A stretch of DNA of 64,000 bases from Candidatus Aminicenantes bacterium (GTDB lineage Bacteria > Acidobacteriota > Aminicenantia > UBA2199). This document shows, one piece after another, positions 1 through 64,000 of the stretch. Position 1 is the stretch's first letter. Every line of letters starts with the position of its first letter. Below the pieces are notes generated by a model. The model was not told the origin of the DNA, made no database searches, and was given only the letters and a program-made list of their open reading frames with translations. The stretch lies in contig DAOWCY010000012.1 in assembly GCA_030639305.1 (NCBI GenBank), forward strand, positions 954 through 64,953, in the 5' to 3' direction. Made by a program: the position numbers and the translations under genes.

Positions 1-774
1 CATCATTTTTATAACTTCTTTGACGATAGGGGTTACCTGTACCGGGCCTTTCTGCTTTTCACCGCGGCGGCTGAAAGTAAGAATTTGCTGCACTAAGTCT
101 TTGGCCCGGTGTGAGGCTTTGAGCGCCTGCTGTAAATTCTGCCTCATTATCATTTCATCGGTGCGGGAGTCTAAGGAGAGTTCCAAATACCCCATGATAA
201 TGCTGAGAATATTATTAAAATCATGAGCAATACCGCTGGCTAAAGTACCGATGACTTCCATTTTCTGGGCCTGGCGCAGTTGTTTTTCCAACTGCCGCAC
301 TTTGGAAAGATCGCGCAGCACACCCTGTACAGCCGGTTGTTCACAGTATGTGATAGGGCCGGCAAGAATCTCCACTTCGAATTCGACCCCGTTTTTGCGC
401 CAGGCCAGGAAGTTGTTATATCCCCGCAGTATTTCATCAACCGGGCCCGTGGTTTCGATATAGACCAGTTTTTTTATTTCCCTGCCGGTGATATCCGCCG
501 GGGCTTTAAAACCGAAAATTTCGGCAAAACGCCGGCTGCAAAATTTCAGCACTCCGTCCCGGCATATAAAAATACCGTCAAAGGAGTTTTCGATCAAGGA
601 TCTCAGGTTCTCGCTTTTATCGGGCAATATTTCTTCCACTGTTCCCGGTGCAATCCTTTCCCCCTGGTTTTGCTGCGTTTCCGGCAGTTTCTTTTCCGGG
701 ACAGGGTTATGTTCCAGCCGCGATTCGTCTCCAACTACCGTTTGTTCTGCTTTAGTCTTTAGTTTATCAACCAT
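1..774 (-). CDS. PAS-domain sensor histidine kinase, probably hybrid type; C-terminus runs off the window
   Basis: Not in the ORF track; translated by hand from ATG 774: MVDKLKTK...RSLIENSFDGIFICRDG (PAS)...QLRQAQKMEVIGTLASGIAHDFNNILSIIMGY (HisKA H-box); open to base 1. Confidence 0.9.
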   Translation of the reverse strand, partial: MVDKLKTKAEQTVVGDESRLEHNPVPEKKLPETQQNQGERIAPGTVEEILPDKSENLRSLIENSFDGIFICRDGVLKFCSRRFAEIFGFKAPADITGREIKKLVYIETTGPVDEILRGYNNFLAWRKNGVEFEVEILAGPITYCEQPAVQGVLRDLSKVRQLEKQLRQAQKMEVIGTLASGIAHDFNNILSIIMGYLELSLDSRTDEMIMRQNLQQALKASHRAKDLVQQILTFSRRGEKQKGPVQVTPIVKEVIKMM

Positions 775-910
775 GATGCGTAGAATATAGTACGTATAAA
801 AAAATAAATTAGTTTTAAAAAAACATTATAGCATTTTTTTTGTTTTTTTTCCGCAAAATTTTTGTTGCCGGAGAAAATTTTCCAAAATTTTGATTTCCCG
901 GACAGCCTGA

Positions 911-991
911 CAGGACTTGACCCCCGTTATGACTCTATCAGCGTCCCTTAAAAATGTTGCAAAACAAGACTTGACCCCGTTAGGCCGTTAG
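911..991 (+). repeat. Repeat family A (core AAAATGTTGCAAAACAAGACTTGACCCCG(T/A)TAG), one full and one partial copy
   Basis: Direct match to copies at 2801-2892, 4207-4372, 14121-14246 and 18060-18127. Confidence 0.9.
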
Positions 992-996
992 GCTGA

Positions 997-1191
997 AAAA
1001 TTGCCCTGCGAGCGTTTGAGTTGATCGAGGCGATTATGAGGAATCCTTTTTCCGGTATTGGAAAACCGGAACCCCTTAAATTCATGCTTTCCGGCGCCAG
1101 GTCACGCCGCTTAACCCAGGAACACCGGATTGTTTATGTAGTAGGCAGTGATCGAATTGATTTCTTACAATGTCGTTACCATTATAAGTGA
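997..1191 (+). pseudogene. yoeB: 5'-truncated Txe/YoeB toxin copy
   Basis: KIALRAFELIEAIMRNPFSGIGKPEPLKFMLSGARSRRLTQEHRIVY...FLQCRYHYK* aligns with intact 20186-20485; no start codon; W>R change. Confidence 0.9.
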
Positions 1192-1232
1192 GTCCCCACA
1201 AAATGCTGTAAAACAAGACTTAACTCCATTAG
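1192..1232 (+). repeat. Repeat family A, degenerate copy
   Basis: AAATGCTGTAAAACAAGACTTAACTCCATTAG. Confidence 0.75.
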
Positions 1233-1244
1233 GTTCTTAGTCGT

Positions 1245-2381
1245 TTAGGTGAAGACGCGCTGTTTTAAGTATATGGGAAAAAAAGGATCGCTGAATTGAT
1301 ATTTATCATCCATTTTCTCGATGATACCGTTTTCGGTCAGGCTGTTCAGCGCTCTCTGGGTACTGGAACTGGAAGAAAGGTTAAATTTTCTCGCATACTC
1401 CCTGGAGAAGATGTTTTCCCGTTCATGCAGAAGGGCGTGGATTACTTTACGTTGATAATGGGTTAGTTTGTCGAATAGTGTGTGGTAATAATCGTCCTGG
1501 TTATCCAGGATCACGGAAACTGCTTTTTTGACAGTTTCTTCATCTATCGGTTTATCTTCTTCTTGTGCCGCCTGCCAGGTTTGCGAGGCTAAATACTGGT
1601 TATAATAGGGGATATTGCCGGTGTACCGTAATAAAACATCAAATACCCCTTTCTTAAAACGCAGGCTCCCTTTGTTGAACTCCTCCTCCATATGTTCGAT
1701 CATTTCCCCGGGAGAGATTTTATCCAACTTTACCAGTTTCCCGATATTATAGAAAGCCCTTTTTTTATCGGCAAACATGTTTAGCATCAAATGGGTTTTG
1801 CTGCCCATGAATACGTAACCGATGTCCTGGTGAAATTGCAGCACCGAACGGAACTGTTTTTCGATGGTGCTGCCGTTTAAGCTGTTGATTTCCTGGAACT
1901 CATCGAAAACAATGACCCATTTCTCATCCTTTTTTTTGATTTTATCCGGTAGGTCCAGGACGTCCAACAGGGAGTTTTCTTTGGGTATGCTGCTGCCGTA
2001 TGAAAACGAAATTACCGGTTTGCCGTTTTCGTCGATGGTTACGGAGGGTATAATTCCTCGTATATAGTTTTTCAAATTTTTGATCGTTTTTTTTATGGGG
2101 CTGCCGTGGGCTGCCATTATTTTTGCTGCATACAGGTTAATGAAATTTTCCACGGAATAGACCTGGAAAAAATCGAGATATACGGTTTTCACCCCTTCTT
2201 TTTTTAATTCTTCGAGAATTTTTATGACCAGGGAAGTCTTACCGTATCTCCTGGGCGCGTAGAGAATGATATTGTTCCCGTTAAGCAGGTCTTTCCCGGT
2301 TTGCGATATTTCCTGTTTGCGGTTAATAAAATAGCTGCCGCCGACTATCGAACCATATTTAAAAGGATTCATCATATTCAT
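1245..2381 (-). CDS. AAA+/archaeal-type ATPase (ATPase_2-like) with probable C-terminal wHTH
   Basis: Walker A YAPRRYGKTS, Walker B VIVFDEFQEI; 378 aa. Confidence 0.85.
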   Translation of the reverse strand: MNMMNPFKYGSIVGGSYFINRKQEISQTGKDLLNGNNIILYAPRRYGKTSLVIKILEELKKEGVKTVYLDFFQVYSVENFINLYAAKIMAAHGSPIKKTIKNLKNYIRGIIPSVTIDENGKPVISFSYGSSIPKENSLLDVLDLPDKIKKKDEKWVIVFDEFQEINSLNGSTIEKQFRSVLQFHQDIGYVFMGSKTHLMLNMFADKKRAFYNIGKLVKLDKISPGEMIEHMEEEFNKGSLRFKKGVFDVLLRYTGNIPYYNQYLASQTWQAAQEEDKPIDEETVKKAVSVILDNQDDYYHTLFDKLTHYQRKVIHALLHERENIFSREYARKFNLSSSSSTQRALNSLTENGIIEKMDDKYQFSDPFFPIYLKQRVFT

Positions 2382-2595
2382 ACACTTACTGCGTACTTTG
2401 TATCGAGAAAAGATTATGCCATTACATGGCGGTAATGAACAACATGTTGTAGATATTTCAAGTTCCCACCGCCAGGTGGTATTTTTTCAAACTCAGTCTT
2501 GAAAAAACATTATACCATTAAAACACGCCGGTTGACAACCCGGGGTAAGATTTTTCCCACGGCGGATGAGGCGCAAGTATAACCGGTAAAAAAAC

Positions 2596-2634
2596 CCATT
2601 ACGCATTGCTGCGTAACGCACCACTGCGTAATGG
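2596..2634. repeat. Perfect 10-bp inverted repeat enclosing a second palindrome (REP-like hairpin)
   Basis: CCATTACGCA...TGCGTAATGG with internal TGCGTAACGCA. Confidence 0.7.
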
Positions 2635-2682
2635 AAATTTTAGGCGAACAGTCAAAAATATGACCCCGTTAGCTCAATAGCT

Positions 2683-2736
2683 GTAGTAAGTAGTGATCGA
2701 ATTGATTTCTTACAATGTCGTTACCATTATAAATGA
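2683..2736 (+). pseudogene. yoeB: 3'-terminal yoeB fragment
   Basis: VVSSDRIDFLQCRYHYK*, near-identical to 1138-1191; downstream DNA matches 20490-20600. Confidence 0.85.
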
Positions 2737-2800
2737 TTCCCCTAAAAATGGTAGTAGGCGGCATGACCGCTGCATAATGCCCGCGGCCATGCGACGCTCT

Positions 2801-2892
2801 GCTAATCCGGGTCACTGGATCACGCTTTCCGGGATGTCAAGTTCTCATTGCGTTCCTCAAAAATGTTGCAAAACAAGACTTGACCCCGTTAG
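2801..2892 (+). repeat. Repeat family A, long form (CTAATCCGGGTCA...GATGTCAAGTTCT...CAAGACTTGACCCCGTTAG)
   Basis: Imperfect palindrome; homologous to 4207-4290 and 20555-20650. Confidence 0.85.
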
Positions 2893-2986
2893 AAACAAAA
2901 AGCGTCCGGCGTCCGCGCCGCGGGCTTGTTTAAGACTTGACCCTGTTAATATTAATAGGAAAATTACAAAATCTTGTAAAATTGCA

Positions 2987-3014
2987 TTGCATTTTTACAA
3001 CATAAGTGTATAAT
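2987..3014 (+). promoter_or_regulatory. Candidate sigma70 promoter, probably leaderless
   Basis: TTGCAT-N16-TATAAT; ATG 3021 lies 6 nt after the -10 box. Confidence 0.55.
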
Positions 3015-3020
3015 TGCATT

Positions 3021-4202
3021 ATGAAAAACAATTACATACCCCGGCTGCTTCGTGTACCGGGCCGGTCTTTTTTTCTTTTCGGACCAAGAGGTGTCGGGAA
3101 AAGTACATGGCTAAAAAAAAACATGCCGGATGCTTTTTTCTTTGATCTGCTCGATTCTTCGCTTTACCTGGAATTTTCGCGCAATCCGGCGAGCCTCGAG
3201 GCCATGATCGGGAATATTCCCGAAGATTCCTGGATTGTGATCGACGAAATCCAAAAAATTCCTACCCTGTTAGATGAAGTGCATCGCTTGATAGAAAAAA
3301 AAAACTGGCGCTTTGCGTTATGTGGGTCATCTGCCAGGAAGTTACGCCGCGGTGGAGTTAACCTGCTGGGTGGCCGGGCCCTCACCCGCAATCTCGATGC
3401 TTTTTCCTATGCGGAGCTCGGGGCTGCCTTCGATTTGGACTTTTCGCTCCAATGGGGGTTATTACCCTGGGTGCAATTGGAAAAAGAAAACGCGGCGGAT
3501 ATCCTGGATTCCTATGTAAACACCTACATCAAAGAGGAAATAAAGGAAGAAGGCATTATCAGGCGTATACCGCCATTTTTGCGTTTTTTAAAAATTGCCG
3601 GACAAATCAACGGACAATTATTAAATGCTCAAAATATTTCCCGCGAGGCCATGGTGCCGCGAGCCAGCGTAGATGTGTATTTTTCTATCCTGGAAGATAC
3701 GCTTTTAGGTCATTTTCTCCCGGCCTATCGTCCCGGTGCGAAAATTCGGGAGCAAACTCATCCAAAATTTTATTGGTTCGATCCCGGCGCTGCCAGGAGC
3801 GCTGCCGGTTTGCTTTTTGAGCCTATCGACAGGACCTGGAAAGGCACGGCGCTGGAGACGATGATTTACCATGAACTGAGAGTTTTTAATCATACCCGGA
3901 ACAGGAATCGCGATATCTTTTTCTATCGAACAGCAAGTGGTACGGAAATCGATTTTGTAATCGAGACACGGAAACGGCAGCCATCATCCGTCCCTCATTT
4001 AGTCTGCATCGAGGTAAAGCTGGCTGAAAAATGGAAATCTTCATGGGAACGCGCCATGCGTTCTTTGCAGAGCAGTGATAGAATCCAGGTCGATCGCATG
4101 ATAGGGGTTTATACCGGTGCAAGAACATATCACGTCAACGGCCTGGATGTACTGCCGGTGGAGGAGTTTCTTAAAAGACTTTACCGGGGGGATGTTTTTT
4201 AG
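3021..4202 (+). CDS. AAA_14 ATPase with DUF4143 / PD-(D/E)XK C-terminus
   Basis: FGPRGVGKST, IVIDEIQK, FFYRTASGTEIDFVIE...CIEVK; ORF track starts at GTG 3006. Confidence 0.9.
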   Translation: MKNNYIPRLLRVPGRSFFLFGPRGVGKSTWLKKNMPDAFFFDLLDSSLYLEFSRNPASLEAMIGNIPEDSWIVIDEIQKIPTLLDEVHRLIEKKNWRFALCGSSARKLRRGGVNLLGGRALTRNLDAFSYAELGAAFDLDFSLQWGLLPWVQLEKENAADILDSYVNTYIKEEIKEEGIIRRIPPFLRFLKIAGQINGQLLNAQNISREAMVPRASVDVYFSILEDTLLGHFLPAYRPGAKIREQTHPKFYWFDPGAARSAAGLLFEPIDRTWKGTALETMIYHELRVFNHTRNRNRDIFFYRTASGTEIDFVIETRKRQPSSVPHLVCIEVKLAEKWKSSWERAMRSLQSSDRIQVDRMIGVYTGARTYHVNGLDVLPVEEFLKRLYRGDVF

Positions 4203-4206
4203 CCCG

Positions 4207-4372
4207 GTTAATCCGGGTCGCGCCTTCCGGGATGTCAAGTTCTATCAGCGTCCCTTAAAAATGCTGCAAAACAAGACTTGACCCCGATAGCATTCTTAAA
4301 AATGTTGCAAAACAAGACTTGACCCCGATAGCATTCTTAAAAATGTTGCAAAACAAGACTTGACCCCGATAG
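4207..4372 (+). repeat. Repeat family A: long form plus three tandem 41-bp units
   Basis: CATTCTTAAAAATGTTGCAAAACAAGACTTGACCCCGATAG-type units ending at 4290, 4331 and 4372; no spacers. Confidence 0.95.
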
Positions 4373-4412
4373 CATTATAGCATTTTTTTTCCAATTTTTG
4401 ATAGATTTTATG

Positions 4413-4441
4413 TTGCATTTTCTTTCATGGTGATGTATTAT
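4413..4441 (+). promoter_or_regulatory. Candidate sigma70 promoter of the kinase/regulator pair
   Basis: TTGCAT-N17-TATTAT. Confidence 0.5.
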
Positions 4442-4460
4442 TTATTTTTAAGAAGGAAAA

Positions 4461-6839
4461 ATGACTCAAAAAAAGAGGGCTGCAAATAGAACAAAAGACG
4501 AACTCTTGCAGGACGTCACCGAACGCAAGAGGGCTGACGAGGCGTTGCGTACAGGACAGAGTAATGCTCAAAAATACTTAGATATAGTTGAAGTTATGTT
4601 AGCTGCCGTAAATGAAAAAGGGGAGATTACCCTCATCAACCGCAAAGGCTGTAGGGTGCTGGGTTATAAAGAAAGCGAACTATTGGGTAAGAATTGGTTC
4701 GCCGTCTGCCTGCCGGAGCAAATCAGCGCGAATGTGGAGGCTGTTTTCCATGAGTTGTTGGCCGGGAATATCGAGCCGTTGGAATACTCTGAGAACCCGG
4801 TGCTGACGAAGTCCGGTGAAGAAAGAGTCATCGCCTGGCATAATAGTGTGTTGAAGGATGAGACCGGCAGGATCGTAGGTGTCCTGAGTTCGGGTGAGGA
4901 CATCACCGAACGCAGGGAAATGGAAGAAAAACTGCGGGAAAGTGAACAGCGCTATCGTTTGTTGGTAGACAGCGCCGGCGAGGGCATCGGGGTCATCCAG
5001 GGTACCCAGTTTTGCTTTGCCAACCCGAAGCTGTTGGAAATATCCGGCTTCAGCGAAGAAGAGATAATGTCCCGGTCGATTTTTGATTTCGCTTTGCCCG
5101 AAGACCGAGAGATGTTGGCGGAACGCCTTAATAAAAAGTTGGCGGGCGAGGCGTTAGATACCGATTATGTATTCAGGATTATTGCCAAAGATAAAAGTGT
5201 CAGGTGGGTGAGATCCAATTCGGTGACGATAGAGTGGGAAGGCAGACCGGCGACGTTAAACTTCTTTGCCGATGTTAGCGACCGGGTAGCCATGGAAGAG
5301 AAAATCAAGACCGCGGCCCGGGAATGGCATACCACTTTCGATGCCATCAATGACGCCATTTCACTTCTCGACGCCGATAGGAGGGTGCTGCGGGCCAATA
5401 AAACCCTGGCAAGACTCTTAGGAAAATCTTTTGCAGAGATCATCGGTTTTCGCTGTTATGAACTTTTGCAATGTGAACGTGAATCCAGCGGGCCCTGTCC
5501 TTTTGAGCGCATGTTAAAAAGCCGGCGCCGGGAAACTGAGGAACTGCTCCTGCGTGAATGCCGGTGCGAAGGAATCGTAGACCCGATCTTCGCTGAATCG
5601 GGGCACTTGAAGGGAGCCGTCTATATTGTCAAAGATATCGGCGAACGCAGGCGCAGCGAAGAACAGATCAGGCGGCAGAACGAGTTCTTGAACACCGTTA
5701 TGGAATCTTTGACTCACCCCTTTTACATCGTGGACGTCCGGGATTACAGCATCGTAATGGCCAACCCGGCGGCCCGGAAAAGTCTTTCAACAAGAGGCTC
5801 CACCTGTTACCAAATCACCCACGGCCGCGATGAACCCTGTACCGGGTCCCGGCACCCCTGCCCCATCCAGGAGGTGAAAGAGAGCAAGAAACCGGCCAGG
5901 GTAGAACATATCCATACCGGCCGGCAAGGGGGAAAGAGGAATCTTGAGATTCATGCGTATCCAATTTTCGATGAGGCGGGAGAAGTGAAACAGATCATCG
6001 AATATACCATAGATATTAGCGAACGCCGCAAAGCCGAAAAGATGGCCGGGTTACAGCAGGAACAATTACTCCAGGCCGATAAGATGATCAGCCTGGGTAT
6101 CCTGGTATCCGGTGTGGCCCATGAGATCAATAATCCCAACAACTCCATCGCGTTGAATGCCCAGTTTTTGGATAAGGCCTGCCGCAGTGTGCTGCCCATT
6201 TTAGATGAATACTACAGGGAGAACGAATCGCTGCAGGTGGGCGGAATAGAGTACGGGAAATTCCGTGAAAAGGCGCCTTTTTTGTTTTCCGGTATCTTAG
6301 ACAGTTCCAGGCGCATCCAGCATATTGTCCGGGAGTTGAAGTCTTTTTCCCGTAAAGACGCGGCTGATACGCAGGCGCCGGTGGATTTGAATGCGGTGGT
6401 CAAATCCGCCGTCGGTTTGATGAGCAACATTATAAAAAAATCCACCCGCAATTTCCAGGCTACTTACGGCAGGGGACTGCCCCGGGTGCTGGGGGATTTT
6501 CGGAAATTGGAGCAGGTGATTATTAATTTAGTTCAGAATGCCTGCCAGGCCCTTGCCGCCCCGGGGAAAGGGATTTCCTTGTCTACCTGTTATGACCGGG
6601 AGAACCGGCAGGTGGTGGTAATAGTTGAAGATGAAGGCGTGGGCATACCTAAAGAAGACTTGAAGCATATCGCGGATCCCTTTTTTACGACTAAACGCAG
6701 TTCCGGCGGCACCGGCTTAGGGCTGTCGGTGTCGCAGCGCATCGTAAACGACCACAGCGGTACGCTTCATTTTTCTTCTACCCCCGGAGAGGGCACCACG
6801 GTGGAGGTTCGTTTCCCCCTCCTGGAGAAGAAACCATGA
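4461..6839 (+). CDS. Multi-PAS sensor histidine kinase (about 4 PAS/PAC domains, HisKA, HATPase)
   Basis: GVAHEINNPN H-box, NLVQNA N-box, DEGVG, FFTTK, GTGLGL; ATGA overlap with the regulator. Confidence 0.95.
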   Translation: MTQKKRAANRTKDELLQDVTERKRADEALRTGQSNAQKYLDIVEVMLAAVNEKGEITLINRKGCRVLGYKESELLGKNWFAVCLPEQISANVEAVFHELLAGNIEPLEYSENPVLTKSGEERVIAWHNSVLKDETGRIVGVLSSGEDITERREMEEKLRESEQRYRLLVDSAGEGIGVIQGTQFCFANPKLLEISGFSEEEIMSRSIFDFALPEDREMLAERLNKKLAGEALDTDYVFRIIAKDKSVRWVRSNSVTIEWEGRPATLNFFADVSDRVAMEEKIKTAAREWHTTFDAINDAISLLDADRRVLRANKTLARLLGKSFAEIIGFRCYELLQCERESSGPCPFERMLKSRRRETEELLLRECRCEGIVDPIFAESGHLKGAVYIVKDIGERRRSEEQIRRQNEFLNTVMESLTHPFYIVDVRDYSIVMANPAARKSLSTRGSTCYQITHGRDEPCTGSRHPCPIQEVKESKKPARVEHIHTGRQGGKRNLEIHAYPIFDEAGEVKQIIEYTIDISERRKAEKMAGLQQEQLLQADKMISLGILVSGVAHEINNPNNSIALNAQFLDKACRSVLPILDEYYRENESLQVGGIEYGKFREKAPFLFSGILDSSRRIQHIVRELKSFSRKDAADTQAPVDLNAVVKSAVGLMSNIIKKSTRNFQATYGRGLPRVLGDFRKLEQVIINLVQNACQALAAPGKGISLSTCYDRENRQVVVIVEDEGVGIPKEDLKHIADPFFTTKRSSGGTGLGLSVSQRIVNDHSGTLHFSSTPGEGTTVEVRFPLLEKKP

Positions 6840-8251
6840 CTGAATTAAAATTTCCCGGTTGCCCGGTTTTGATCGTGGACGATGAGGAGAATACCCTGCG
6901 CAGTTTCGAGATCACTTTGAACTCCGCAAAGATCGACAATATCGTGCTCTGCCGGGACAGCCGCCGCGTACTGCCTCTTTTGCAAGAACAGGAATTCGAG
7001 CTGCTGCTGTTGGACCTGACCATGCCCCATATCGGCGGTGAAGAACTGCTGCCCCGGGTAGTCCATGATTTTCCCCACATCCCGGTGATTATCATTACCG
7101 GCAATATGGAGATCGACATCGCGGTGAAATGCATGCAGGCCGGGGCTTTCGACTACATGGTCAAACCGGTGGAAGAGAAACGGCTGATCTCCGGCGTGAG
7201 CCGGGCCATCGAACGCAACCGCCTGCAGCGGGAAAACCTGACCTTGAGAAAACAACTGCTCGGCGGCGAATTGTCCCATCCCGAAACCTTTGCCCCTATC
7301 GTTACCTGCAGCCCGGCCATGATTTCTATATTCAAATACATCGAAGTGATTGCCGCCAGTCCCGAACCGGTGCTTTTAACCGGCGAGACCGGGGTAGGCA
7401 AAGAGTTGATAGCCCGGGCCATCCACGAAGCCGGAGGCCGGAAAGGGAAACTGGTTTCCACAAATGTGGCCGGGCTGGACGACACCATGTTTTCCGATAC
7501 CCTGTTCGGCCATAAAAAAGGGGCCTTTACCGATGCCCGCGAATCCCGCGGCGGTTTGATCGAACAGGCTTCCGGCGGCACCCTGTTTTTAGATGAGATC
7601 GGGGATTTGAGTCCCGCCTCCCAGGTAAAATTGCTCAGGCTGCTCCAGGAGCGGGAATACTTCCCCTTAGGTTCCGATATCGCCCGCCACAGCGACGCCC
7701 GCATCGTGGCCGCCACCAACCGGGAATTAGCGGCATCTTTAGAAGCAGGAAAGTTTCGCAAGGACCTATATTACCGGCTGGAAGTCCATCATATCTATAT
7801 CCCGCCCCTGCGCCGCCGCCGGGAAGATATCGTGCCTTTAGTTGCTCATTTCTTAGAAGAGGCGGGCAAAGCCCTTAATAAAAAAAAGCCTACCCCTCCG
7901 AAAGAGCTTTTTGTTTTGTTGGACAGCTATCCTTTTCCCGGCAATGTGCGTGAAATCCGCGCCATGGTATTCGATGCGGTAAGCACCCATACTGCCGGGA
8001 TACTTTCCATGGCAAGCTTTAAAAAGACCATCGCACAAAAAAGGAAAACCCTGTGCCCGGTGATAGAGCCGGCGGCAGGGCAGCCTGGAGAACCTATCGT
8101 TTTGCAATTTTCCAGGCCGCTGCCTACGCTGGCTAAGGCTGAGGGGATGCTGGTTAAGGAAGCGTTGAAACAGGCAAAAGACAACCGGTCGATAGCGGCC
8201 CAACTGTTGGGTATTTCGCGCCAGACCCTGATCCGCAAGCTCAAAAAGTAA
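6836..8251 (+). CDS. Sigma54-dependent response regulator (NtrC family)
   Basis: Receiver LLDLTMP, GETGVGKE, GAFTDA loop, LFLDEIG, RKDLYYRL, FPGNVRE, Fis-type HTH. Confidence 0.97.
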   Translation: MTELKFPGCPVLIVDDEENTLRSFEITLNSAKIDNIVLCRDSRRVLPLLQEQEFELLLLDLTMPHIGGEELLPRVVHDFPHIPVIIITGNMEIDIAVKCMQAGAFDYMVKPVEEKRLISGVSRAIERNRLQRENLTLRKQLLGGELSHPETFAPIVTCSPAMISIFKYIEVIAASPEPVLLTGETGVGKELIARAIHEAGGRKGKLVSTNVAGLDDTMFSDTLFGHKKGAFTDARESRGGLIEQASGGTLFLDEIGDLSPASQVKLLRLLQEREYFPLGSDIARHSDARIVAATNRELAASLEAGKFRKDLYYRLEVHHIYIPPLRRRREDIVPLVAHFLEEAGKALNKKKPTPPKELFVLLDSYPFPGNVREIRAMVFDAVSTHTAGILSMASFKKTIAQKRKTLCPVIEPAAGQPGEPIVLQFSRPLPTLAKAEGMLVKEALKQAKDNRSIAAQLLGISRQTLIRKLKK

Positions 8252-8288
8252 TTTCCCCTATTCTCATACCTGTTGCATTTCGGTACAC

Positions 8289-8305
8289 TGTCACAATTTG
8301 ATACA
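8289..8305. promoter_or_regulatory. Candidate enhancer (UAS) site 1
   Basis: TGTCACAATTTGATACA = TGT-N11-ACA. Confidence 0.45.
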
Positions 8306-8325
8306 ATGCCCCGCAGTGTCCACAC

Positions 8326-8345
8326 GGGGGGCTTTCCCCCTTTTT
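8326..8345 (+). terminator. Rho-independent terminator after the regulator
   Basis: GGGGG(G)-CTTT-CCCCC followed by TTTTT. Confidence 0.65.
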
Positions 8346-8366
8346 AACGAAAGATAAAAGGAAAGG

Positions 8367-8383
8367 TGTTGTAAAATGTAACA
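8367..8383. promoter_or_regulatory. Candidate enhancer (UAS) site 2
   Basis: TGTTGTAAAATGTAACA = TGT-N11-ACA inside a GGTGTT..AACACC inverted repeat. Confidence 0.5.
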
Positions 8384-8484
8384 CCCTTTTCGATTTCTCT
8401 CTTTACTTGAAAAATCACTCCCGAAAAATCGAAGCAACGCACTGCTGCTGCTTTCCAGGGTTATCCCGGCGTCTTTTAGTTTAC

Positions 8485-8501
8485 CCGGCAAGAGAATTGC
8501 T
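8485..8501 (+). promoter_or_regulatory. Sigma54 -24/-12 promoter
   Basis: CCGGCAAGAGAATTGCT: GG at 8487-88, exactly 10 nt, then GC at 8499-8500. Confidence 0.7.
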
Positions 8502-8514
8502 AATATAAAGCGAT

Positions 8515-8904
8515 ATGAAAAGACAACGTATACTCCTGACCGGTGAAAAAAAAGAAAACGCGCTGCCCCTGAGCCTTTTCCTGGAAGGTCAGGATTTCCG
8601 CGTTACGGTGGAAGAAAACAGCAGCCGTTTCGTGAAACAAGTTCGCGGCGGTGAAAACGCCGCGTCCTCCTTCGACCTGCTGGTTGCCGGAACGCAGATG
8701 CCGGAAAAATTATTAATCGAACTGCTGTTGAAATTGGAAATTTCAAAAGTGAAGGTTCCCCTTATTTTGATCTCCGATAACGGCAGGCGACCCTGGTTCG
8801 AGCTCCTTAAAAGCAGTTATCCCGGTTTACGTTTATACGCAGTCAAACCTACCGAACCCCAGGAACTGGTTAAGGTAGTAAAAAAAATTTTCGAGGAACA
8901 ATGA
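8515..8904 (+). CDS. Degenerate (pseudo-)receiver domain protein
   Basis: CheY-like pattern DLLVAGTQMP has Gly at the phospho-Asp position; AVKP Lys retained. Confidence 0.65.
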   Translation: MKRQRILLTGEKKENALPLSLFLEGQDFRVTVEENSSRFVKQVRGGENAASSFDLLVAGTQMPEKLLIELLLKLEISKVKVPLILISDNGRRPWFELLKSSYPGLRLYAVKPTEPQELVKVVKKIFEEQ

Positions 8905-10025
8905 GCAATAAAATTTTATTGGTAGACGACGAAAAATTGTTTTTACAGAGCTTAAAACAGGGCCTGGATCATCTTAACGATACGGTGGAAACGGATATTT
9001 GTTTTTCTGTAGCCGAGGCCATCAAACGTTTAAAAAAGGCCGATTATGAGCTAATCATAACCGATATCCGTATGCCCGGCAAATCGGGGATAGACCTGCT
9101 GCTCTATCTAAAGATGAATGATTTTTCCGGCGCTGTCAAAGTGATGTCCGCTTATACCACAGACGATACCCTGAAAAAAATCAATTCCCTGGGCATTCTC
9201 GACGTGATTAGCAAACCTTTCGATTTCGAGTGGTTCGAAGGCATGATCGTCGATTTTTTCAAAAAAAGGAAAGAAACCGCGGTGACTTTCGAATCCATCG
9301 ATTTGTTGAGCGTCATGCAGGTCATCAACTTAGACAAGAATACCTCGGCCTTAGAAATAGAGATCGAAGATAAAAAAGGGATGATATATTTCGAGGATGG
9401 CGAGATGACAGATGCGGAATACCTGGGTTTAAGGGGAAAAGAAGCGGTCTTAAAATTGATTGCCCAACGTAAAGGAAATATATTAGTAAAAAAGATCAAA
9501 AATAAAATCGAAAGAACCATAAATGTGCCCTTCGTCGAATTTATGCTGGACATGATGAAGCAGATAGATGAATACAGGAACGGAGGGGCAGCGGAACCGG
9601 GAACAGCACCCGAAGAAGATGAAATTTTGGTTTTATTAAAAAATAACAACATCGAGGAGGATAATATGATGTATGGTAAAGAAGTCTTGACCGTCCTCAA
9701 ACGGGACGTCGAAGGACTGATGGTCGCTTCGATTTTCGGTAGGGACGGTCTCCCCGTCGTGGTTGAGAACCCGGAAAATCTTGACATCGATGCTTTTTCA
9801 GCCAAGTTCGCCATGGTGAACGCCCTGGTATCGAAAAGTGTGAAAGACCTTTCCGGCGGCAAGGTGTCGGAAATCCTGGTGGAAGAAGAGAATGGCTGGA
9901 TCCTGGTACGGCCTATAACGGGTACGGATATGATGTTGATCGTGGCCGTTTCCTCTAATGCCACTTTAGGCAATGTGCGTTTTGTCGCCAAGAAGCTGGT
10001 GGCCGACCTGGAAAAAATGAGCTAA
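8901..10025 (+). CDS. Receiver - DUF4388 - Roadblock/LC7 (MglB-like) fusion
   Basis: LLVDDE/IITDIRMPG/SKPF receiver; DLLSVMQVINLDK...GMIYFEDGEMTDA DUF4388; VEGLMVASIFGRDGL...ATLGNVRF Roadblock. Confidence 0.85.
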   Translation: MSNKILLVDDEKLFLQSLKQGLDHLNDTVETDICFSVAEAIKRLKKADYELIITDIRMPGKSGIDLLLYLKMNDFSGAVKVMSAYTTDDTLKKINSLGILDVISKPFDFEWFEGMIVDFFKKRKETAVTFESIDLLSVMQVINLDKNTSALEIEIEDKKGMIYFEDGEMTDAEYLGLRGKEAVLKLIAQRKGNILVKKIKNKIERTINVPFVEFMLDMMKQIDEYRNGGAAEPGTAPEEDEILVLLKNNNIEEDNMMYGKEVLTVLKRDVEGLMVASIFGRDGLPVVVENPENLDIDAFSAKFAMVNALVSKSVKDLSGGKVSEILVEEENGWILVRPITGTDMMLIVAVSSNATLGNVRFVAKKLVADLEKMS

Positions 10026-10051
10026 GTTTTTAGAAATTTAGGAGGATTAAC

Positions 10052-10522
10052 ATGGCTACAGAAGAACAAAAAAAGAAACAATTGGTCAGGGTTTTCTCCC
10101 TTATGATCGGGGGCTTGGCCAAAGGTATTTACGATTTATTTGAAGATTCCGCTTATGCATTAATGAAGTCGGTAGGCGAGAATTTATTGGATGTGATGCA
10201 GAAAGAAATGGGACTGGAAATAGAAGGCGAAGACCCCGCCGATATGTTAAACGAACTGCTGCGCATCTGGGTGGATGAAATCGGTTTCATCGAGGAAGCC
10301 AAAGTGGAAGAAACCGAAAACGGTTGGGTCGTAACCGGCAGTGGCTGCAAAGGCTGGAACCTGACGCAAAAATTATTGGCCAGCGGGATTAAAGAACCCT
10401 TTACCTGTCCCATCATGAATTCCATGAACGCGGGCCTCGGTAAAATGGGCGTAAAAACCCATATACACATCGAACCCCTACCGAAAGTCAGGGGTACTAA
10501 GTTTACCCTGACAAAGGCGTAG
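10052..10522 (+). CDS. Hypothetical protein, V4R / small-ligand-binding-like
   Basis: Helical N-terminus, then GC...CPI cysteines and a terminal beta strand; strong AGGAGGA RBS; fold call is by pattern only. Confidence 0.5.
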   Translation: MATEEQKKKQLVRVFSLMIGGLAKGIYDLFEDSAYALMKSVGENLLDVMQKEMGLEIEGEDPADMLNELLRIWVDEIGFIEEAKVEETENGWVVTGSGCKGWNLTQKLLASGIKEPFTCPIMNSMNAGLGKMGVKTHIHIEPLPKVRGTKFTLTKA

Positions 10523-10531
10523 AGAATGCAC

Positions 10532-10598
10532 GTAGGGGTTTGATCCAGCAAACCCGGAGAACCGCGGCGGCGTAAAATTGTGCGTCGCCGCAGTTCTC
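10532..10598. repeat. GTAG-type REP hairpin plus a second GC-rich hairpin inside the operon
   Basis: GTAG-GGGTTTG..CAAACCC; GAGAACCGCGGCGGCG..CGTCGCCGCAGTTCTC. Confidence 0.65.
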
Positions 10599-10625
10599 GG
10601 CGGGTAGTTAACATTTGATTTTAAA

Positions 10626-11951
10626 ATGTACCGGGAAGATAACATGGATGTGAAACGATTAGAAACAGCGGAAGAAATCCTATTCTTTAAAAGAAACGAT
10701 ACCCTGACCCACCAGCAGGACCAGTATTACCAGGACCTTTTTTACCGGGTGCTGAAAATCGGCACCGAATTAGAATTCGCCAGACCGAGAAAAGTAGACG
10801 TCAACGAACTGCGCGGCGATATCATAAAATTAATGAAACCTTCCCGCGACCTGCAAAACTTAGGCGAATTAGGCGTCTTCGATGTGGTGAAAGACCACTG
10901 CGGCGTAGAAGTGCAGGTGATAGGCAGGCATCCTCACTGGAATGCCCTGCTGGACCAGTACTACCGCATCGTCTCCATCCTGCTGGAAAGGAATGTCAGG
11001 ATAAGACCCACCTGCGGTTTGCACTTCCATCTTATTGCCGTGGGCCTGTCCGAATCCATCCCCGATATCATCCTGGCCAACCTGTGGAACCTCTTCCGCC
11101 GTCATGCCCCGGGTTTAAAGTTCATGTTCAGCGGCGGCAGCGACCCCATGGGCATCTGCCGCCGCCGCCAGCACAATCCCCACCAGGAGGTCATGGCCCT
11201 GTCGCCCAACGACTTCCCCATGGCCCAAATCAAAGAAAAACTCACAAACAGCCTGCTGGTGCCGGAACACCAGAATGTGTTTAACCTGGAACATTTGTTT
11301 TTTAACGGTAATGGACACCTGGGCAACTTCCACATCGAAATGCGTTTCCCCGACGGCGACCTGGCCCCCACCTCCATTGTTGCCAAAACCTTCCTCTTCT
11401 TTGCCTTAGTGCTGAAAGCCGTGGAAATATCCAAATACGGCCTGATCCGCACCGGGGCAGAAGCCGACTGGCAGCGCAAAAAACAACTGCTGAACGCCTT
11501 GAGCAATAACGAAGGCAACCTGGCTATGAGCGACACTTCCGGCATCGGCCCAGCCGAAATTAGCGAACTGCAAGATAATGCCTTAGACCTGTTGATTTTT
11601 CTCAAATCCATATTTAATAAGTTCACCAACCCCGCTTATACGGTTCTCAAAAGCCTGGCTCTCAACCCCATCTCTTTGCGGAGAATCGAAAAAGATGATT
11701 GGATCGTCATCGAGAACGACCTGAGCAGCAAAGCCAGGTATCCCCAATTTCTCGATAAAACCGACGCGAATATTATCAAAATCATCGAATTGGGCTTAGA
11801 AAGGAATAAAACCTCGGCAGCGGAATGGCTGGCTCATACGTCAATTAGGATCAATCTCCCCGAACAGGAACTCAAACAAAGAATCGACCGCTATATCGAA
11901 AAGTATCCTATCTGGGACAATGAATCGGGCTCTTTTGCCTTTCTAAGGTAG
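10626..11951 (+). CDS. Putative amidoligase (Amidoligase_2; COOH-NH2 ligase of the glutamine synthetase/gamma-GCS fold)
   Basis: KIGTELEF, GVEVQV, PTCGLHFHL, HIEMRFPD motifs; alternative start 10644. Confidence 0.8.
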   Translation: MYREDNMDVKRLETAEEILFFKRNDTLTHQQDQYYQDLFYRVLKIGTELEFARPRKVDVNELRGDIIKLMKPSRDLQNLGELGVFDVVKDHCGVEVQVIGRHPHWNALLDQYYRIVSILLERNVRIRPTCGLHFHLIAVGLSESIPDIILANLWNLFRRHAPGLKFMFSGGSDPMGICRRRQHNPHQEVMALSPNDFPMAQIKEKLTNSLLVPEHQNVFNLEHLFFNGNGHLGNFHIEMRFPDGDLAPTSIVAKTFLFFALVLKAVEISKYGLIRTGAEADWQRKKQLLNALSNNEGNLAMSDTSGIGPAEISELQDNALDLLIFLKSIFNKFTNPAYTVLKSLALNPISLRRIEKDDWIVIENDLSSKARYPQFLDKTDANIIKIIELGLERNKTSAAEWLAHTSIRINLPEQELKQRIDRYIEKYPIWDNESGSFAFLR

Positions 11952-11959
11952 GCAGCGTC

Positions 11960-12766
11960 ATGTGTGGATTAACCGGCATTCTCATCGGCAAAACCTACTC
12001 GGAAAAGGAACTGCTGCAGGTAAAAGAACTCTTTACCCGCACCCTGCTGGCCCACGAAGAAAGGGGCCGGGAAGCCACCGGGGCAATAGCTCTCCGCCCC
12101 GACGGCAGTTACACCATGATCAAAGAACCGCAGCCGGCCTGCGAGTTCATCGAAACCGGCAAGTACCGGGATTTTCTCGACACCTGGGATAGTAGTGTCT
12201 GCACCATCTTAGGACATACCCGCAAACCCACCAAAGGGAGCCGCTGGAACCCCCTCAACAACCACCCCGTCATCGTAGGGGAGACAGTAGGCATTCATAA
12301 CGGCACCATCAGCAACGACGACTCCATTTTTGAAAAGGAAGAATTCCACCGGAACGGCGAAGTGGACAGCGAAGTGATATTCTCCCTGCTCAACAGTATC
12401 CCCGGGAACAAGAAAAACGACCGCGCCGGGTTCGCAGCGGCAATACAAACCTGCACCGCCAAACTAACCGGTTCATTTACCACTATTTCTCTTAGTTTCA
12501 AAGAACCGCGCAAACTGCTGCTGCTGAAATACAACCAGCCCCTCTCCTACCATTACTCCAAAAACCTGGACACCTTTTTTTTTACCTCCCGCTACATTTT
12601 CCTGCGCAAAGCTTTCGGCCGCTCCGTGGTGACAGAGGCTATGCCCGGCAGGACAGCTTTTATCTTCGACCTCTCCAACGTCTCCCTGCCCCGGGGCGGC
12701 CCCATTTCCCAGTTTTCCATCTCCGCGGCGGAAGAAAAAACCGCCGCCGGCGAGGTGAAAAAATAA
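11960..12766 (+). CDS. Class II (Ntn) glutamine amidotransferase, standalone
   Basis: MCGLTG N-terminal Cys, LGHTR, NHP, HNGTI, DSEVI. Confidence 0.9.
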   Translation: MCGLTGILIGKTYSEKELLQVKELFTRTLLAHEERGREATGAIALRPDGSYTMIKEPQPACEFIETGKYRDFLDTWDSSVCTILGHTRKPTKGSRWNPLNNHPVIVGETVGIHNGTISNDDSIFEKEEFHRNGEVDSEVIFSLLNSIPGNKKNDRAGFAAAIQTCTAKLTGSFTTISLSFKEPRKLLLLKYNQPLSYHYSKNLDTFFFTSRYIFLRKAFGRSVVTEAMPGRTAFIFDLSNVSLPRGGPISQFSISAAEEKTAAGEVKK

Positions 12767-12795
12767 GGAAAACCATTACAAATAGGAGGTTTGAT

Positions 12796-13833
12796 ATGGA
12801 ATTATCGAAAGAAGAGCAAAAGAAAGAAGAAAACCACCCACTAAGCATTTATAACATTTGCGGAAAAATCGATCTCGGTATTTTAATACTGGATTCTAAA
12901 AAAAAGGAAATTATTTTTTCAAACCACTATTATAAAAAACTGGCCGGCGATTCCCAGCGGTTGATATTGGATAATATTTTTAAATGTTTGCAGTCGAAAA
13001 ATATCCGTATGCACCGGGAAGTCGATATCCCCGGTGTTTTAATCGGTTACTCGGTCTATCGAGCAGCGCCGGAAGAATATTTAATTTTAATGAGCGACAT
13101 TTCCAACCGCAAGATTTTTTTAGAAACCAGGGAGGAAAACCTCTACTATTCCAAATTAGCGAACTTTATGGCGGAAATATCCCATGAAATCGGCAACCCG
13201 CTCACCTCTGTTATCACTACTCTCCAGGTGCTTTTGAAGAATATCCCGGCCTGGAACAGCGAACAAAAAGGAGACTATATCAACCAATCCATCGATGAAC
13301 TTAAGCGCTTATCGAAGTTTCTAAGCAAAGTACGCCATCTCTCCGAAGAAGATAAAATCGAAAAAAAGAAAATCTTTTTGGAACCGGTGTTAGAACGGCT
13401 TTATTTGCAAAACAGGGCTTTGTTGGCAGCCGGCAGCGTATCCTTTACTTATGATATAGATAAAAAAATTGCCGTGGTGGCTGACGAAGACGCTCTATAC
13501 CGGGTGTTTTTTAATCTTTTGCAAAATTCCTTAGACAGCCTGCCGGGCACGGGCACAGAGGCGATGATTTCCGTACACATCGAAAAAGCGGACGATTTTT
13601 TTGTCAAGCTGGTTTATGAAAACAACGGCCCCCCCATCTCTTATGATAAGTTAGAGAAAATATTTTTGCCTTTTGTCACTACCAGGGAAGCAGGCAGGGG
13701 CATGGGTTTGAATATTTCGCGAAAATTGATGACCCGCATGGGCGGCGCCATTAAAGCGGAAATGCCCGCCGGGGAAGGCAGCCTCGGAGTTAGGTTTGTC
13801 TTATATATCCCTATACAGGAGGAGGGTTCATGA
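12796..13833 (+). CDS. Cytoplasmic histidine kinase with degenerate PAS-like N-terminus
   Basis: EISHEIGNPL, NLLQNS, FLPFVTT, GRGMGL; atypical G1 box ENNGPP. Confidence 0.9.
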   Translation: MELSKEEQKKEENHPLSIYNICGKIDLGILILDSKKKEIIFSNHYYKKLAGDSQRLILDNIFKCLQSKNIRMHREVDIPGVLIGYSVYRAAPEEYLILMSDISNRKIFLETREENLYYSKLANFMAEISHEIGNPLTSVITTLQVLLKNIPAWNSEQKGDYINQSIDELKRLSKFLSKVRHLSEEDKIEKKKIFLEPVLERLYLQNRALLAAGSVSFTYDIDKKIAVVADEDALYRVFFNLLQNSLDSLPGTGTEAMISVHIEKADDFFVKLVYENNGPPISYDKLEKIFLPFVTTREAGRGMGLNISRKLMTRMGGAIKAEMPAGEGSLGVRFVLYIPIQEEGS

Positions 13834-14102
13834 AAGGGCAGTCGGTCGAGGGGCCGCAGCCGATAAAAGAGGAAGAAATGATTTCTTCGCCATCGAAAAA
13901 TCTCCACAGGGAAGAAAGGTTTTGCCTCGTGGCTCATGAGTTGATCGATATTTTCACTATTATCTGCGGGTATAGCGAATTATCCCTGGAAACGCTAACC
14001 GAAGGCACAAAAGAGAAGAAGAATTTGAAAAAGGTCCTGGCCGCGGCGGACCGTGGCATAGAGATGATCGGGAATTATTTTAGCGCATCCGAACGTTGTT
14101 AA
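13830..14102 (+). CDS. Standalone HisKA-like (phosphoacceptor/dimerisation) mini-protein
   Basis: VAHELIDIFTIICGYSELSLE...LKKVLAAADRG resembles an H-box helix pair; no ATPase domain; ATGA overlap with the kinase. Confidence 0.6.
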   Translation: MKGQSVEGPQPIKEEEMISSPSKNLHREERFCLVAHELIDIFTIICGYSELSLETLTEGTKEKKNLKKVLAAADRGIEMIGNYFSASERC

Positions 14103-14120
14103 TATGAGTGCCTTCTAATT

Positions 14121-14246
14121 CAAAAAATGCTGCAAAACAAGACTTGACCCCGATAGTTTTTTAAAAATGTTGCAAAACAAGACTTGACCCCGTTAATTTT
14201 TTAACATTCCTCAAAAATGTTGCAAAACAAGACTTGACCCCGTTAA
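14121..14246 (+). repeat. Repeat family A, three near-tandem copies
   Basis: GACTTGACCC at 14141, 14181 and 14231. Confidence 0.95.
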
Positions 14247-14354
14247 TTTTACCGCCTATGTTAAAAAAAATGAAGCCTCATGAAGAGTGGCTTCCAGACT
14301 GGATGTTGGAGATGGCGGCATGAAAAAAAATGGGGTGACGACAGTTAAAAATCC

Positions 14355-14383
14355 TTGACTCTTTTTCCTGGCAGTGCTATAAT
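14355..14383 (+). promoter_or_regulatory. Strong sigma70 promoter with extended -10
   Basis: TTGACT-N17-TATAAT preceded by TGC. Confidence 0.75.
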
Positions 14384-14447
14384 GAGTTCGTTAAACATAA
14401 AAAATTATACCTTTATTATTTGTTAATAAAATAGTTAAGGAAAGGAT

Positions 14448-15377
14448 GTGAATTTGAACCGTAGAAATTATGAACTTATAACTACAGCAGTACTCCTTGC
14501 AGCCGGTACGGGGAGTCGCCTGTATCCTTTGACGAAGAACATGCCTAAATGTCTTACAATGGTTAACGGGACGTCCATACTTGAACGACTTGTCATCTGT
14601 TTGAATCAGCAAGGCTTCAAGCGCCTTGTTGTGGTCACAGGGTACCTGGAAAATAGTATTCGGGAGTATCTAAAAACGCGGGCTGGCGGTATGACAATCG
14701 ATTATATTTTCAGTCCGCTTTATAAGACGACCAATAACATATATTCACTATGGATGGCCCGTGAAATTATTAATGAGCCGTTTTTGTTGGTCGAAAGCGA
14801 TCTTGTTTTTGACGAATCCCTGTTGGATGACATGCGTGATCCTGACAGAATTGCCATTGCAAGCATGGAGGCGTGGATGAACGGTTCCACCGTAACAGTC
14901 AATCAATCTCAACAGGTTAAGAGATTCCAAATCGGTATTACCGGGCCTTTGGATGAGATCAGGTACAAGACTGTTAATATTTACAGTTTTTCGCTCTCTT
15001 CATGGCATGCTATTGTAGAAAGACTTGACGAGTACATTTCAGACGGCAGAGTAAACTGCTATTATGAAACCGTATTTGAGGAAATGGTGGCTGACGGCAG
15101 CCTCTGTCTTCAAACAGTCTCTTTTGATGCTAACCCCTGGTATGAAATAGACACAATTGCGGATCTGGAAGAAGCTGAGAGACTATTTCCAGCAGATAAA
15201 CTTGAAACAATAATTCCTTACTCGGAAACGGAAACGGTTACTCGTTCACTTCCCGGTTTAAGAGCATCCCCTCAGTCCAATTTTTTATTTATGAAGCCGA
15301 TTCATGATCCTAATATTAAAGAAAATAAAGTATCACCAAAAGAAAAATCAAAAAGAAGTGGATATGGCGCATTATAA
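14448..15377 (+). CDS. Phosphocholine/phosphoethanolamine cytidylyltransferase family (LicC-like NTP transferase)
   Basis: LAAGTGSRLYPLTKNMPKCL, YKTTNNIYSLW, LVESDLVF, WYEIDTIADL; GTG start. Confidence 0.85.
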   Translation: MNLNRRNYELITTAVLLAAGTGSRLYPLTKNMPKCLTMVNGTSILERLVICLNQQGFKRLVVVTGYLENSIREYLKTRAGGMTIDYIFSPLYKTTNNIYSLWMAREIINEPFLLVESDLVFDESLLDDMRDPDRIAIASMEAWMNGSTVTVNQSQQVKRFQIGITGPLDEIRYKTVNIYSFSLSSWHAIVERLDEYISDGRVNCYYETVFEEMVADGSLCLQTVSFDANPWYEIDTIADLEEAERLFPADKLETIIPYSETETVTRSLPGLRASPQSNFLFMKPIHDPNIKENKVSPKEKSKRSGYGAL

Positions 15378-16485
15378 TTATAAGACTCAAACGGAAAAAT
15401 ACGAATTCATCTCCGGGCAGCATGGTGGTTACTATCGTCATGGTTTTATAGACCATGCTTATCTTTATAATCTCTATTTCCCTCCGGAGGCGATTTTTAC
15501 AAGATTTAAAAATCAAATCCATGACATTGTCCTGAACTACCCGGTTGCACAGGATGCTCTTGCCGCTCTTATCGGTAATCTAATCCATCAACCTGCTGAA
15601 AGAATAGTTGTAGGAAACGGCGCTTCCGAACTCATCAAAATATTATGCGGTCACATATCCGGCAAGTTAATCGTTCCGGTGCCTTCTTTTAATGAATATG
15701 CGAATGCAGCGGCGATAGGCCGGGTCGTTGAATTTCCTCTTGAATTTCCATCCTTCCATCTTGATGTGGATAAGTTCGCTGCCGAAGCGATCAGGGTTGA
15801 AGCTGATGTGGCTGTTGTGGTAACGCCTAATAATCCAACATCTATGCTGGTCCCCAGGTCCGCCCTAATATGTCTTGCACAAAAACTTGCAAATCATGAC
15901 TGTATGCTGATCGTCGATGAATCCTTCATGGATTTTGTGCAAAACCCGGAGCAGACAACCCTGGAACATGAAATCGAACGTTACCCCAATATGGCAATCT
16001 TTAAAAGCATGAGCAAAGCCTATGGTATCTGCGGTCTCAGGATCGGCTATATGCTTACAGCAAATTCAGCATTTGCCGAAACTGTACGAAAAGGCGTGCA
16101 TATCTGGAATATTAACGGATTTGCCGAAGAGTTTTTGCGGCTTTTGCCCGGTTACAGACAGGAGTTTGCCGAAAGCTGTAAACAGGTACTGATCGATAGG
16201 GACAATCTGTATGAAAACCTGTGCTCTGTCCAGGGGATGACCGTTTACAAACCCGATGCAAACTTTGTTTTCTGCCGCCTTCCCGATTATGCACAAAGTG
16301 CCCCTGAAGTAACGCGGCGATTGTTTATTGAGCATAACATGTATATAAAACACTGCCGAGACAAAACTCTCCCGGATTCCGATCGTTATATTCGTATTGC
16401 CAGCCGTACCGAAACAGAGAATTGCAATTTAGTTGAAGCATTGACAAATATCATTGACTTGAAAAAAGTGGAAATAAAAAAATAA
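15364..16485 (+). CDS. PLP-dependent class I/II enzyme (CobD/HisC-like; possible phospho-amino-acid decarboxylase)
   Basis: GNGASELI, TPNNPT, VDESFMDF, KSMSKAYGICGLRIGY. Confidence 0.85.
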   Translation: MAHYNYKTQTEKYEFISGQHGGYYRHGFIDHAYLYNLYFPPEAIFTRFKNQIHDIVLNYPVAQDALAALIGNLIHQPAERIVVGNGASELIKILCGHISGKLIVPVPSFNEYANAAAIGRVVEFPLEFPSFHLDVDKFAAEAIRVEADVAVVVTPNNPTSMLVPRSALICLAQKLANHDCMLIVDESFMDFVQNPEQTTLEHEIERYPNMAIFKSMSKAYGICGLRIGYMLTANSAFAETVRKGVHIWNINGFAEEFLRLLPGYRQEFAESCKQVLIDRDNLYENLCSVQGMTVYKPDANFVFCRLPDYAQSAPEVTRRLFIEHNMYIKHCRDKTLPDSDRYIRIASRTETENCNLVEALTNIIDLKKVEIKK

Positions 16486-17141
16486 TGAAAGATTCACAAT
16501 CTCAACAATCACAGCAGACCGGAATGCTTACTTTTGCCGGAGATCTTCCAAATATCTGTTCGCTTGCAGGGCTGTTATGTGCGCTCCTTGGTATATACTA
16601 CGCTATTCTGGGCAACTTTCCTGCTGCAATAATCGGAATGATCTGGGCTGTATTTTTTGACTGGGGTGACGGAATCATTGCCCGTCGGATGAAGGGGCGA
16701 ACTGAAGAATATCGTGCTTTCGGGGGACAGCTTGACTCGTTGATAGATATTGTAAGTTTTGGAATTCTTCCTGCTGTTCTTCTCTTGAGCTATGGAGAAT
16801 TCAGTCCCTGGTTCCTGCCGGGAGCGTTCGTGATAGTCGCGGTCAGTGCAATACGGTTGAGTTATTTCAATGTATTCGGCCTGATCGATGATTCGACTTA
16901 CATGGGATTGGCGCTTGATAATAATGTCATCATTCTTGCTTTTGTTTTCCTGTTTGACGGCTTTCTCAGTAAGACGATTTTTTCAGTCATTATATATTCG
17001 ATGTGTATGGTTATGGCTGCCTTTAATTTAGCACCGGTTCGAACACCCAAGTTTACGGGAAGGTGGTTTTATGTTCTTTTGTTTTATACCCTGGGATTGA
17101 CAGCTATCTATGGCTGGATACTGTGGAACAAATATCAATAA
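16485..17141 (+). CDS. CDP-alcohol phosphatidyltransferase
   Basis: DWGDGIIARR...GGQLDSLID signature; multiple TM segments. Confidence 0.9.
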   Translation: MKDSQSQQSQQTGMLTFAGDLPNICSLAGLLCALLGIYYAILGNFPAAIIGMIWAVFFDWGDGIIARRMKGRTEEYRAFGGQLDSLIDIVSFGILPAVLLLSYGEFSPWFLPGAFVIVAVSAIRLSYFNVFGLIDDSTYMGLALDNNVIILAFVFLFDGFLSKTIFSVIIYSMCMVMAAFNLAPVRTPKFTGRWFYVLLFYTLGLTAIYGWILWNKYQ

Positions 17142-17160
17142 AATTGAAGCAATTATTAAT

Positions 17161-18048
17161 ATGAAAAAAGGGAAAAAGTATATACCTGGCTATCAACCGG
17201 TGAATCACCACGACCCCACCGGACAACAGATCGACGATGCAGCCGTCAAGCGCTATTTTGATAGTGCAAGGATTGGCTCAGGAGCCAATGTCAGTATTCT
17301 AGCCCATGAGCACAATCTCCCGGCCAGTGCGGCCAGATATCGGCTGCACAAAGAGATACGAACTATCAGTGATTGGCTCAACGCGGTGTATGACTCGGGG
17401 CGAGTGCTTGATGTTGGCTGTGGTGCAGGGACCTGGACAGAGATATTCGCCAGGCGCTATAAGACTGTCATAGGAATCGAGCAAAGTAGCCTGATGTTGA
17501 AGGCTGCCAGGGAAAGGGTGGCTCGTCTGCCCAATGTTAAGATACTCGAAGGTGACGGTCGACATGACCTTCCGGAAGGCGCCTTCGACATGATCTTCCT
17601 GGGTGGCCTGTGTATGTATCTGAATGACCTCGACGTTATGGCGCTGCTCCACTCTTTGAAAAACCGTCTTATTGAAGGGGGGTCGATTATCCTCCGCGAA
17701 TCGACTGTACATCAGGGTGTATCCCTATCACGGGGTGAGTATCAGGCAGTCTACCGAAGTGTAAACCTGTACCGTCAATTGTTCGATGGCGCGGGTTCCT
17801 TTCGTGTGGAAGTGCGGCGGAACTTCGGTTACACCAATTTGGTGACTGCAGAGGAGTTGGTTAATCTGCGTCGCAGGTGGCTGCCATTCTTACCCGGGGA
17901 TTCTACCACGCTTGGCTCCTTGACGTGGTGGGTGCTCAGAGGGACCGCGCCGATAAGCTTCTGGGCTCTGCCGCGGCTGCTCTCCCAACTCAACATCCCG
18001 TGGCCCGGATTACAAAATCACTTCTTCAGGCTGCGCCTTGTTGATTAA
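17161..18048 (+). CDS. Class I SAM-dependent methyltransferase
   Basis: VLDVGCGAG motif I, GIEQS, FDMIFLGGLCMYL. Confidence 0.9.
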   Translation: MKKGKKYIPGYQPVNHHDPTGQQIDDAAVKRYFDSARIGSGANVSILAHEHNLPASAARYRLHKEIRTISDWLNAVYDSGRVLDVGCGAGTWTEIFARRYKTVIGIEQSSLMLKAARERVARLPNVKILEGDGRHDLPEGAFDMIFLGGLCMYLNDLDVMALLHSLKNRLIEGGSIILRESTVHQGVSLSRGEYQAVYRSVNLYRQLFDGAGSFRVEVRRNFGYTNLVTAEELVNLRRRWLPFLPGDSTTLGSLTWWVLRGTAPISFWALPRLLSQLNIPWPGLQNHFFRLRLVD

Positions 18049-18059
18049 TAAGTACCTGT

Positions 18060-18127
18060 GGGGTCAAGTCTTGTTTTAACACATTTTGGTAACTCAAATG
18101 TTGCAAAACAAGACTTGACCCCGATAG
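18060..18127. repeat. Repeat family A, inverted doublet
   Basis: GGGGTCAAGTCTTGTTTTAACACATTT...AAATGTTGCAAAACAAGACTTGACCCC. Confidence 0.9.
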
Positions 18128-18137
18128 GTATATTAAT

Positions 18138-18166
18138 TTTACTTTTGCCCCCTTTTGGTATATAAT
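18138..18166 (+). promoter_or_regulatory. Candidate sigma70 promoter
   Basis: TTTACT-N17-TATAAT. Confidence 0.55.
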
Positions 18167-18176
18167 CGACAATAAT

Positions 18177-19778
18177 ATGAAAGAGGATAAAATGGAACGC
18201 TTTTTTAATACAGCAGGGCCGGTAAACCGCAAGGACCATTACTGCATAGAGCCTTTAACCCGGTTCGACCTGGACGAAATCCTATCCCTGATCAACCAAA
18301 AAAAATATTTCGTGCTCCACGCTCCCAGGCAAACGGGTAAGACTTCCTATATGCTGGCCCTGATGGATTATATCAATAAACGGGGCGCCTATAAATGCCT
18401 GTATGTCAACGTAGAGTCCGCCCAGGCTGCCAGGGGAAATGTGGAAAAAGGCATACGCGCTATCCTGGATGTAACCGCGGGTATGGCCGCCGACTATCTC
18501 GACGACACTTACCTGCTGGATAACTGGGAACAAATTTTCAATAAAAGCGGTGAATATTCGGCCTTTTTTACCGCACTAAAAAATTGGTCGAAACAAAGCT
18601 CCAAACCCCAGGTGCTGTTTATCGACGAGATCGATGCCCTGGTAGGAGATACCTTGATCTCCGTACTGCGGCAATTGCGCAGCGGTTATACTATGCGCCC
18701 GGAATTGTTTCCCCAGAGTGTCGTTTTATGCGGCGTTCGAGATGTGCGGGACTACCGTATCTATTCGGAAAAAGACAAAGACATCATAACCGGCGGCAGC
18801 GCTTTTAACGTCAAGGCCGAATCTTTGCGAATGGGTAGTTTTACCGCCGCGGAAATAAATACGCTGTATAACCAACATACAAAGGAAACAGGCCAGGAGT
18901 TTGATGATGCTGTATTTCCCCTGGTCTGGGAGTTGACCGAAGGACAGCCCTGGTTGGTCAACGCCCTGGGATATGAAGTTTGCTTTAAAATGAAAGAGGG
19001 ACGTGACCGGGCCAAAACCGTTACCGCGGATAAAATCGAACAGGCCAAAGAGAATCTCATCATGCGGCGGGAAACCCACTTAGACCAACTTGCCGATAAG
19101 TTAAAAGAAAAACGGGTGATCCGGGTACTGGAACCCATCCTTTCCGGCTTCGGGGATGTGGAAAAAATCCCCACCGACGATATCGATTATGCCGTAGATT
19201 TAGGATTGATAAAAAAAGAACGCCAGATCAGGATTTCCAACAAGATATACAAAGAAGTAATACCCAGGGAATTGACCTACAGCGCCCAGTTGACCATTCT
19301 ACAGGAAGCCCCCTGGTATATGAATGAAGACGGCAGCCTGGATATGGATAAGCTTTTGACATCGTACCAGGATTTTTTCCGGAAACACTTCGAAAGTTGG
19401 GTGGACGGTTTCGATTATGCGGAAGCGGGGCCGCAATTGCTGCTGCAAGCTTTTTTACAGCGTATCGTCAACAGCGGCGGCCGGGTGGAAAGGGAGTACG
19501 GCCTGGGCAGGCAGCGTACCGATTTGCTGTTGACCTGGCCCCACCGGGAGGGCGTTCAACAAGTCGTGCTGGAATTGAAAATCCGCCACCTGCATTACGG
19601 CCTGGATACGGTTATCGAAGAGGGCCTGGAACAAACCTGGGGATATATGGATAAATGCGGCGCCCATGAGGGCTGCCTACTGGTTTTCGATAGATCTGAT
19701 ACGTTAACCTGGGAGGAGAAAATATTCAAAAAAGAAGAGATATATAATAATGTAAAGATCGGTGTTTACGGTATGTAA
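18177..19778 (+). CDS. AAA-like ATPase with C-terminal PD-(D/E)XK domain
   Basis: FFNTAGP, HAPRQTGKT, LFIDEIDAL, REYGLGRQRTDLL...VLELK; alternative start 18192. Confidence 0.85.
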   Translation: MKEDKMERFFNTAGPVNRKDHYCIEPLTRFDLDEILSLINQKKYFVLHAPRQTGKTSYMLALMDYINKRGAYKCLYVNVESAQAARGNVEKGIRAILDVTAGMAADYLDDTYLLDNWEQIFNKSGEYSAFFTALKNWSKQSSKPQVLFIDEIDALVGDTLISVLRQLRSGYTMRPELFPQSVVLCGVRDVRDYRIYSEKDKDIITGGSAFNVKAESLRMGSFTAAEINTLYNQHTKETGQEFDDAVFPLVWELTEGQPWLVNALGYEVCFKMKEGRDRAKTVTADKIEQAKENLIMRRETHLDQLADKLKEKRVIRVLEPILSGFGDVEKIPTDDIDYAVDLGLIKKERQIRISNKIYKEVIPRELTYSAQLTILQEAPWYMNEDGSLDMDKLLTSYQDFFRKHFESWVDGFDYAEAGPQLLLQAFLQRIVNSGGRVEREYGLGRQRTDLLLTWPHREGVQQVVLELKIRHLHYGLDTVIEEGLEQTWGYMDKCGAHEGCLLVFDRSDTLTWEEKIFKKEEIYNNVKIGVYGM

Positions 19779-19846
19779 CACTACTTGCCTGGGGAGGTAG
19801 TAAGGGGCGACCCCCTTAGGTTCTAAAGAAAAAAAATTTAGAATTG

Positions 19847-19886
19847 TTGACGAAACAGTCTAAAACATGTACAATATTCCTGTACG
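19847..19886 (+). promoter_or_regulatory. Promoter and probable operator of yefM-yoeB
   Basis: TTGACG-N17-TACAAT; TGTACA/TGTACG hexamers overlap the -10, as in known yefM operators. Confidence 0.65.
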
Positions 19887-19914
19887 TGATTCGCAATTAT
19901 AAAAGGAGGCGCCG

Positions 19915-20193
19915 ATGTTGATACAAACAACTTACACCGATGCAAGGGCACAGTTTGCCAAACTTTGGGATGAAGTGACCAACAACCGGGAAGTGGTTAT
20001 TATAAAAAGAAGGGGAGCCGAAGATGTAGCGCTTATTTCAGCTTCTGAATTAACCGGGCTGCTGGAAACCAGTCATTTATTAAGGTCACCCAAAAATGCG
20101 GAACGTCTATTGGCAGCCTTTGAGCGAGCCGCGAAAAAAAAAGGAATGCCCCAAACGATAGAAGAGTTGAAAAAAGAGGTCGGGGTTGAGTAA
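19915..20193 (+). CDS. yefM: Phd/YefM antitoxin
   Basis: TYTDARAQFAKLWDEV...LETSHLLRSPKNAERL. Confidence 0.95.
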   Translation: MLIQTTYTDARAQFAKLWDEVTNNREVVIIKRRGAEDVALISASELTGLLETSHLLRSPKNAERLLAAFERAAKKKGMPQTIEELKKEVGVE

Positions 20194-20485
20194 AAAAAAG
20201 GCAAAAGATGCTGTAAAACAAAATATCGGGAAAGAGGCGGTATTCCAACCGGAATTCCGGGAAGACCTGCGCTATTGGGTGAAAACCAACCGGAAAGTCG
20301 CCCTTCGAGTCTTTGAGTTGATCGAGGCGATAATGAGGAATCCTTTTACCGGCATCGGCAAACCGGAACCTCTTAAATTCATGCTTTCCGGCGCCTGGTC
20401 GCGCCGCTTAACCCAGGAGCACCGGATTGTTTATGTGGTAAGTAAAAATCGAATCGATTTCTTACAATGCCGTTATCATTATTAA
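20186..20485 (+). CDS. yoeB: Txe/YoeB toxin
   Basis: GIGKPEPLK...WSRRLTQEHRIVY...QCRYHY; TTG start. Confidence 0.95.
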   Translation: MSKKKAKDAVKQNIGKEAVFQPEFREDLRYWVKTNRKVALRVFELIEAIMRNPFTGIGKPEPLKFMLSGAWSRRLTQEHRIVYVVSKNRIDFLQCRYHY

Positions 20486-20554
20486 TAATAATTCCCCACA
20501 AAATGGTTGGCGGCGCATGACTGCTGCATCCTGCCCGCAGCCATGTACCGCCCT

Positions 20555-20717
20555 GCTAATCCGGGTCGCCGGATCACGCCTTTCGGGTTGTCAGATTTCC
20601 GTCACCATTACTGGAAAATGTTAACATGCAAGACCTGACCCCCGGGGTTCGTTCTAACCCGGGTTACCGGACCGCGCCTTACCGAATGTCAAATGTTGAG
20701 ACGCGGCCCCGTTAGAT
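20555..20717 (+). repeat. Repeat family A variants (two diverged long forms)
   Basis: GCTAATCCGGGTC...CAAGACCTGACCCC, then TTCTAACCCGGG...GGCCCCGTTAGAT. Confidence 0.75.
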
Positions 20718-20851
20718 TCGGGGGGATGTTTTTTAGCTCTATTTTGTTTTTTCAGCAAACTTTCACGAATTATTATTAAAAAGGCATTGACAAATACACA
20801 ATTTTATATTATTAAATAAGCGAAGCGAAGATAAAGAAACGAGGTAAAAAT

Positions 20852-21112
20852 ATGTCTAAATCGGTAACAGTAAGCGCGAGGATCGACGTAAGGCTGAAAG
20901 ATGAGGTAGATTCTATTTTTAAATCCATGGGATTATCGGCATCCGAAGCTATCACCATGTTTTATAATATGGTCAGATCTAAAAAAGGGCTTCCTTTCGA
21001 CGAGAGGGTTCCCAACAAAGAAACCGTCCAGGTTTTTAATGATACCGATGCAGGCAAAAACTTGAATTATTGCGAGAGTTTTGACCAGATGTTCGAGGAA
21101 CTGGATATTTAA
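20852..21112 (+). CDS. dinJ: RelB/DinJ antitoxin
   Basis: VSARIDVRLKDEVDSIFKSMGLSASEAITMF...GLPF...PNKET. Confidence 0.92.
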   Translation: MSKSVTVSARIDVRLKDEVDSIFKSMGLSASEAITMFYNMVRSKKGLPFDERVPNKETVQVFNDTDAGKNLNYCESFDQMFEELDI

Positions 21113-21378
21113 TGCTGGAGCCGGTTTATACAAACAGGTTCAAAAAGGACTTGAAAAGAGTGAAAAGGCGAAAAAAAGATACCGGGAAGTTAAAAGCAGT
21201 TATGCTCGAATTAGGAAGGGATATGGGTTTGGATCCTCAATATCAAGATCACAAATTAGGAGGCCGGTGGGCAGGCAGAAGGGAGTGTCACATTGAACCG
21301 GATTGGCTGTTGATCTATAAAATAGATGTTCAGTATATTATCTTCGAAAGAACCGGTTCGCATGCCGATCTTTTTTAG
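21112..21378 (+). CDS. yafQ: YafQ-family mRNA interferase
   Basis: DHKLGG...RECHIEPDWLLIY...RTGSHADLF. Confidence 0.95.
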   Translation: MLEPVYTNRFKKDLKRVKRRKKDTGKLKAVMLELGRDMGLDPQYQDHKLGGRWAGRRECHIEPDWLLIYKIDVQYIIFERTGSHADLF

Positions 21379-21437
21379 AGTGCGCTGGATGGTGAGAAAC
21401 AATACCGGGAAATAAATTAGTCTATCCTATTTTCTTC

Positions 21438-21471
21438 CACAAATTTGCACATTCCAACGCACCGGGGCCGG
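21438..21471 (-). repeat. Repeat family C (CCGGTGCGTTGGAATGTGCAAATTTGTG)
   Basis: Exact reverse complement of 42723-42756. Confidence 0.9.
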
Positions 21472-21476
21472 TCGGC

Positions 21477-21504
21477 AAAATGTTAACAAACAAGACCTGA
21501 CCCC
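21477..21504 (+). repeat. Repeat family A variant
   Basis: AAAATGTTAACAAACAAGACCTGACCCC. Confidence 0.8.
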
Positions 21505-21552
21505 AGCAGCATGTGAGGTTTTCGATTTTTCTCAATAATGTCGATAATGTGT

Positions 21553-21581
21553 TTGAAAATTTGTGTGATTCAGTATATAAT
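21553..21581 (+). promoter_or_regulatory. Sigma70 promoter, probably leaderless
   Basis: TTGAAA-N17-TATAAT; ATG 21588 lies 6 nt downstream. Confidence 0.65.
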
Positions 21582-21587
21582 TGTTAT

Positions 21588-21956
21588 ATGGAATTGATGA
21601 GACAAAAAAAACCGCATGGGCCAGGAACACGCGGCACTCCTCTAAATGTCGCCATAAAAAATAAAATATCAACGGTACTCCGGCAAAGAGGAATTGCGGT
21701 TAAAGAAATCATTCTTTTCGGCTCCAGGGCCAGGGGTGATTTCGATAGGCACAGCGATTACGATATCCTGGTCATCATAAAAGAACAGATCGATACCGGG
21801 AAGAAGATCGAAATAACCGAACTTATTCGCACGGAATTGGCAGCGCTTATGATTTCAAGCGATATCGTTTTAAAGTCTCTAAAGGAAGCGGAATACTATA
21901 AAGACAAGATCGGCAGCGTGGTCAGGGAAGCTTTTAAAGAAGGGGTGCCGTTGTGA
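21588..21956 (+). CDS. Minimal nucleotidyltransferase (MNT antitoxin)
   Basis: ILFGSRARGDFDRHSDYDILVII; GTGA overlap with the HEPN remnant. Confidence 0.9.
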   Translation: MELMRQKKPHGPGTRGTPLNVAIKNKISTVLRQRGIAVKEIILFGSRARGDFDRHSDYDILVIIKEQIDTGKKIEITELIRTELAALMISSDIVLKSLKEAEYYKDKIGSVVREAFKEGVPL

Positions 21957-22024
21957 TTGACGCTTATTTAAAAAAGTGGCTGGTTAAAGCCCTGGAAGAT
22001 ATAACCCTGGTTGAGCATGAATAG
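21953..22024 (+). pseudogene. HEPN toxin remnant (first 23 codons)
   Basis: MIDAYLKKWLVKALEDITLVEHE* resembles an HEPN N-terminus and occupies the HEPN position after MNT. Confidence 0.7.
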
Positions 22025-22142
22025 TGAAATACAACTCTCTTTCGATTAATTCTTCTATATTCTTTAGGCGTTTTAAAGGGTCTACCATATAGTGCTTTTC
22101 CGGGAAACATAATCCCGCGGTATTGAAAAATTTGTTTTTCAT
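22011..22142 (-). pseudogene. N-terminal remnant of an AAA-like ATPase (paralog of 18177-19778)
   Basis: MKNKFFNTAGLCFPEKHYMVDPL...ELYFTIHA; homology ends at the start of the HAPRQTGKT Walker A region. Confidence 0.8.
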
Positions 22143-22285
22143 AGTCTTATTTTAAAATAAATCGGTATTCAATTCAATAGCCGGACAGATAAAATACGCA
22201 GTATTTCGTGAAAGTTTTCCAAATTCAGCCCCTTATAGGCTCCCCGCGCCGCAGGGATCATCATTCATCATTCATAACTCATCAT

Positions 22286-23056
22286 TCAGCCCTTCTCACT
22301 CTTCGCCTGCTGCCACAACTCCTCCATCTCATCCAAACCGGCTTTCTCGATATCCCTGCCCTGCTCTTTTAAGCGCTCCTCGATGTAACGGAAACGCTGT
22401 GAAAATTTCTTGTTGGCGCTGCGCAGCGCAAATTCCGGGTTGACACCGGCGAGGCGGGCTACATTGGCAGTGGCAAAAAGAATATCTCCTACCTCTTCGG
22501 AAATTTTCTCCCGGCTGCCTTTCGCGAGCTCCTGCTTGAGCTCTTCCACCTCTTCTTCTATTTTTTCCAAAGCCGCCGGGGGATTATCCCAATCGAACCC
22601 TACACTGGACGCCTGTTCACCCAGCCTTTTGGCAGTAGAAAGGGCCGGCATGGCATCCGGGTAATCGGAAAGAATACTGTCTCTCTTCTTTTCGCTCTTT
22701 TTTATTTTTTCCCAGTTCTGTTTGACCTCCTCCGCGGAGGACACCGTCGCAGTGCCGAAAATGTGCGGATGGCGGTTGATTAATTTTTTGCTGATGGTCT
22801 CGATCACATCCCTGATATCGAAATTATTTTTCTCCTGGTGGATGCGCGATAAAAACACGATCTGCAGCAGCAGGTCGCCTAACTCTTCTTTTTGTTGCGG
22901 CGGCGATTTTTTTTCGATGGCCTCTACCAGCTCGTAAGCCTCCTCGAGCACATACTCTTTCAAAGAACCGGGAGTCTGTTTCCTGTCCCAGGGGCACCCT
23001 TTTACCGGGTTTCTCAACTGTTTCATAATTTTTATTAGATTATTGAATTCTTTCAT
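22286..23056 (-). CDS. mazG: Nucleoside triphosphate pyrophosphohydrolase MazG
   Basis: GCPWDRKQT, EEAYELVEAI, EELGDLLLQIVF, second EEVGD domain; ORF extends to 23101. Confidence 0.95.
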   Translation of the reverse strand: MKEFNNLIKIMKQLRNPVKGCPWDRKQTPGSLKEYVLEEAYELVEAIEKKSPPQQKEELGDLLLQIVFLSRIHQEKNNFDIRDVIETISKKLINRHPHIFGTATVSSAEEVKQNWEKIKKSEKKRDSILSDYPDAMPALSTAKRLGEQASSVGFDWDNPPAALEKIEEEVEELKQELAKGSREKISEEVGDILFATANVARLAGVNPEFALRSANKKFSQRFRYIEERLKEQGRDIEKAGLDEMEELWQQAKSEKG

Positions 23057-23146
23057 CTTGTTTTTTTTTGATTTTTTTGTTATATTATAAGCGTTTCTCA
23101 ATAATAATACTTTTTTGACAGGAGTGCAAGCAGCAGGCGCAGAAAA

Positions 23147-23401
23147 ATGGAGAAAGATATTAAAGCTATCATAGTGATGCTGGCTACCCAGGCGATGATA
23201 AACCTGGGAGAAATTCAGGACCCTATGTCCGGTGAACTTAACGATAATCTCCCGGGCGCCGAAACCTTTATGGACCTACTGGCAGTAGTTGAAGAAAAAA
23301 CCAGGGGAAATCTAACCGCTGAAGAAGAGAAGTTCCTATTCGAGGTCAAGGCGAACCTGGCTAAAGTCTACAAAAAAAAAGTAAATTTAAATACAGGATG
23401 A
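23147..23401 (+). CDS. DUF1844-domain protein
   Basis: LATQAMINLGEIQDP...EEKTRGNLTAEEEKFL. Confidence 0.85.
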   Translation: MEKDIKAIIVMLATQAMINLGEIQDPMSGELNDNLPGAETFMDLLAVVEEKTRGNLTAEEEKFLFEVKANLAKVYKKKVNLNTG

Positions 23402-23405
23402 AACA

Positions 23406-25160
23406 ATGAAGAATAAGGCATTATTAGTTTTTTTAATTTTTTTCTGTACGGTCGCGGTTTTCTCCCGGGGCAATCCCTGGGGCAGCCTGAAGAAGATATA
23501 TTTTTACGACTCTACCCAAAAATACAGCAAAGTGGCCGAGGAATTACAGGCCATTAATTTTGCCGAGATTAACAGGGGTGACCGGAAAGAAATTGCGCAG
23601 CACCTGATAAAATTTGGGGATTACTATTTTTCTAAGAAAAAAAAGGACCTGGCCGAAGCATTTTATAAGAAAGTAGTTAATCTCTCCCCTGAGTACTGGT
23701 ACATCTACAACAAATTGGAGAAGTCCAACCGTTCTAAAGGAAATTCTTTTCCCGATTCTAATAATATTTTCCGGCAGTTGGCAATGACCTTTAAAGATTT
23801 CAGGTCGGCTTTTTTGATGTTGAACGGTTTTATTAATACCTTCTTTTTTTCCGGGATTTTCGTGTTTTTTATATTTTCCATCACTTTGTTTACCAGGTAT
23901 TTTAGATTGGCCGGGAATGACCTTTTGATCGATGACAGCGGAAGACTGGATCTTAAAAAGACAATAATTATGGCCCTGGCGTTATTATGGCCTGTTTTTA
24001 TTTTGTCCGGTTGGTTGGTTTATCCCTTTCTAATAACCGGTTTTTTGTGGAACTATCTAAGTAGTAATGAGAAAAGAACCATAAAATTTGTTTTAGGGTC
24101 GATAATTTTCCTGTCGCTTGTTTACAGCTTGAATCTCTCCTTTGAAAGAACTATCCAGGGCAGGGGTTTCAAAATAATGCAGCAGGTTCAAGACGGCAGT
24201 TTGTTCGATAGGAATGAATATGAAAGATTCGATGATGAATTAAAAGTTCTCCAGGCCTTTAACTATTACGATAATAAACAGTTCGATACGGCTCTCGATA
24301 TTTTAGCAGCCACCGGGGAAAATTATAGGAGCGTGTTAAAGTTCGATCTGCTGGGAAATCTTAATTTCAAGTCCGGGGATATCGATCAAAGTATCAAATA
24401 TTACAAAGATTCTTTGAACCTCGATGAAAAAAATGAGATTGCATTGAACAATTTTGCCCTGGGTCTATCGAGAAACGAAAACCCCGAAGCTTTCGATTCC
24501 TGGGCCAAAAGGTACCCCGGCATTAACGCCTACAAAGATCGGGCGCTGGAACTGCTGGATGTTAAAGAGATACCGGTTATTCTCTGGAAGAGGCTCTTTA
24601 ATTACCCGGGGGAAAAGTATAGTTTGCCCTTGTTTCTAAAAAAGATATTCGCTGAATTTTTTTTATTACCGGTTTTTTATTGTATTTTGTTTTTTGCTGC
24701 CTATATCATGTTGTTAAAGAGGTTCTATGCCAATGTAGGCGATAGTACCTATTGCTCCAAATGTTCGCGGATCATTAAGAAAGCTTCGATACACAAATCC
24801 TATAGATACTGTGATGAGTGTCACCAGTTATTCTTCATTAAAGATGTAATCTTTCTCGAAGCGAAAGTATTAAAGGAAAAAGAGTTAAATAGGAAATTCA
24901 GGAAAAAATATGCTCTTATATTGTTATTGTCGCTTTTCATACCGGGTTTAAACCTGAACTACAGGAATAAGAAATGGTTATTTGTTTTCCTGACATCGGC
25001 GGTTTATTTTTTACTCGGTTTTGCGATTGTGAGTATGATTGTTTTTGATAGGGTATTTGCCGCGGTGCCGATGTTTTTTAATTTTATTGCCGCGGCCGGT
25101 GTCATTTTATATTTTCTCGTTAACCTATTTTCCGTCTTAGGAGTAGAAGATGGCGTTTAA
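23406..25160 (+). CDS. TPR-containing membrane protein with a CxxC...CxxC zinc ribbon
   Basis: Signal peptide, TPR-like helices, TM segments, CSKC...CDEC. Confidence 0.7.
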   Translation: MKNKALLVFLIFFCTVAVFSRGNPWGSLKKIYFYDSTQKYSKVAEELQAINFAEINRGDRKEIAQHLIKFGDYYFSKKKKDLAEAFYKKVVNLSPEYWYIYNKLEKSNRSKGNSFPDSNNIFRQLAMTFKDFRSAFLMLNGFINTFFFSGIFVFFIFSITLFTRYFRLAGNDLLIDDSGRLDLKKTIIMALALLWPVFILSGWLVYPFLITGFLWNYLSSNEKRTIKFVLGSIIFLSLVYSLNLSFERTIQGRGFKIMQQVQDGSLFDRNEYERFDDELKVLQAFNYYDNKQFDTALDILAATGENYRSVLKFDLLGNLNFKSGDIDQSIKYYKDSLNLDEKNEIALNNFALGLSRNENPEAFDSWAKRYPGINAYKDRALELLDVKEIPVILWKRLFNYPGEKYSLPLFLKKIFAEFFLLPVFYCILFFAAYIMLLKRFYANVGDSTYCSKCSRIIKKASIHKSYRYCDECHQLFFIKDVIFLEAKVLKEKELNRKFRKKYALILLLSLFIPGLNLNYRNKKWLFVFLTSAVYFLLGFAIVSMIVFDRVFAAVPMFFNFIAAAGVILYFLVNLFSVLGVEDGV

Positions 25161-26145
25161 AGGTACATTAAAAGAATTTAAAGTCCCCGATATCCTGCAG
25201 TGGTTCTCCCTGCAGGGAAAAACCGGCATATTGACCTTTACCAAAGATGATGGTTTCATTACTTTGATTTTCGAGTTAGGTTTGATTGTAGGCGTTGATT
25301 CCTTTCCCAGGAAATTGGAAATGAGAGTCGGCAGCGTACTGGTAAAACAGGACATTGTCGGTGAAGAGATGCTGCAGCGGGCCCTAACTATCCAGAAAAG
25401 GACGAAGCAGAAGATCGGTGAAGTTTTAATCGGTATGGGTTTAGTGGAAGAGCGAACGGTAAAAGAAGCGTTAAAGACCCAGGCCGTGGAGATTGTGCTG
25501 TCGCTTTTTAAATGGAAAAAAGGCAGTTATGATTTCAAAGTAATGGAGACTTTAGACCCCTCTATGAAAGTCATCGATCCCATGCCCATGGACAATATGA
25601 TCATGGAAGGGGTCCAGATGCTCGATGAGTGGCCCCTGATCATGCAGCATGTTCCTAACGGGGATGTAATTTTCCAACCTGCCCCCATCGAAACCGATAA
25701 TATCAAGATTATCGACGAAGATGAAGATGAAAAACCCAAGGGTAATGGGATTTTCTTAAGCCAGACTGAAGCCGGGTTATTGAAGTATATAGATGGGAAA
25801 AACAGGGTGAAGGACCTGGTGGACTTAGGGATATTTACCGAGTATAAGGTGTATAAAGGGCTTTTCAACCTGGTAAGAAAATCGGTGATAGTGGCCAAAG
25901 AGAAGAGTAAAACCGATATGGTGCGCCAGGAGAAGTTGGTTGATGAATTGAGAGCGGTTTCCAGGGAAAGAATCAATAAAATGTTTTTTGTTTTCCTCGT
26001 GCTCATCTTGGTGATGTTTATTATCGGTTTTTTCAAGCCCCTGCGTCCCTTGAATAGTGATAATGTGTTGTTAAAGGGTGATTTGTATGAGCGGGCGTTT
26101 ACCGGTCTCGATAAGCCCCGCGGCGAGCAAAAAAAAGCTGAATAA
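25150..26145 (+). CDS. DUF4388 protein with MshEN-like repeat and C-terminal TM anchor
   Basis: MAFKGTLKEFKVPDILQ...KTG; RVGSVLV...ALTIQ...KIGEVLIGMGLV. Confidence 0.8.
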   Translation: MAFKGTLKEFKVPDILQWFSLQGKTGILTFTKDDGFITLIFELGLIVGVDSFPRKLEMRVGSVLVKQDIVGEEMLQRALTIQKRTKQKIGEVLIGMGLVEERTVKEALKTQAVEIVLSLFKWKKGSYDFKVMETLDPSMKVIDPMPMDNMIMEGVQMLDEWPLIMQHVPNGDVIFQPAPIETDNIKIIDEDEDEKPKGNGIFLSQTEAGLLKYIDGKNRVKDLVDLGIFTEYKVYKGLFNLVRKSVIVAKEKSKTDMVRQEKLVDELRAVSRERINKMFFVFLVLILVMFIIGFFKPLRPLNSDNVLLKGDLYERAFTGLDKPRGEQKKAE

Positions 26146-26149
26146 TATA

Positions 26150-26218
26150 AGTGCGCTCAACAAAAGTTTTGTTCAAACTTTTTCAAAAGTTTGGCCCCCG
26201 GCAGGGCCGCCGGAGGCA
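26150..26218 (+). repeat. Repeat family B (AAAAGTTTTGTTCAAACTTTT...TGGCCCCCGGCAGGGCCGCCGGAGGC)
   Basis: Matches copies at 39150-39205, 43078-43135, 54705-54924 and others. Confidence 0.9.
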
Positions 26219-26369
26219 AGTCATCCGGATTTCTCGAATGCTCGTTTGCTGAAAGCTGAAAGCTGCTGTCCGGTGGTTGCTAAAACCTATACTTTCATGG
26301 TATAATAAGCCGATATAAAAAACGATAAGTAAATAAACTTAGAAATTCCAGGAAGTGGGATGAAATAAA

Positions 26370-27248
26370 ATGATCGTGAATAACAAATATAAAGAAAGTG
26401 CCGCTGCTGTAGGTAATTTTGACGGTTTCCACTTAGGGCACAAAAAAATCATCGAAACCCTGCAAGCTGCTGCTGAAAGGGAGAATCTCACTTCTATAAT
26501 CCTCACTTTCACCCCCAACCCCAAGCAGTACTTTGACAAAGAGTTAAACCTCATTAGTACGGATGAGCAAAAAAGAAAAATATTGGAAGCGCAAAATGTC
26601 GACCGGGTTATTTTTCTAAATTTTACGGAAATCTCGAATGTACCGGCGCAGGATTTTGTAAAAGAGATATTAGTCGATAAATTTAAAATGAAATATATCG
26701 TAGTGGGAGAAAATTTTAAATTCGGCAGGGATAGGGGAGGTGATATCGAGTCGCTGCGAGAGATGGCCGGGAAATTCGGGTTTAAACCGCAGTTAGTGAC
26801 GCCGGTGAAAATAGCCGGAACCCGGGTATCCAGCACCTTAACCAGGGAAAATTTGGCCGCTGGAAACATAGAAATGGCAAACCGTATGCTGGGCAGGTCC
26901 TATTATATCGAAGGTCTTATAGCAGAAGGAGATAAAATGGGCAGGGAATTGGGATTTCCTACGATAAACATAAAAACCGCCAATTTATTGTTACCGGAAG
27001 GTGTGTTTAAGAGTAAGGTCGAAATTGACTGCCAGGTATTCGATGCCATTACCAATGTCGGTTTCAGGCCCACCTTTTGGGGCAAAGAGAAGAGAATCGA
27101 GTCCCATATATTTAAATTCGATAGAATCGTTTATGGTAAAATGGCGAAAGTTTCTTTTGAAAGGAAGCTCAGGGATGAGATGAAATTTTCATCGAAGACG
27201 AACCTGATCGAACAGATAAAGAAAGATATCGAAAATATCAGGGTATAA
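26370..27248 (+). CDS. ribF: Bifunctional riboflavin kinase/FAD synthetase
   Basis: GNFDGFHLGH, VGENFKFG, SSTLTR, GRELGFPT, NVGFRPT. Confidence 0.97.
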   Translation: MIVNNKYKESAAAVGNFDGFHLGHKKIIETLQAAAERENLTSIILTFTPNPKQYFDKELNLISTDEQKRKILEAQNVDRVIFLNFTEISNVPAQDFVKEILVDKFKMKYIVVGENFKFGRDRGGDIESLREMAGKFGFKPQLVTPVKIAGTRVSSTLTRENLAAGNIEMANRMLGRSYYIEGLIAEGDKMGRELGFPTINIKTANLLLPEGVFKSKVEIDCQVFDAITNVGFRPTFWGKEKRIESHIFKFDRIVYGKMAKVSFERKLRDEMKFSSKTNLIEQIKKDIENIRV

Positions 27249-27320
27249 AAAATAAATGAACTTGACAAAGGAGTATTTTTTTGGTAATGATAGTTGTTAA
27301 TTTTGAACAGGAGATTTTAG

Positions 27321-28805
27321 ATGACTGAGTTGAAAGAAGAACAAGAAAAATCGAAAACCGAACCGGCTGAGGAAACACCGGAGAATGTTAAAGAAGAGCC
27401 TGCTGTAAAGGCCGCCCCCCCGGAAAACGCAAAGGCTGAAGATAAAGCCGGTAAAAAACAGCGTAAAACGAAGGATAAGAGTAAAACAAAAGTGAAGGAA
27501 GAGAAAGATAAGGAAAAAACGGAGCCGGCGGATAAAGAGAAAGCCGAAGAGGAAGACGAGGAATTAATAGCCAGGTTTTCCATCGCAATTCCGAAAGAAG
27601 AGATCGAAGCAGGCTTCGAAGCAGCGGCAGCCAAATATGCCGGTGAAGTAAAGCTGCCCGGGTTCAGGAAAGGGAAAGTACCCATAGATGTGGTTAAGAG
27701 CCGTTTTAAGGAGTCCATTAACAGCGAAGTGGTGGACGAGATGGTGCAGCAGGCCGTCATGGCAAAGATAAAAGAAGAGAAGATCAATGCCGCCTCTTCC
27801 CCGGTAATGGAGAAACTCGATTTCGAAGCCGGTAAAGACCTGAAAGCAGACATTAAAGTCGAAATTTTCCCCGAAGTTCCTTTACCCGAATATTTTGAGA
27901 AGATGGAGATCGAGATACCCGGCAAAGAATTAGAGATGAAGGAATTTAATGAGCAGGAACAGGTAGACGTTTTGCTCGAAAACAATAAGCAGAAAACGCC
28001 GGTAAGCGGCCGGGAAATTAAAGCCGCTGACCTGGTGGAGATTACCTACCAGTCGAAGCTGTTGGATACGAAGCGGCTGACCCCTAAGAAAAGCGCCGAA
28101 TACACGGTAAGTGAAAAAGAGGAGTTCGAGATCCTCGATCTTTATAAAGATATCACCGGGAAAAAGGCGCAAGAAAAAATCACCGTCAGGAGGACATATC
28201 CCACCGATTACAAAAAGAAAATCTGGGCCGGCAAAGAGATCGAGCACTATATAGAGATAAATGCCGTTTCCGAGATGGTGAAACCCCAATTGGATGAAAA
28301 ATTCCTGCAGCGCTTCGGTTATAATGACGAAGCGACTTTTAAGAAAAAGTTAAAAGAAGAACATGAAAAATACAAAGAACAGCACCGGGACGAGACGATT
28401 ACTAACCATATCGTGGAGCATTTAATTAAGACTATAAAATTTCCCATCCCCGGCTCCCTATTGGACCAGGAAGTAATGGCCCGCTACGGCCAGAGCATAA
28501 AAGGTTTGAAATTTAAGGATGAAACGGAAGCGAAGTCATACCTGAAACCCTTCAGGGAACAGGTAAAAAAACCGGTGCAATTTTCCCTGATAACCGACGC
28601 CATAAAAGAGAAATTTAAAATCGAAGCAGACAACGATGAGTTGGAGCAGGAGTATAAACGCATCGCGGAAAGAACCGGCGCCCCCATGAAAGAGATCAGG
28701 AAGTATTACATGAAACCTGAACAGAAGAAGGACTTGAAGGACACCGTGACCAGGGTGAAAATAATGAATTTCCTGAAAGAAAAAATTAAAATCAAAGAGG
28801 TTTAA
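27321..28805 (+). CDS. tig: Trigger factor with charged N-terminal extension
   Basis: [10 protein letters not shown] signature; position before clpP. Confidence 0.93.
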
Positions 28806-28806
28806 A

Positions 28807-29418
28807 ATGTCTTTAATACCGATGGTAGTTGAACAAAGCGGAAATGTCGAGCGGGCCTATGATATTTATTCCCGGCTGTTGAAAGATGGAATTATATTCC
28901 TCGGCTCCCCTATAGACGATAATGCAGCCAATGTAGTCATTGCCCAACTCCTTTTCTTAGAAGCCGATGACCCGGAGAAAGATATCTCCCTTTACATCAA
29001 TTCTCCCGGCGGAATGATCACATCCGGCATGGCAATTTACGACACCATGAAATTTATTAAAAACGATATCGTTACCATATGTATCGGCCAGGCATCTTCC
29101 ATGGCCGCGGTGCTGCTGACAGCCGGGACAACAGGGAAGAGATATGCCCTACCCAATTCGAAAGTGCTGCTGCATCAGCCCTTAGGCGGTTTCCAGGGCC
29201 AGGCCACCGATGTCTTGATACATGCCGAAGAGATAAAGAAAGTAAAAGAGAAGTTAATAGATATATTGGTCTTTCATACCGGCCTCAAAAAAGCGAAGAT
29301 TGCCGCCGATATCGAAAGGGACTTTATAATGAACGCCGAAGAAGCGCTGGAATATGGTATAATAGACCAGGTTATTAGCGAAAGAAAAAAAATAGGAGTT
29401 GAGAAAACGAAAAAATGA
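28807..29418 (+). CDS. clpP: ATP-dependent Clp protease proteolytic subunit
   Basis: [25 protein letters not shown]. Confidence 0.99.
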
Positions 29419-30629
29419 GCGAAGAAAGTAAACATAACACCAGGTGCAGTTTTTGCAACATAACCCAGGCCGACGCCCTGAAATTGATAGCCGGGCCCGG
29501 CGTTTTTATTTGTGATGAATGTGCGCGGATAGCCTATCATCTCGTTTATTCATCCGGGCCCTTCAAAGCCGGTTTTAAAGATACCGAGAAGATATTGAAT
29601 CCTAAGGAGATCAAGGCCAAACTGGACCAATACATCATCTCCCAGGACATAGCCAAGAAGAAACTGGCGGTTGCCGTTTACAATCATTACAAACGGATCG
29701 TCAATATGCAAACCATCTCCGACGTAGAGATCAAGAAAAGCAATGTTTTGTTGATAGGCCCCACCGGAACCGGGAAAACCTTACTTGCCGAAACCCTGGC
29801 CAAAATTTTAGACGTCCCCTTTGCCATTGCTGACGCCACCACGCTGACCGAAGCCGGGTATGTGGGCGAAGATGTTGAAAATATCCTTTTGAAATTGTAC
29901 CATGCGGCCGGCGAGAATAAGGACCTGGCGGAACGGGGCATCATATACATCGACGAAATAGATAAGATTTCCCGCAAAAGCGAAAACGCCTCCATAACCA
30001 GGGATGTCTCCGGTGAAGGAGTGCAGCAGGCCTTATTAAAAATCATCGAAGGCACGGAAGCCAGTGTGCCGCCCTCAGGAGGCAGGAAACATCCCCACCA
30101 GGAATTCATCAAAATCGACACCAAGAATATTCTCTTTATAGCCGGCGGCGCTTTTGTCGGGCTGGACCGCATCATCAAGAGCCGCCTGAAAAAGAATGTC
30201 ATCGGTTTCAACAGGACGAACCGGAAAACCGACCTCGACGATGAAAATATCTTCGCCCGGGTTCTGCCCGAAGATTTAGTCAAATTCGGTTTAATCCCCG
30301 AATTGGTAGGCAGGTTCCCCATAGTAGGGGTTTTAAATGAGTTAGAACAGGAACACCTTTTAAAGATCCTTACCGAACCGCGTAATTCTCTTACCCGGCA
30401 GTATAAAGCCCTATTCGAAATAGATGGCATAGAGCTTGATTTTTTAATAGAAGTATTGGAAGAGATATCGGCAGAGGCGAAAAAAAGAGGTGTAGGCGCC
30501 CGGGGGCTGCGATCCATATTCGAGGAATTAATGCTTGAATTAATGTTCGAATTACCCTCGCGGAAAGATAAAGTCGAAAAAGTAATCGTCGACAATAATT
30601 ATTTAAAGAAGAAAAAATGGATAGCGTGA
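29415..30629 (+). CDS. clpX: Clp protease ATP-binding subunit ClpX
   Basis: CSFC...CDEC zinc finger, [25 protein letters not shown] loop. Confidence 0.99.
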
Positions 30630-32947
30630 AGAAAAAAGAGTTAGTTTTGCCCTTAATTCCATTAAGGGAATTGGCAGCCCTACCGGCAACGATTATCCCC
30701 ATCCTGGTAGGCAGGGAGAGGTCAATTAATGCCCTGAAGAGCGCCCGGGAAAAGCATAACAATTTTATTTTCCTATCGGTGCAGACCAACCAGGTGACGG
30801 AAGCGCCTTCACCTTATGAAGTCGCCCGGATGGGCGTTATCGCCCGCATAGAGAAATCCGCCGAACAAAACAACGGCAGTTTCCGGGTTATCATACACGG
30901 CTTAGAGCGGGGTGAAGTGCAGGAGTTTATCAACCAGGATGAATACTATTCCGTCCGCGTTAAAACCATAGAAGATGTCATCGAGAAAGGCCGCAACTAT
31001 TTTGAATTGTCAAGGAACCTGATCACCCTCTTCGAAGAGTATATCAACATCAAAAAAGTAAAAATGCACGGCATCATCGCCAAATTGGAATCGAACCAGG
31101 TCTCTGAAATTACCGATATCATCATCTCCATGATCAACATCCCCTTAAAATTGAAACAATCCCTCCTGGAAGAGTTGAATGTCTATACCCGCGGCGTCAA
31201 AGTATTCAACATCCTCAAGAAAGAACTCTTTAAATTAAAAGCCAACCGGGAAGAACCCAGGAAAGGCAAAGAAGACTCCCAGCTCAATGAAATCGATGAA
31301 TACAGGAAAAAAATGGAGGCCGCCAAGCTGCCCGAATACGTACAGAAGCGGGCGGAAGAAGAACTCGAAAGGTTGGAAATGATGCCCCCCTATTCAGCCG
31401 AGAGTACCGTTTCGCGTTATTATCTCGACTGGCTCATCGCTATTCCCTGGGAAAAGGTAAAAGAGGAGAACAAAGACATTGTCGCAGCCGCTGAAATCTT
31501 AGATGAAGACCATTACGGGCTGCGCAAAGTCAAAGACAGGATCCTCGATTACCTGGCCGTCAGGCAGTTGGTCAAAAAGCCCGAAGGGGAGATCATATGT
31601 TTTGTCGGCCCCCCCGGCGTAGGTAAGAGTTCGCTCTCTAAATCCATTGCCAGGGCCCTGGACCGCTCTTTTGTCAGGGTCTCTTTAGGCGGAGTCAGGG
31701 ATGAAGCGGAAATCAGGGGGCACAGGCGCACCTATATCGGCTCTTACCCCGGGCAAATCATCAAGGGCCTGAAAAAAGCCAAATATAAGAACCCTGTTTT
31801 TCTTTTAGATGAAATAGACAAGTTAAATTCCGATTTCAGGGGCGACCCCGCCTCCGCGCTGCTGGAAGCTTTAGACCCCGATCAGAATTCCGAATTCGTG
31901 GATCACTACTTAGACTTAGAAATAGATTTATCCCAGATATTTTTTATTACCACCGCCAATTTCATCGACCCCATTCCCCCGGCCCTGATGGACCGCATGG
32001 AAGTCATCGAAATCCCCGGCTATACCGAAAGGGAAAAATTGCAAATCGCTAAGGAATTCCTGGTTAAGAAACAGGCCGGAAAGAACGGCCTAAAAGCCCA
32101 GGATTTTGAAATAAGCGAAAACCTGATGCTGGAAATTATCAATCATTATACCCGTGAAGCGGGCGTCAGGAATTTAGAGAGGCAGATCGCCGTAGTGATG
32201 AGGAAGATCGCCCGGCGATTCGTAGAAAGAGGCGAAATAACTGAAGAACACAGGGCAAAATTCGTTTTAGATAAAGAGTATTTACATAAATTTCTCGGCA
32301 TCCCCAAGTTCAACAAACTGAAAATACTGCACCAGGGAGAAATCGGGGTTTCGGTAGGTCTGGCCTGGACTGCCTCCGGCGGCGACATACTGGTCATCGA
32401 ATCGCGTTTCGTAAAAGGCAAAGGTAATTTGATCTTAACCGGCAGGTTGGGGGAAATCATGAAAGAATCCTCCTCCACAGCCTTCAGTTATGCCAAGATA
32501 AAGCTTACCGAGCTCGATTTCGACACCGATGAGATCGAAAAGTATAATATCCACCTGCACATACCCGAAGGCGCCGTGCCCAAAGAAGGCCCCTCAGCCG
32601 GTATTACCCTGGCGGTTTGTATACTTTCTCTTTTAACCGGCATCCCCATAAAAGCCAATTACGCCATGACCGGCGAGATCACCTTAAGAGGCAAAGTGCT
32701 GCCTGTAGGCGGGATAAAGGAGAAAATTATCGCCGCTCACCGTTATGGAATAAAAAACGTGCTGATCCCCTCTGAGAACGAGAAAGATTTTAAAGAAGAC
32801 ATCCCCGAAGACATCCGGGACAGCATGAAAGTTTACTTAATCGATAATATGGATGAGTTATTGGACATCGTTTTGGAAAAACCCTTGAAAATAAAAAATA
32901 TCGACAGTAAAGTGATCAGGCCTTTTTTAAATGCCAATATCCAGTAG
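30617..32947 (+). CDS. lon: Endopeptidase La
   Basis: [29 protein letters not shown]. Confidence 0.99.
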
Positions 32948-33226
32948 CGGGGCGGACGGCGTCCGCACCCTATAGGGGCCTGAAGATTTTTTACCCGGCC
33001 CAGGGTGCCCCAAAAGCTTGTTTTGTCAAACTTCTGGGATTTGGATATCCCGGTTCCTGCTGTTCCTGTCGCGCAGCGACTTATAGGCTGGGTGCGCACA
33101 TGTCCGTCCACGTTAACCGGGAAGTTTTTTTTATCATACCGCGGGTTTTGGATTCCCCGGTCTTCGCTGTTTTTGCCGCGCAGCGGCTTATAGACTGGGT
33201 GCGCCGCACCCCCGCACCCCCGTGTA
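32943..33226. repeat. REP-like / family B palindromic cluster
   Basis: GTAGCGGGGCGGACGGCGTCCGCACCC; two GCGCAGCG..TTATAG..TGGGTGCGC units. Confidence 0.7.
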
Positions 33227-33272
33227 ACGGCATGTAGTCATATGGGAGATATGAATTTTTAGGAATAAAAAA

Positions 33273-33848
33273 ATGAAAATTAAAGAAAGCAAACTGGAGC
33301 GCACCTCTTTTAACGAAAAAGAGCTGATTAACGATGATATGAGTAAAATTGCCTTTATCGGTCGCTCCAACGTGGGGAAATCCTCCTTTATCAACAAGAT
33401 TCTCCACCGCAAGAATCTGGCCAGGACCAGTTCAAAACCCGGTAAAACCATCAGCATCAATTATTATCTCATCAATGAAGAATTTTATTTCGTCGATCTG
33501 CCCGGTTACGGTTACGCCAAAATACCGAAGCAGGAAAGGCTTAGGGTTCGTTCTTTGATGACGGTTTTTTTTGAAAATGTAAAAAACCTTAAGCTGATCG
33601 TCCTTTTAATAGATTCGCGCCGTGGTTTTACTGCCCCGGACCTGGAAATTTTGCCGCAATTGCTGGATAAAAAATTTAAAATGTTGACAGTGCTCACTAA
33701 AAGTGATAAAATAGGTTCTACCGAATTAACAAACCGTAAAACAAACCTAAAAAAAAAATTTGGTTTACGGGCCATTTCCTTCTCAATCAAATCAGACAGT
33801 AATAAGCAGGAAATATTAAACAATATAAATGAAGCTTTAATGGAGTAA
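33273..33848 (+). CDS. engB: Ribosome biogenesis GTPase EngB (YihA/YsxC)
   Basis: [21 protein letters not shown]. Confidence 0.97.
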
Positions 33849-33850
33849 AA

Positions 33851-35116
33851 ATGTACACCTTAAAAGAATTACAATCTATGAAAGTAGCCGACTTAAAAAA
33901 AGTAGTCGCTCAATTTGATCTGGACGCACAGAACATAAAAGATAAGAACTCTCTCTATTTCAATATCCTGAATGCCCAGGCAAGCGCAAATGGGAAACTA
34001 TTTGCCGAAGGAGTTATCGAAGTGCTCAGCGAGGGGTATGGTTTCCTGAGATTCCAGGAATATTCTTACTTATCCAGTTCGGAGGATATATACGTTTCTC
34101 CTTCCCAGGTGCATAAGTTCGATCTGCGCACCGGCGATACAATTTCCGGTTCCGTAAGACCGCCCAAAGGTGGGGAAAAATATTTTGCCCTTTTAACCGT
34201 GGAAGCAGTCAATTCCACGGACCCTGAGGAAGTTTGCACCATCAGGAAAAGCAAAAGATTCGAAAAATTAACTCCCCTTTACCCTGACCAGAGGATCCTT
34301 CAGGAAACAGAGTCCGGGAATGTCACCGGCAGGGTGATGGACCTGCTCACACCTATCGGCAAAGGGCAGAGAGGGTTGATCGTCGCAGCGCCCAGGACCG
34401 GTAAAACTATGATTTTGCAGAGTATCGCAAAGTCCATCGAAGTCAACCACCCTGAAATCAACCTGATCGTGCTGCTCATCGACGAAAGGCCTGAAGAAGT
34501 GACAGACATGGCCAGGAACGTTAACGGTGAAGTGATCTCCTCTACCTTTGATGAAGTGCCCATCAGGCACACAAAAGTAGCGGAAATCGTGCTGGAAAAA
34601 GCAAAACGGTTAGTGGAGATGGATAAAGACGTAGTTATTTTGCTCGACTCCATCACCCGTTTGGCCCGGGCCCACAACGCCGTCACCCCACCTTCCGGGA
34701 AGGTGCTCTCCGGTGGTGTGGACGCCAACGCCCTTAACAAACCCAAAAAGTTCTTCGGTTCCGCCAGGAATATCGAAAACGGCGGCAGCCTGACCATCCT
34801 GGCCACTGCTTTGGTGGATACCGGCAGCAGGATGGATGAAGTTATCTTCGAAGAGTTTAAAGGCACGGGAAACATGGAAATCAACCTGGACAGGCGTCTT
34901 GTTGACAAGAGGGTTTTCCCTGCTATCGACCTGTTCCGTTCCGGCACCAGGAAAGAGGAACTCTTGATCGAGCAGGATGAACTGAATAAAATCTGGATCT
35001 TAAGAAAAGTTCTCTCCCAGATGAGTGAAGTAGAAGCCATGGAATTGTTAGTGGATAAGCTGTCCAAAACCAAAACCAACGCCGATTTCATGAAGATGAT
35101 GTCCCAGGGCATGTAG
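33851..35116 (+). CDS. rho: Transcription termination factor Rho
   Basis: [35 protein letters not shown]. Confidence 0.99.
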
Positions 35117-35251
35117 AGACCGGGAGACCTCCCCAAACCCCGGCAATTCTAATTTTAGTCTATTTTTCTATAAATTGGTGTAAATCTGTGGGCCGATTCC
35201 CCTGTTGCTAATTTCCCCATGTTGCGGTATAATAGATTCTTGTAGGTAAAA

Positions 35252-35869
35252 ATGAATAGAAAAAAATTAATTCCGCTGCTGCTCTTTTTTTTGGGGTTGT
35301 CATGGCTACAGGGAGGTGCCCAAACCGCGAAAACGTCTCTTTCGTTGATAACCGAAGTTAGAAATTCCATTGCCGCCATAAAACCCTTTAAAGTTAATTT
35401 TGTGCAGCAAGTTTTCGACGAGGATCAATTGGAGATCGAAGAGACGGGAGAAATCTTGTTTAAAGACCATAATACATTAAAATGGACCTATTTAGACCCT
35501 GATTACAAAGTGTTCCTGCTGCAGGGTGAAAATTACAAATTCTATGACCGGGACAACGAGCAGTTAACCGTGGGCAAGATAAAAGATAAAAACCGGCAGT
35601 GGCTCTGGCAATTGCTCTTTTCGCAAGAAATCTCCCCATATATAAAAACCGACAGGAAAAATAAAAAGATATATATAAAAGATGAACCTGGAGCTTTAGA
35701 CGTGGAAATCCTTGTCAACAGCGATTTTCTCCCTGTAAAAGCGATCCGGGAGGACCCTACCGGGGTCAAAATGGTCTATCATTTCAAGGAATACAAAAAG
35801 AGAATTAACCTGAGTGCGGACACCTTTACATTAGCAGTCCCCCCGGGCGTGGAAGTTGTAACCGAATAA
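35252..35869 (+). CDS. lolA: Outer-membrane lipoprotein carrier LolA family
   Basis: Signal peptide, FVQQV...GEILFK...LKWTY...P. Confidence 0.75.
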   Translation: MNRKKLIPLLLFFLGLSWLQGGAQTAKTSLSLITEVRNSIAAIKPFKVNFVQQVFDEDQLEIEETGEILFKDHNTLKWTYLDPDYKVFLLQGENYKFYDRDNEQLTVGKIKDKNRQWLWQLLFSQEISPYIKTDRKNKKIYIKDEPGALDVEILVNSDFLPVKAIREDPTGVKMVYHFKEYKKRINLSADTFTLAVPPGVEVVTE

Positions 35870-35914
35870 TGTTTGTTATAGGAAAGAAAACCTTTTTGCC
35901 GGAAAAATCGTAAA

Positions 35915-36493
35915 ATGATGTTGGATGATGATCAAGTATTGATAAAGAAGATACTTGCGGGCAGTAAAGCATCCTTTGAGGAACTTATGAAAAAGTATAA
36001 TAAAAAAATTTTCGGTTTCATCTACCGCATGGTAAGAGATGAAGAAGTTGCCGTCGAGTTGACCCAGGATTTTTTTATTAAGATTTATAATGTTTTGCAT
36101 AAATACAATTTCGAATATAAATTTTCCACCTGGGCTTACCGGATTTGCTACAACCTTGTCATAGACTATGTCAGGAAGCACCGGGCCTATGTCGATTCTT
36201 TAGATGACGACAGTGTTTCCCAGAGACAAATGCTGGAATCGCAAAACTATGTAAACGAAGATGGTTTCGAGATACTGGCCAGGGAAGAATTAAGAGATTA
36301 TGTCTGGAATGTAGTGGACTCTATTCCCATGAAATACCGGGAACTTATCCTGCTGCGTTATTTGCAGGGTCTGAAATACGATGAGATCGCCGGTGTCACC
36401 GAACTACCCGTCGGCACAGTAAAAAACAGGATATTTAAAGCCAAAGAAATTCTAAAGAAGGAGATCGAAAAAGATGGCATGCTTGAACAGTGA
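35915..36493 (+). CDS. ECF sigma-70 factor (RpoE/SigW-like)
   Basis: ELTQDFFIK, FSTWAYRI, LKYDEIAGVTELPVGTVKNRIFKAK. Confidence 0.95.
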   Translation: MMLDDDQVLIKKILAGSKASFEELMKKYNKKIFGFIYRMVRDEEVAVELTQDFFIKIYNVLHKYNFEYKFSTWAYRICYNLVIDYVRKHRAYVDSLDDDSVSQRQMLESQNYVNEDGFEILAREELRDYVWNVVDSIPMKYRELILLRYLQGLKYDEIAGVTELPVGTVKNRIFKAKEILKKEIEKDGMLEQ

Positions 36494-37034
36494 AACAATA
36501 CAAGAATATATAGACGGTGAACTCACCAATGTAGAGAATGCAATGGTGAGAGACCATTTGATCGTATGTGAGAAGTGCCGGATGGAGTATGATTATTACG
36601 AACGGCTGGAGAAGTATTTGGCCGAACCCGTCTATATCACTCCCCCCCCAGCCATAGAGAGAAATGTATTGAATGCGCTTTTTCCCCGCATACCCGCATT
36701 GTCTTCCGTGTTATCCCTAATTGCCGCCAGTTTCATCCTGGTGGTTACCTGGATATATATCTATTTCGATTTTGCCAACAACAGCATTATCCAGGCTTTG
36801 CAGTTAACTACGGATAAAACCTCGAACTGGATTGCCTCGGTAATACAAATGATTTCCGCCGTTTTTTCTACGGTGTACGCTGTATTCAAGGTGATAAATG
36901 CATTTGTGGACGCGGTCTTTAAGATCAACATCGGGGTAGAGATAATCGGTATATTTACCCTATTGATATGCACCGCATTTTTCTATTTAGGTTCCCGCCT
37001 GGTATTTAAAAAAATAAAGGGGACAAATGCATGA
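36474..37034 (+). CDS. Zinc-finger (zf-HC2) transmembrane anti-sigma factor
   Basis: HLIVCEKC (HxxxCxxC) plus TM helices. Confidence 0.9.
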   Translation: MACLNSETIQEYIDGELTNVENAMVRDHLIVCEKCRMEYDYYERLEKYLAEPVYITPPPAIERNVLNALFPRIPALSSVLSLIAASFILVVTWIYIYFDFANNSIIQALQLTTDKTSNWIASVIQMISAVFSTVYAVFKVINAFVDAVFKINIGVEIIGIFTLLICTAFFYLGSRLVFKKIKGTNA

Positions 37035-37912
37035 AGAAGTTAATGCTGGCTGTCCTGCTTTGCCCGGCGCTGCTTTTTTCCTCGTCTAATTTTAAATTTG
37101 AGAAGGAACTGGTTGTCCCCCCGGACGGTGTTTATAAGGACAATGTGATCTCTTTTGGCGGCAGTATCGAAATAAAGGGTAAATTAGAGCACACCCTTAT
37201 TCTTATCAACGGTACTTTAAAATTAAGCGGTGAAGTAGGAGAAGATATTATCTGCTTTTTCTCGCAGGTAGAAATCGCAGAAAATGCCCGCGTAAAGGGT
37301 GATTTGTTTGTAATCGGGGGCAAGATGACCAAAGCGGCCGGTGTCAAAATCGGCGGTGATTCTACTTATTTCAGGTTTGACATGAAGAAGATCGAGAGCA
37401 CCCTGATCCCTTTTTTAGCCGACGCCCGTTCTTTTACATTTTTCAAAACTTTAAAAATTATCCTCTGGTTTATCATCACGCTAATCGTCTTCGCTGTTAT
37501 ACCGCACCGGATCAACAGCGCCGAAGAGATAGTCGAAAAATATAAGCTCAAGATAGTGGCATTAGGGTTAGTTGCATTCGTTTCTTTTTTGGTTTTACTG
37601 ATCCTTTTTGTCGTCATGTTTTTTATACTGATCGGCATTCCCCTTCTTTTCGGTTTATTTTTAATTTACTTTGCCGCGTTTATATTCGGCAGGACCGTTA
37701 TCTTTTTTTATATCGGCAATAAGATAGCCGCCCTTTTGAAATTGAAAAACCTTATGCCCTCGTTGTTTATCTTGTTGGGGGCGGTTTTTTATGCCCTGCT
37801 GCAATTTATCCCCATAGCCGGGCCCGTGGTATTATTAGTGATCAATTTATTTGAAGTAGGCATCGGCGTAGGATATATTTTCAGGAAGAAGTTAGGGGTC
37901 GCGGTCAGTTAG
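37031..37912 (+). CDS. Membrane protein with bactofilin-like N-terminal repeats
   Basis: GGSIEIKGK...GDLFVIGG beta-repeats followed by about 5 TM segments. Confidence 0.65.
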   Translation: MKKLMLAVLLCPALLFSSSNFKFEKELVVPPDGVYKDNVISFGGSIEIKGKLEHTLILINGTLKLSGEVGEDIICFFSQVEIAENARVKGDLFVIGGKMTKAAGVKIGGDSTYFRFDMKKIESTLIPFLADARSFTFFKTLKIILWFIITLIVFAVIPHRINSAEEIVEKYKLKIVALGLVAFVSFLVLLILFVVMFFILIGIPLLFGLFLIYFAAFIFGRTVIFFYIGNKIAALLKLKNLMPSLFILLGAVFYALLQFIPIAGPVVLLVINLFEVGIGVGYIFRKKLGVAVS

Positions 37913-37974
37913 CTAGTATATTTCCCCGGGATCAGGACAGCCTTTGACGACCGGGAAAAATCGTGCGGCACGTG

Positions 37975-38270
37975 GAGCGAGTTGTTCGGTTAAACAGAAG
38001 TTTTGGGAGGTCCGCGGCGCGGGCGGCTATATTGAAGAAGCCCCATGCCATGCCGCGTAGCGGCTCATCGGTTGGGTGTGCCGCACCCCCGGATTGCCCG
38101 GTTAAACAGAAGTTTTGGGAGTCCAAAAGGGGACTGCGTCCCCGCCCTATGAGCCGCTTTGCGGCAGGAGCCAACGATGTCCGTTTTTTGTGTAGATAAA
38201 CGTACCGCTCATCAAAAGTTTTGGGAGTCCAGAACCCTTTTTCAAAAGGGTTTTGGCCGCCGGAGGCAAA
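37975..38270 (+). repeat. Repeat family B cluster including AAAAGTTTTGGGAGTCCAGAACCCTTTTCAAAAGGGTTTTGGCCGCCGGAGGC
   Basis: 38145-38270 recurs inverted at 49755-49875. Confidence 0.85.
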
Positions 38271-38299
38271 AAGTCTGGATTTAATGGGTTTGAATAAGA

Positions 38300-38911
38300 G
38301 TGAAAAAAACGATTAAGTACCTTATTTTCCTATTGTTGTTGATCTGCATACTGTTTTTGTTTACGGATTTCTACGTCGTGTTTTTAGGTCCTCTTGAAGT
38401 AGGCGAGGAGGTCGGCAAAGATTTTGGGGATATGATCCTGGTTTTGGGAGGGGGATTGAAGCGGGGATTCGAGATCGGGTACAGCACCGAGGAGCGGTTA
38501 AACTTGGCCGTCGAGCTGTATAAACAGAGGAAGCGGGTGATTGTCGTATCCGACGGCAGTTTATACAAGAGGAGTCCCGCAATAAAAAAGATTGTCGGTT
38601 ATCTTTTGGAAAGGGGAGTAGACAGGGCGCATATCCGGTATGAAGGCGAGAGTCAGACCACCTATGACAATTTATCGTATGCCAAGAAGTTGGTGGAAGA
38701 GAGGGAATTTGAGCAAGTGATCGTATGCACATCGCCTTATCACCAGAGGCGGTCTAAGATGATTATGGCTCACTTAGGCTTAAAGAATTTCAAGATTGCC
38801 CGGATGGCGCGGTCTGAGGTGTTCCGGCCTGTTAATTTGGGCAAGAGGCTGCGGAACATGAAATTGATATTGCGTGAATATTTTGCCATAATAAAGTTCA
38901 AGCTTTTGTAA
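38300..38911 (+). CDS. YdcF / DUF218 family protein
   Basis: ILVLGGG, EGESQTTYDN, VCTSPYHQRRS; N-terminal TM. Confidence 0.92.
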   Translation: MKKTIKYLIFLLLLICILFLFTDFYVVFLGPLEVGEEVGKDFGDMILVLGGGLKRGFEIGYSTEERLNLAVELYKQRKRVIVVSDGSLYKRSPAIKKIVGYLLERGVDRAHIRYEGESQTTYDNLSYAKKLVEEREFEQVIVCTSPYHQRRSKMIMAHLGLKNFKIARMARSEVFRPVNLGKRLRNMKLILREYFAIIKFKLL

Positions 38912-39205
38912 GCCCACGGCGCGGGCGGGCAATGAGCTGCTTCGCAGCAGAGGCAGCGTGTGAGCGCCTTTGATTTTAAATAAACAAAAGTTTTGCTCAA
39001 ACTTTTTTGAAGGTGCGGTATGCCGCTGACCCCCGACAACAAATTCAATGGGGGTGGCCCCCGGCAGGGCCTGCGGAGCTAATAGGCTGGGTGCACCGAT
39101 ACAGCGGAGGAACGCAGCGTGTGAGCGTCTTTGATTTTAAATAAACAAAAGTTTTGATCAAACTTTTTTAAAAGTTTGGCCCCCGGCAGGGGCCGCCGGA
39201 GGCAA
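38912..39205 (+). repeat. Repeat family B cluster
   Basis: Two GCAGCGTGTGAGCG..TTTGATTTTAAATAAACAAAAGTTTTG units ending CCGGAGGC. Confidence 0.85.
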
Positions 39206-39375
39206 GGTGCCTTTAGAGAACCGGACGACGCGAGAAAAAAATCCTGGTTATTGAAAACTTCCTATATTTGGTGTAATATTTAATGGCCATGAACAATGAA
39301 TTTTTTTATAATTTTTTTTACCTGGGTGTTAAGTGTGAAAGAAGGTGTTATATAGTAGAGAAGGAGATTTAGGCC

Positions 39376-40845
39376 ATGAGCAGCGAAAAAAAAGAAGCGA
39401 ATTACTTAGATTTTGAATTAAAAATCGACCCGGGCGCGGGACGAGATTATCCTATCTGTGTCATCAATTCGCCTGCCGGACAGGCAAGTGAAACCATGCG
39501 TTTCCCTTTTGATGAATTGGTGTTGGAAAACCGCCTTAAGGATTTACAGATCGCCCTTCTGCGTTCAGGAGGAAAACACCGCCGGGTAAAATTGCCGGAA
39601 GAACAAGCAGTGCAGAATTTTGGCAAGGCGTTGTTTGCCGCCCTTTTTTGCGGTGAAGTGCGCAGCCGATATGACGTCGGTTTAACGAAGGCGGCCCAAC
39701 AGGGCAAAGGGCTGCGAATAAAACTCCGTGTGCAATCACCGGAGCTGGCTGCGCTGCCCTGGGAATTTATGTTCGATGAACGGCAGGGTGAATTCCTCTG
39801 CCTTTCCCGCAGGACGCCTATCGTCAGGTATGTCGAGCTGCCTCAGCCCATCCAGCCGGTCTCAGTCGAGCTTCCCCTGCGCATTTTAGGTATGATTGCT
39901 GCCCCGGATGATCTGCCCGATCTGGATATCCAGCGGGAAAAGCAGCGCATAGAGAAAGCGGTTAAAGACCTGGAAAAAAAGGGTCTGGTGGAACTAACCT
40001 GGCTGCCCGGGCAAACCTGGCGGGATTTGCAAAAGGCCATGCGGGGCGGCCCCTGGCATATTTTTCATTTTATCGGCCACGGCGGTTTTGACGATCATAG
40101 AGACGAAGGGCTTATTTGTTTAGCGAATGAAGAAGGTAAAAGACACCTGTTGAGCGCCACCCAGTTAGGCAGGCTGCTGGCCGATCATGAACCTCTCCGT
40201 TTGGTGCTGTTGAATGCCTGTGAAGGAGCGCGAGGGGGCGGTGGGGACATTTTTTCCAGCAGTGCGTCTATTTTGGTGCAGCGGGGTATTCCTGCCGTGA
40301 TCGCCATGCAGTATGAAATCACCGACCGGGCGGCCATCGAATTTTCCAGGACGTTTTATGAAGTGCTGGCCGAAGGTCAGCCCATAGACGCCTCCACCGC
40401 CGAAGCCCGCAAGTCGATCAGTTTAGCCGTCAACAACACGCTGGAATGGGGCACGCCCGTGTTGTATATGCGATCCCCGGATGGTGTTTTATTTTCGCCG
40501 GAGCAGGCCCCACTTAAAGAAAAGATTATTCCTCCTGTTACGCAGCCAGCCCCGGAAAAGCAGCCCGGTTTTGCGAAGATTGAGCGCCTCATGCCTGCAC
40601 TGCTCGAAGAGATGAGAGAGGATATTCGAAACAACCCAACAAAACGGGAGTTCGTCATCCTCAAACGCGGCTGGCAATACAACAGTAGTGAGCGTTATTT
40701 GGCGTACTACCTCGATGAACACGACGACCTGGAGGGTAAACTGGAAGTGCTTGTCAACCTTGGATTCCTCCGAGAGATTACTTACAACAATGTGCGTCGC
40801 TTCATCTTCCAGGAAGAATTCGTGGATTACTTGACGGCGACATGA
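39376..40845 (+). CDS. CHAT (caspase-like) domain protein with unknown C-terminal domain
   Basis: LPWEF, HFIGHGG (His), LNACEG (Cys), VIAMQ, WGTPVLY. Confidence 0.93.
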   Translation: MSSEKKEANYLDFELKIDPGAGRDYPICVINSPAGQASETMRFPFDELVLENRLKDLQIALLRSGGKHRRVKLPEEQAVQNFGKALFAALFCGEVRSRYDVGLTKAAQQGKGLRIKLRVQSPELAALPWEFMFDERQGEFLCLSRRTPIVRYVELPQPIQPVSVELPLRILGMIAAPDDLPDLDIQREKQRIEKAVKDLEKKGLVELTWLPGQTWRDLQKAMRGGPWHIFHFIGHGGFDDHRDEGLICLANEEGKRHLLSATQLGRLLADHEPLRLVLLNACEGARGGGGDIFSSSASILVQRGIPAVIAMQYEITDRAAIEFSRTFYEVLAEGQPIDASTAEARKSISLAVNNTLEWGTPVLYMRSPDGVLFSPEQAPLKEKIIPPVTQPAPEKQPGFAKIERLMPALLEEMREDIRNNPTKREFVILKRGWQYNSSERYLAYYLDEHDDLEGKLEVLVNLGFLREITYNNVRRFIFQEEFVDYLTAT

Positions 40846-40864
40846 GTGTCAAAATTGAAAATTG

Positions 40865-40895
40865 GGGCCGGTGCGTTGGAGTGCGCAAATTTGTG
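40865..40895 (+). repeat. Repeat family C
   Basis: GGGGCCGGTGCGTTGGAGTGCGCAAATTTGTG. Confidence 0.85.
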
Positions 40896-40973
40896 AAACC
40901 GTTATTTATCTCGAGGAATTTTGTTGACTTTTAGACCAAATCGAACTACTATAAACTATATACAGGAGGCAAT

Positions 40974-41129
40974 ATGCGAAATGAATATACAGCAGTGATA
41001 AAACAAGATGGCGATTGGTGGATCGGCTGGGTGGAAGAAATTTCCGGGGTAAATTGCCAGGAATATACCCGTGAAGAATTATTGGAGACACTGCGAATAA
41101 CCCTGAAAGAAGCTCTTGAATACCCGTAG
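40974..41129 (+). pseudogene. hicB: HicB-like antitoxin truncated by REP insertion
   Basis: MRNEYTAVIKQDGDWWIGWVEEISGVNCQEYTREELLETLRITLKEALEYP*; CAGGAGG RBS; the stop is the TAG of the REP GTAG. Confidence 0.8.
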
Positions 41130-41200
41130 GGGACGCACATGTGCGCCCCGTTTTCGTTTTTTCGTCCCGCATCTTTAGGGCGCATATATGCGGCCCCTAC
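41126..41200. mobile_element. GTAG-type REP doublet (REPIN-like)
   Basis: GTAGGGGACGCACATGTGCGCCC...GGGCGCATATATGCGGCCCCTAC; arms differ at 3 of 23 nt. Confidence 0.8.
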
Positions 41201-41302
41201 AGGTATGGATGGTCGAATTGTTTGAAATTTGGATTTTGTGATTTGGAATTTACCCGACTTGCGGGTTTTGTGGAGAAAAGGGATAGGCTATCCAAGAAAA
41301 CC

Positions 41303-41399
41303 TGGGGCCGGTGCGTTGGAGTGTGCAAGTTTGTGGGGAAAAAAGACAGGTTAAATTTAGCCCCAGTGGAGCTTGAAATTTATAAAATTCAAGGAAAAG
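41303..41399 (+). repeat. Repeat family C plus downstream segment duplicated at 42723-42825
   Basis: Near-identical sequence. Confidence 0.85.
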
Positions 41400-41428
41400 T
41401 TGACAAATAGGGTTTTTTCTAATAATAT
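41400..41428 (+). promoter_or_regulatory. Sigma70 promoter of the antitoxin-PIN pair
   Basis: TTGACA-N17-TAATAT. Confidence 0.65.
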
Positions 41429-41444
41429 AGAGTTGGAGGCAATC

Positions 41445-41672
41445 ATGTTAGTAGAGAAGATACTGCAAGACCGGGATGAATTGATCGCCATTGTTAATAA
41501 ATGGTCTGATGAAGATGAGAGGCTGTTGGTTTTTGAAAAAGACGATACGCTGGTACTGAAAAAAATGAAATGGAATTTGTCCGGTTTTGCCGACGATTCA
41601 TACAATGATGAAATGAGTATGGAAGAGATAGTAGCGGAAGTTCATCGAAATAGGCATCCGGGTAGTAAATGA
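41445..41672 (+). CDS. Putative antitoxin (AbrB/MazE-like C-terminus)
   Basis: GGAGG RBS; DTLVLKK...MSMEEIVAEVHR; ATGA overlap with PIN toxin. Confidence 0.65.
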   Translation: MLVEKILQDRDELIAIVNKWSDEDERLLVFEKDDTLVLKKMKWNLSGFADDSYNDEMSMEEIVAEVHRNRHPGSK

Positions 41673-42106
41673 GAGTTGTTTTAGACACCAACGTCGTCAT
41701 ATCGGGGATATTTTGGCGGGGAGTCCCCAATGAAATATTAAAGTTAATCGAGAAGAAAAAAGGGATTGATTTTATTCAGAGTATCGAGATTTTTGGTGAA
41801 TTGTCCCGGGTCATTCAAAGAGGGAAATTCGCTAAAATTGCGGCAAGAAGAGAGTTAAGCATAGACACCATCCTGGAATCGTTACTTACAGCTTGTAAAT
41901 TTTATCAAATTTCGAGGGTAAGCAGGGATGAAGTGAAAAAAGAAATAGTAATAGACGATGCCGATGATGTAATATTCATCGAACTGGCGGTAGAGGCTGG
42001 GGCGGATTATATTATAAGCGGTGATCCTCATCTTTTAGACCTCAAAGAATACAAAAAAATCAAGATCGTGAAACCGGCTGAATTCTTAAGAGCTATTTCG
42101 GTTTAA
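41669..42106 (+). CDS. PIN-domain toxin
   Basis: MRVVLDTNVVISG...DDVIFIELAV...IISGDPHLL. Confidence 0.93.
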   Translation: MRVVLDTNVVISGIFWRGVPNEILKLIEKKKGIDFIQSIEIFGELSRVIQRGKFAKIAARRELSIDTILESLLTACKFYQISRVSRDEVKKEIVIDDADDVIFIELAVEAGADYIISGDPHLLDLKEYKKIKIVKPAEFLRAISV

Positions 42107-42228
42107 CATTTCCGATAGGGACTTGATTCACAACCCGGTTTCCACTATAATAGCCCTTTGATTAAAGAATACCCGGCTGCCGGTTGTGAGGGCTTCCGGG
42201 ATAATTTAATTTGATCGGAGATAAATAA

Positions 42229-42714
42229 ATGGGTTATCAATCATTATATGAATTATTTCCCGCTATTGCGGAACGCGAAACCCGCAATATAATCATCGGG
42301 GAGCAAACGGAATACGCTCTACCACCCGCGACTTACACTTTTATCGAACAGTTCTGCAATGATCGCGGTTGTGATTGCAGACGTGTTTTTTTTTATGTCA
42401 AAAGTTCCCTGCGCGAGGGACCGGAAGCTGTCATCGCCTACGGCTGGGAATCCGAGGATTACTACATAGAGTGGATGGGCGATGATGATCCACTCTCTAT
42501 CGAACAACTCAAGGGGCCTATGTTGAATCTCGCCAGCCCAAGAACTGAGTTGGCTAATGAACTCGTAACATTTTTCATCGACGTTTTGTTGAATGATAAA
42601 GAGTACATCGAACGTGTCAAAAGACACTACCGCTTGTTTCGCGGCAAGATCGACGGTAAGCCGACGTTGAAAATTCCCTCGAAGAAACGAAAAAAGAAAA
42701 AACGGAAAGCATAA
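42229..42714 (+). CDS. Hypothetical protein with Cx4CxC motif and Lys-rich tail
   Basis: FCNDRGCDCRRVFF; plausible RBS; 161 aa. Confidence 0.75.
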   Translation: MGYQSLYELFPAIAERETRNIIIGEQTEYALPPATYTFIEQFCNDRGCDCRRVFFYVKSSLREGPEAVIAYGWESEDYYIEWMGDDDPLSIEQLKGPMLNLASPRTELANELVTFFIDVLLNDKEYIERVKRHYRLFRGKIDGKPTLKIPSKKRKKKKRKA

Positions 42715-42722
42715 TAGGTAAT

Positions 42723-43135
42723 CCGGCCCCGGTGCGTTGGAATGTGCAAATTTGTGGAGAAAAAAGACAGGTTAAATTTAGTCCCGGTGGAGCTTAAAAT
42801 TTATAAAATTCAAGGAAAAGTTGACAAATAGGTTTTTTTCAATAATATAGAGTTGGAGGTATTCATGTTAGTAGAGAAGATATTGCAAGACCGGGATGAA
42901 GTGATCGCCATTGTTAATAAATGGTCTGATGAAGATGAGAGGCTGCGGAACATGAAATTGATATTGCGGGAGTATTTTGCCATCCTGAAGTTCAAGCTTT
43001 TGTAAGCCCACGGCGCGGGCGGGCAATGAGCTGCTTCGCAGCAGAGGCAGCGTGTGAGCGCCTTTGATTTTAAATAAACAAAAGTTTTGATCAAACTTTT
43101 ACAAAAGTTTGGCCCCCGGCAGGGCCTGCGGAGCT
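42723..43135 (+). pseudogene. Chimeric duplicate: antitoxin 5' end fused to ydcF 3' end plus flanking repeats
   Basis: 42723-42945 copies 41303-41525 and 42938-43090 copies 38844-38995; joined at AGAGGCTG; 46-codon ORF 42865-43005. Confidence 0.9.
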
Positions 43136-43313
43136 AATAGGTTGGGTGCGCCGCACCCCCGGAGGGAAAGTGATTTTATGGCAGCAGTGATGTTACCCAA
43201 TTCATTACCCAATTATATAGGTATTACCCAATTAAGATAACCCGGTTTTTTCCCAGCGAGCCTTTGGACCTCTCCCTGAACAATGGAGTTTCCCCTGCTT
43301 TCGCATAAAACTG

Positions 43314-43345
43314 GAGCCGGTGCGCTGGGATGTGCAAATTTGTGA
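43314..43345 (+). repeat. Repeat family C
   Basis: GGAGCCGGTGCGCTGGGATGTGCAAATTTGTG. Confidence 0.8.
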
Positions 43346-43384
43346 AAAAAAAGGGGATAGGCCAAATTCTATAGAGGGATGGGA

Positions 43385-44734
43385 TTACAGGCAGCGAATC
43401 CGCAGGCACTGCCGATCTTCAGGATTAACTTTAAAGGTATCGGCTAACGGGGAACCTACCGACCAAATAAGACGGCCATCGCCATTCGATACAAGCGGAC
43501 ATAAATTCCTCAGTTCGGCGGGGAAACCGGCTTCCCGGATCATCTCGAAAACACGCAGGTTCAAAGTAGAATTCAACTTGATATACCTGTCCCCTTTTCG
43601 GGGCGACCTGATCGTTAAAGGAAATTTCACCGTGGATAAGGGGAGCAGCGCTTCGAAATTCGTCCCGGGTTTCCCGGGGCAGGGGGTCTCTTTCTCGATC
43701 ATTATTTTTTTCCCGGTTTCGCCGATTTCTAAAATACAAGCTGATTCTACCATATAGTTGTAGTCCGGGATAGTGAGGCTCTTCGGGTAGATATAACCTT
43801 TGTGAAATTTTAGTTCTAAACCGGGAATGGCAATGCCCTTAGATGTCGAGATACCGGACAGGATGTTCTCCACATGGGCGAAGTCGATATCCAGCAGGTC
43901 GCCTTTCAAGCGGCGGATATATTCTCTCAAAACAAAACGCTGCACAGCAGGGTGATTCTTTTTTATAACTTCTACCGGCAAAATTTTATTTACGATCAAG
44001 TTCTCCGCAAGGATCTTCTCCGCCAACTTTTTGAAATAATCATACTCTTCCTGGATCATATAGACGGTCCTGGCAACATGATCGTCGATATGAGGCTCGA
44101 TTTTTTCTATCTCCGGCATCAACACATGGCGAATCCTGTTTCTTAGAAAAACCTGCTGTTTGTTGGTATAGTCCCGGTAATATTGGATATTATTTCTTTC
44201 TAAAAAAGAGAGAATATCTTTCTGCGTAAAAATGAGCAGCGGCCTGATCATTTCTTCGCCCACTTTGCTGTAGATGCCGCTCAATCCCCGGCTGCCGCTG
44301 CCCCGGAAAAGCTTTATAAAAAAAGTCTCGGTCAGGTCCGATTTGGTATGGGCAGTGGCGATTTTGGCGTTCGGGCGCTTAGACGCCACCTTTTTTAAAA
44401 AGCGGGTGCGTAAAATAGAAGCTGCGTTTTCTAAGTTTAGTTTGTGTTTGTTTTTATACTCGATTACATCGCCTTCGCCTACCTCTAATTCTACTTCTTT
44501 AGAGGCGCAGAGGTTCTTGACCCACTGTTCTTCTGCTTCTGCGTCTGCCCGGATGCGATGGTTAAAATAAGCGGCCAGCAATTTAAAACCTACATCTTTT
44601 TGTAGTTCTTTCAGTAGGAGCAGTAGGGTTAGCGAGTCCTTTCCCCCGGAAAAAGCGATGATTACAGTGCTATCTTTTTCGATTTGGTGGGAATTTTTTA
44701 TATTCTTTAGAAAATCAGGGTATAGATATTTCAT
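43385..44734 (-). CDS. tilS: tRNA(Ile)-lysidine synthetase
   Basis: AFSGGKDS PP-loop, TAHTKSDLTETF, RPLL, DYTN...RNRIR. Confidence 0.97.
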   Translation of the reverse strand: MKYLYPDFLKNIKNSHQIEKDSTVIIAFSGGKDSLTLLLLLKELQKDVGFKLLAAYFNHRIRADAEAEEQWVKNLCASKEVELEVGEGDVIEYKNKHKLNLENAASILRTRFLKKVASKRPNAKIATAHTKSDLTETFFIKLFRGSGSRGLSGIYSKVGEEMIRPLLIFTQKDILSFLERNNIQYYRDYTNKQQVFLRNRIRHVLMPEIEKIEPHIDDHVARTVYMIQEEYDYFKKLAEKILAENLIVNKILPVEVIKKNHPAVQRFVLREYIRRLKGDLLDIDFAHVENILSGISTSKGIAIPGLELKFHKGYIYPKSLTIPDYNYMVESACILEIGETGKKIMIEKETPCPGKPGTNFEALLPLSTVKFPLTIRSPRKGDRYIKLNSTLNLRVFEMIREAGFPAELRNLCPLVSNGDGRLIWSVGSPLADTFKVNPEDRQCLRIRCL

Positions 44735-44743
44735 TTGTAAAAA

Positions 44744-44816
44744 TAGCGGCGGAGGGACTTGAACCCACGACGTATCGGATATGAGCCGACTGCTCTGCCG
44801 ACTGAGCTACGCCGCC
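44744..44816 (-). tRNA. tRNA with CAU anticodon, most likely elongator tRNA-Met; no encoded CCA
   Basis: GGCGGCG/CGCCGCT acceptor stem with A73; D-arm GCTC/GAGC; anticodon arm GTCGG-CTCATAT-CCGAT; T-loop TTCAAGT. Confidence 0.95.
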
Positions 44817-44902
44817 ATCAAAAGCTTATTATACCCTATTTTGGCGAATTTAGCAAGTTTTTTGGAAGTAACTGTTCAGTTCCAGAAAAATCTAAAACAG
44901 TC

Positions 44903-45092
44903 TTGCCTCCGGCGGCCCTGCAATACTGTTGCCTTAAGGCTTGGTGTGTTTTGCGAAGCAATAATGGGGGTTAGGGGAGCCTCCCCCCTGGCCCTCGGAG
45001 AGCCACCGGAGGCATCTTTTCTCCTTAAAGCAACAGTATTGGGCGGCCCTGCCGGGGGCCAAACTTTTGTAAAAGTTTGAACAAAACTTTTG
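44903..45092 (-). repeat. Repeat family B, inverted, with internal long inverted repeat
   Basis: GCCTCCGGCGGCCCTG...CAATACTGTTGCCTTAAGG / CCTTAAAGCAACAGTATTG...GGGGGCCAAACTTTT. Confidence 0.85.
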
Positions 45093-45168
45093 TTTAAGAA
45101 AGATTCAGGTGCATGTTCTTTGTTTTTATATTTGCTTCAGGAGCTGGTTCGGTATTTTTGACGGATAT

Positions 45169-46035
45169 TTAGATTACTTCGCGGTCTTCGGCCAAAGCCC
45201 ACTGTTTGGTAGTACCTGGACGCAAAGGTCCAAGGGTAACGATTTTGTCGAGGAAACCTCCGCGCACTCCCGAATAATACATCCGCCGTAAACGATGCCG
45301 GTCGCCGCCCATTTCTAATTTCCAGGTTTTCGGTTCGGGTTTGTACAACCTGAGATAGGTGCGCATCATCACCGTGGAATGGGGGATGTCGTATTTCTTG
45401 AACTCCGGGCTGCCCTGTACGTCCCATTCGCCGGGAGCATATTCGTAGCTCATTTTGCCCCAGGCTATTTCCAGGTCTTTTCCCCTGGCAAAACGCAGCA
45501 AAGATTCCAGGTGGTCCAATTCCCAGACGTCGTCGTCGTCCACATGGGCCAGCCACAGCCCCCGGGCCAGGGAGTGGGCTTTGGTATTGGGTATCGCCCC
45601 GGCCGACATGTGACGATGATGTTTATCCTGGGGGTATTCGGCCCGTTTATCCAGGTTCAAAAAACGAATCCTGGTATCATTTAAGGCGGCAATTCGCTCC
45701 GCTGTGTCGTCGGTGCAGTGATCGCCCACGATGACCACTTCGATGTTTTGATAGGTTTGCGCCAGGACCCTGGGCAGCACTTTTTCGGTCAGCAGTTTGC
45801 CCCGGTTCCAGGTAGGGATAGTGACACTGACCAGAGGGTTATCGTCTTTTTTGTAAAGGTGGCCGTATTTTCCCCGGGCTGTTAGGAGCTGCCTTTTCTC
45901 TTTTAAAGCCCGTGTCCTTAATACGAAGAAGCGCCGCGTATGAAGCGGCAATTTCAAAATATACTCCTTCCAGTAACGTTCAGCCCGCCAGGTAATCCCG
46001 CCGGGGATTTTTTTTATTTTTTCGATTAAGTTCAT
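45169..46035 (-). CDS. Glycosyltransferase family 2
   Basis: VSVTIPTWNR, VVIVGDHCTD, LAHVDDDD; ORF track starts at 46083. Confidence 0.92.
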   Translation of the reverse strand: MNLIEKIKKIPGGITWRAERYWKEYILKLPLHTRRFFVLRTRALKEKRQLLTARGKYGHLYKKDDNPLVSVTIPTWNRGKLLTEKVLPRVLAQTYQNIEVVIVGDHCTDDTAERIAALNDTRIRFLNLDKRAEYPQDKHHRHMSAGAIPNTKAHSLARGLWLAHVDDDDVWELDHLESLLRFARGKDLEIAWGKMSYEYAPGEWDVQGSPEFKKYDIPHSTVMMRTYLRLYKPEPKTWKLEMGGDRHRLRRMYYSGVRGGFLDKIVTLGPLRPGTTKQWALAEDREVI

Positions 46036-46130
46036 GATTTTACCGCTCCCGGTTGTTATTTTCAGAAAAAAAACCATAATCAAAAGTTTTGTGGATGATA
46101 AGTCTTTGTTCAGCGCTCATTGGACTTCGA

Positions 46131-46313
46131 TCAGCGATTAGCGCTGATTGGGCGCAGTTTTTTTTTAATTTCACCGCTGCCGTCATTTATAAAAGCAAAA
46201 AACCCGGTTATTTCGTCGATGGTTTTTTTGTCTACCGTCCTGCCTGTGGGCAGGGTCTTTTCAAACAGCGGAACGCCGGAAAAAATAGCTAAGTTGTCTA
46301 TGTTTTTTTTCAT
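46131..46313 (-). pseudogene. Probable DegT/DnrJ/EryC1/StrS aminotransferase remnant with a large in-frame internal deletion
   Basis: MKKNIDNLAIFSGVPLF (N-terminus-like) directly joined to TLPTGRTVDKKTIDEI...EIKKKL (C-terminus-like); from recalled family pattern. Confidence 0.55.
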
Positions 46314-46328
46314 GATAATATACACCAC

Positions 46329-47330
46329 TTATGCAGGGCCGGGAAATTTTTTGCCGGCGGCGATTATTTTTTCGACCCTGGCCTGGGGGAATTTATTTCG
46401 ATTGGTGGATTCAAAAGACCGCGGCCCCTTATAGTCCCAGCCTACTTCGTATCCCTGCCGGGAAAATTTCTCCTTGATCTGGGAAAACAAGCGCCCGGGG
46501 GCAGTACAAAATTCCTCGTAGGATGTTTCGATCCATTTCGAGGAGTCTACCCGGCGCAAACCTTCCCTGATGGCCCGGTTGGTATAGTGCACCTGACCGC
46601 ATACCTGCTCTACAGCGGGGAGGTCTTGCAATTCTGAGTACTCGGGCGGTTTGAAAGAGTACCAGCTCTCTTCGGTGCCGAAAAATTTTACCCTGGCCTG
46701 CAGCAGGGACTGCGCATTATGCTGCGGTTCCCGGTACACATATATAAACAAGACTTTTTTCAGTATTTCCGCCACGAAGGGGATATTCCAGTTGATAATC
46801 ATCCCTTTCATGGCGAAGGGTTTTTCAAATGCTGCTTCCAGGGCTGCCAGTTCCGCTAAAAAAGACTTGCTGTTCACCTGCGCCCGGCGCTGCTTATCTA
46901 AATACTGGATCTCTCCAAAAGAAAAGAAACGGCGCCAGAAATACCAGAATTCATTGGGCGACAGGATACCCTGCGTCTTTCCTAAATTGGACGAAAAATC
47001 GATCTTACCGCCAAAATCACTAAACTCATCGTTAAAATTGAATTTGGGATCCAGCAGCAGGCGTTGGATTTTAGCCCCGATATAGGGGCAGCCGTAAAAC
47101 CGCGACAGCAGGTTGCTGGGATAAGCAAAATAGTTTAACCCGGCCAGCCACTGCATCAACAGGGTGGTTCCCGACCGGGGAGCGCCGACTATCAATACTA
47201 CCGGGTAGGCGGGTTTTGTTTTTGTTGCGATGATTTCCTGTTCCACCGGGGCCAGCAGGCCGTTCAACTCTGCCAGCAGCGTTTCCAGGTCGGTGTTGCG
47301 CCGGAATTCTTTTTGTCTTCCTGTGTTCAT
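46329..47330 (-). CDS. Sulfotransferase
   Basis: IVGAPRSGTTLL PAPS-binding loop, IYVYREP; AAGGAG RBS before ATG 47330. Confidence 0.9.
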   Translation of the reverse strand: MNTGRQKEFRRNTDLETLLAELNGLLAPVEQEIIATKTKPAYPVVLIVGAPRSGTTLLMQWLAGLNYFAYPSNLLSRFYGCPYIGAKIQRLLLDPKFNFNDEFSDFGGKIDFSSNLGKTQGILSPNEFWYFWRRFFSFGEIQYLDKQRRAQVNSKSFLAELAALEAAFEKPFAMKGMIINWNIPFVAEILKKVLFIYVYREPQHNAQSLLQARVKFFGTEESWYSFKPPEYSELQDLPAVEQVCGQVHYTNRAIREGLRRVDSSKWIETSYEEFCTAPGRLFSQIKEKFSRQGYEVGWDYKGPRSFESTNRNKFPQARVEKIIAAGKKFPGPA

Positions 47331-47331
47331 G

Positions 47332-48291
47332 TCAACCGAAATCTCCTTCACGATAGGCGGGAAAATACCGGCTGCCCGATAATTTACGCTTCTCCGCGAT
47401 TTCCCTGTATTTTTCTTTGTCGAATATTTTACCGCAAAAATAGGTGCTCCGGGTGCTGTTGGACCAGCCCTTTTTAAACCGCGCCAGCCCATCGCCGGGA
47501 TTCTCTGCGACGCCTGCTCCGCCGCCTAAATTGAGCCTTTCCAGGCCCATTTCCTTAAAATAGCCGATGGCATAATCGAAAAGCTTAAAAGACAGGTTCA
47601 TTTCATAGCCTATAGGACTGAAAGCGCCGAGATGATAATAAGCGGCTGCTCCCTGCCTGTACCATAATAACATGCCGTCTATCTCATTTCCAACGCTGCC
47701 CTGGAAAACATGTATCCCCGGTACGCGGAGCTGCTTCGCGAATGCCGCTTCGGAAAAAGTTAATATCCCCTCGATACGGTGCCGTTTGGCCAGGTTTTCA
47801 TAGAGCCGGTTCCATTGGTCGAGACAAGAGAGGGGTTTGGCTACCGTCCCTATCGTTACTTTATCGCGGTTTTTTTTGATGTTTCTTTTATGATTGGCAG
47901 GCAGTAAATCCCGGTCATATTTTGCCAATTCGATCACATAGTGGGTTTTGAAAGGCTGAAACTTATCGCTGAATATTTTTTCCAGCCGGTTCGCATCGTA
48001 ATTGCCTAAAGGATCGCTGACAAAAGAGAAACTAATGAGTTCTTTTTGCAGGCGCTCCAGGTCGCGTTCCAACTCGGTCCAATATGTACAGCACAAAAAA
48101 GGATATACCCCCATGCCGTCGAATAAGCCGCTGTCGAATACGGGACGTTTTAATATCCGGCCTTTCGAGAATTCCAAATCCAGAGGCTGCCCGATGGAGG
48201 CAAAAGAAGCGGCGTACAGGGGATGAAGATACCCGCTTAAGGGGGTATGCTCTAACTCCGTATAATTGTGTTTGGTGCTGACTTTGTTCAT
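47332..48291 (-). CDS. GNAT/FemAB-like acyltransferase
   Basis: LPANHKRNIKK, AYYHLGAFS, LNLGGGAG...GLARFKKGW. Confidence 0.8.
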   Translation of the reverse strand: MNKVSTKHNYTELEHTPLSGYLHPLYAASFASIGQPLDLEFSKGRILKRPVFDSGLFDGMGVYPFLCCTYWTELERDLERLQKELISFSFVSDPLGNYDANRLEKIFSDKFQPFKTHYVIELAKYDRDLLPANHKRNIKKNRDKVTIGTVAKPLSCLDQWNRLYENLAKRHRIEGILTFSEAAFAKQLRVPGIHVFQGSVGNEIDGMLLWYRQGAAAYYHLGAFSPIGYEMNLSFKLFDYAIGYFKEMGLERLNLGGGAGVAENPGDGLARFKKGWSNSTRSTYFCGKIFDKEKYREIAEKRKLSGSRYFPAYREGDFG

Positions 48292-48599
48292 TTTCGCTAT
48301 CCGGCAGCACTGTCCTGGAAACCCAAAAATTGTTGATAATAGAGGGTTTCCCCACAATGTGCTGTAAATTTTATTATACCACAAAGAGGAAGACGTCCGC
48401 AACCCCGTGCGAACGGGGAGGCGATAAGCTGCATCGCAGCAGGGTAATGTTTCTCGGTTTTTTTAACAAAAGTTTTTGAGAATCCATCTATGATGTATGT
48501 CAAGCCCTTAAAGGAGTTTTTTTAGGTTCTCTACAGCGCCTTTTTTCATAGTAGAATTCGCGTTCAAAGTTTTTTGCCTGCGGCGTCTCTGCAAAAAGG

Positions 48600-48792
48600 T
48601 TATTTTTTTATAGATGGTATATCGAGGTCTCTACAAATTTTAACTGCAAGCCTATCCGTAAATTTCATTGTGCCTGGGGATAGTCGAGATATTCCGCTTT
48701 TCAGGGTTCCAAAAAATCGTATGTTTCCCGCCTTCCCGGAATAATTTACACTTATTCTTTCTTAAATGTTTTATTAAGGCGCTCCGTTTCAT
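48600..48792 (-). pseudogene. hicA: HicA toxin with a +1 frameshift near 48660-48662
   Basis: MKRSALIKHLRKNKCKLFREGGKHTIF...TIPRHNEI, then TDRLAVKICRDLDIPSIKK* in the next frame. Confidence 0.85.
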
Positions 48793-49010
48793 TAAACAGC
48801 GCCTAACAATTCCTCTCTTATGACGTTTCTGTCGATAACTTCGCGGCGGGCCAATTCTCTATCGGCTTCGATAATAAGCTGAACAGCTTCTTTTAAATTC
48901 TCCTTAACCTCATCCCTGGTTTTCCCCTGGGTGTTTGCGCCGGATAATTCTTCTACATATCCGATCCAGCCATCGTTCATTTTTTCATAAACAGCAGTAA
49001 ATTTTTCCAT
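48792..49010 (-). CDS. hicB: HicB-like antitoxin (short form)
   Basis: FTAVYEK...WIGYVEELSGANTQGKTRDEVKENLKEAV; TAATG coupling to hicA. Confidence 0.9.
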   Translation of the reverse strand: MEKFTAVYEKMNDGWIGYVEELSGANTQGKTRDEVKENLKEAVQLIIEADRELARREVIDRNVIREELLGAV

Positions 49011-49107
49011 GATAACTTCTAATCTTAAGATAACATCTTTTAATAATTCTGTCAACAAATTTTGACGAAACGACTCATTATCTTTCCATGGATTTTTGAG
49101 CAAAGTA

Positions 49108-49138
49108 AAAAAATGCGGCAAGACAAGACCTGAAACCC
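49108..49138 (+). repeat. Repeat family A, degenerate
   Basis: AAAATGCGGCAAGACAAGACCTGAAACCC. Confidence 0.6.
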
Positions 49139-49170
49139 ATTGATTCTTTATCGAGAAAGAAGGAAAAGTG

Positions 49171-49199
49171 TTGACAAAAAGGGGCTAATATTGCATACT
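49171..49199 (+). promoter_or_regulatory. Sigma70 promoter
   Basis: TTGACA-N17-CATACT. Confidence 0.65.
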
Positions 49200-49215
49200 A
49201 AGAGCGGAGGTAAAC

Positions 49216-49455
49216 ATGGAAATTATTTTTAGATTGGATATAGAAAAACTGCCCGAGGGTGTTTACCTCGGTACCAGTGAAGATGTTCCCGGGCTTGTGG
49301 CCCAGGGCAGGACCATCGACGAAACAGTTGATATTGCGAAAGATGTCGCCCGTAAGCTTTATGATTCTTATTTAGAAGATGGTTTCGAGTCTCCGTTTCG
49401 GTCTGTTAAAGAAAAAAGATTTAAGGTCGATGTAGCTATCCCTGTGGGGACTTAA
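49216..49455 (+). CDS. hicB: HicB-like antitoxin
   Basis: IEKLPEGVYLGTSEDVPGLVAQGRTIDE. Confidence 0.88.
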   Translation: MEIIFRLDIEKLPEGVYLGTSEDVPGLVAQGRTIDETVDIAKDVARKLYDSYLEDGFESPFRSVKEKRFKVDVAIPVGT

Positions 49456-49457
49456 GG

Positions 49458-49682
49458 TTGGGCAGGCTTTACGGCTTTAACTACCGGGCTGCCGTTAAAA
49501 AGCTGAGGAAGGCCGGATTTGAGTTTGATCGTTATGCAAAAGGCAGTCATGAAATCTGGAAAAATACTGAAACCGGCAAACGTACTACGATTCCCAATCA
49601 TCCGGGATCTATCCCCGAAGGGACGTTAAGGGCTATAATAAGGCAAGCGGGAATAGATGTAGATACGTTTTTAAAACTTTAA
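49458..49682 (+). CDS. hicA: HicA toxin
   Basis: KGSHEIW...TTIPNHPG.IPEGTLRAIIRQAG; TTG start. Confidence 0.92.
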   Translation: MGRLYGFNYRAAVKKLRKAGFEFDRYAKGSHEIWKNTETGKRTTIPNHPGSIPEGTLRAIIRQAGIDVDTFLKL

Positions 49683-49754
49683 TAATAAGAAAAGTGGACA
49701 GTCCAAAACAATTCTTACGACTATTGCCCCTAAACGCTCCCTCACGCATGTGGG

Positions 49755-49872
49755 ATTGCCTCCGGCGGCCAAAACCCTTTTGAAAAAGGGTTCTGGACTC
49801 CCAAAACTTTTCATGAGCGATACGTTTTTCTACCTGCGAAACGTTCATCATTGGCTTCTGCTGCGAAGCGGC
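49755..49872 (-). repeat. Repeat family B, inverted copy of 38145-38270
   Basis: TGCCTCCGGCGGCCAAAACCCTTTTGAAAAAGGGTTCTGGACTCCCAAAACTTTT. Confidence 0.85.
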
Positions 49873-52554
49873 TCATTGACTCCCTGTGGGGCCTACAGGG
49901 AAGATGAGGCGCGGCTTTAAGATGCCTTTCTTGATGATCTCTCTTTTTCCCCACTTGAGAATAAAACGGTAAGTGCCCGGCTGCTTCTTAGGAGAATTCC
50001 AGGTGATCCTGTGAATTCCCGGTTCGTTTTTTGTTTTTAGAGTAGCGATCTCTTTTCCATCCATATCATGGACGAAAAGCCGCGGCGCTTCGGCGCTTTT
50101 TTTCTTTATATAGTAAAAAATATGCAGCCCGTTTCTTTCATTGGGCGTACGCAAATGAGCGTCCCCGGTCATATCGTAATTACCCCAGTCGGACCTCTGC
50201 GACCGGTTGTTCACCGGTTTCGCCACTATATCGAAAAGAAAAAAATCTTTTTGTAAAATATCTTCGTTCAACTGCTGTAAAGGCGATATGTTCGTGACCC
50301 AGAGACCGCGGCCATAAGTGCCTACCACTAAGTCTTTTTCCCGCGGATGCACCAACAGGTCCCTGACCGGCACCGGCGGCATGTTGTTCTTCAACGCCAG
50401 CCACTCCCCACCGCCGTTCAACGTAAAATAAACGCCTTTGTCGGTGCCTACAAACAGGAGATCAGGATTCACCCGGTCTTCAAAAATCACCGAAACCGGT
50501 GTATCAGGCAAGTTCCCGGCAATGTCTTGCCAGCTTTTACCGAAATCTTTCGTCCGGTAAATAAAAGGTTTAAACACATCTTCCCGGTAGCCCGTTTTGG
50601 TCACATAGGCCGTGCCGGTATTATAGTTGGAAGCTAACACCCGGCTTACCCAGGTGTGCGCCGGCCCCCCGACTGCGGCGATCCGGGCGGTTTGCTCTTC
50701 CCAATGAGCGCCGTGATCTTTAGTCAGGTGAACCCGGCCATCATCGGTGCCTACCCAGATCACCCCCGGTTTTTTAGGTGATTCGCAAATGGTAACGATG
50801 GTACAGAACATGATATGTCCTTTACCGGCGATTTTCTCCGGGTCGTTATAACTCAAATCCGGGCTGATCTCTTCCCAGGTGTCGCCCCGGTCTAAAGAAC
50901 GCAGCAGCATCTGCCCGGCGGTGTAAACGATATCGCCGTTGTGGGGAGATAAGACGATAGGGGTGTTCCAGGTATAACGGTAAGGAGGCTGGCCCGCGGG
51001 CGCTTCAGGCATGATCTCCACCCGCTCGCCTTTCGACTGGTCCACCCGGTGGTGTTTACCGAACTGGGTGGTAAAATAGTACCAGCGGTTGTTTTCCGGG
51101 TTGACTGCCGAGTACATACCGTCCCACATGCCCACGATCACCCAATCTTCTAAACCCACGCTGCCGGACCAACTGTTGACCGGCCCTTTCCAGACTTCGT
51201 GATCCTGGAGACCGGCGTAAATATTATAGGGGTCCTGGTTGTCTACGGCGATGGCATAGATTTCGCCCATGGGGATATTGTAATAATGGAAAGTGGTTTT
51301 ACCCTCGTCCCAGGAACTATACAAACCGCCGTCGCTGCCCAACATCATGTGCTGCGGGTCTGCCGGGTCGATCCAGAAAGTGCGCACGTCGCCGAAATTA
51401 TTGCGGAACAACTTCCTTTCCCGCCAATCTTTCCAGCCCGGCCAGGTTTTGCCGCCGTCGTGGGAATACAACTGTTCTACCGCCACGATATAGACCTTAT
51501 CGGGGTCCTTGGGATCGACATTGATCTCGTTAAAAGAGTAGGCTGCTTTGCCGCTGACGTCGATGCCCGGCCCGCTCACTTTGCGCCAGTTGTCGCCGCC
51601 GTTGTCGGAACGGTAAACTTCGCCGCCGATCAAGTCGTCGTAGGAATGGTCGGTAAAAGCGTCGAATTTTTTGTCTGTTTTCTTTTTTAAACCGGGTTTG
51701 GGGTTCAGGTTCTGGATGACCGCGTAAAGAATATCCGGGTTGGCGCGGTGAATATCCACCCCGATGCGCCCGATATTACCGCCCGGCAAACCTTCTGTCA
51801 GCATTTGCCAATTTTCGCCGCCGTCGGTAGTGCGATAGATGCGGCTTTTTTCGCCACCGGCTTCGAAATGCCAGGGATAGCGGTGTTTATCGTAGGCAGC
51901 AGCGTAGAGTACGTCCGGATTTTTGAAATTCATACACAGGTCTACCACGCCTACTTTTTCATTTATGTAGAGAACTTTTTTCCAGGTTTTGCCGCCATCC
52001 GTGGTTTTAAAAACTCCCCGTTCTTCGTTGTAGGAGAAGAGGTGTCCCATCACCGCCGCGTAAACGATGTCGGGATTTTGCGGGTGGATTAAGATTTTGC
52101 CGATGTGGTGGGAATCTTTTAGTCCCATATTTTGGAAACTCTTACCGCCGTCGGTAGATTTATAGATGCCGTTACCGTAGTAGGCTGAGCGGGCGTTGGA
52201 GTCTTCGCCGGTTCCCACCCAGACTATATCCGGGTTAGAAGGCGCTATTTCTACGGCCCCGACAGCATTGACCCCGTAATTATCGAAAATAGAAGTGAAA
52301 GTAGTGCCGTTGTTAACGGTTTTCCACAGGCCGCCGTTTCGTGAAGCCGCATAGAACGTGTATTTATGTGTCGGCCCCGGGTTTTCCGGCACGGCTATGT
52401 CTGAGATCCAGGCCCCGGCCCGGAAAGGGCCTAAATTGCGATAAGTAAATTCTTTGAACAGGTTTTCGTCTATTTTAGTTTGGCTTTTTAGACAAAAACC
52501 GCTCGATAATAAAACCGTTAGAATCGTTACGAAAATAAAATTTTTAAAATTCAT
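49873..52554 (-). CDS. Secreted VPS10/BNR-repeat beta-propeller glycoside hydrolase-like protein
   Basis: Signal peptide; many S/T-x-D-G-G-x-T/S-W Asp-boxes. Confidence 0.88.
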   Translation of the reverse strand: MNFKNFIFVTILTVLLSSGFCLKSQTKIDENLFKEFTYRNLGPFRAGAWISDIAVPENPGPTHKYTFYAASRNGGLWKTVNNGTTFTSIFDNYGVNAVGAVEIAPSNPDIVWVGTGEDSNARSAYYGNGIYKSTDGGKSFQNMGLKDSHHIGKILIHPQNPDIVYAAVMGHLFSYNEERGVFKTTDGGKTWKKVLYINEKVGVVDLCMNFKNPDVLYAAAYDKHRYPWHFEAGGEKSRIYRTTDGGENWQMLTEGLPGGNIGRIGVDIHRANPDILYAVIQNLNPKPGLKKKTDKKFDAFTDHSYDDLIGGEVYRSDNGGDNWRKVSGPGIDVSGKAAYSFNEINVDPKDPDKVYIVAVEQLYSHDGGKTWPGWKDWRERKLFRNNFGDVRTFWIDPADPQHMMLGSDGGLYSSWDEGKTTFHYYNIPMGEIYAIAVDNQDPYNIYAGLQDHEVWKGPVNSWSGSVGLEDWVIVGMWDGMYSAVNPENNRWYYFTTQFGKHHRVDQSKGERVEIMPEAPAGQPPYRYTWNTPIVLSPHNGDIVYTAGQMLLRSLDRGDTWEEISPDLSYNDPEKIAGKGHIMFCTIVTICESPKKPGVIWVGTDDGRVHLTKDHGAHWEEQTARIAAVGGPAHTWVSRVLASNYNTGTAYVTKTGYREDVFKPFIYRTKDFGKSWQDIAGNLPDTPVSVIFEDRVNPDLLFVGTDKGVYFTLNGGGEWLALKNNMPPVPVRDLLVHPREKDLVVGTYGRGLWVTNISPLQQLNEDILQKDFFLFDIVAKPVNNRSQRSDWGNYDMTGDAHLRTPNERNGLHIFYYIKKKSAEAPRLFVHDMDGKEIATLKTKNEPGIHRITWNSPKKQPGTYRFILKWGKREIIKKGILKPRLIFPVGPTGSQ

Positions 52555-52619
52555 AAGTAACCTCCAGGTTGTTATTTTAAAAGAAAATCGTGTTTATTGC
52601 AAGCCCGCGGCGAAACAGC

Positions 52620-52896
52620 TTTTTGCCTCCGGCGGCCCTGCCGGGGGCCAAACTTTTGAAAAAGTTTGATCAAAACTTTTGATTATTTAGAATCAAAAGC
52701 GCTCACACGCTGCCCCTTGCGGCGGAGCCGCTCATCGCCCCCCCACGCGAGTGGGGTTTAGAAGCAAAAGCGCTCACACGCTGCCTCTTGCGGCGAAGCC
52801 GCTCATCGCCCCCCCACGCGAGTGGGGTTTAGAAGCAAAGGCGCTCACTCGCTCCCCCTGCCGCGAAGCGGCTTATCGCCTCCCCGTGCGCACGGG
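52620..52896 (-). repeat. Repeat family B with three tandem 71-bp units
   Basis: Units start at 52689, 52760 and 52831. Confidence 0.9.
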
Positions 52897-52897
52897 C

Positions 52898-52926
52898 TTG
52901 CCGATTTGTGAAAAAAGTAGTAAAAT
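52898..52926 (+). promoter_or_regulatory. Sigma70 promoter of queCDE, probably leaderless
   Basis: TTGCCG-N17-TAAAAT; ATG 52933 lies 6 nt downstream; no SD. Confidence 0.6.
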
Positions 52927-52932
52927 CAAGTA

Positions 52933-53634
52933 ATGAAAGAAAAAAACGCGGTCATTTTGTTTTCCGGCGGACTGGATTCCACCACTGCCCTGTATTGGGC
53001 AAAAAAGAATTTTGATAAGGTCTATGCCTTAATTTTCGATTACGCCCAGAAGCACAACATCGAAGTAGAAATGGCAAAAAAAACCGCCGCCAAAGTAGGC
53101 GTAGAATTCCAGGTTATCGACTTTCCTCTTAAAAGTATCGTCTATTCGGCTTTGATAGACGAAGAAAAAGAAATCCCTGAGTCCCTGGCAGAATCCAAAA
53201 ACGAAGCCGGCGTACCTTTTACCTATGTACCTTTTCGGAACGGGATTTTCCTCGCACTGGCTGCTGCTTTTGCCGAATCCAGGGGCATCTTCGACCTGAT
53301 AACCGGGTTTAACCTGATCGACACACCCGACTATCCCGACACCACCGAAGCTTTTACAGCCAAAATGGAAGCGGCTATCAACCAGGGCACCTCCGCCTCG
53401 ATCACCGGGAAAAATTTTAAAGTTCATACGCCCCTGATTAGGAAAAGCAAAAAAGAGATCATCGAATTCGGCTTAGAACTACAGGCCGATTATTCTTATT
53501 CCGTATCCTGCTACCGCGGCCAGGAGCAGCCCTGTTTAAAATGCCCCTCCTGCGATATCAGGGCCCGGGCTTTCGGCCAATTAGATATGGCAGACCCTCT
53601 AATAATCAGGCTAAAAAAGGAAGGTAAAATATGA
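52933..53634 (+). CDS. queC: 7-cyano-7-deazaguanine synthase
   Basis: LFSGGLDST, YVPFRNGIF, SCY...CLKCPSC. Confidence 0.97.
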   Translation: MKEKNAVILFSGGLDSTTALYWAKKNFDKVYALIFDYAQKHNIEVEMAKKTAAKVGVEFQVIDFPLKSIVYSALIDEEKEIPESLAESKNEAGVPFTYVPFRNGIFLALAAAFAESRGIFDLITGFNLIDTPDYPDTTEAFTAKMEAAINQGTSASITGKNFKVHTPLIRKSKKEIIEFGLELQADYSYSVSCYRGQEQPCLKCPSCDIRARAFGQLDMADPLIIRLKKEGKI

Positions 53635-53975
53635 GTTGGGAATTAATCGTCAAAGAGAAGTTTTCTTCCGCCCATTTTTTAGAGAATTACAAGGGGAAAT
53701 GCGAGCATATGCACGGGCACACGTTCCGCATCGAAGCTTATTTCAGGGTGGAGCAGTTGGATGAATCTGGAATCGGCATAGACTTTACCGAACTAAAAGC
53801 CTATTTGCGCTCCATACTACCGGATCACCAGGTGTTGAACGAAGTGTTCGATTTTTCACCTTCCGCGGAAAACCTGTCGAAGTACCTCTATTATAAAATC
53901 AAAGAAAAATACAACGTGACAAAAGTCGTCATCTGGGAATCTGAGAATGCAGGCGCAGTCTACTCTCAAGATTAA
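53631..53975 (+). CDS. queD: 6-carboxytetrahydropterin synthase
   Basis: FSSAH, CEHMHGH, PSAENL, WES. Confidence 0.95.
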   Translation: MSWELIVKEKFSSAHFLENYKGKCEHMHGHTFRIEAYFRVEQLDESGIGIDFTELKAYLRSILPDHQVLNEVFDFSPSAENLSKYLYYKIKEKYNVTKVVIWESENAGAVYSQD

Positions 53976-54576
53976 GGAGATTTTTCGTTCTTTCCAGGGT
54001 GAAGGAGTCGCGTTGGGGAGCGCCTCGATTTTTTTGAGGCTGTCGGGCTGTTCCCTGCGCTGTCCTTACTGCGACACTAAAGACTCCTGGGAGGAAGGCA
54101 CTTTGATGACTATCGCGGAGATAATCGCCGAATTGGATAGCTGCCGGGAAAAGTGTACTCACTGCCGGGTAGTGATTACCGGCGGCGAACCTTTGGAACA
54201 GGATTTGTCTCCTCTTGTGGCAGCTTTAAAAAAGAAAAAATATTTTGTAGCCATCGAGACTAACGGCACAATTTTCCAGGAAGTAGACATCGATTGGTGG
54301 ACAGTGTCGCCCAAAGATGTAAAAAAATATTTTATTCATGAGAAGCTTTTTTTCCGCATCTCCGAAGTAAAATTGGTGGTTACGCCGGCCTTGAGTATGG
54401 AAGTTATCCGGCGCATTCGTGGTATCCGGGAGGATTTTTTCATATTTTTGCAGCCGGACTGGTATGATAAAGACAGGTATAAGAACGTTTTTCGGCTTTT
54501 CGAGCAGTGCCGCGAAGCGGGTCTAAGAGACGTCAGGTGCGGCATTCAACTGCACAAAATCTACGCAGTAAAATAG
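53947..54576 (+). CDS. queE: 7-carboxy-7-deazaguanine synthase (radical SAM)
   Basis: EIFRSFQGEG, CSLRCPYCDT, ITGGEP, IETNGT, QLHK; true start may be a few codons downstream. Confidence 0.95.
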   Translation: MQAQSTLKIKEIFRSFQGEGVALGSASIFLRLSGCSLRCPYCDTKDSWEEGTLMTIAEIIAELDSCREKCTHCRVVITGGEPLEQDLSPLVAALKKKKYFVAIETNGTIFQEVDIDWWTVSPKDVKKYFIHEKLFFRISEVKLVVTPALSMEVIRRIRGIREDFFIFLQPDWYDKDRYKNVFRLFEQCREAGLRDVRCGIQLHKIYAVK

Positions 54577-55052
54577 GCCCCACTCGCGTGGGGGGGCGAT
54601 AGCCGCTACGCGGCAGGGTGATGCTTTTGATTCTAAAATTATCAAAAGTTTGGCCCCCGGCAGGGCCGCCGGAGGCGATAAGCCGCTTCGCAGCGGGGTC
54701 GCTCTTTTCGCTTCTAAAATTATCAAAAGTTTTGTTCAAACTTTTTTAAAAGTTTGGCCCCCGGCAGGGCCGCCGGAGGCAACCCCGTACGCACGGGGAG
54801 GGGGGACGGCGTCCCCAGGCGATAAGCCCCTTCGGGGCAGGTCCATGCTTTTCGCTTCTAAAATTATCAAAAGTTTTGTTCAAACTTTTTTAAAAGTTTG
54901 GCCCCCGGCAGGGCCGCCGGAGGCGTTTAGCCCCTCAGGGGCAGGAAGCGCTTTTGATTTTAAATTATCAATAGTTTTAAACTTTTTTAAGAGTGCGGTG
55001 TGCCGCAACCCCCAATTTCAATTTAATGGGGGCGGCCCCCGGCAGGGAATCC
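54577..55052 (+). repeat. Repeat family B, multi-copy cluster (about 144-bp period)
   Basis: TTTTCGCTTCTAAAATTATCAAAAGTTTTG...CCGGAGGC at about 54705 and 54849, plus partial copies. Confidence 0.9.
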
Positions 55053-55081
55053 TTTAGTTCTCCCTGTTGAGCATCCCGTAT

Positions 55082-55639
55082 TTACGCGAAAATCTTCCCG
55101 AAATCGAAACGGATTTGGCAGGGGCCTAAGTCGAAAAACATCAGCCCATCTTTAAAATCTCCAGCCTGACTGTATTTCTCCTCTTGCAGTACAAAAACCG
55201 CGGCGCTGTCTGTTTTCGGGTCTACGATGCAGTAATATTGCACCACCGCGTTTTCGTAGAGTTGATATTTTATGATTTTATCTTTCCGGGAAGTTGCCGG
55301 GGAGAGAATTTCAAACACGATGACAGGGGTTGTTTCCAGTTTTTCTTCGCCGATATTTTCCGGCTCGCCGCAGACCACGATAACATCGGGTTGAACTACT
55401 GTGTCTTCGGTAATTTGCCAATCTACAGGCAGCAGCGCCTCGCATTTTTTACAATCTTTCAGCAATTCTCCCAGGTACTGGATTATTTTGCTGCTCAGGC
55501 GCTGGTGTTTTATCCTCGGCATAGGCACCATGGCAAAAGGTACGCCGCGGATCAATTCCCACCGTCCTTCCCAATGCGTATAATCATCATAGGTGTAATG
55601 TGGTAAGTCTTCTACTCTTAAAGCGACAGCGCTCATCAT
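55082..55639 (-). CDS. Uma2 (DUF820) family endonuclease
   Basis: WELIRG, VVQPDVIVVC, FEILSPAT...DKIIKYQLY. Confidence 0.93.
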   Translation of the reverse strand: MMSAVALRVEDLPHYTYDDYTHWEGRWELIRGVPFAMVPMPRIKHQRLSSKIIQYLGELLKDCKKCEALLPVDWQITEDTVVQPDVIVVCGEPENIGEEKLETTPVIVFEILSPATSRKDKIIKYQLYENAVVQYYCIVDPKTDSAAVFVLQEEKYSQAGDFKDGLMFFDLGPCQIRFDFGKIFA

Positions 55640-55657
55640 TTACTCCTTTTCCAGGTT

Positions 55658-55686
55658 ATTATGCCTGATTTCCTAAAAACTGTCAA
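55658..55686 (-). promoter_or_regulatory. Sigma70 promoter of the Uma2 gene
   Basis: TTGACA-N17-CATAAT, AGGAG RBS. Confidence 0.7.
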
Positions 55687-55892
55687 CCGGACCCCACTCG
55701 CGTGGGGGGGCAATTAGCTGCTTCGCAGCAGGTGGTGCTTTTGATTCTCGCTTCTAAAATTATCAAAAGTTTTGATCAAACTTTTACAAAAGTTTGGCCC
55801 CCGGCAGGGACCTTCCGCGCAACGGCTTACCGCCACCCCACGCGTGTGGGGCCGCCGGAGGCTCATAGGTTGGGTGCACTGCACCCCCCCCC
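55687..55892 (+). repeat. Repeat family B
   Basis: Same core as 54577-54780. Confidence 0.85.
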
Positions 55893-56109
55893 AGCGGTCT
55901 TCAGCGGCATTGTAATAAATAGAAAAAATCTCCCTGTTCCGGCACAAAACCCGGAAATAGTGAATTCTTTCGCGGTTTTGGGTAGACTCTTCGACCCGGC
56001 GTTCCAGTACTTTTTCTACGTGGTATTCTTTGTCCCGGTAACGAAAACTCAGGGGCGTCTCGTTTGCCCGGTATCCCGAATAGCAGGTTACTTCGATCTC
56101 TTGTGTCAT
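55714..56109 (-). CDS. Small conserved hypothetical protein (about 73 aa core) read through into repeat B
   Basis: YSGYRANETPLSF...YNAAEDRW, followed by a repeat-encoded tail. Confidence 0.65.
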   Translation of the reverse strand: MTQEIEVTCYSGYRANETPLSFRYRDKEYHVEKVLERRVEESTQNRERIHYFRVLCRNREIFSIYYNAAEDRWGGVQCTQPMSLRRPHTRGVAVSRCAEGPCRGPNFCKSLIKTFDNFRSENQKHHLLRSS

Positions 56110-56211
56110 GAAATTAACTTTATCTTGCCTCCGGCGGTGGGGGGGCTTTTTTAAAAAATCGCCCCCCTCAACCCCCCAAAAAACTTTTGTTTAATTTCAT
56201 GTGTTTGTGGA

Positions 56212-56517
56212 TCAAGGCAGGTCAAGGTCTTTAGTGATTTCGATATAATTTGCCCAGGGCATGGCCGGCCAGGTCTCCACCGCCAGGGCGCCCGAAGCCC
56301 GGGTAATCATGGAAACCTTTGCCGCCGTCTCATCGCCTGCGGCCTCATAAATATCCATAAAATCATAAGGTCCTAAGAGCCAATAGTGGCTTTTCCATTT
56401 TACATCGGGGCAGAGTTTGCTTACTTTTTTCTTCCACTCTTTGCCGATGGCTTCGCGTCTTTTAAGGTCTCCCGAAATTTCCGGGGTCAATCTTGTCATT
56501 AATACGTATAGTCCCAT
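56212..56517 (-). CDS. GYD-domain protein
   Basis: YWLLGPYDFMDIYEA...ETWPA; GAGG RBS; TTGAAA-N17-TATTAT promoter. Confidence 0.9.
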   Translation of the reverse strand: MGLYVLMTRLTPEISGDLKRREAIGKEWKKKVSKLCPDVKWKSHYWLLGPYDFMDIYEAAGDETAAKVSMITRASGALAVETWPAMPWANYIEITKDLDLP

Positions 56518-56563
56518 ATTTTACCTCGCTGTTTATATAATAGCCTAATTTGCAAAATTTTTC

Positions 56564-56692
56564 AACCCCGCGGCGCGGGGAACCTATAAGGGGCTATTTT
56601 CCGGGACGCGGCAGCCGAGTAGTTTCCATTATCGTCTATCCGGTTGGGAAAGCCGGTCGCTTGTAAGCCACAACCCCGCGGCGCGGGGAGCC
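56564..56692 (+). repeat. Two copies of palindrome CAACCCCGCGGCGCGGGG
   Basis: At about 56564 and 56671. Confidence 0.7.
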
Positions 56693-56840
56693 CAGGAGTG
56701 CGTCATTATCTTTAAACTTTCCTGGATTAATGCGGTTTTTGGGAGATTTGACAGAAATCCCGAAACCCTTGTTAATTCAGCGTTTTAACAAAATAATGAT
56801 GCGGCCCTGAGCGAAAACATCCTGATTTGGAAAAATCAGC

Positions 56841-57248
56841 CTATCCACTCCAATTTTCAATTTTTAGGTTCTCAATTCTTTTAAAATGCCTTTCATTGTT
56901 AGTAACCGATGTAAATTCATTAGAAATCGCTGTAGCCGCAATGAAAAGGTCTGAATCAGAAATAATTTGTTCTTTTGTCTTCAAGGCTGATTTTATTTCA
57001 CCAAAAGTCTTCCCGGTATTTTCATTAAAATCAACCACATTCGCCTCTTTTAGCAAATCGTTGATAAGTGATATATTTTCATCTTTTCGTGCGGAATTAT
57101 AAGCCCCAAAATAAAGTTCCGCGGCGGTGATGGAAGATAAAAAAATACGCTCATCATTAATTTTTTCAATTTTCTGATTAATTTTAGGGAATATATTTTT
57201 TAACCAATAGATAACGATGTCTGTGTCTAAATGATTATTTTTTTTCAT
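56841..57248 (-). CDS. vapC: VapC/PIN toxin
   Basis: LDTDIVI, SSITAAELYFG, DSDLFIAATA, VTNNERHF. Confidence 0.93.
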   Translation of the reverse strand: MKKNNHLDTDIVIYWLKNIFPKINQKIEKINDERIFLSSITAAELYFGAYNSARKDENISLINDLLKEANVVDFNENTGKTFGEIKSALKTKEQIISDSDLFIAATAISNEFTSVTNNERHFKRIENLKIENWSG

Positions 57249-57250
57249 TT

Positions 57251-57511
57251 TTAAAGGCAGACTTTTTCAGAGCGGACGTTTTTCTCTCTATCTGCCCTAA
57301 TTTCAGCGATAATCTCATCTGCATCACGCTCATCTTGCCATTTGCCGCAAAACCGGCTCAGGTGGTGTAGTCGAGGCTCATCAGTTAGGATAATGATCCT
57401 CCTTTTAGTAGGTTTTTTTTTCGATCTGGTTTTTATCTGTTTTATAACCTCCGGAGGCAATACAAGGTGCCCATCCGGCAGCAGTTCAGCTTCACAAGTA
57501 ATGGTTTTCAA
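57251..57511 (-). CDS. Cognate antitoxin of the VapC toxin
   Basis: Directly upstream of vapC; ends WQDERDADEIIAEIRADR. Confidence 0.75.
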   Translation of the reverse strand: MKTITCEAELLPDGHLVLPPEVIKQIKTRSKKKPTKRRIIILTDEPRLHHLSRFCGKWQDERDADEIIAEIRADREKNVRSEKVCL

Positions 57512-57745
57512 TGTAACCTCCTATTGAGCAATACTTAATGCCCTTTCCGGGCATACTCGATGCTCACATACAATTTTATAACAAACATTCTAATATTTCA
57601 ACAAAAAAATTAGAAAAATTAGCCTGCCTCCAAAAATTCCCATATAGGCGAAACGGTTGAGAAATAAGAAATGAGTTGACAGATTCGCTGTTTTCGGTTA
57701 TATTTAATTTGCAGTCGAAGTAAAAGGTTATGCGATAGACATGCT

Positions 57746-58204
57746 TTGAGACAAATGAATTTATTTTATGAATTTTTTAAAATCATCGAGCAGTTTGAAA
57801 AAATAGGATTACAATATGCTGTAGTCGGAGGTATCGCTATGGCATTTCACGATCAACCCAGGTTCACAAGAGACATAGATATTCTCGTGCTGCCGGAGGA
57901 CCTGGAAAAGATATGCAGTGTATTTGAGGATATAGGGTATTTTGAATCATCTGCTCCATGGACTTTTAAAAATACAAAGTTGACGCTGCATAGATTTATG
58001 AAAGTTGAAGGTAAGGATTTCCTGGTTGTAGATATTTTGATCGGTAACGAGGTAAAACATAGAGAGATAGTAAAAAATGCATTGTCTGAAATTCATGAGA
58101 AGGGGGTCGTTAAAATTGCCGCCAAGAACGACTTGATATGGATGAAAAAAATAAGGAATTCAGATCAAGATAAAGTTGACATTAAGAGGTTAGCAAATGA
58201 CTAG
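57746..58204 (+). CDS. Nucleotidyltransferase-family protein
   Basis: YAVVGGIAMAFH..PRFTRDIDIL...DLIWMK...DKVD; TTGACA-N17-TATATT upstream. Confidence 0.85.
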   Translation: MRQMNLFYEFFKIIEQFEKIGLQYAVVGGIAMAFHDQPRFTRDIDILVLPEDLEKICSVFEDIGYFESSAPWTFKNTKLTLHRFMKVEGKDFLVVDILIGNEVKHREIVKNALSEIHEKGVVKIAAKNDLIWMKKIRNSDQDKVDIKRLAND

Positions 58205-58331
58205 AATCGAGAAAGTCGTCAAAGATGTAAGCGATATGTTGGAATTTTATAAAAAAATAAAAAAAACCGGGAAGAAGGAAAAGAAACCTATCACCAAAGT
58301 AGGAAAACAACCGGCAGGGCAAAAATTTTAG
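58197..58331 (+). CDS. Small basic ORF (44 aa) coupled to the nucleotidyltransferase
   Basis: MTRIEKVVKDVSDMLEFYKKIKK...; overlaps the upstream stop; below the ORF-track cut-off. Confidence 0.45.
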   Translation: MTRIEKVVKDVSDMLEFYKKIKKTGKKEKKPITKVGKQPAGQKF

Positions 58332-58656
58332 CCGGTCATGAAATTAGCCACAGAGAACACCGAGGGCACAGAGCGGATGGCATCCGCAACCAAACACACC
58401 CCGTCGCTTCGTGAAAAAACAAGATTTTTCCCGATGAGTAGTACAGAAGGGGGCTTCTCACAGAAGAGAATCGGTACGGTTCCTGCCGCGAAGCGGCTAA
58501 TAGGGTGGGGACGGCGTCCCCCCGCGAAGCGGCTAAACGCACCCCCACACATGTGGGGCCACGAAGGCCGCGAAGTACACGAAGGGGGTAAAAACTTTTC
58601 TTGCCTGTCCCCAGTTTTTCCCTAAAATCATTGAAATGCATTTGCGCATTCCGGTT

Positions 58657-58872
58657 GTTCATGTGAACATTTTGATTTTGCACGTGCACATTTTCATTTT
58701 ACACATGAACATTCTCGAAGTGGACGTGAACATTCTCGATGTGTATATGAACGTTCTCAAGGTGCAGGTGAATATTTCCGATGTGCATCTACTTTTTTGA
58801 TTTGTTCACGTGTATTTTCGATTTATGCGCGTACTATTTGAAATTGTGCTGGTGAACACTGCCGATGTGCAC
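58657..58872. repeat. Degenerate 21-bp tandem repeat (about 10 units)
   Basis: GTGAACATT-like core recurring every 21 nt. Confidence 0.8.
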
Positions 58873-59083
58873 TTATTTTTTGGGGTATGACATTATTTGT
58901 CGTATCCTCTTTGCTATACTGTTATATGTATAAAAATAAATTGCTTCTTTTTTGCTTGTTTCAATTTGTTTTATGTATAGGAGGAAGTTGGCTTTGTAAG
59001 CACAACCTCCGTTTTTGGAGCCGTCTTACATTTAATACGGACAAACTTGATAGTGTTATTGTAAGATATATTTCAGTAAAATG

Positions 59084-59112
59084 TTGACATATAATCTGTT
59101 TTTTGTTAAAAT
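59084..59112 (+). promoter_or_regulatory. Candidate sigma70 promoter of the E2-E1-JAB operon
   Basis: TTGACA-N17-TAAAAT. Confidence 0.6.
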
Positions 59113-59249
59113 TTATTTGATGTTAAATAAAGAGCTAAATTATAAAAGAGAATGTTGGCGAGAGTTAAGGGTAGGTTTTTTTAATTGTTGGTACGAATAT
59201 CCAACAACCCCTAAAAAAGTTTGGATAGTGCGCGGAGGGGGAAATAAAG

Positions 59250-59963
59250 ATGAATGTTTTGAAAATTTTTAATGAATATGAGATAAAAGCGAGATACTTT
59301 CCTGCTATGTTGATTTCTATTCCTTTCTTGCTGAGTTTCGGTATGTTAAAAGGGACTGCATGGGTTCCCCTGATCGAGTCCACAAAAATTTTTCCGATAG
59401 CAGAATATGCAGGTTTTTCAGTCATTTTAGTTTTCTTTTTAGTTCAGGTGCAACGATTCATTGCAAAATTTTTTTTAGAGAAAAGAATTTTTGATAAAGA
59501 AGAACTGTTTCCTACTACTCAAATGCTTCTCTGGCAAGACAATAGATTATCAAAAGAAATGAAAGTGAAGATTAGAAAGAAAATTTTCGATGATTTCGAT
59601 ATATCTCTGTATAGCGAAAAAAAGGAGAGTAAGAATTTGAAAGAAGCAAGGCGATTAATAAAGGATATTATCCCTCTTATTAGACAGAAAATTGAAAAAG
59701 GACGACTTGTTCATCAGCATAACATTCAGTATGGATTTGCTCGAAACTTACTCGCTGGTACTTTAATAGCTATACCTGTTTCTCTGTTCAATATCTATCT
59801 TTCGTTGAAATCAAATGCAACGTTTGGCTTAATAATTTCAATAATAATTGTCGTTTTCTGTTTTGTTTTTTTTCTGGCGAGAAAACCAATTCTTAAAAAC
59901 CTTGCAGAAAACTACGCAGAATTTTTGTTGCGTGAATATTGTTATATAGGAGGTAAAAAATGA
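59250..59963 (+). CDS. Membrane protein (2+2 TM flanking a soluble helical core), candidate effector
   Basis: ARYFPA...PTTQML...NIQYGFARNL; ATGA coupling to the next gene. Confidence 0.75.
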   Translation: MNVLKIFNEYEIKARYFPAMLISIPFLLSFGMLKGTAWVPLIESTKIFPIAEYAGFSVILVFFLVQVQRFIAKFFLEKRIFDKEELFPTTQMLLWQDNRLSKEMKVKIRKKIFDDFDISLYSEKKESKNLKEARRLIKDIIPLIRQKIEKGRLVHQHNIQYGFARNLLAGTLIAIPVSLFNIYLSLKSNATFGLIISIIIVVFCFVFFLARKPILKNLAENYAEFLLREYCYIGGKK

Positions 59964-61132
59964 GTACATCAAAAATAATATTCTATCCGGTCAATAATGG
60001 TGCTATGGCTCTCTTGAAGCTAAATGATGATAAAGAGACAACAATAATGGTTGATATGAATATCCGTGAGGCAGCAGACGATGATGATGAGGATGAATAC
60101 GATGTGGCAAATCATCTTAGAAGTCAATTAAAAGAGGATGATTATGGTCGTCCCTATTTAGATGCTTTTGTTTTGTCACACAATGATGACGATCACATTA
60201 AAGGAATTCAGAATCACTTCCATTTGGGCAGTCTTGATGGCTATAAGGAACCGGAAGAGGGTGAAAAACCGAAAATTATTATCAATGAGATTTGGGCTAC
60301 TTCGAGATTTTGGAAACGGGCAAGTGATAGCAATAAGCTTTGTGATGATGCAAAAGCATTCAACCGGGAAATGAAAAGAAGGGTAAAAATTTTTGAAAAT
60401 ACAAAAAAAATACCAAATGCAAGTGATAGAGCATTGATTATCGGAGAAGACCCGGATGGCAAAACAGATGATCTAGATGATATTGTAATGGAAGTCGGAA
60501 GTTCATTTTCCGAAGTTAACCGACAGAATCTTTCAAAGAAAATACAAATAAAGATTTTAGGCCCACTATCTCAACAAAAAAATGAAGCTGATGAAGATTT
60601 CAATAAAAAAAATAGAGGCAGCGTAATCCTCCTTATTAAAATCAAAGAAAGTGGTTATGAAAATAAATTATTACTTCCAGGCGATGCGGAAGTTTTAGTT
60701 TGGGAATGTCTATGGGGAAAATATAAGAACAACATATCTAATCTTGAGTATGATATTCTATTAGCGCCTCACCATTGTTCATGGCATTCACTCTCATATG
60801 ATAGTCAGAGCCAATGCGATAATCCCGAAGTTTCCGAAGATGCAGAATCCGCACTAAGCCAGGCTAAAGAAGGAGCATATATTATTTCCAGCAGCAAACC
60901 AATCAAAAATAATGATGATGACCCCCCTTCATTTGCCGCGAAAAAGGAGTATTTAGTTATTGTTAAAAAAAAGCACTTCCTCTGCACTGAAGAATATCCA
61001 AAAGAAGGTGATGTCGAACCGATTGTATTGAAGCTTACTTCATTTGGCCCACAACTAAAAGGACAAAAGTCCAAATCAAGAATATCGCAGGCATCATCTG
61101 GCCCTGTTGGACAGGCGTTTGGACATGGTTGA
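59960..61132 (+). CDS. ComEC/Rec2-like metallo-beta-lactamase-fold hydrolase with C-terminal Gly
   Basis: MVDMN, LSHNDDDHIKG, PGDAE, APHHCS; tail ...SSGPVGQAFGHG*. Confidence 0.88.
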   Translation: MSTSKIIFYPVNNGAMALLKLNDDKETTIMVDMNIREAADDDDEDEYDVANHLRSQLKEDDYGRPYLDAFVLSHNDDDHIKGIQNHFHLGSLDGYKEPEEGEKPKIIINEIWATSRFWKRASDSNKLCDDAKAFNREMKRRVKIFENTKKIPNASDRALIIGEDPDGKTDDLDDIVMEVGSSFSEVNRQNLSKKIQIKILGPLSQQKNEADEDFNKKNRGSVILLIKIKESGYENKLLLPGDAEVLVWECLWGKYKNNISNLEYDILLAPHHCSWHSLSYDSQSQCDNPEVSEDAESALSQAKEGAYIISSSKPIKNNDDDPPSFAAKKEYLVIVKKKHFLCTEEYPKEGDVEPIVLKLTSFGPQLKGQKSKSRISQASSGPVGQAFGHG

Positions 61133-63200
61133 TGTTCCATATTGGATTTTTCTGGCAAATAGGTATGCGAATGAACATCCAGCTATTTTATCCGTTTCTG
61201 AAATTAAACATTTAGGGGACGAACACTACACCTTTACTGCTGAATTCAGGGTAAATCTCCCCGGTAAGTTTGATATTATAGGTCAAACGGAGAGAGGGGT
61301 TCGAAAAAAAGAACCAGTCAAATTTATTTTCCCCCCCTCTTTTCCCTATAAAGCACCTTTTATATATTTGAGAGATGACTTTTGTCGCAACTTTGCTCAC
61401 ATTAATCCATCTAAGGAAAAAGTTACCCCCTGTATTTTCTATGGGAATCTCAATGAGTTGTTACAGCAGCCGAAATGGTTTGATCATATATTGGATCAGA
61501 TGGCTGATTGGTTGGAAAAAGCAGCAGGAAATAATTTGATTGACTATAAACAGGGTTGGGAACCGATGAGGTCAGATGAATTAAAGGGAGAAATATTTTA
61601 TGATAAGGGTCTAATAGATAAAGAATCTGAAGCTCCCCCAGTTTTCTATAATAACTTCCCTGTATTTGCCTATGTCTTTCCGGTTCATTCCAAACTAAAA
61701 GAATTCGATAGTAATAAACATTCAACAATCTTAATTTTTAAGATGCCTATTGATAAAATATCTGATAATTATATTCCCAACTACATCAGTAAATTTAGCG
61801 ATTTATGTGAATTTGCCGAGCAAAACCATATCAATCATTTTAGAGACAGAGTGAACAGGGTGATAAAAAAACTAAAAAAATTGTTTGTTATTTTAGTGAT
61901 TCGACGACCTTCTCGGCTGATTAATTCGTCGTCTTGCCTGGAGGCTTTAAATTTTGGCATTAGAATAAAGAGGAATAGTAAAACTTCTAAGATTAAATCA
62001 AATTCAGAAGTCTACTTTTTATCTCATAGAGACGTTTGTAATCTGGAACTTTTAAATCGATTTTCCGGTAATCTAAAGAAACAACGATTTGATTGGATAT
62101 TTCAAATAGGATGTGGGAGTTTGGGATCGAAAATTTGTGTGCATTTAGCCCGAAACGGTAATAACAATTTTGTGGCTGTCGATAAGTCTAAGTTTTCTCC
62201 ACATAACAACGCCAGACATTCTCTTATCAATCGTGATATCAGAAATATAAACAAAGCATTTCTGTTAAAACATGAAATTGATAAAATGGGAATAAATGTA
62301 CGGAGATGCTCAAAGGATGTTCAATTCTTGGATTTTAGCAAATTCCCTCAATCTATTATTATCGACTCAACTGCAAATCTTGCTGTTAGAAACTATTTAT
62401 CGAGAAAGAGTATTCCATACCCAATTGTTCATACTTCACTTTACAATCATGGTAAACTTGCTATCTTGCTCGCAGAATCGTCTGAACGTAACCCAAGGCT
62501 TGATGACTTAATAGTATTCATTTTTTCAGAATGCTTGAGAAATAAATGTTTAAGGGAAAGTCTGCTGACTGAACAAGCCGTAAGAATGAGCACCGGTCAA
62601 GGTTGTGGTTCATTTACCACTGTTGTCCCCGATTCAAGAATATCTCTCGCAGCAGCCGGAATGTCAGCGAAGATTCAAACCTATATCAGCAGTGGAGTTC
62701 CAGAAAACGGGGAAGTGTTATATGGTGTTGTTGGTGACGATGATATGGGAATAAGATGGAATAAAATTAAGAATGGTAAAGTATTAGTGGTTGAACCCAA
62801 AGATAGTGAGTATGAAATCAGAGTGTTTCCAAAAATCGCTGAAATAATGGATAGCGAAGCCAAAAAACACTCTCCCAATGAAACCGGCGGAGTTTTAGTT
62901 GGCCATATTTCTTTGATAAATAAATGTATTACAATATCTGATTTAATACTAGCCCCAGAGGATAGCATAGAAACTCCAAACTATTTTGAATTAGGAACCA
63001 GTAATTTACTGAATAAAATAAAAGAGATAGAAAAAAAATCAAATACTCTGCTTACGTACCTGGGGACATGGCATAGTCACCCTCACGGAGGCGATGCGTC
63101 TAATTTAGATAAAGAAACAAAAAAGAAGATCAAAGAATTAAGGAATTATATGCCGACAGTTTGTCTGATTTGGACACAAAATGGATTATTGAGTGTATAG
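61125..63200 (+). CDS. Prokaryotic E2 - E1 (ThiF) - JAB triple fusion (Cap2/Cap3-like)
   Basis: E2: FPPSFPYKAP...HINP...TPC; E1: IGCGSLGS, VDK..FSPHNNARH, GQGCGS; JAB: ETGGVLVG, GTWHSHP...SNLD; 8-nt overlap with the MBL gene. Confidence 0.92.
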   Translation: MVDVPYWIFLANRYANEHPAILSVSEIKHLGDEHYTFTAEFRVNLPGKFDIIGQTERGVRKKEPVKFIFPPSFPYKAPFIYLRDDFCRNFAHINPSKEKVTPCIFYGNLNELLQQPKWFDHILDQMADWLEKAAGNNLIDYKQGWEPMRSDELKGEIFYDKGLIDKESEAPPVFYNNFPVFAYVFPVHSKLKEFDSNKHSTILIFKMPIDKISDNYIPNYISKFSDLCEFAEQNHINHFRDRVNRVIKKLKKLFVILVIRRPSRLINSSSCLEALNFGIRIKRNSKTSKIKSNSEVYFLSHRDVCNLELLNRFSGNLKKQRFDWIFQIGCGSLGSKICVHLARNGNNNFVAVDKSKFSPHNNARHSLINRDIRNINKAFLLKHEIDKMGINVRRCSKDVQFLDFSKFPQSIIIDSTANLAVRNYLSRKSIPYPIVHTSLYNHGKLAILLAESSERNPRLDDLIVFIFSECLRNKCLRESLLTEQAVRMSTGQGCGSFTTVVPDSRISLAAAGMSAKIQTYISSGVPENGEVLYGVVGDDDMGIRWNKIKNGKVLVVEPKDSEYEIRVFPKIAEIMDSEAKKHSPNETGGVLVGHISLINKCITISDLILAPEDSIETPNYFELGTSNLLNKIKEIEKKSNTLLTYLGTWHSHPHGGDASNLDKETKKKIKELRNYMPTVCLIWTQNGLLSV

Positions 63201-63366
63201 GGTGGCGTAGATAACAGAGTTGAGAGAAATTGCTTTGAAATTTGGATTTTCCTTAAAATGTTTCGGGTACGGCGGCCCATTTTTATCTATATTGTATATA
63301 ATTATATCACTAAAGAATATGTACACAGAATACTTGACACTACCTATAAAAATCGGGGACAACACT

Positions 63367-63512
63367 CGATCTTCGGAGCATCAAAATCGGTCTTCTGAGC
63401 ATCGACGAAGGGCTTCTGATCAACGACAATCTTCCGACCATCGTCGTCGATCTTCCAACCATCAGCACCGATCTTAAAACCTTCAAACACGATCTTCTGA
63501 GCATCGACAACA
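63367..63512. repeat. Degenerate 21-bp tandem repeat (7 units, one of 18 bp)
   Basis: GATCTTC-like core at 63368, 63389, 63410, 63428, 63449, 63470 and 63491. Confidence 0.8.
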
Positions 63513-63885
63513 GGAAAAGAGGGACGGTGGAAGGAAAAGAAGAAGTGTTGGGGGCTCGGGGGCAATGGGGGGAGGTAAATCTCGAAATTCGACTCCGGCT
63601 GGGGCAGCAATCTTCGAAAGATTTGAGATTTGGGAACGGTGTATGTAAGTGTGTAAATGGTTCATCGGGTAGTGCCGGAAAGGGGACAGGCCAGGAACGT
63701 TTTTTTCATTTGTTTGTAATGTGGGATTTGTAATTTGTTATTTCCCGGCAAGCCGGGCTCTTTTTGGTTCCGGCTTGACCGGGTTGTGGGGCCGGTTTTT
63801 TTTATTCGCTATTGTTGGCAGGATTATTTTTTTATGTATAATATTAATGGGCTACAATGTGGCCACACAAAGCAGGAGGTGAACT

Positions 63886-64000
63886 ATGGCCGACAGTATA
63901 GTTCGTTCCAGGATCGATCCTGTAGTTAAGGACGAAGCGAACCGGATTCTGAAAAGTATGGGACTGACTTTAAGTGAAGGGATAAGACTTTTTTTACACC
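63886..64000 (+). CDS. dinJ: RelB/DinJ antitoxin, truncated by the window edge
   Basis: CAGGAGG RBS; MADSIVRSRIDPVVKDEANRILKSMGLTLSEGIRLFL. Confidence 0.88.
   Translation, partial: MADSIVRSRIDPVVKDEANRILKSMGLTLSEGIRLFLH

Follow-up and report, generated by a model that had tools for sequence, protein, structure and literature searches.

6A-MBL is the described system closest to the locus we analyze here. According to papers that cite the work, van den Berg et al. gave it its name and tested it in 2024 (Cell Host Microbe 32:1427). It corresponds to operon type 6a, which Iyer, Burroughs and Aravind defined in 2006 as having "usually two genes" (PMC1779556). 6A-MBL has been counted among the known defenses against jumbo phages (10.1101/2025.09.30.679545), and its protection against them is treated as validated in later papers; these statements concern homologs from Pseudomonas.

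Several other systems share components with 6A-MBL. Type II CBASS and Pycsar encode a homologous Cap2-like E2-E1 and Cap3-like JAB, and "MBL pathways" have been grouped with them as pathways in which an enzyme is conjugated to unknown targets (PMC11601596). Bil and Bub likewise defend against phages with chemistry of the E1, E2, and JAB types. As for the MBL-fold enzyme, latent DNase activity was demonstrated for its relatives in Hachiman, and related nuclease-protease pairs are part of the AVAST, Lamassu, and DRT systems; these HamM-type nucleases become active once inhibitory loops are cut by a trypsin-like protease that is fused to them (PMC12799240; 10.1101/2025.09.03.673762). PADLOC also includes a candidate system, PDC-M48, in which two genes encode a membrane protein (M48A) and an MBL protein (M48B).

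We analyzed a 64,000-nucleotide stretch of DNA from an uncultured Candidatus Aminicenantes bacterium (the window). Taken as a whole, the best explanation for the operon at 59250-63200, and one that we consider likely, is that it represents a form of the 6A-MBL anti-phage system with three genes. It shares with 6A-MBL an MBL gene followed by a single-chain E2-E1-JAB gene, the lack of a cyclase or Ubl, and an MBL tail that ends in glycine. In contrast to the usual two genes, it also encodes a conserved membrane protein with four transmembrane helices (4-TM), for which there is no model.

Three overlapping genes

The features of the operon are listed in Table 1. Genes 1 and 2 overlap by 4 bp (ATGA), and each is preceded by a Shine-Dalgarno-like GGAGG. 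For gene 3, an in-frame ATG at 61125 is a likelier start than the TTG at 61107, and from this ATG, gene 3 overlaps the end of gene 2 by 8 bp (ATGGTTGA). The same gene order (MBL and then Cap2/3), with overlapping genes, is common to about 70 related loci from many phyla. The GC content of the operon is 0.31-0.39, as compared to about 0.45-0.54 at 50-56 kb. A promoter-like site lies about 140 nt upstream of gene 1. Across the region, promoter-like sites were not in excess over shuffled sequences, so the promoter call relies on the quality of this single site. We found no Rfam family in the region of the operon. Neighboring genes encode a VapBC toxin-antitoxin pair and a fragment of a nucleotidyltransferase.

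Table 1. Features of the operon, with positions in the window.
Feature	Position	Strand	Details
Gene 1, 4-TM membrane protein	59250..59963	+	237 aa, ORF call
Gene 2, 6A-MBL MBL-fold enzyme	59960..61132	+	390 aa, NF058524
Gene 3, 6A-MBL cap2_3 protein, E2-E1-JAB	61107..63200	+	697 aa from TTG, NF058523
Promoter-like site, TTGACA-17 nt-TAAAAT with extended TG	59084..59112	+	consensus match, 11/12
Codons for the disordered MBL tail, residues 371-390 (...SSGPVGQAFGHG)	61070..61129	+	pLDDT about 35, invariant HG

No ORF at 58.2-64 kb matched a CD-NTase or a pyrimidine cyclase in Pfam, PADLOC, or NCBIfam. We also looked for a Ubl or cyclase gene among 10 small flanking ORFs at 58.3-63.9 kb, and none of these matched Pfam (E ≤ 0.1). 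Nor is there a cyclase gene among the recurrent neighbor clusters of 70 related loci.

An E2-E1-JAB fusion with intact catalytic motifs

The operon passes NCBIfam models that bear the 6A-MBL name, one with gene 2 and one with gene 3. Gene 3 matches the equivalog NF058523 ("6A-MBL system cap2_3 protein") with 484.6 bits (E = 5.1e-145; the cut-off is 320). Along the one chain, the Pfam hits are Prok-E2_A (residues 44-165, 2.4e-22), ThiF (331-437, 5.7e-07), and Prok-JAB (583-663, 1.8e-07). We place the E2 domain at about 44-165, the E1 adenylation domain at about 331-500, and the JAB/JAMM isopeptidase at about 563-688.

The cysteine of E2 is Cys109 (TGT at 61431). In E1, the GCGSLG motif begins at residue 335 (62109) and the cysteine is Cys500 (TGT at 62604), while JAB has its HSH at residues 656-658 (63072). 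When gene 3 was aligned with 69 relatives, the key positions were 97-100% conserved and were all present in gene 3: H98, C109, G335xGxxG340, D359, R370, K383, and C500 from E2 and E1, and E592, H656xH658, S665, and D668 from JAB. PADLOC's CBASS models also matched gene 3, with E-values down to 8.4e-21 for E1-E2 and down to 6e-21 for JAB. NF050170 (Cap3) matched at 3.6e-06, which is under that model's cut-off.

A reading of this DNA from its sequence only, which preceded our analysis, had described three translationally coupled genes, visibly rich in AT and behind one promoter, intact E2, E1, and JAB motifs in a single chain, and no CD-NTase, cyclase, or beta-grasp Ubl. Our results agree on each point: the coordinates, the overlaps, the GC content, and the 11/12 promoter match; the exact motif positions, the domain order, and the conservation; and the ORFs and small ORFs around the operon, which have no matches to such families. 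That reading had also proposed a Cap2/Cap3-lineage conjugation operon that is probably anti-phage. The operon does belong to this lineage, and it is very probably an anti-phage system. On the other hand, the implied novelty of the MBL and E2-E1-JAB pair does not hold up: this pair is the named 6A-MBL system, and the cut-offs of both equivalogs are passed widely. Because this core was already known, the locus is not an instance of a new type of immunity.

Unlike type II CBASS or Pycsar, the operon has neither a nucleotide cyclase nor a nucleotide-sensing effector domain, its E2-E1 and JAB are fused, and the conjugated enzyme would be an MBL-fold hydrolase. Unlike Bil or Bub, it has no separate gene for a beta-grasp Ubl and no separate E1 and E2 proteins.

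The MBL-fold enzyme is probably a latent nuclease

Gene 2 matches NF058524 ("anti-phage 6A-MBL system MBL-fold protein") with 380.2 bits (E = 8.8e-114; the cut-off is 220), and this alignment spans residues 8-363 and the entire profile. The metal-site motifs (H74-x-D-x-D78-H79, D242, and H271-H272) are all present, and their named residues are invariant. The best match in PDB for an AlphaFold2 model of the protein (pLDDT of 85.4) is the MBL domain of ComEC (9ic4; E = 1.3e-11, TM-score of 0.72 on the target). Among PADLOC's models, gene 2 matches RTasMBL (2.3e-14), the LmuA type (9.6e-13), and Avs1a (6.8e-05).

MBL-fold enzymes can also cleave RNA, nucleotides, or lipid head groups. We favor a nuclease because the MBL domain of ComEC is at the top of the fold matches, because models from DRT, Lamassu, and Avs1 match, and because the relatives from Hachiman are DNases. 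Judging from its fold and its relatives, gene 2 is probably a ComEC-like MBL-fold hydrolase that acts as a latent DNase. By sequence, the MBL proteins of Hachiman, AVAST type 1, Lamassu, and DRT (HamM and relatives) belong to the same ComEC-like clade, and theirs are latent DNase effectors. But the protein from the window has no trypsin domain, and its control would instead be via its C-terminal tail and a ubiquitin-type ligase and isopeptidase.

We rejected two other identities for the locus. Like PDC-M48, it combines a membrane protein with an MBL protein, and in three other loci (L003-L005), the MBL matches PDC-M48B at 3.4e-28 and comes after a distant relative of the membrane protein from the window. 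However, the window's MBL has only a weak and partial match to PDC-M48B (4.7e-09, residues 4-89), there is no match to M48A, and the operon additionally includes a Cap2/3 gene and an HG tail. The other is the ComEC competence protein: the MBL fold matches, but the E-value for TIGR00361 was 0.092 at best, and the membrane protein has no match to Pfam's Competence domain.

The match to the nuclease domain of a competence protein also raises the question of whether the operon has a role in defense at all. It comes from an uncultured cold-seep organism, and it could be a split ComEC-like device for the uptake or processing of DNA, with a membrane channel and a nuclease, or else a decaying remnant with no function. 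We consider this extremely improbable. All of the catalytic motifs and reading frames are intact, and the membrane protein resembles neither the competence domain nor any other Pfam family or known fold. Other loci of the family include regulators of the kinds found in defense systems, either WYL-type (CapW-like) or a helix-turn-helix protein with an M78 peptidase (CapH/CapP-like). Family loci also occur in toxin-antitoxin or defense islets and on plasmids, and 6A-MBL has been published as a validated phage defense.

The tail of the MBL protein as the probable conjugation substrate

The sequence of the MBL protein ends with GQAFGHG. H389 and G390 were invariant in 27/27 sequences. Across 82 members of the MBL family, the C-terminus is exactly HG in 50, and another 10 have HG followed by 1-6 residues. 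Among MBLs that are adjacent to members of the 4-TM family, all 11 that have Cap2/3 after them end with [H/A]-G and 0-2 more residues, while none of the 42 without Cap2/3 after them do so (P = 1.3e-11, Fisher exact test, which ignores the shared ancestry of the loci).

The disordered tail, the invariant HG, and the restriction of this type of tail to Cap2/3-linked MBLs all favor the earlier proposal that the MBL itself is the conjugated protein. We judge this to be the most probable substrate, and we predict that His389-Gly390 is the end that E1 adenylates. By analogy, the logic would be the same as in type II CBASS and Pycsar, where the system ligates its own enzyme through a flexible C-terminal Gly or Ala and JAB reverses this.

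A family of membrane proteins that accompanies MBL proteins

Gene 1 encodes a protein with four hydrophobic helices, all of them long, and with a central domain (residues 71-151) that is basic; we consider this domain to be cytoplasmic because it contains 21 K/R. An alignment of the family has conserved motifs at Y10..A14-R15..P18..P25, P88-T-T, K105, E126, N158-x-x-Y-G-F-x-R-N166, and Y222-A. Given the predicted topology, the conserved polar motifs all face the cytoplasm. Gene 1 has no family match in Pfam, NCBIfam, PADLOC, or PHROG. The AlphaFold2 model is all-alpha (pLDDT of 91.4) and has no fold match in PDB (best E = 0.34, TM-score ≤ 0.26). The window's protein and 29 relatives also have no matches to PADLOC's M48A models (0/30 at E ≤ 0.01). 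The family is large, with about 3,500 (3,560) representative clusters at 50% identity (E ≤ 1e-3), and has no model in the databases; this uncatalogued partner is the less ordinary part of the locus.

For 43 family members, the flanking sequence on each side was 1.2 kb or longer. Of these 43, 39 are linked to MBL or Cap2/3: 32 are directly adjacent to a co-directional MBL, 4 abut Cap2/3, and 3 have Cap2/3 nearby. A majority of these 39 loci do not contain any Cap2/3. This makes the 4-TM family a partner of the MBL rather than of the conjugation machinery. Conversely, it is present in 36/80 6A-MBL loci (about 45%), at three different positions, so the core does not require it. Another family, from 6 loci, is homologous to it (hhalign probability of 94.5%, E = 8e-8).

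The sequence-only reading had suggested that the membrane protein is either an effector or a target. We prefer a partner of the MBL, and a target is the least likely role since the family is mostly found without Cap2/3. If it were the target, then Gly390 of the MBL would be ligated to a lysine such as K105, which would tether the nuclease to the membrane. K105 is invariant and lies in the cytoplasmic domain, the genes are translationally coupled, and the target of the 6A-MBL ligase was described as unknown (PMC11601596). But K105 and the other motifs are just as conserved next to MBLs that lack Cap2/3 (L003 and many metagenomic loci), so conjugation does not explain their conservation, and about half of 6A-MBL loci have no member of the family to modify. 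We view this role as very unlikely.

If the membrane protein is instead an effector, then the system might resemble CBASS more closely: the HG-tailed MBL would be a sensing or signaling enzyme in the slot of the CD-NTase, primed by Cap2/3, and the 4-TM protein would be a killing pore or channel that oligomerizes once the MBL triggers it, whether directly or via a small product of hydrolysis. The layout does parallel type II CBASS (an enzyme, Cap2/Cap3, and often a membrane effector). Also, across 6A-MBL loci, MBL and Cap2/3 stay the same but the third slot holds different genes, for membrane proteins (clusters c0, c7, and c2), a Tle1-like lipase, or second MBLs, which is the pattern expected of exchangeable effectors. 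The conjugated proteins of these pathways have been termed "signaling enzymes" (PMC11601596), and the top fold matches of the 4-TM protein, weak and non-significant as they are, are to oligomeric channels or stators (bestrophin, ExbB/TolQ, and PomA). Nevertheless, many 6A-MBL loci have just the two core genes, both in the loci that we surveyed and in PMC1779556. The core must therefore include something that can kill, which implies that the MBL can act as an effector; its relatives by sequence are demonstrated terminal DNases. The 4-TM protein has no recognizable ligand-sensor domain, and its conserved residues are on the cytoplasmic face rather than along the helices, which fits docking better than the lining of a pore. 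Overall, we consider a CBASS-like pore to be unlikely.

Proposed mechanism

Around the observed family membership, catalytic motifs, tail features, and gene linkage, we infer the following mechanism for a nuclease controlled by its own conjugation. The MBL would be a ComEC-like, metal-dependent nuclease that is held latent. E1 would adenylate the His-Gly end of its flexible tail, which would form a thioester with Cys500 of E1 and then with Cys109 of E2 before being ligated to a lysine of a target. This would mirror the ligation of the CD-NTase by Cap2 in type II CBASS. Ligation may prime or relocate the nuclease during infection, and the fused JAB would remove the conjugate, which would keep the system off in uninfected cells. 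JAB probably also trims the 1-6 residues that follow the Gly in some family members. The 4-TM protein would not be conjugated; as a dedicated partner of the MBL, it may serve as a dock for the nuclease at the inner membrane and control it there, as a sensor or regulator. We take this to be the weakest step of the mechanism. The outcome would be degradation of phage and/or host DNA, in either an abortive or a direct defense.

The comparison of loci makes 6A-MBL look like a variant, with regulation by a ligase, of a simpler pair of a membrane protein and an MBL. Going further, we tentatively suggest that the 4-TM protein (with its YGFxRN motif) and a ComEC-like MBL may form a widespread and so far unrecognized two-component immune module, in which the membrane protein, at the inner membrane, senses or gates and the MBL executes. 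6A-MBL might then be a "type II" elaboration of this module, with a Gly-ending tail and Cap2/3, much as type II CBASS elaborates type I, and the 4-TM protein might be a licensing factor or sensor of a new kind, which is embedded in the membrane and whose fold is new to PDB.

Implications

A disordered tail that ends in Gly, and that is present exactly when Cap2/3 follows, is evidence at the level of sequence for the MBL as the substrate of the 6A-MBL ligase. The compact version of the system in the window, with three genes in about 4 kb, one promoter, and no separate regulator, would be a handy construct for work on the mechanism. The 4-TM family, which is nearly always linked to ComEC-like MBLs with or without a ligase, offers a handle on how nuclease-like effectors are controlled, and it may point to the trigger and the target of 6A-MBL.

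Identification of the operon as 6A-MBL

The operon belongs to 6A-MBL, a defense system that is already known and named. Its MBL-fold protein scores 380 bits against NF058524 ("anti-phage 6A-MBL system MBL-fold protein", an NCBIfam equivalog with a cut-off of 220), and its E2-E1-JAB fusion protein, or Cap2/3, scores 485 bits against NF058523 ("anti-phage 6A-MBL system cap2_3 protein", also an NCBIfam equivalog, with a cut-off of 320). The "6a" is an operon type that was defined by Iyer, Burroughs and Aravind in 2006. Passages in later papers treat 6A-MBL as validated, with credit to van den Berg et al. 2024, and passages that list the known jumbo-phage defenses include it. A preprint from the Corbett laboratory (PMC11601596) places "MBL pathways" in one group with type II CBASS and Pycsar; according to this preprint, the fused E2-E1 protein in such systems conjugates the enzyme of its own system to unknown targets. 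A sequence-only reading of this DNA had sketched such a mechanism and had implied that the operon was new. Most of its sketch holds, but it rated the novelty too high: both soluble proteins pass the 6A-MBL models.

The three genes lie where that reading had placed them, and as it described, they are overlapping and AT-rich, with a promoter-like site upstream (see the table). Genes 1 and 2 overlap by ATGA, and the stop codon of gene 2 overlaps an ATG at 61125 that is in frame with gene 3 (ATGGTTGA). Genes 1 and 2 are each preceded by a GGAGG-type ribosome-binding site. The GC content is 0.31-0.39 in the operon versus about 0.45-0.54 at 50-56 kb. Neither the operon nor the ten small flanking ORFs include a cyclase or Ubl gene, so its description as a conjugation operon that is free of both is borne out. 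No Rfam families were found at 56-64 kb.

Features of the operon and its flanks
Feature	Position	Strand	Length	Remarks
GC-rich palindromic unit CAACCCCGCGGCGCGGGGAACC	56563, 56671			in high-depth stretches
PIN (VapC) gene with 86-aa upstream partner (VapBC pair)	56841-57511	-		flanks operon upstream
Nucleotidyltransferase fragment, AbiEii/NTP_transf_5-like	57746-58204	+	152 aa	upstream flank of operon
GC-rich palindromic unit CCGCGAAGCGGCTAA	58481, 58517			in high-depth stretches
Inverted repeat pair	58590-58612 / 63682-63704		23 nt	outside the arrays; 20/23 complementary
Two arrays of 21-bp-period repeats	58656-58881 and 63367-63508			different units; bracket operon
Promoter-like site TTGACA-17-TAAAAT	59084-59112			extended TG; good single match, promoter-like sites not enriched as a class in the region
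Gene 1, membrane protein	59250-59963		237 aa	ORF
Gene 2, MBL	59960-61132		390 aa	ORF
Gene 3, E2-E1-JAB fusion	61107-63200		697 aa	ORF; at its longest, starts from TTG at 61107
ORF reading like a RelB/DinJ-type antitoxin	63887-64000	+		by eye; behind a TTGGCA-16-TATAAT site; downstream of operon

The E2-E1-JAB fusion protein

As had been noticed from the sequence, intact E2, E1 and JAB motifs are present in one chain (Cys109, encoded at 61431; GCGSLG335; Cys500, encoded at 62604; and H656-S-H658), and the Pfam domains are in the order Prok-E2_A, ThiF, Prok-JAB. We aligned the fusion protein with 69 relatives, drawn from 80 genome loci. Across this alignment, His98 and Cys109 of E2 are 100% conserved; G335xGxxG340, D359, R370, K383 and Cys500 of E1 are 99% conserved; and E592, H656xH658, S665 and D668 of JAMM are 97-99% conserved. 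The protein from the window carries every one of these residues. It is also matched by PADLOC's models for the E1-E2 and JAB proteins of CBASS. A sequence search of PDB found only MccB (E1) and a JAB peptidase, with E about 3e-3, and no relatives were found in phage records.

The MBL and its C-terminal tail

The MBL belongs to a large family, with more than 2,900 matches in a word-indexed search. Residues that do not vary among 27 diverse, aligned members include those of the metal site (H74, D78, H79, D242, H271 and H272) as well as His389-Gly390, the end of our MBL. We looked at the endings of 82 genome-derived members: HG is the very end in 50, and in 10 it is followed by 1-6 residues. Two clades from genome loci L021-L085 (L numbers are handles for related loci that we fetched) have other endings. 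One clade, from Pseudomonas, Frateuria and Stenotrophomonas, has PRAG at the C-terminus, plus up to 4 residues, and has a divergent Cap2/3. The other clade ends in GG.YA or GFA and mostly has no recognizable Cap2/3 downstream.

The AlphaFold model of the MBL (pLDDT 85.4) is confident except for residues 371-390 (pLDDT about 35), which marks the tail as disordered. The fold that matches best in PDB is that of the ComEC nuclease domain, which is beta-lactamase-like (9ic4; E = 1.3e-11, TM = 0.72, target-normalized); a sequence search of PDB with the MBL had no match. PADLOC's MBL models from DRT, Lamassu, PDC-M48 and Avs1 do match its sequence. A related MBL nuclease from Hachiman, HamM, was shown by experiment to be a latent DNase (PMC12799240; 10.1101/2025.09.03.673762), and related nuclease-protease pairs are carried by AVAST, Lamassu and DRT systems.

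The type of tail is associated with the presence of the ligase. Where an MBL gene adjoins a gene of the membrane-protein family and Cap2/3 follows, the MBL ends in [H/A]-G plus 0-2 residues in 11/11 cases, versus 0/42 where no Cap2/3 follows (Fisher p = 1.3e-11, uncorrected for shared ancestry). Of the sequence evidence gathered here, this association speaks most strongly for the MBL's tail as the substrate of the ligase. Together with the disordered, glycine-ending tail, it upholds the earlier proposal that the MBL is probably the conjugated protein.

The ligase-free MBLs that are upstream of the membrane gene share another C-terminus, acidic and conserved, ..P.PF[YH].QVE[EDA], which is found in metagenomic loci L089, L096, L103, L112, L136, L159, L166, L168 and others. 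This hints at another tail-based interaction in those cassettes.

The membrane-protein family

A search with the single sequence of the membrane protein found only four relatives. Three of these share the three-gene arrangement or are on contigs that are too short to judge. The fourth, which is 27% identical, is followed by a different MBL and is part of a defense island, beside a Mokosh-like helicase and a PLD nuclease. In that locus (L003 8001-15734; also L004 and L005), the distant relative and a PDC-M48B-type MBL, without Cap2/3, are directly upstream of a Mokosh MkoA-like helicase of 1224 aa, a 416-aa protein and the PLD nuclease, and the L003 island also contains GmrSD and integrases.

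A profile built from the neighbors in 80 genome loci recovers the family in 36 of them. Its gene has one of three positions: it immediately precedes the MBL gene, which is its place in the window; it immediately follows Cap2/3; or it is upstream and divergent. A second neighbor family, of about 222 aa and from 6 loci, has full-length homology to it (hhalign 94.5%, E = 8e-8). An exhaustive search with the profile found 3,560 representative clusters (50% identity) at E <= 1e-3 and 2,903 at E <= 1e-10; the 150 best matches listed are all about 230-310 aa. The source annotations are "hypothetical protein", and no models from Pfam, NCBIfam, PADLOC or PHROG match the window's protein or its relatives. 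We found no description of this conserved partner family. In IMG/VR, twelve contigs have relatives, mostly distant, and two of these also have MBL and Cap2/3 genes.

The AlphaFold model, of very high confidence (pLDDT 91.4, pTM 0.86), has four long helices and a helical central domain, with no significant fold match in PDB; likeness to bestrophin, ExbB or TolQ was set aside (E > 0.3, TM < 0.27). Conserved polar motifs are Y10, A14-R15, P18, P25, P88-T-T, K105, E126, N158-x-x-Y-G-F-x-R-N166 and Y222-A. Because the central domain has 21 Lys/Arg, the positive-inside rule predicts that this domain, both termini and all of the conserved motifs are cytoplasmic.

To see what the family is linked to, we used the profile to fetch 92 loci from metagenomes and viral contigs, and we counted the 43 with at least 1.2 kb on each side. 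A co-directional MBL gene is directly adjacent in 32/43, and 23 of these 32 have no Cap2/3 in the locus. The membrane gene abuts Cap2/3 in 4/43, Cap2/3 is nearby in 3/43, and neither MBL nor Cap2/3 is present in 4/43. By these counts, it is the MBL and not the ligase that the family partners, and the linkage looks obligate. The sequence-only reading had also offered the membrane protein as a possible target of conjugation. We disfavor this: in loci that have no ligase, the invariant lysine and the other motifs of the membrane protein are just as conserved.

A separate family of membrane proteins (c2, about 215 aa) occupies the slot directly after Cap2/3 in at least 12 loci, including L014-L017, L035, L046, L058, L061, L073, L080 and L178 (6274-6912). 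It has no match in Pfam or NCBIfam, and kinship with the window's family could not be demonstrated (hhalign probability 6.5%).

Flanking repeats and neighboring genes

The inverted repeat pair has no other occurrence in the window (chance expectation 0.01) and may delimit a mobile cassette that is non-autonomous. The window is from a cold-seep metagenome (a search for RNA runs found none), and we compared it to contigs from four cold-seep metagenome runs; no empty-site junction for the operon was found in them. In these runs, the summed depth of the contigs exceeds that of the flanks about 5- to 25-fold at 56000-56266, 56534-56800, 58136-58669 and 63209-63475, which implies that these short stretches are multi-copy repeat elements. 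Since the left inverted repeat is within such a high-copy stretch, the pair may instead be two copies of a dispersed repeat.

Small genes of the toxin-antitoxin type ring the operon. Accessory genes in related loci encode WYL-domain regulators (in 19 loci), second MBLs, and an HTH protein with an M78 peptidase, paired or fused (CapH/CapP type). A recurrent neighbor of 6A-MBL is a Tle1-like phospholipase (PF09994) that has membrane helices (L033 3494-4984, L050, L058, L073 and L078), and Hailong HalB nucleotidyltransferase genes adjoin 6A-MBL in four loci. The window's operon has no WYL regulator, HTH/M78 pair, second MBL or Tle1-like lipase.

A proposed mechanism

Our proposal builds on membership in the 6A-MBL family, the intact motifs, the disordered glycine-ending tail that is tied to Cap2/3, the ComEC-like fold, and the linkage of the membrane protein to the MBL. 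By analogy with type II CBASS, the E1 domain would adenylate Gly390, the thioester would pass via C500 and C109, and ligation to a lysine would prime the enzyme. The JAB domain would undo the conjugation and would trim extended tails. Given its relatives, the MBL is probably a latent DNase and the effector; the two-gene loci leave no other candidate for the effector. The least certain step is that the membrane protein may dock the MBL at the inner membrane and control it. The main rival is a more CBASS-like scheme, in which the MBL is an enzyme that acts upstream and the effector is the membrane protein, by forming pores; we think this is unlikely.

Several loci have an HG-tailed MBL and Cap2/3 and, beside these, a second, M48B-like MBL that is the one paired with the membrane gene. 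This points to the membrane protein plus MBL as a unit, with the ligase module added to it; the linkage counts and the association of the tail with Cap2/3 test this idea in part. We found no earlier description of the resulting picture, in which 6A-MBL is a ligase-regulated form of a simpler cassette of membrane protein and MBL.

What the first reader, a model, noticed from the sequence alone, without database searches (positions are those of the whole stretch)
61050..61132. The MBL ends in a flexible tail with a terminal glycine (...SQASSGPVGQAFGHG*), as expected for an E1 substrate
Seen: after the MBL fold comes a low-complexity K/S/Q/G linker that stops exactly at Gly, and the tail codons overlap the start of the E2-E1-JAB gene. 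Known: E1 enzymes adenylate C-terminal small residues (Gly in Ubls; Gly/Ala in CD-NTases), and JABs cleave after them. Inferred: the nuclease/hydrolase itself acts as the ubiquitin-like modifier and may be primed or localised by conjugation.
Basis: partly seen in the sequence, partly recalled or inferred. Interest (0 to 1): 0.72.

Follow-up and report, generated by a model that had tools for sequence, protein, structure and literature searches.

The report
Glycine-ended conjugation tail of 6A-MBL enzyme
A nuclease-like enzyme in a known bacterial anti-phage operon (6A-MBL) ends in a floppy tail with an invariant His-Gly, which the neighbouring ubiquitin-type E2-E1-JAB enzyme most likely uses to attach the enzyme itself to targets; this idea is already the field's working model.

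Summary
ORF 59960-61132 (390 aa) ends ...SQASSGPVGQAFGHG*. Its last ~20 residues are predicted disordered. Its stop overlaps the ATG (61125) of an E2-E1-JAB fusion whose catalytic residues are all intact.

- His389 and Gly390 are invariant while the linker before them varies.
- 207 of 214 full-length relatives carry [H/Y/F/W]-[G/A] at the end, or followed by 1-8 removable residues.
- All 80 genomic relatives have E2-E1 plus JAB directly downstream.
- The tail motif changes with the E1 lineage: HG or RAG with fused E2-E1-JAB, Tyr/Phe-Ala with split Cap2/Cap3-like genes.
- Relatives that carry an AGS-C domain instead of the tail have no E2-E1-JAB where DNA downstream is available.
- Codon usage (CAT 31, CAC 23, all four Gly codons) rules out the overlapping start codon as the cause.
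- The E2-E1 part is structurally closest to Cap2, which adenylates the C-terminus of its cyclase.

The operon is type 6a of Iyer et al. 2006, now named 6A-MBL and counted among phage defences. A 2024 preprint already says MBL pathways conjugate their enzyme. This is a new member of a known kind. Conjugation is inferred here, not shown.

The parts
59084..59112 (+). Promoter-like site (TTGACA-17-TAAAAT, with TG) about 140 nt upstream of the first gene
   Evidence: 11 of 12 matches, the best in the region. This is a consensus match only.
59250..59963 (+). First gene: 237-aa membrane protein, translationally coupled to the MBL gene by an ATGA overlap, with GGAGG 8 nt before the MBL ATG
   Evidence: hydrophobic segments at about 53-72, 166-186 and 190-210, plus a weaker one at 16-33. 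No Pfam family reaches its threshold. Homologues lie within 4 kb of the MBL gene in 50 of 80 loci and in loci L081 and L084.
59960..61132 (+). MBL-fold hydrolase, 390 aa; the closest solved fold is the ComEC beta-lactamase-like (nuclease) domain
   Evidence: PADLOC MBL models RTasMBL, LmuA, PDC-M48B and Avs1a match. AF2 pLDDT is 86.4. Foldseek finds 9ic4 at E 1.8e-11, TM 0.69. Invariant residues include H74, D78, H79, D242, H271 and H272.
61046..61129 (+). C-terminal tail, residues 363-390 (GPQLKGQKSKSRISQASSGPVGQAFGHG). It has a conserved GPQ + Lys-rich start, a variable Ser/Ala linker and an invariant His-Gly end.
   Evidence: pLDDT is below 50 for residues 371-390.
61124..61129 (+). His389-Gly390 codons (CAT GGT). 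Gly390 is the predicted site of adenylation, thioester formation and conjugation. The ATG of the next gene lies inside CATGG.
61125..63200 (+). E2-E1-JAB triple fusion, 691 aa from ATG 61125. The E2 domain is about residues 1-160 (H92, C103). A linker follows. The E1 adenylation domain is about residues 320-525 (G329xG331xxG334, D353, R364, K377, crossover-loop C494). The JAB domain is about residues 557-691 (E586, H650xH652, S659, D662).
   Evidence: Pfam; PADLOC CBASS E1-E2 and JAB models; conservation in 61 and 28 homologues; PDB profile hit to Cap2; AF2 pLDDT 87.2; Foldseek 7to3_A Cap2 at E 2.6e-21 over 617 columns.

Best explanation
The three genes 59250-63200 are a diverged member of the 6A-MBL anti-phage system, a Cap2/Cap3-type conjugation pathway that has an MBL-fold enzyme where type II CBASS has its cyclase. 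There is no separate ubiquitin-like protein. The MBL enzyme's own disordered tail of roughly 20-28 residues is the handle.

Proposed steps, all inferred by homology to Cap2-CD-NTase:
1. The tail threads into the E1 adenylation site of the (probably dimeric) E2-E1-JAB protein.
2. The carboxylate of Gly390 is adenylated with ATP.
3. It passes as a thioester to the crossover-loop Cys494, then to the E2 Cys103.
4. It is ligated to an amine on a target that is not yet known.

The fused JAB metallopeptidase reverses the conjugate. In relatives whose tail continues 1-8 residues past the Gly, JAB would first trim the precursor. In this window the Gly is already terminal, so no trimming is needed. The penultimate His (Tyr, Phe or Trp in other lineages) is probably the specificity determinant read by E1 and/or JAB. 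Conjugation would prime or position the MBL enzyme, which is most likely a metal-dependent DNase given its ComEC-like fold and the DNase activity of another defence MBL.
For: - The tail exists, is low complexity and is predicted disordered.
- H389 and G390 are invariant against a variable linker. Of the best 120 homologues, 106 end in HG and 14 in HG plus an extension. Of 214 full-length family members, 207 carry [HYFW][GA] within the last 14 residues, 159 of them exactly at the end.
- All 80 genomic loci have E2-E1 plus JAB immediately downstream. 76 are detectable by tblastn with the window's protein. The other 4 have a Prok-E2_B+ThiF gene followed by a separate Prok-JAB gene in the two checked, L028 and L074.
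- The tail class follows the E1 lineage. HG goes with the window-type fusion. RAG goes with a diverged Prok-E2_A fusion. RYA/GFA goes with the four loci that lack the fusion, two of them checked as split Cap2/Cap3-like. TYG goes with a 779-aa fusion.
- Natural negative control: MBL relatives P0122 and P0138 have an AGS-C domain in place of the tail. In L084 the MBL is followed by 261-aa and 286-aa genes, not by an E2-E1-JAB.
- His is encoded by CAT 31 times and CAC 23 times, and all four Gly codons are used, so selection acts on the amino acids.
- The catalytic residues of E2, E1 and JAB are at least 95% conserved in 61 homologues.
- The E2-E1 part is closest to Cap2 by profile (7tsq, 7tsx, 7to3, E about 1e-15) and by fold (7to3_A E 2.6e-21; E1 domain TM about 0.8 to Cap2 bound to the CdnD02 C-terminus).
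- Precedent: Cap2 forms a thioester with the terminal Gly of cGAS. Terminal Gly/Ala is conserved only in operons that have Cap2 and Cap3 (PMC10097602).
[quoted passage not shown] 6A-MBL is listed as a phage defence system.
Against: - Nothing here shows a conjugate, an adenylate or a thioester. All evidence is comparative or predicted.
- I could not model an E1-tail complex with the tools available.
- The target is unknown.
- The primary paper on 6A-MBL (van den Berg 2024) and the final Ledvina 2023 paper were not readable here, so I cannot say whether MBL conjugation has been shown at the bench.
- The MBL substrate is not established. No Pfam MBL model reaches threshold. The window's clade has HxDxDH rather than the canonical HxHxDH motif.
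- The 214-protein census is weighted towards close relatives.
Confidence: 0.8

Rival explanations
1. The tail is a non-covalent docking or regulatory peptide. It binds E2-E1-JAB, or is clipped by JAB, but is never adenylated or ligated. The E1-E2 activities act on some other substrate.
For: Co-variation of tail and partner shows a specific interaction, not its chemistry. Extensions after the Gly show only that a protease probably cuts there.
Against: The operon has no other candidate substrate and no beta-grasp gene. The conserved position is the very C-terminus and holds a small residue, which is exactly what E1 adenylation requires. The closest solved relative, Cap2, was captured with its partner's C-terminus in the E1 site in the AMP state (entry titles of 7tsq/7tsx; PMC10097602). 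The E1 and E2 cysteines are conserved.
Confidence: 0.09
2. The terminal His-Gly is an autoinhibitory plug. The His side chain and the free carboxylate would fold back onto the MBL metal site, and the E1 partner or JAB would simply release it.
For: His is a metal ligand. Another defence MBL is autoinhibited by inserted loops and is activated by proteolysis (10.1101/2025.09.03.673762).
Against: AF2 does not dock the tail; pLDDT is about 32-34 for the last 20 residues. Other lineages have Tyr, Phe or Trp, or Arg-Ala-Gly, in place of His. These are not metal ligands, yet they keep the terminal Gly/Ala rule.
Confidence: 0.05
3. HG* is conserved at the nucleotide level because CAT-GGN-TGA contains the ATG start of the downstream gene (translational coupling), not because of the protein's C-terminus.
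For: In the window and in several close relatives, the ATG inside CATGG is the start nearest to the one implied by homology.
Against: Among 54 distinct HG loci, the His codon is CAC (no ATG possible) in 23. All four Gly codons occur. Many loci have a gap of 2-160 nt, or an extension such as HGAS, between the Gly and the next gene.
Confidence: 0.02
4. The MBL is the acceptor (target) rather than the donor. The conserved Lys-rich start of the tail (K367, K370, K372) would be modified by something else.
For: K367, K370 and K372 are each conserved in 26-28 of 33 relatives. Self-conjugation is known for other bacterial Ubls (PMC10557695).
Against: No donor protein is encoded. This does not explain the invariant terminal Gly. 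It could hold in addition to the best explanation (MBL-to-MBL chains) rather than instead of it.
Confidence: 0.04

Closest known systems
6A-MBL anti-phage system: operon type 6a of Iyer, Burroughs and Aravind 2006 (PMC1779556), named 6A-MBL after van den Berg et al. 2024 (cited in PMC13276650 and 10.1101/2025.09.30.679545)
   Same: A triple-module E2-E1-JAB polypeptide sits next to a specialised MBL-fold gene, with no Ubl gene. The MBL is 43-45% identical, and the fusion about 30% identical, to the widespread proteobacterial form (for example L037, L064).
   Different: Here a membrane-protein gene leads the operon and is translationally coupled to the MBL gene. In the proteobacterial form its homologue is transcribed divergently with a WYL regulator, and a second MBL paralogue follows the fusion. 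Here the Gly is already terminal (HG*), whereas that form has HG+AS and similar extensions. The metal motif is HxDxDH instead of HxHxDH.
Type II CBASS Cap2/Cap3 with CD-NTase (PDB 7to3, 7tqd, 7tsq, 7tsx; PMC10097602)
   Same: Cap2 is the best hit for the E2-linker-E1 architecture by sequence profile and by fold. A JAB peptidase is present. The partner enzyme ends in a conserved Gly/Ala only when Cap2 and Cap3 are present, which parallels the MBL family.
   Different: There is no CD-NTase and no cyclic-nucleotide effector. The conjugated enzyme is an MBL hydrolase. JAB is fused to E2-E1. The E2 domain is Pfam Prok-E2_A, not the Prok-E2_B found in the split Cap2-like partners of some MBLs.
ATG7 with ATG8/ATG12 (eukaryotic non-canonical E1 and its substrates)
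   Same: Cap2-type E1s resemble ATG7 (10.1101/2022.03.31.486616; ATG7 hits). From my own knowledge, not tested here: ATG8-family proteins and ATG12 end in an aromatic residue followed by Gly, often with a short extension that a protease removes. This is the same pattern as the MBL tails ([H/Y/F/W]-G plus 0-8 residues).
   Different: The modifier here is a 390-aa enzyme, not a beta-grasp Ubl. The processing protease is a JAB metallopeptidase, not an Atg4 cysteine protease. The target is unknown.
Defence-associated MBL effectors (trypsin-MBL modules of Hachiman, pAgo and Avs; 10.1101/2025.09.03.673762)
   Same: These are MBL-fold proteins in phage-defence operons. PADLOC models Avs1a, LmuA and RTasMBL match the window's MBL. 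In that system the MBL is an autoinhibited DNase switched on by a partner enzyme.
   Different: Activation there is by proteolytic cleavage of inserted loops. Here the partner is an E1-E2 ligase acting on the C-terminus.

Membership tests
6A-MBL / type 6a operon | [quoted passage not shown] | tested here: met
   Pfam finds Prok-E2_A at 38-159, ThiF at 325-431 and Prok-JAB at 577-657. The AF2 model and the full-length Cap2 fold match agree.
6A-MBL / type 6a operon | An adjacent gene for a specialised metallo-beta-lactamase-fold protein | tested here: met
   PADLOC MBL models match. The AF2 fold matches ComEC-MBL and other MBL structures. The MBL stop overlaps the start of the fusion gene.
6A-MBL / type 6a operon | No separate ubiquitin-like (beta-grasp) gene in the operon | tested here: met
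   Only three co-directional ORFs lie between the promoter-like site and position 63200. The third is a membrane protein. Its fold was not modelled.
6A-MBL / type 6a operon | Protects against phage | not testable with these tools
   Defence is reported for the P. aeruginosa system (second-hand: PMC13276650; 10.1101/2025.09.30.679545). The primary paper is not held.
Type II CBASS | A CD-NTase (cGAS/DncV-like cyclase) as the conjugated signalling enzyme | tested here: not met
   No nucleotidyltransferase is in the operon; the slot is filled by an MBL. So this is not CBASS, though it works like the Cap2/Cap3 module.
Type II CBASS | A Cap2-like E2-E1 with ATP-binding motif, crossover-loop Cys and E2 Cys, plus a Cap3-like JAB | tested here: met
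   G329/G331/G334, D353, R364, K377, C494, H92, C103, E586, H650, H652, S659 and D662 are conserved. Cap2 is the top hit.
E1 substrates (Ubl-like modifiers, including CD-NTases) | An accessible C-terminus ending in Gly (or Ala), conserved only where the E1 partner is present | tested here: met
   The negative control is the AGS-C variant without an E1 partner.
E1 substrates (Ubl-like modifiers, including CD-NTases) | Covalent adenylate, thioester or conjugate formed through that residue | not testable with these tools
   This needs biochemistry or mass spectrometry.
Ubiquitin-like beta-grasp proteins | A beta-grasp fold | tested here: not met
   The AF2 model is an MBL sandwich of about 365 residues plus a tail.

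The most novel reading that the evidence does not exclude
The conserved core may be the MBL enzyme plus the small membrane protein, not a ligase plus a nuclease. Homologues of the window's membrane protein sit next to the MBL gene in every tail class (HG, RAG, Tyr-Ala, Tyr-Gly). They also sit next to the AGS-C-fused MBL that has no E1 partner. The MBL therefore carries the two regulatory add-ons typical of CBASS/Pycsar signal-generating enzymes: a Cap2/Cap3-targeted tail or an AGS-C domain. The MBL may then be the sensor or signal-generating enzyme, and the membrane protein the effector or the conjugation target. The aromatic/His-Gly end, read by an ATG7-like E1, could even anchor the enzyme to the membrane protein or to a lipid, as Atg8 is anchored.
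Probability: 0.15. Interest if true: 0.65.

Novelty: new member of a known kind. Interest (0 to 1): 0.3.

Why it matters
If the tail is the conjugation handle, this operon is another case where bacteria attach a whole enzyme, rather than a small ubiquitin-like protein, to targets using ATG7/ubiquitin-type chemistry. The family offers natural variation for working out how Cap2-type E1s choose their substrates:
- several tail motifs that co-vary with E1 lineages;
- precursor forms that would need JAB trimming;
- a variant with an AGS-C domain and no tail or E1 partner.

For this scan the practical result is that the finding is real, but it belongs to an already named defence system whose working model already includes this idea.

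Tried and rejected
- phmmer of the single E2-E1-JAB sequence against the PDB found only MccB and one peptidase. A 28-sequence profile was needed to reach Cap2.
- Pfam gives no hit for the MBL. PADLOC and the predicted fold were needed.
- The primary 6A-MBL paper and the final Ledvina paper are not held. No paper in the library shows MBL conjugation directly.
- The idea that HG is conserved because of the overlapping ATG was tested and rejected by codon usage and by non-overlapping loci.
- P0161, an apparent 1166-aa MBL-E2-E1-JAB fusion, looks from its sequence like a frame error in a GC-rich contig, so I did not use it.
- The contig holding P0122 (MBL with AGS-C) is too short to judge its neighbours. 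P0138 in locus L084 was used instead.

Full report
**1. Observation**

The + strand ORF 59960..61132 encodes a 390-aa protein ending ...LKGQKSKSRISQASSGPVGQAFGHG*. The codons are CAT (His389, 61124-61126), GGT (Gly390, 61127-61129) and TGA (61130-61132). The next ORF begins at ATG 61125, inside CATGG, giving an 8-nt overlap. A TTG at 61107 is also possible, but homologues align from residue 2-6 of the ATG form.

The 28 residues after the conserved G363-P364-Q365 are rich in Gly, Ser, Gln and Lys. An AlphaFold2 model built on 33 relatives is confident for the body (mean pLDDT 86.4, pTM 0.88). Its pLDDT falls below 50 for residues 371-390.

**2. What the genes are**

- **The downstream protein.** It is 691 aa and carries Pfam Prok-E2_A, ThiF and Prok-JAB in that order. 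It also matches the CBASS E1-E2 and JAB models of PADLOC.
- **Its catalytic residues.** In 61 distinct homologues the following are at least 95% conserved (also invariant in the 28-sequence alignment):
  - E2: H92 and C103.
  - E1 nucleotide site: G329, G331, G334, D353, R364, K377.
  - E1 crossover loop: C494.
  - JAB: E586, H650, H652, S659, D662.
- **Its closest solved relative.** A profile of the family finds Cap2 as the best solved relative (7tsq, 7tsx, 7to3, E about 1e-15). The AF2 model (pLDDT 87.2) matches full-length E. cloacae Cap2 over 617 columns (7to3_A, E 2.6e-21). Its E1 domain matches Cap2 bound to the CdnD02 C-terminus with TM about 0.8.
- **The MBL.** It has no Pfam hit but matches the defence-associated MBL models RTasMBL, LmuA, PDC-M48B and Avs1a. 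Its model is closest to the beta-lactamase-like domain of ComEC (9ic4, E 1.8e-11). ComEC's MBL domain is, from my own knowledge, a DNA nuclease. A different defence MBL has been shown to be an autoinhibited DNase (10.1101/2025.09.03.673762). So "nuclease" is a reasonable reading but remains untested.
- **The first gene.** ORF 59250-59963 encodes a 237-aa membrane protein coupled to the MBL gene by an ATGA overlap with a GGAGG ribosome-binding site. A strong promoter-like site lies at 59084-59112.

**3. Is the tail an E1 substrate? Comparative tests**

*(a) Conservation.* H389 and G390 are invariant in 33 relatives at 51-77% identity, while the majority residue in tail columns 366-388 is held by only 9-28 of 33 sequences. 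Of the 120 best database homologues, 106 end exactly in HG and the other 14 have HG followed by 1-10 residues.

An exhaustive HMMER search of cluster representatives found 605 relatives. Pooling all full-length proteins collected gives 214. Of these, 207 carry [H/Y/F/W]-[G/A] within the last 14 residues: HG 151, YG 35, YA 12, FG 8, WG 1. The motif is exactly terminal in 159, and the rest carry 1-8 extra residues. Most of the seven exceptions still end in, or close to, a small residue (RAG plus extension, RLG, PVG).

*(b) Linkage.* All 80 loci retrieved from reference genomes have the ligase machinery immediately downstream. 76 have a homologue of the window's fusion that tblastn can detect. 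The other four are Acidobacteria; the two I checked have a Prok-E2_B+ThiF gene followed by a separate Prok-JAB gene, a split Cap2/Cap3-like pair.

*(c) Co-variation between tail motif and ligase partner.*

| Tail motif | Ligase partner | Loci |
|---|---|---|
| HG | window-type fusion | most of the 80 |
| ...PRAG or AHKAG, with or without extension | diverged lineage, same Prok-E2_A/ThiF/JAB architecture | L021, L024, L026, L042, L075 |
| ...RYA or ...GFA | no window-type fusion; split Cap2/Cap3-like pair in the two checked (L028, L074) | 4 Acidobacteria |
| ...TYG | 779-aa fusion | L081 |

*(d) Natural negative control.* Relatives P0122 and P0138 have an AGS-C domain in place of the tail. In locus L084 this form is followed by two small genes and no E2-E1-JAB.

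*(e) A confounder excluded.* The ATG of the next gene lies inside the His-Gly codons, so the motif might be held at the DNA level. Among 54 distinct HG loci, His is CAC (no ATG possible) in 23 and CAT in 31. All four Gly codons occur. Many loci have a gap or an extension before the next gene. Selection is therefore on the protein.

This is the same pattern that led to the Cap2 mechanism. There, terminal Gly/Ala is conserved in CD-NTases only when Cap2 and Cap3 are present, and that Gly forms the thioester and the conjugate (PMC10097602).

**4. Most likely mechanism**

- Shown by sequence or prediction: an exposed, disordered tail ending in an invariant His-Gly; a Cap2-like E2-E1 with intact ATP site and both cysteines; an intact JAB.
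- Inferred by homology: the tail enters the E1 site. Gly390 is adenylated, passed to Cys494 and then to Cys103, and ligated to an amine on an unknown target. JAB deconjugates. In relatives with extensions such as HGAS or HGTR, JAB would first expose the Gly.
- Inferred more weakly: conjugation primes or positions a DNase.

I put the odds that the tail is the E1 substrate at about 0.8. The rivals are a docking-only peptide, a metal-site plug, a start-codon constraint, and the MBL as acceptor. They are listed with their tests. The start-codon rival was tested and rejected.

**5. Comparison with what is known**

[quoted passage not shown] It is now called 6A-MBL and is listed among phage defence systems, including defences against jumbo phages in P. 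aeruginosa (PMC13276650; 10.1101/2025.09.30.679545). I could not read the primary 6A-MBL paper or the final Cap2 paper, so I cannot say whether MBL conjugation has been shown experimentally.

The locus fails the defining feature of CBASS because it has no CD-NTase, but it works like the Cap2/Cap3 module. From my own knowledge, ATG7's substrates (the ATG8 family and ATG12) end in an aromatic residue followed by Gly, often with a cleavable extension. That is the pattern seen in these tails.

**6. What is particular here**

- The window's clade places the membrane-protein gene first in the operon. In the widespread proteobacterial form its homologue (E 3e-13) is divergent and paired with a WYL regulator, and a second MBL paralogue follows the fusion.
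- Homologues of the membrane protein occur within 4 kb in 50 of 80 loci, in all tail classes, and next to the AGS-C-fused MBL that lacks an E1 partner. This suggests an MBL + membrane-protein core with interchangeable regulatory modules. I give that as the boldest reading, at low odds.
- The operon is AT-rich (GC 0.32-0.37) against about 0.50 upstream, and it lies among toxin-antitoxin-type genes. That fits a mobile defence island.

**7. Verdict**

The system and the idea are already known, so this is a new member of a known kind with modest interest. Earlier notes of this scan on other genomes reached the same reading. They are not independent evidence, and I re-derived each point here.

Noticed in passing
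window 59250-59963; L037 2211-2996 (-); L081 7473-8165; L084 2753-3538: The 237-aa membrane protein has homologues near the MBL gene in 50 of 80 loci, in every tail class. It also has one directly after the AGS-C-fused MBL that lacks an E2-E1-JAB. It may be a core partner (effector or target) of this MBL family.
   Followed up: partly
P0122, P0138; L084 1229-2743: Some MBL relatives carry a C-terminal AGS-C domain (Pfam PF18134, otherwise known on CD-NTases and cyclases) where the disordered tail would be. Where context is available (L084), no E2-E1-JAB follows.
   Followed up: partly
window 58663-58787 and about 63360-63500: Two arrays with a 21-nt period flank the operon (units roughly GTGAACATTCTCGATGTGCAC and CGATCTTCNGAGCATCNAC). 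They are not obviously related to each other, and their function is unknown.
   Followed up: no
window 56500-63500: GC falls from about 0.50 to 0.32-0.38 across the operon and its upstream neighbours, suggesting a horizontally acquired island.
   Followed up: no
window 55085-58204 and 63867-64000: The neighbours are typical of a mobile or defence island: a Uma2 endonuclease-like gene, a GYD-domain gene, a PIN (VapC-like) gene followed by a small ORF (possible antitoxin), and an AbiEii/MNT-like nucleotidyltransferase. A further ORF starts at 63867 and runs off the window end; from memory its first residues look like a RelB/DinJ-type antitoxin (not searched).
   Followed up: partly
window 61124-61132; L001, L003, L004, L005, L007, L009, L011, L069: The same 8-nt overlap recurs in close relatives, with the downstream ATG lying inside the CAT-GGN His-Gly codons. 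It is absent where His is CAC, so it looks like an opportunistic use of the conserved motif for translational coupling.
   Followed up: yes
L037 3006-3905 (-), 7441-8553 (+); L081 2311-3194 (-), 3534-3998 (+): Other 6A-MBL loci carry known immune-operon regulators: a WYL protein, or an HTH plus Peptidase_M78 pair like CapH/CapP. They also carry extra genes, namely a second MBL paralogue or an LRAT/NlpC-like protein. None of these is seen in the window.
   Followed up: partly
window 60179-60196 (residues 74-79): The metal motif is H-N-D-D-D-H (HxDxDH) in the window's clade, whereas more distant relatives have the canonical HxHxDH. No invariant 'motif 3' histidine is obvious between residues 79 and 271.
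   Followed up: no
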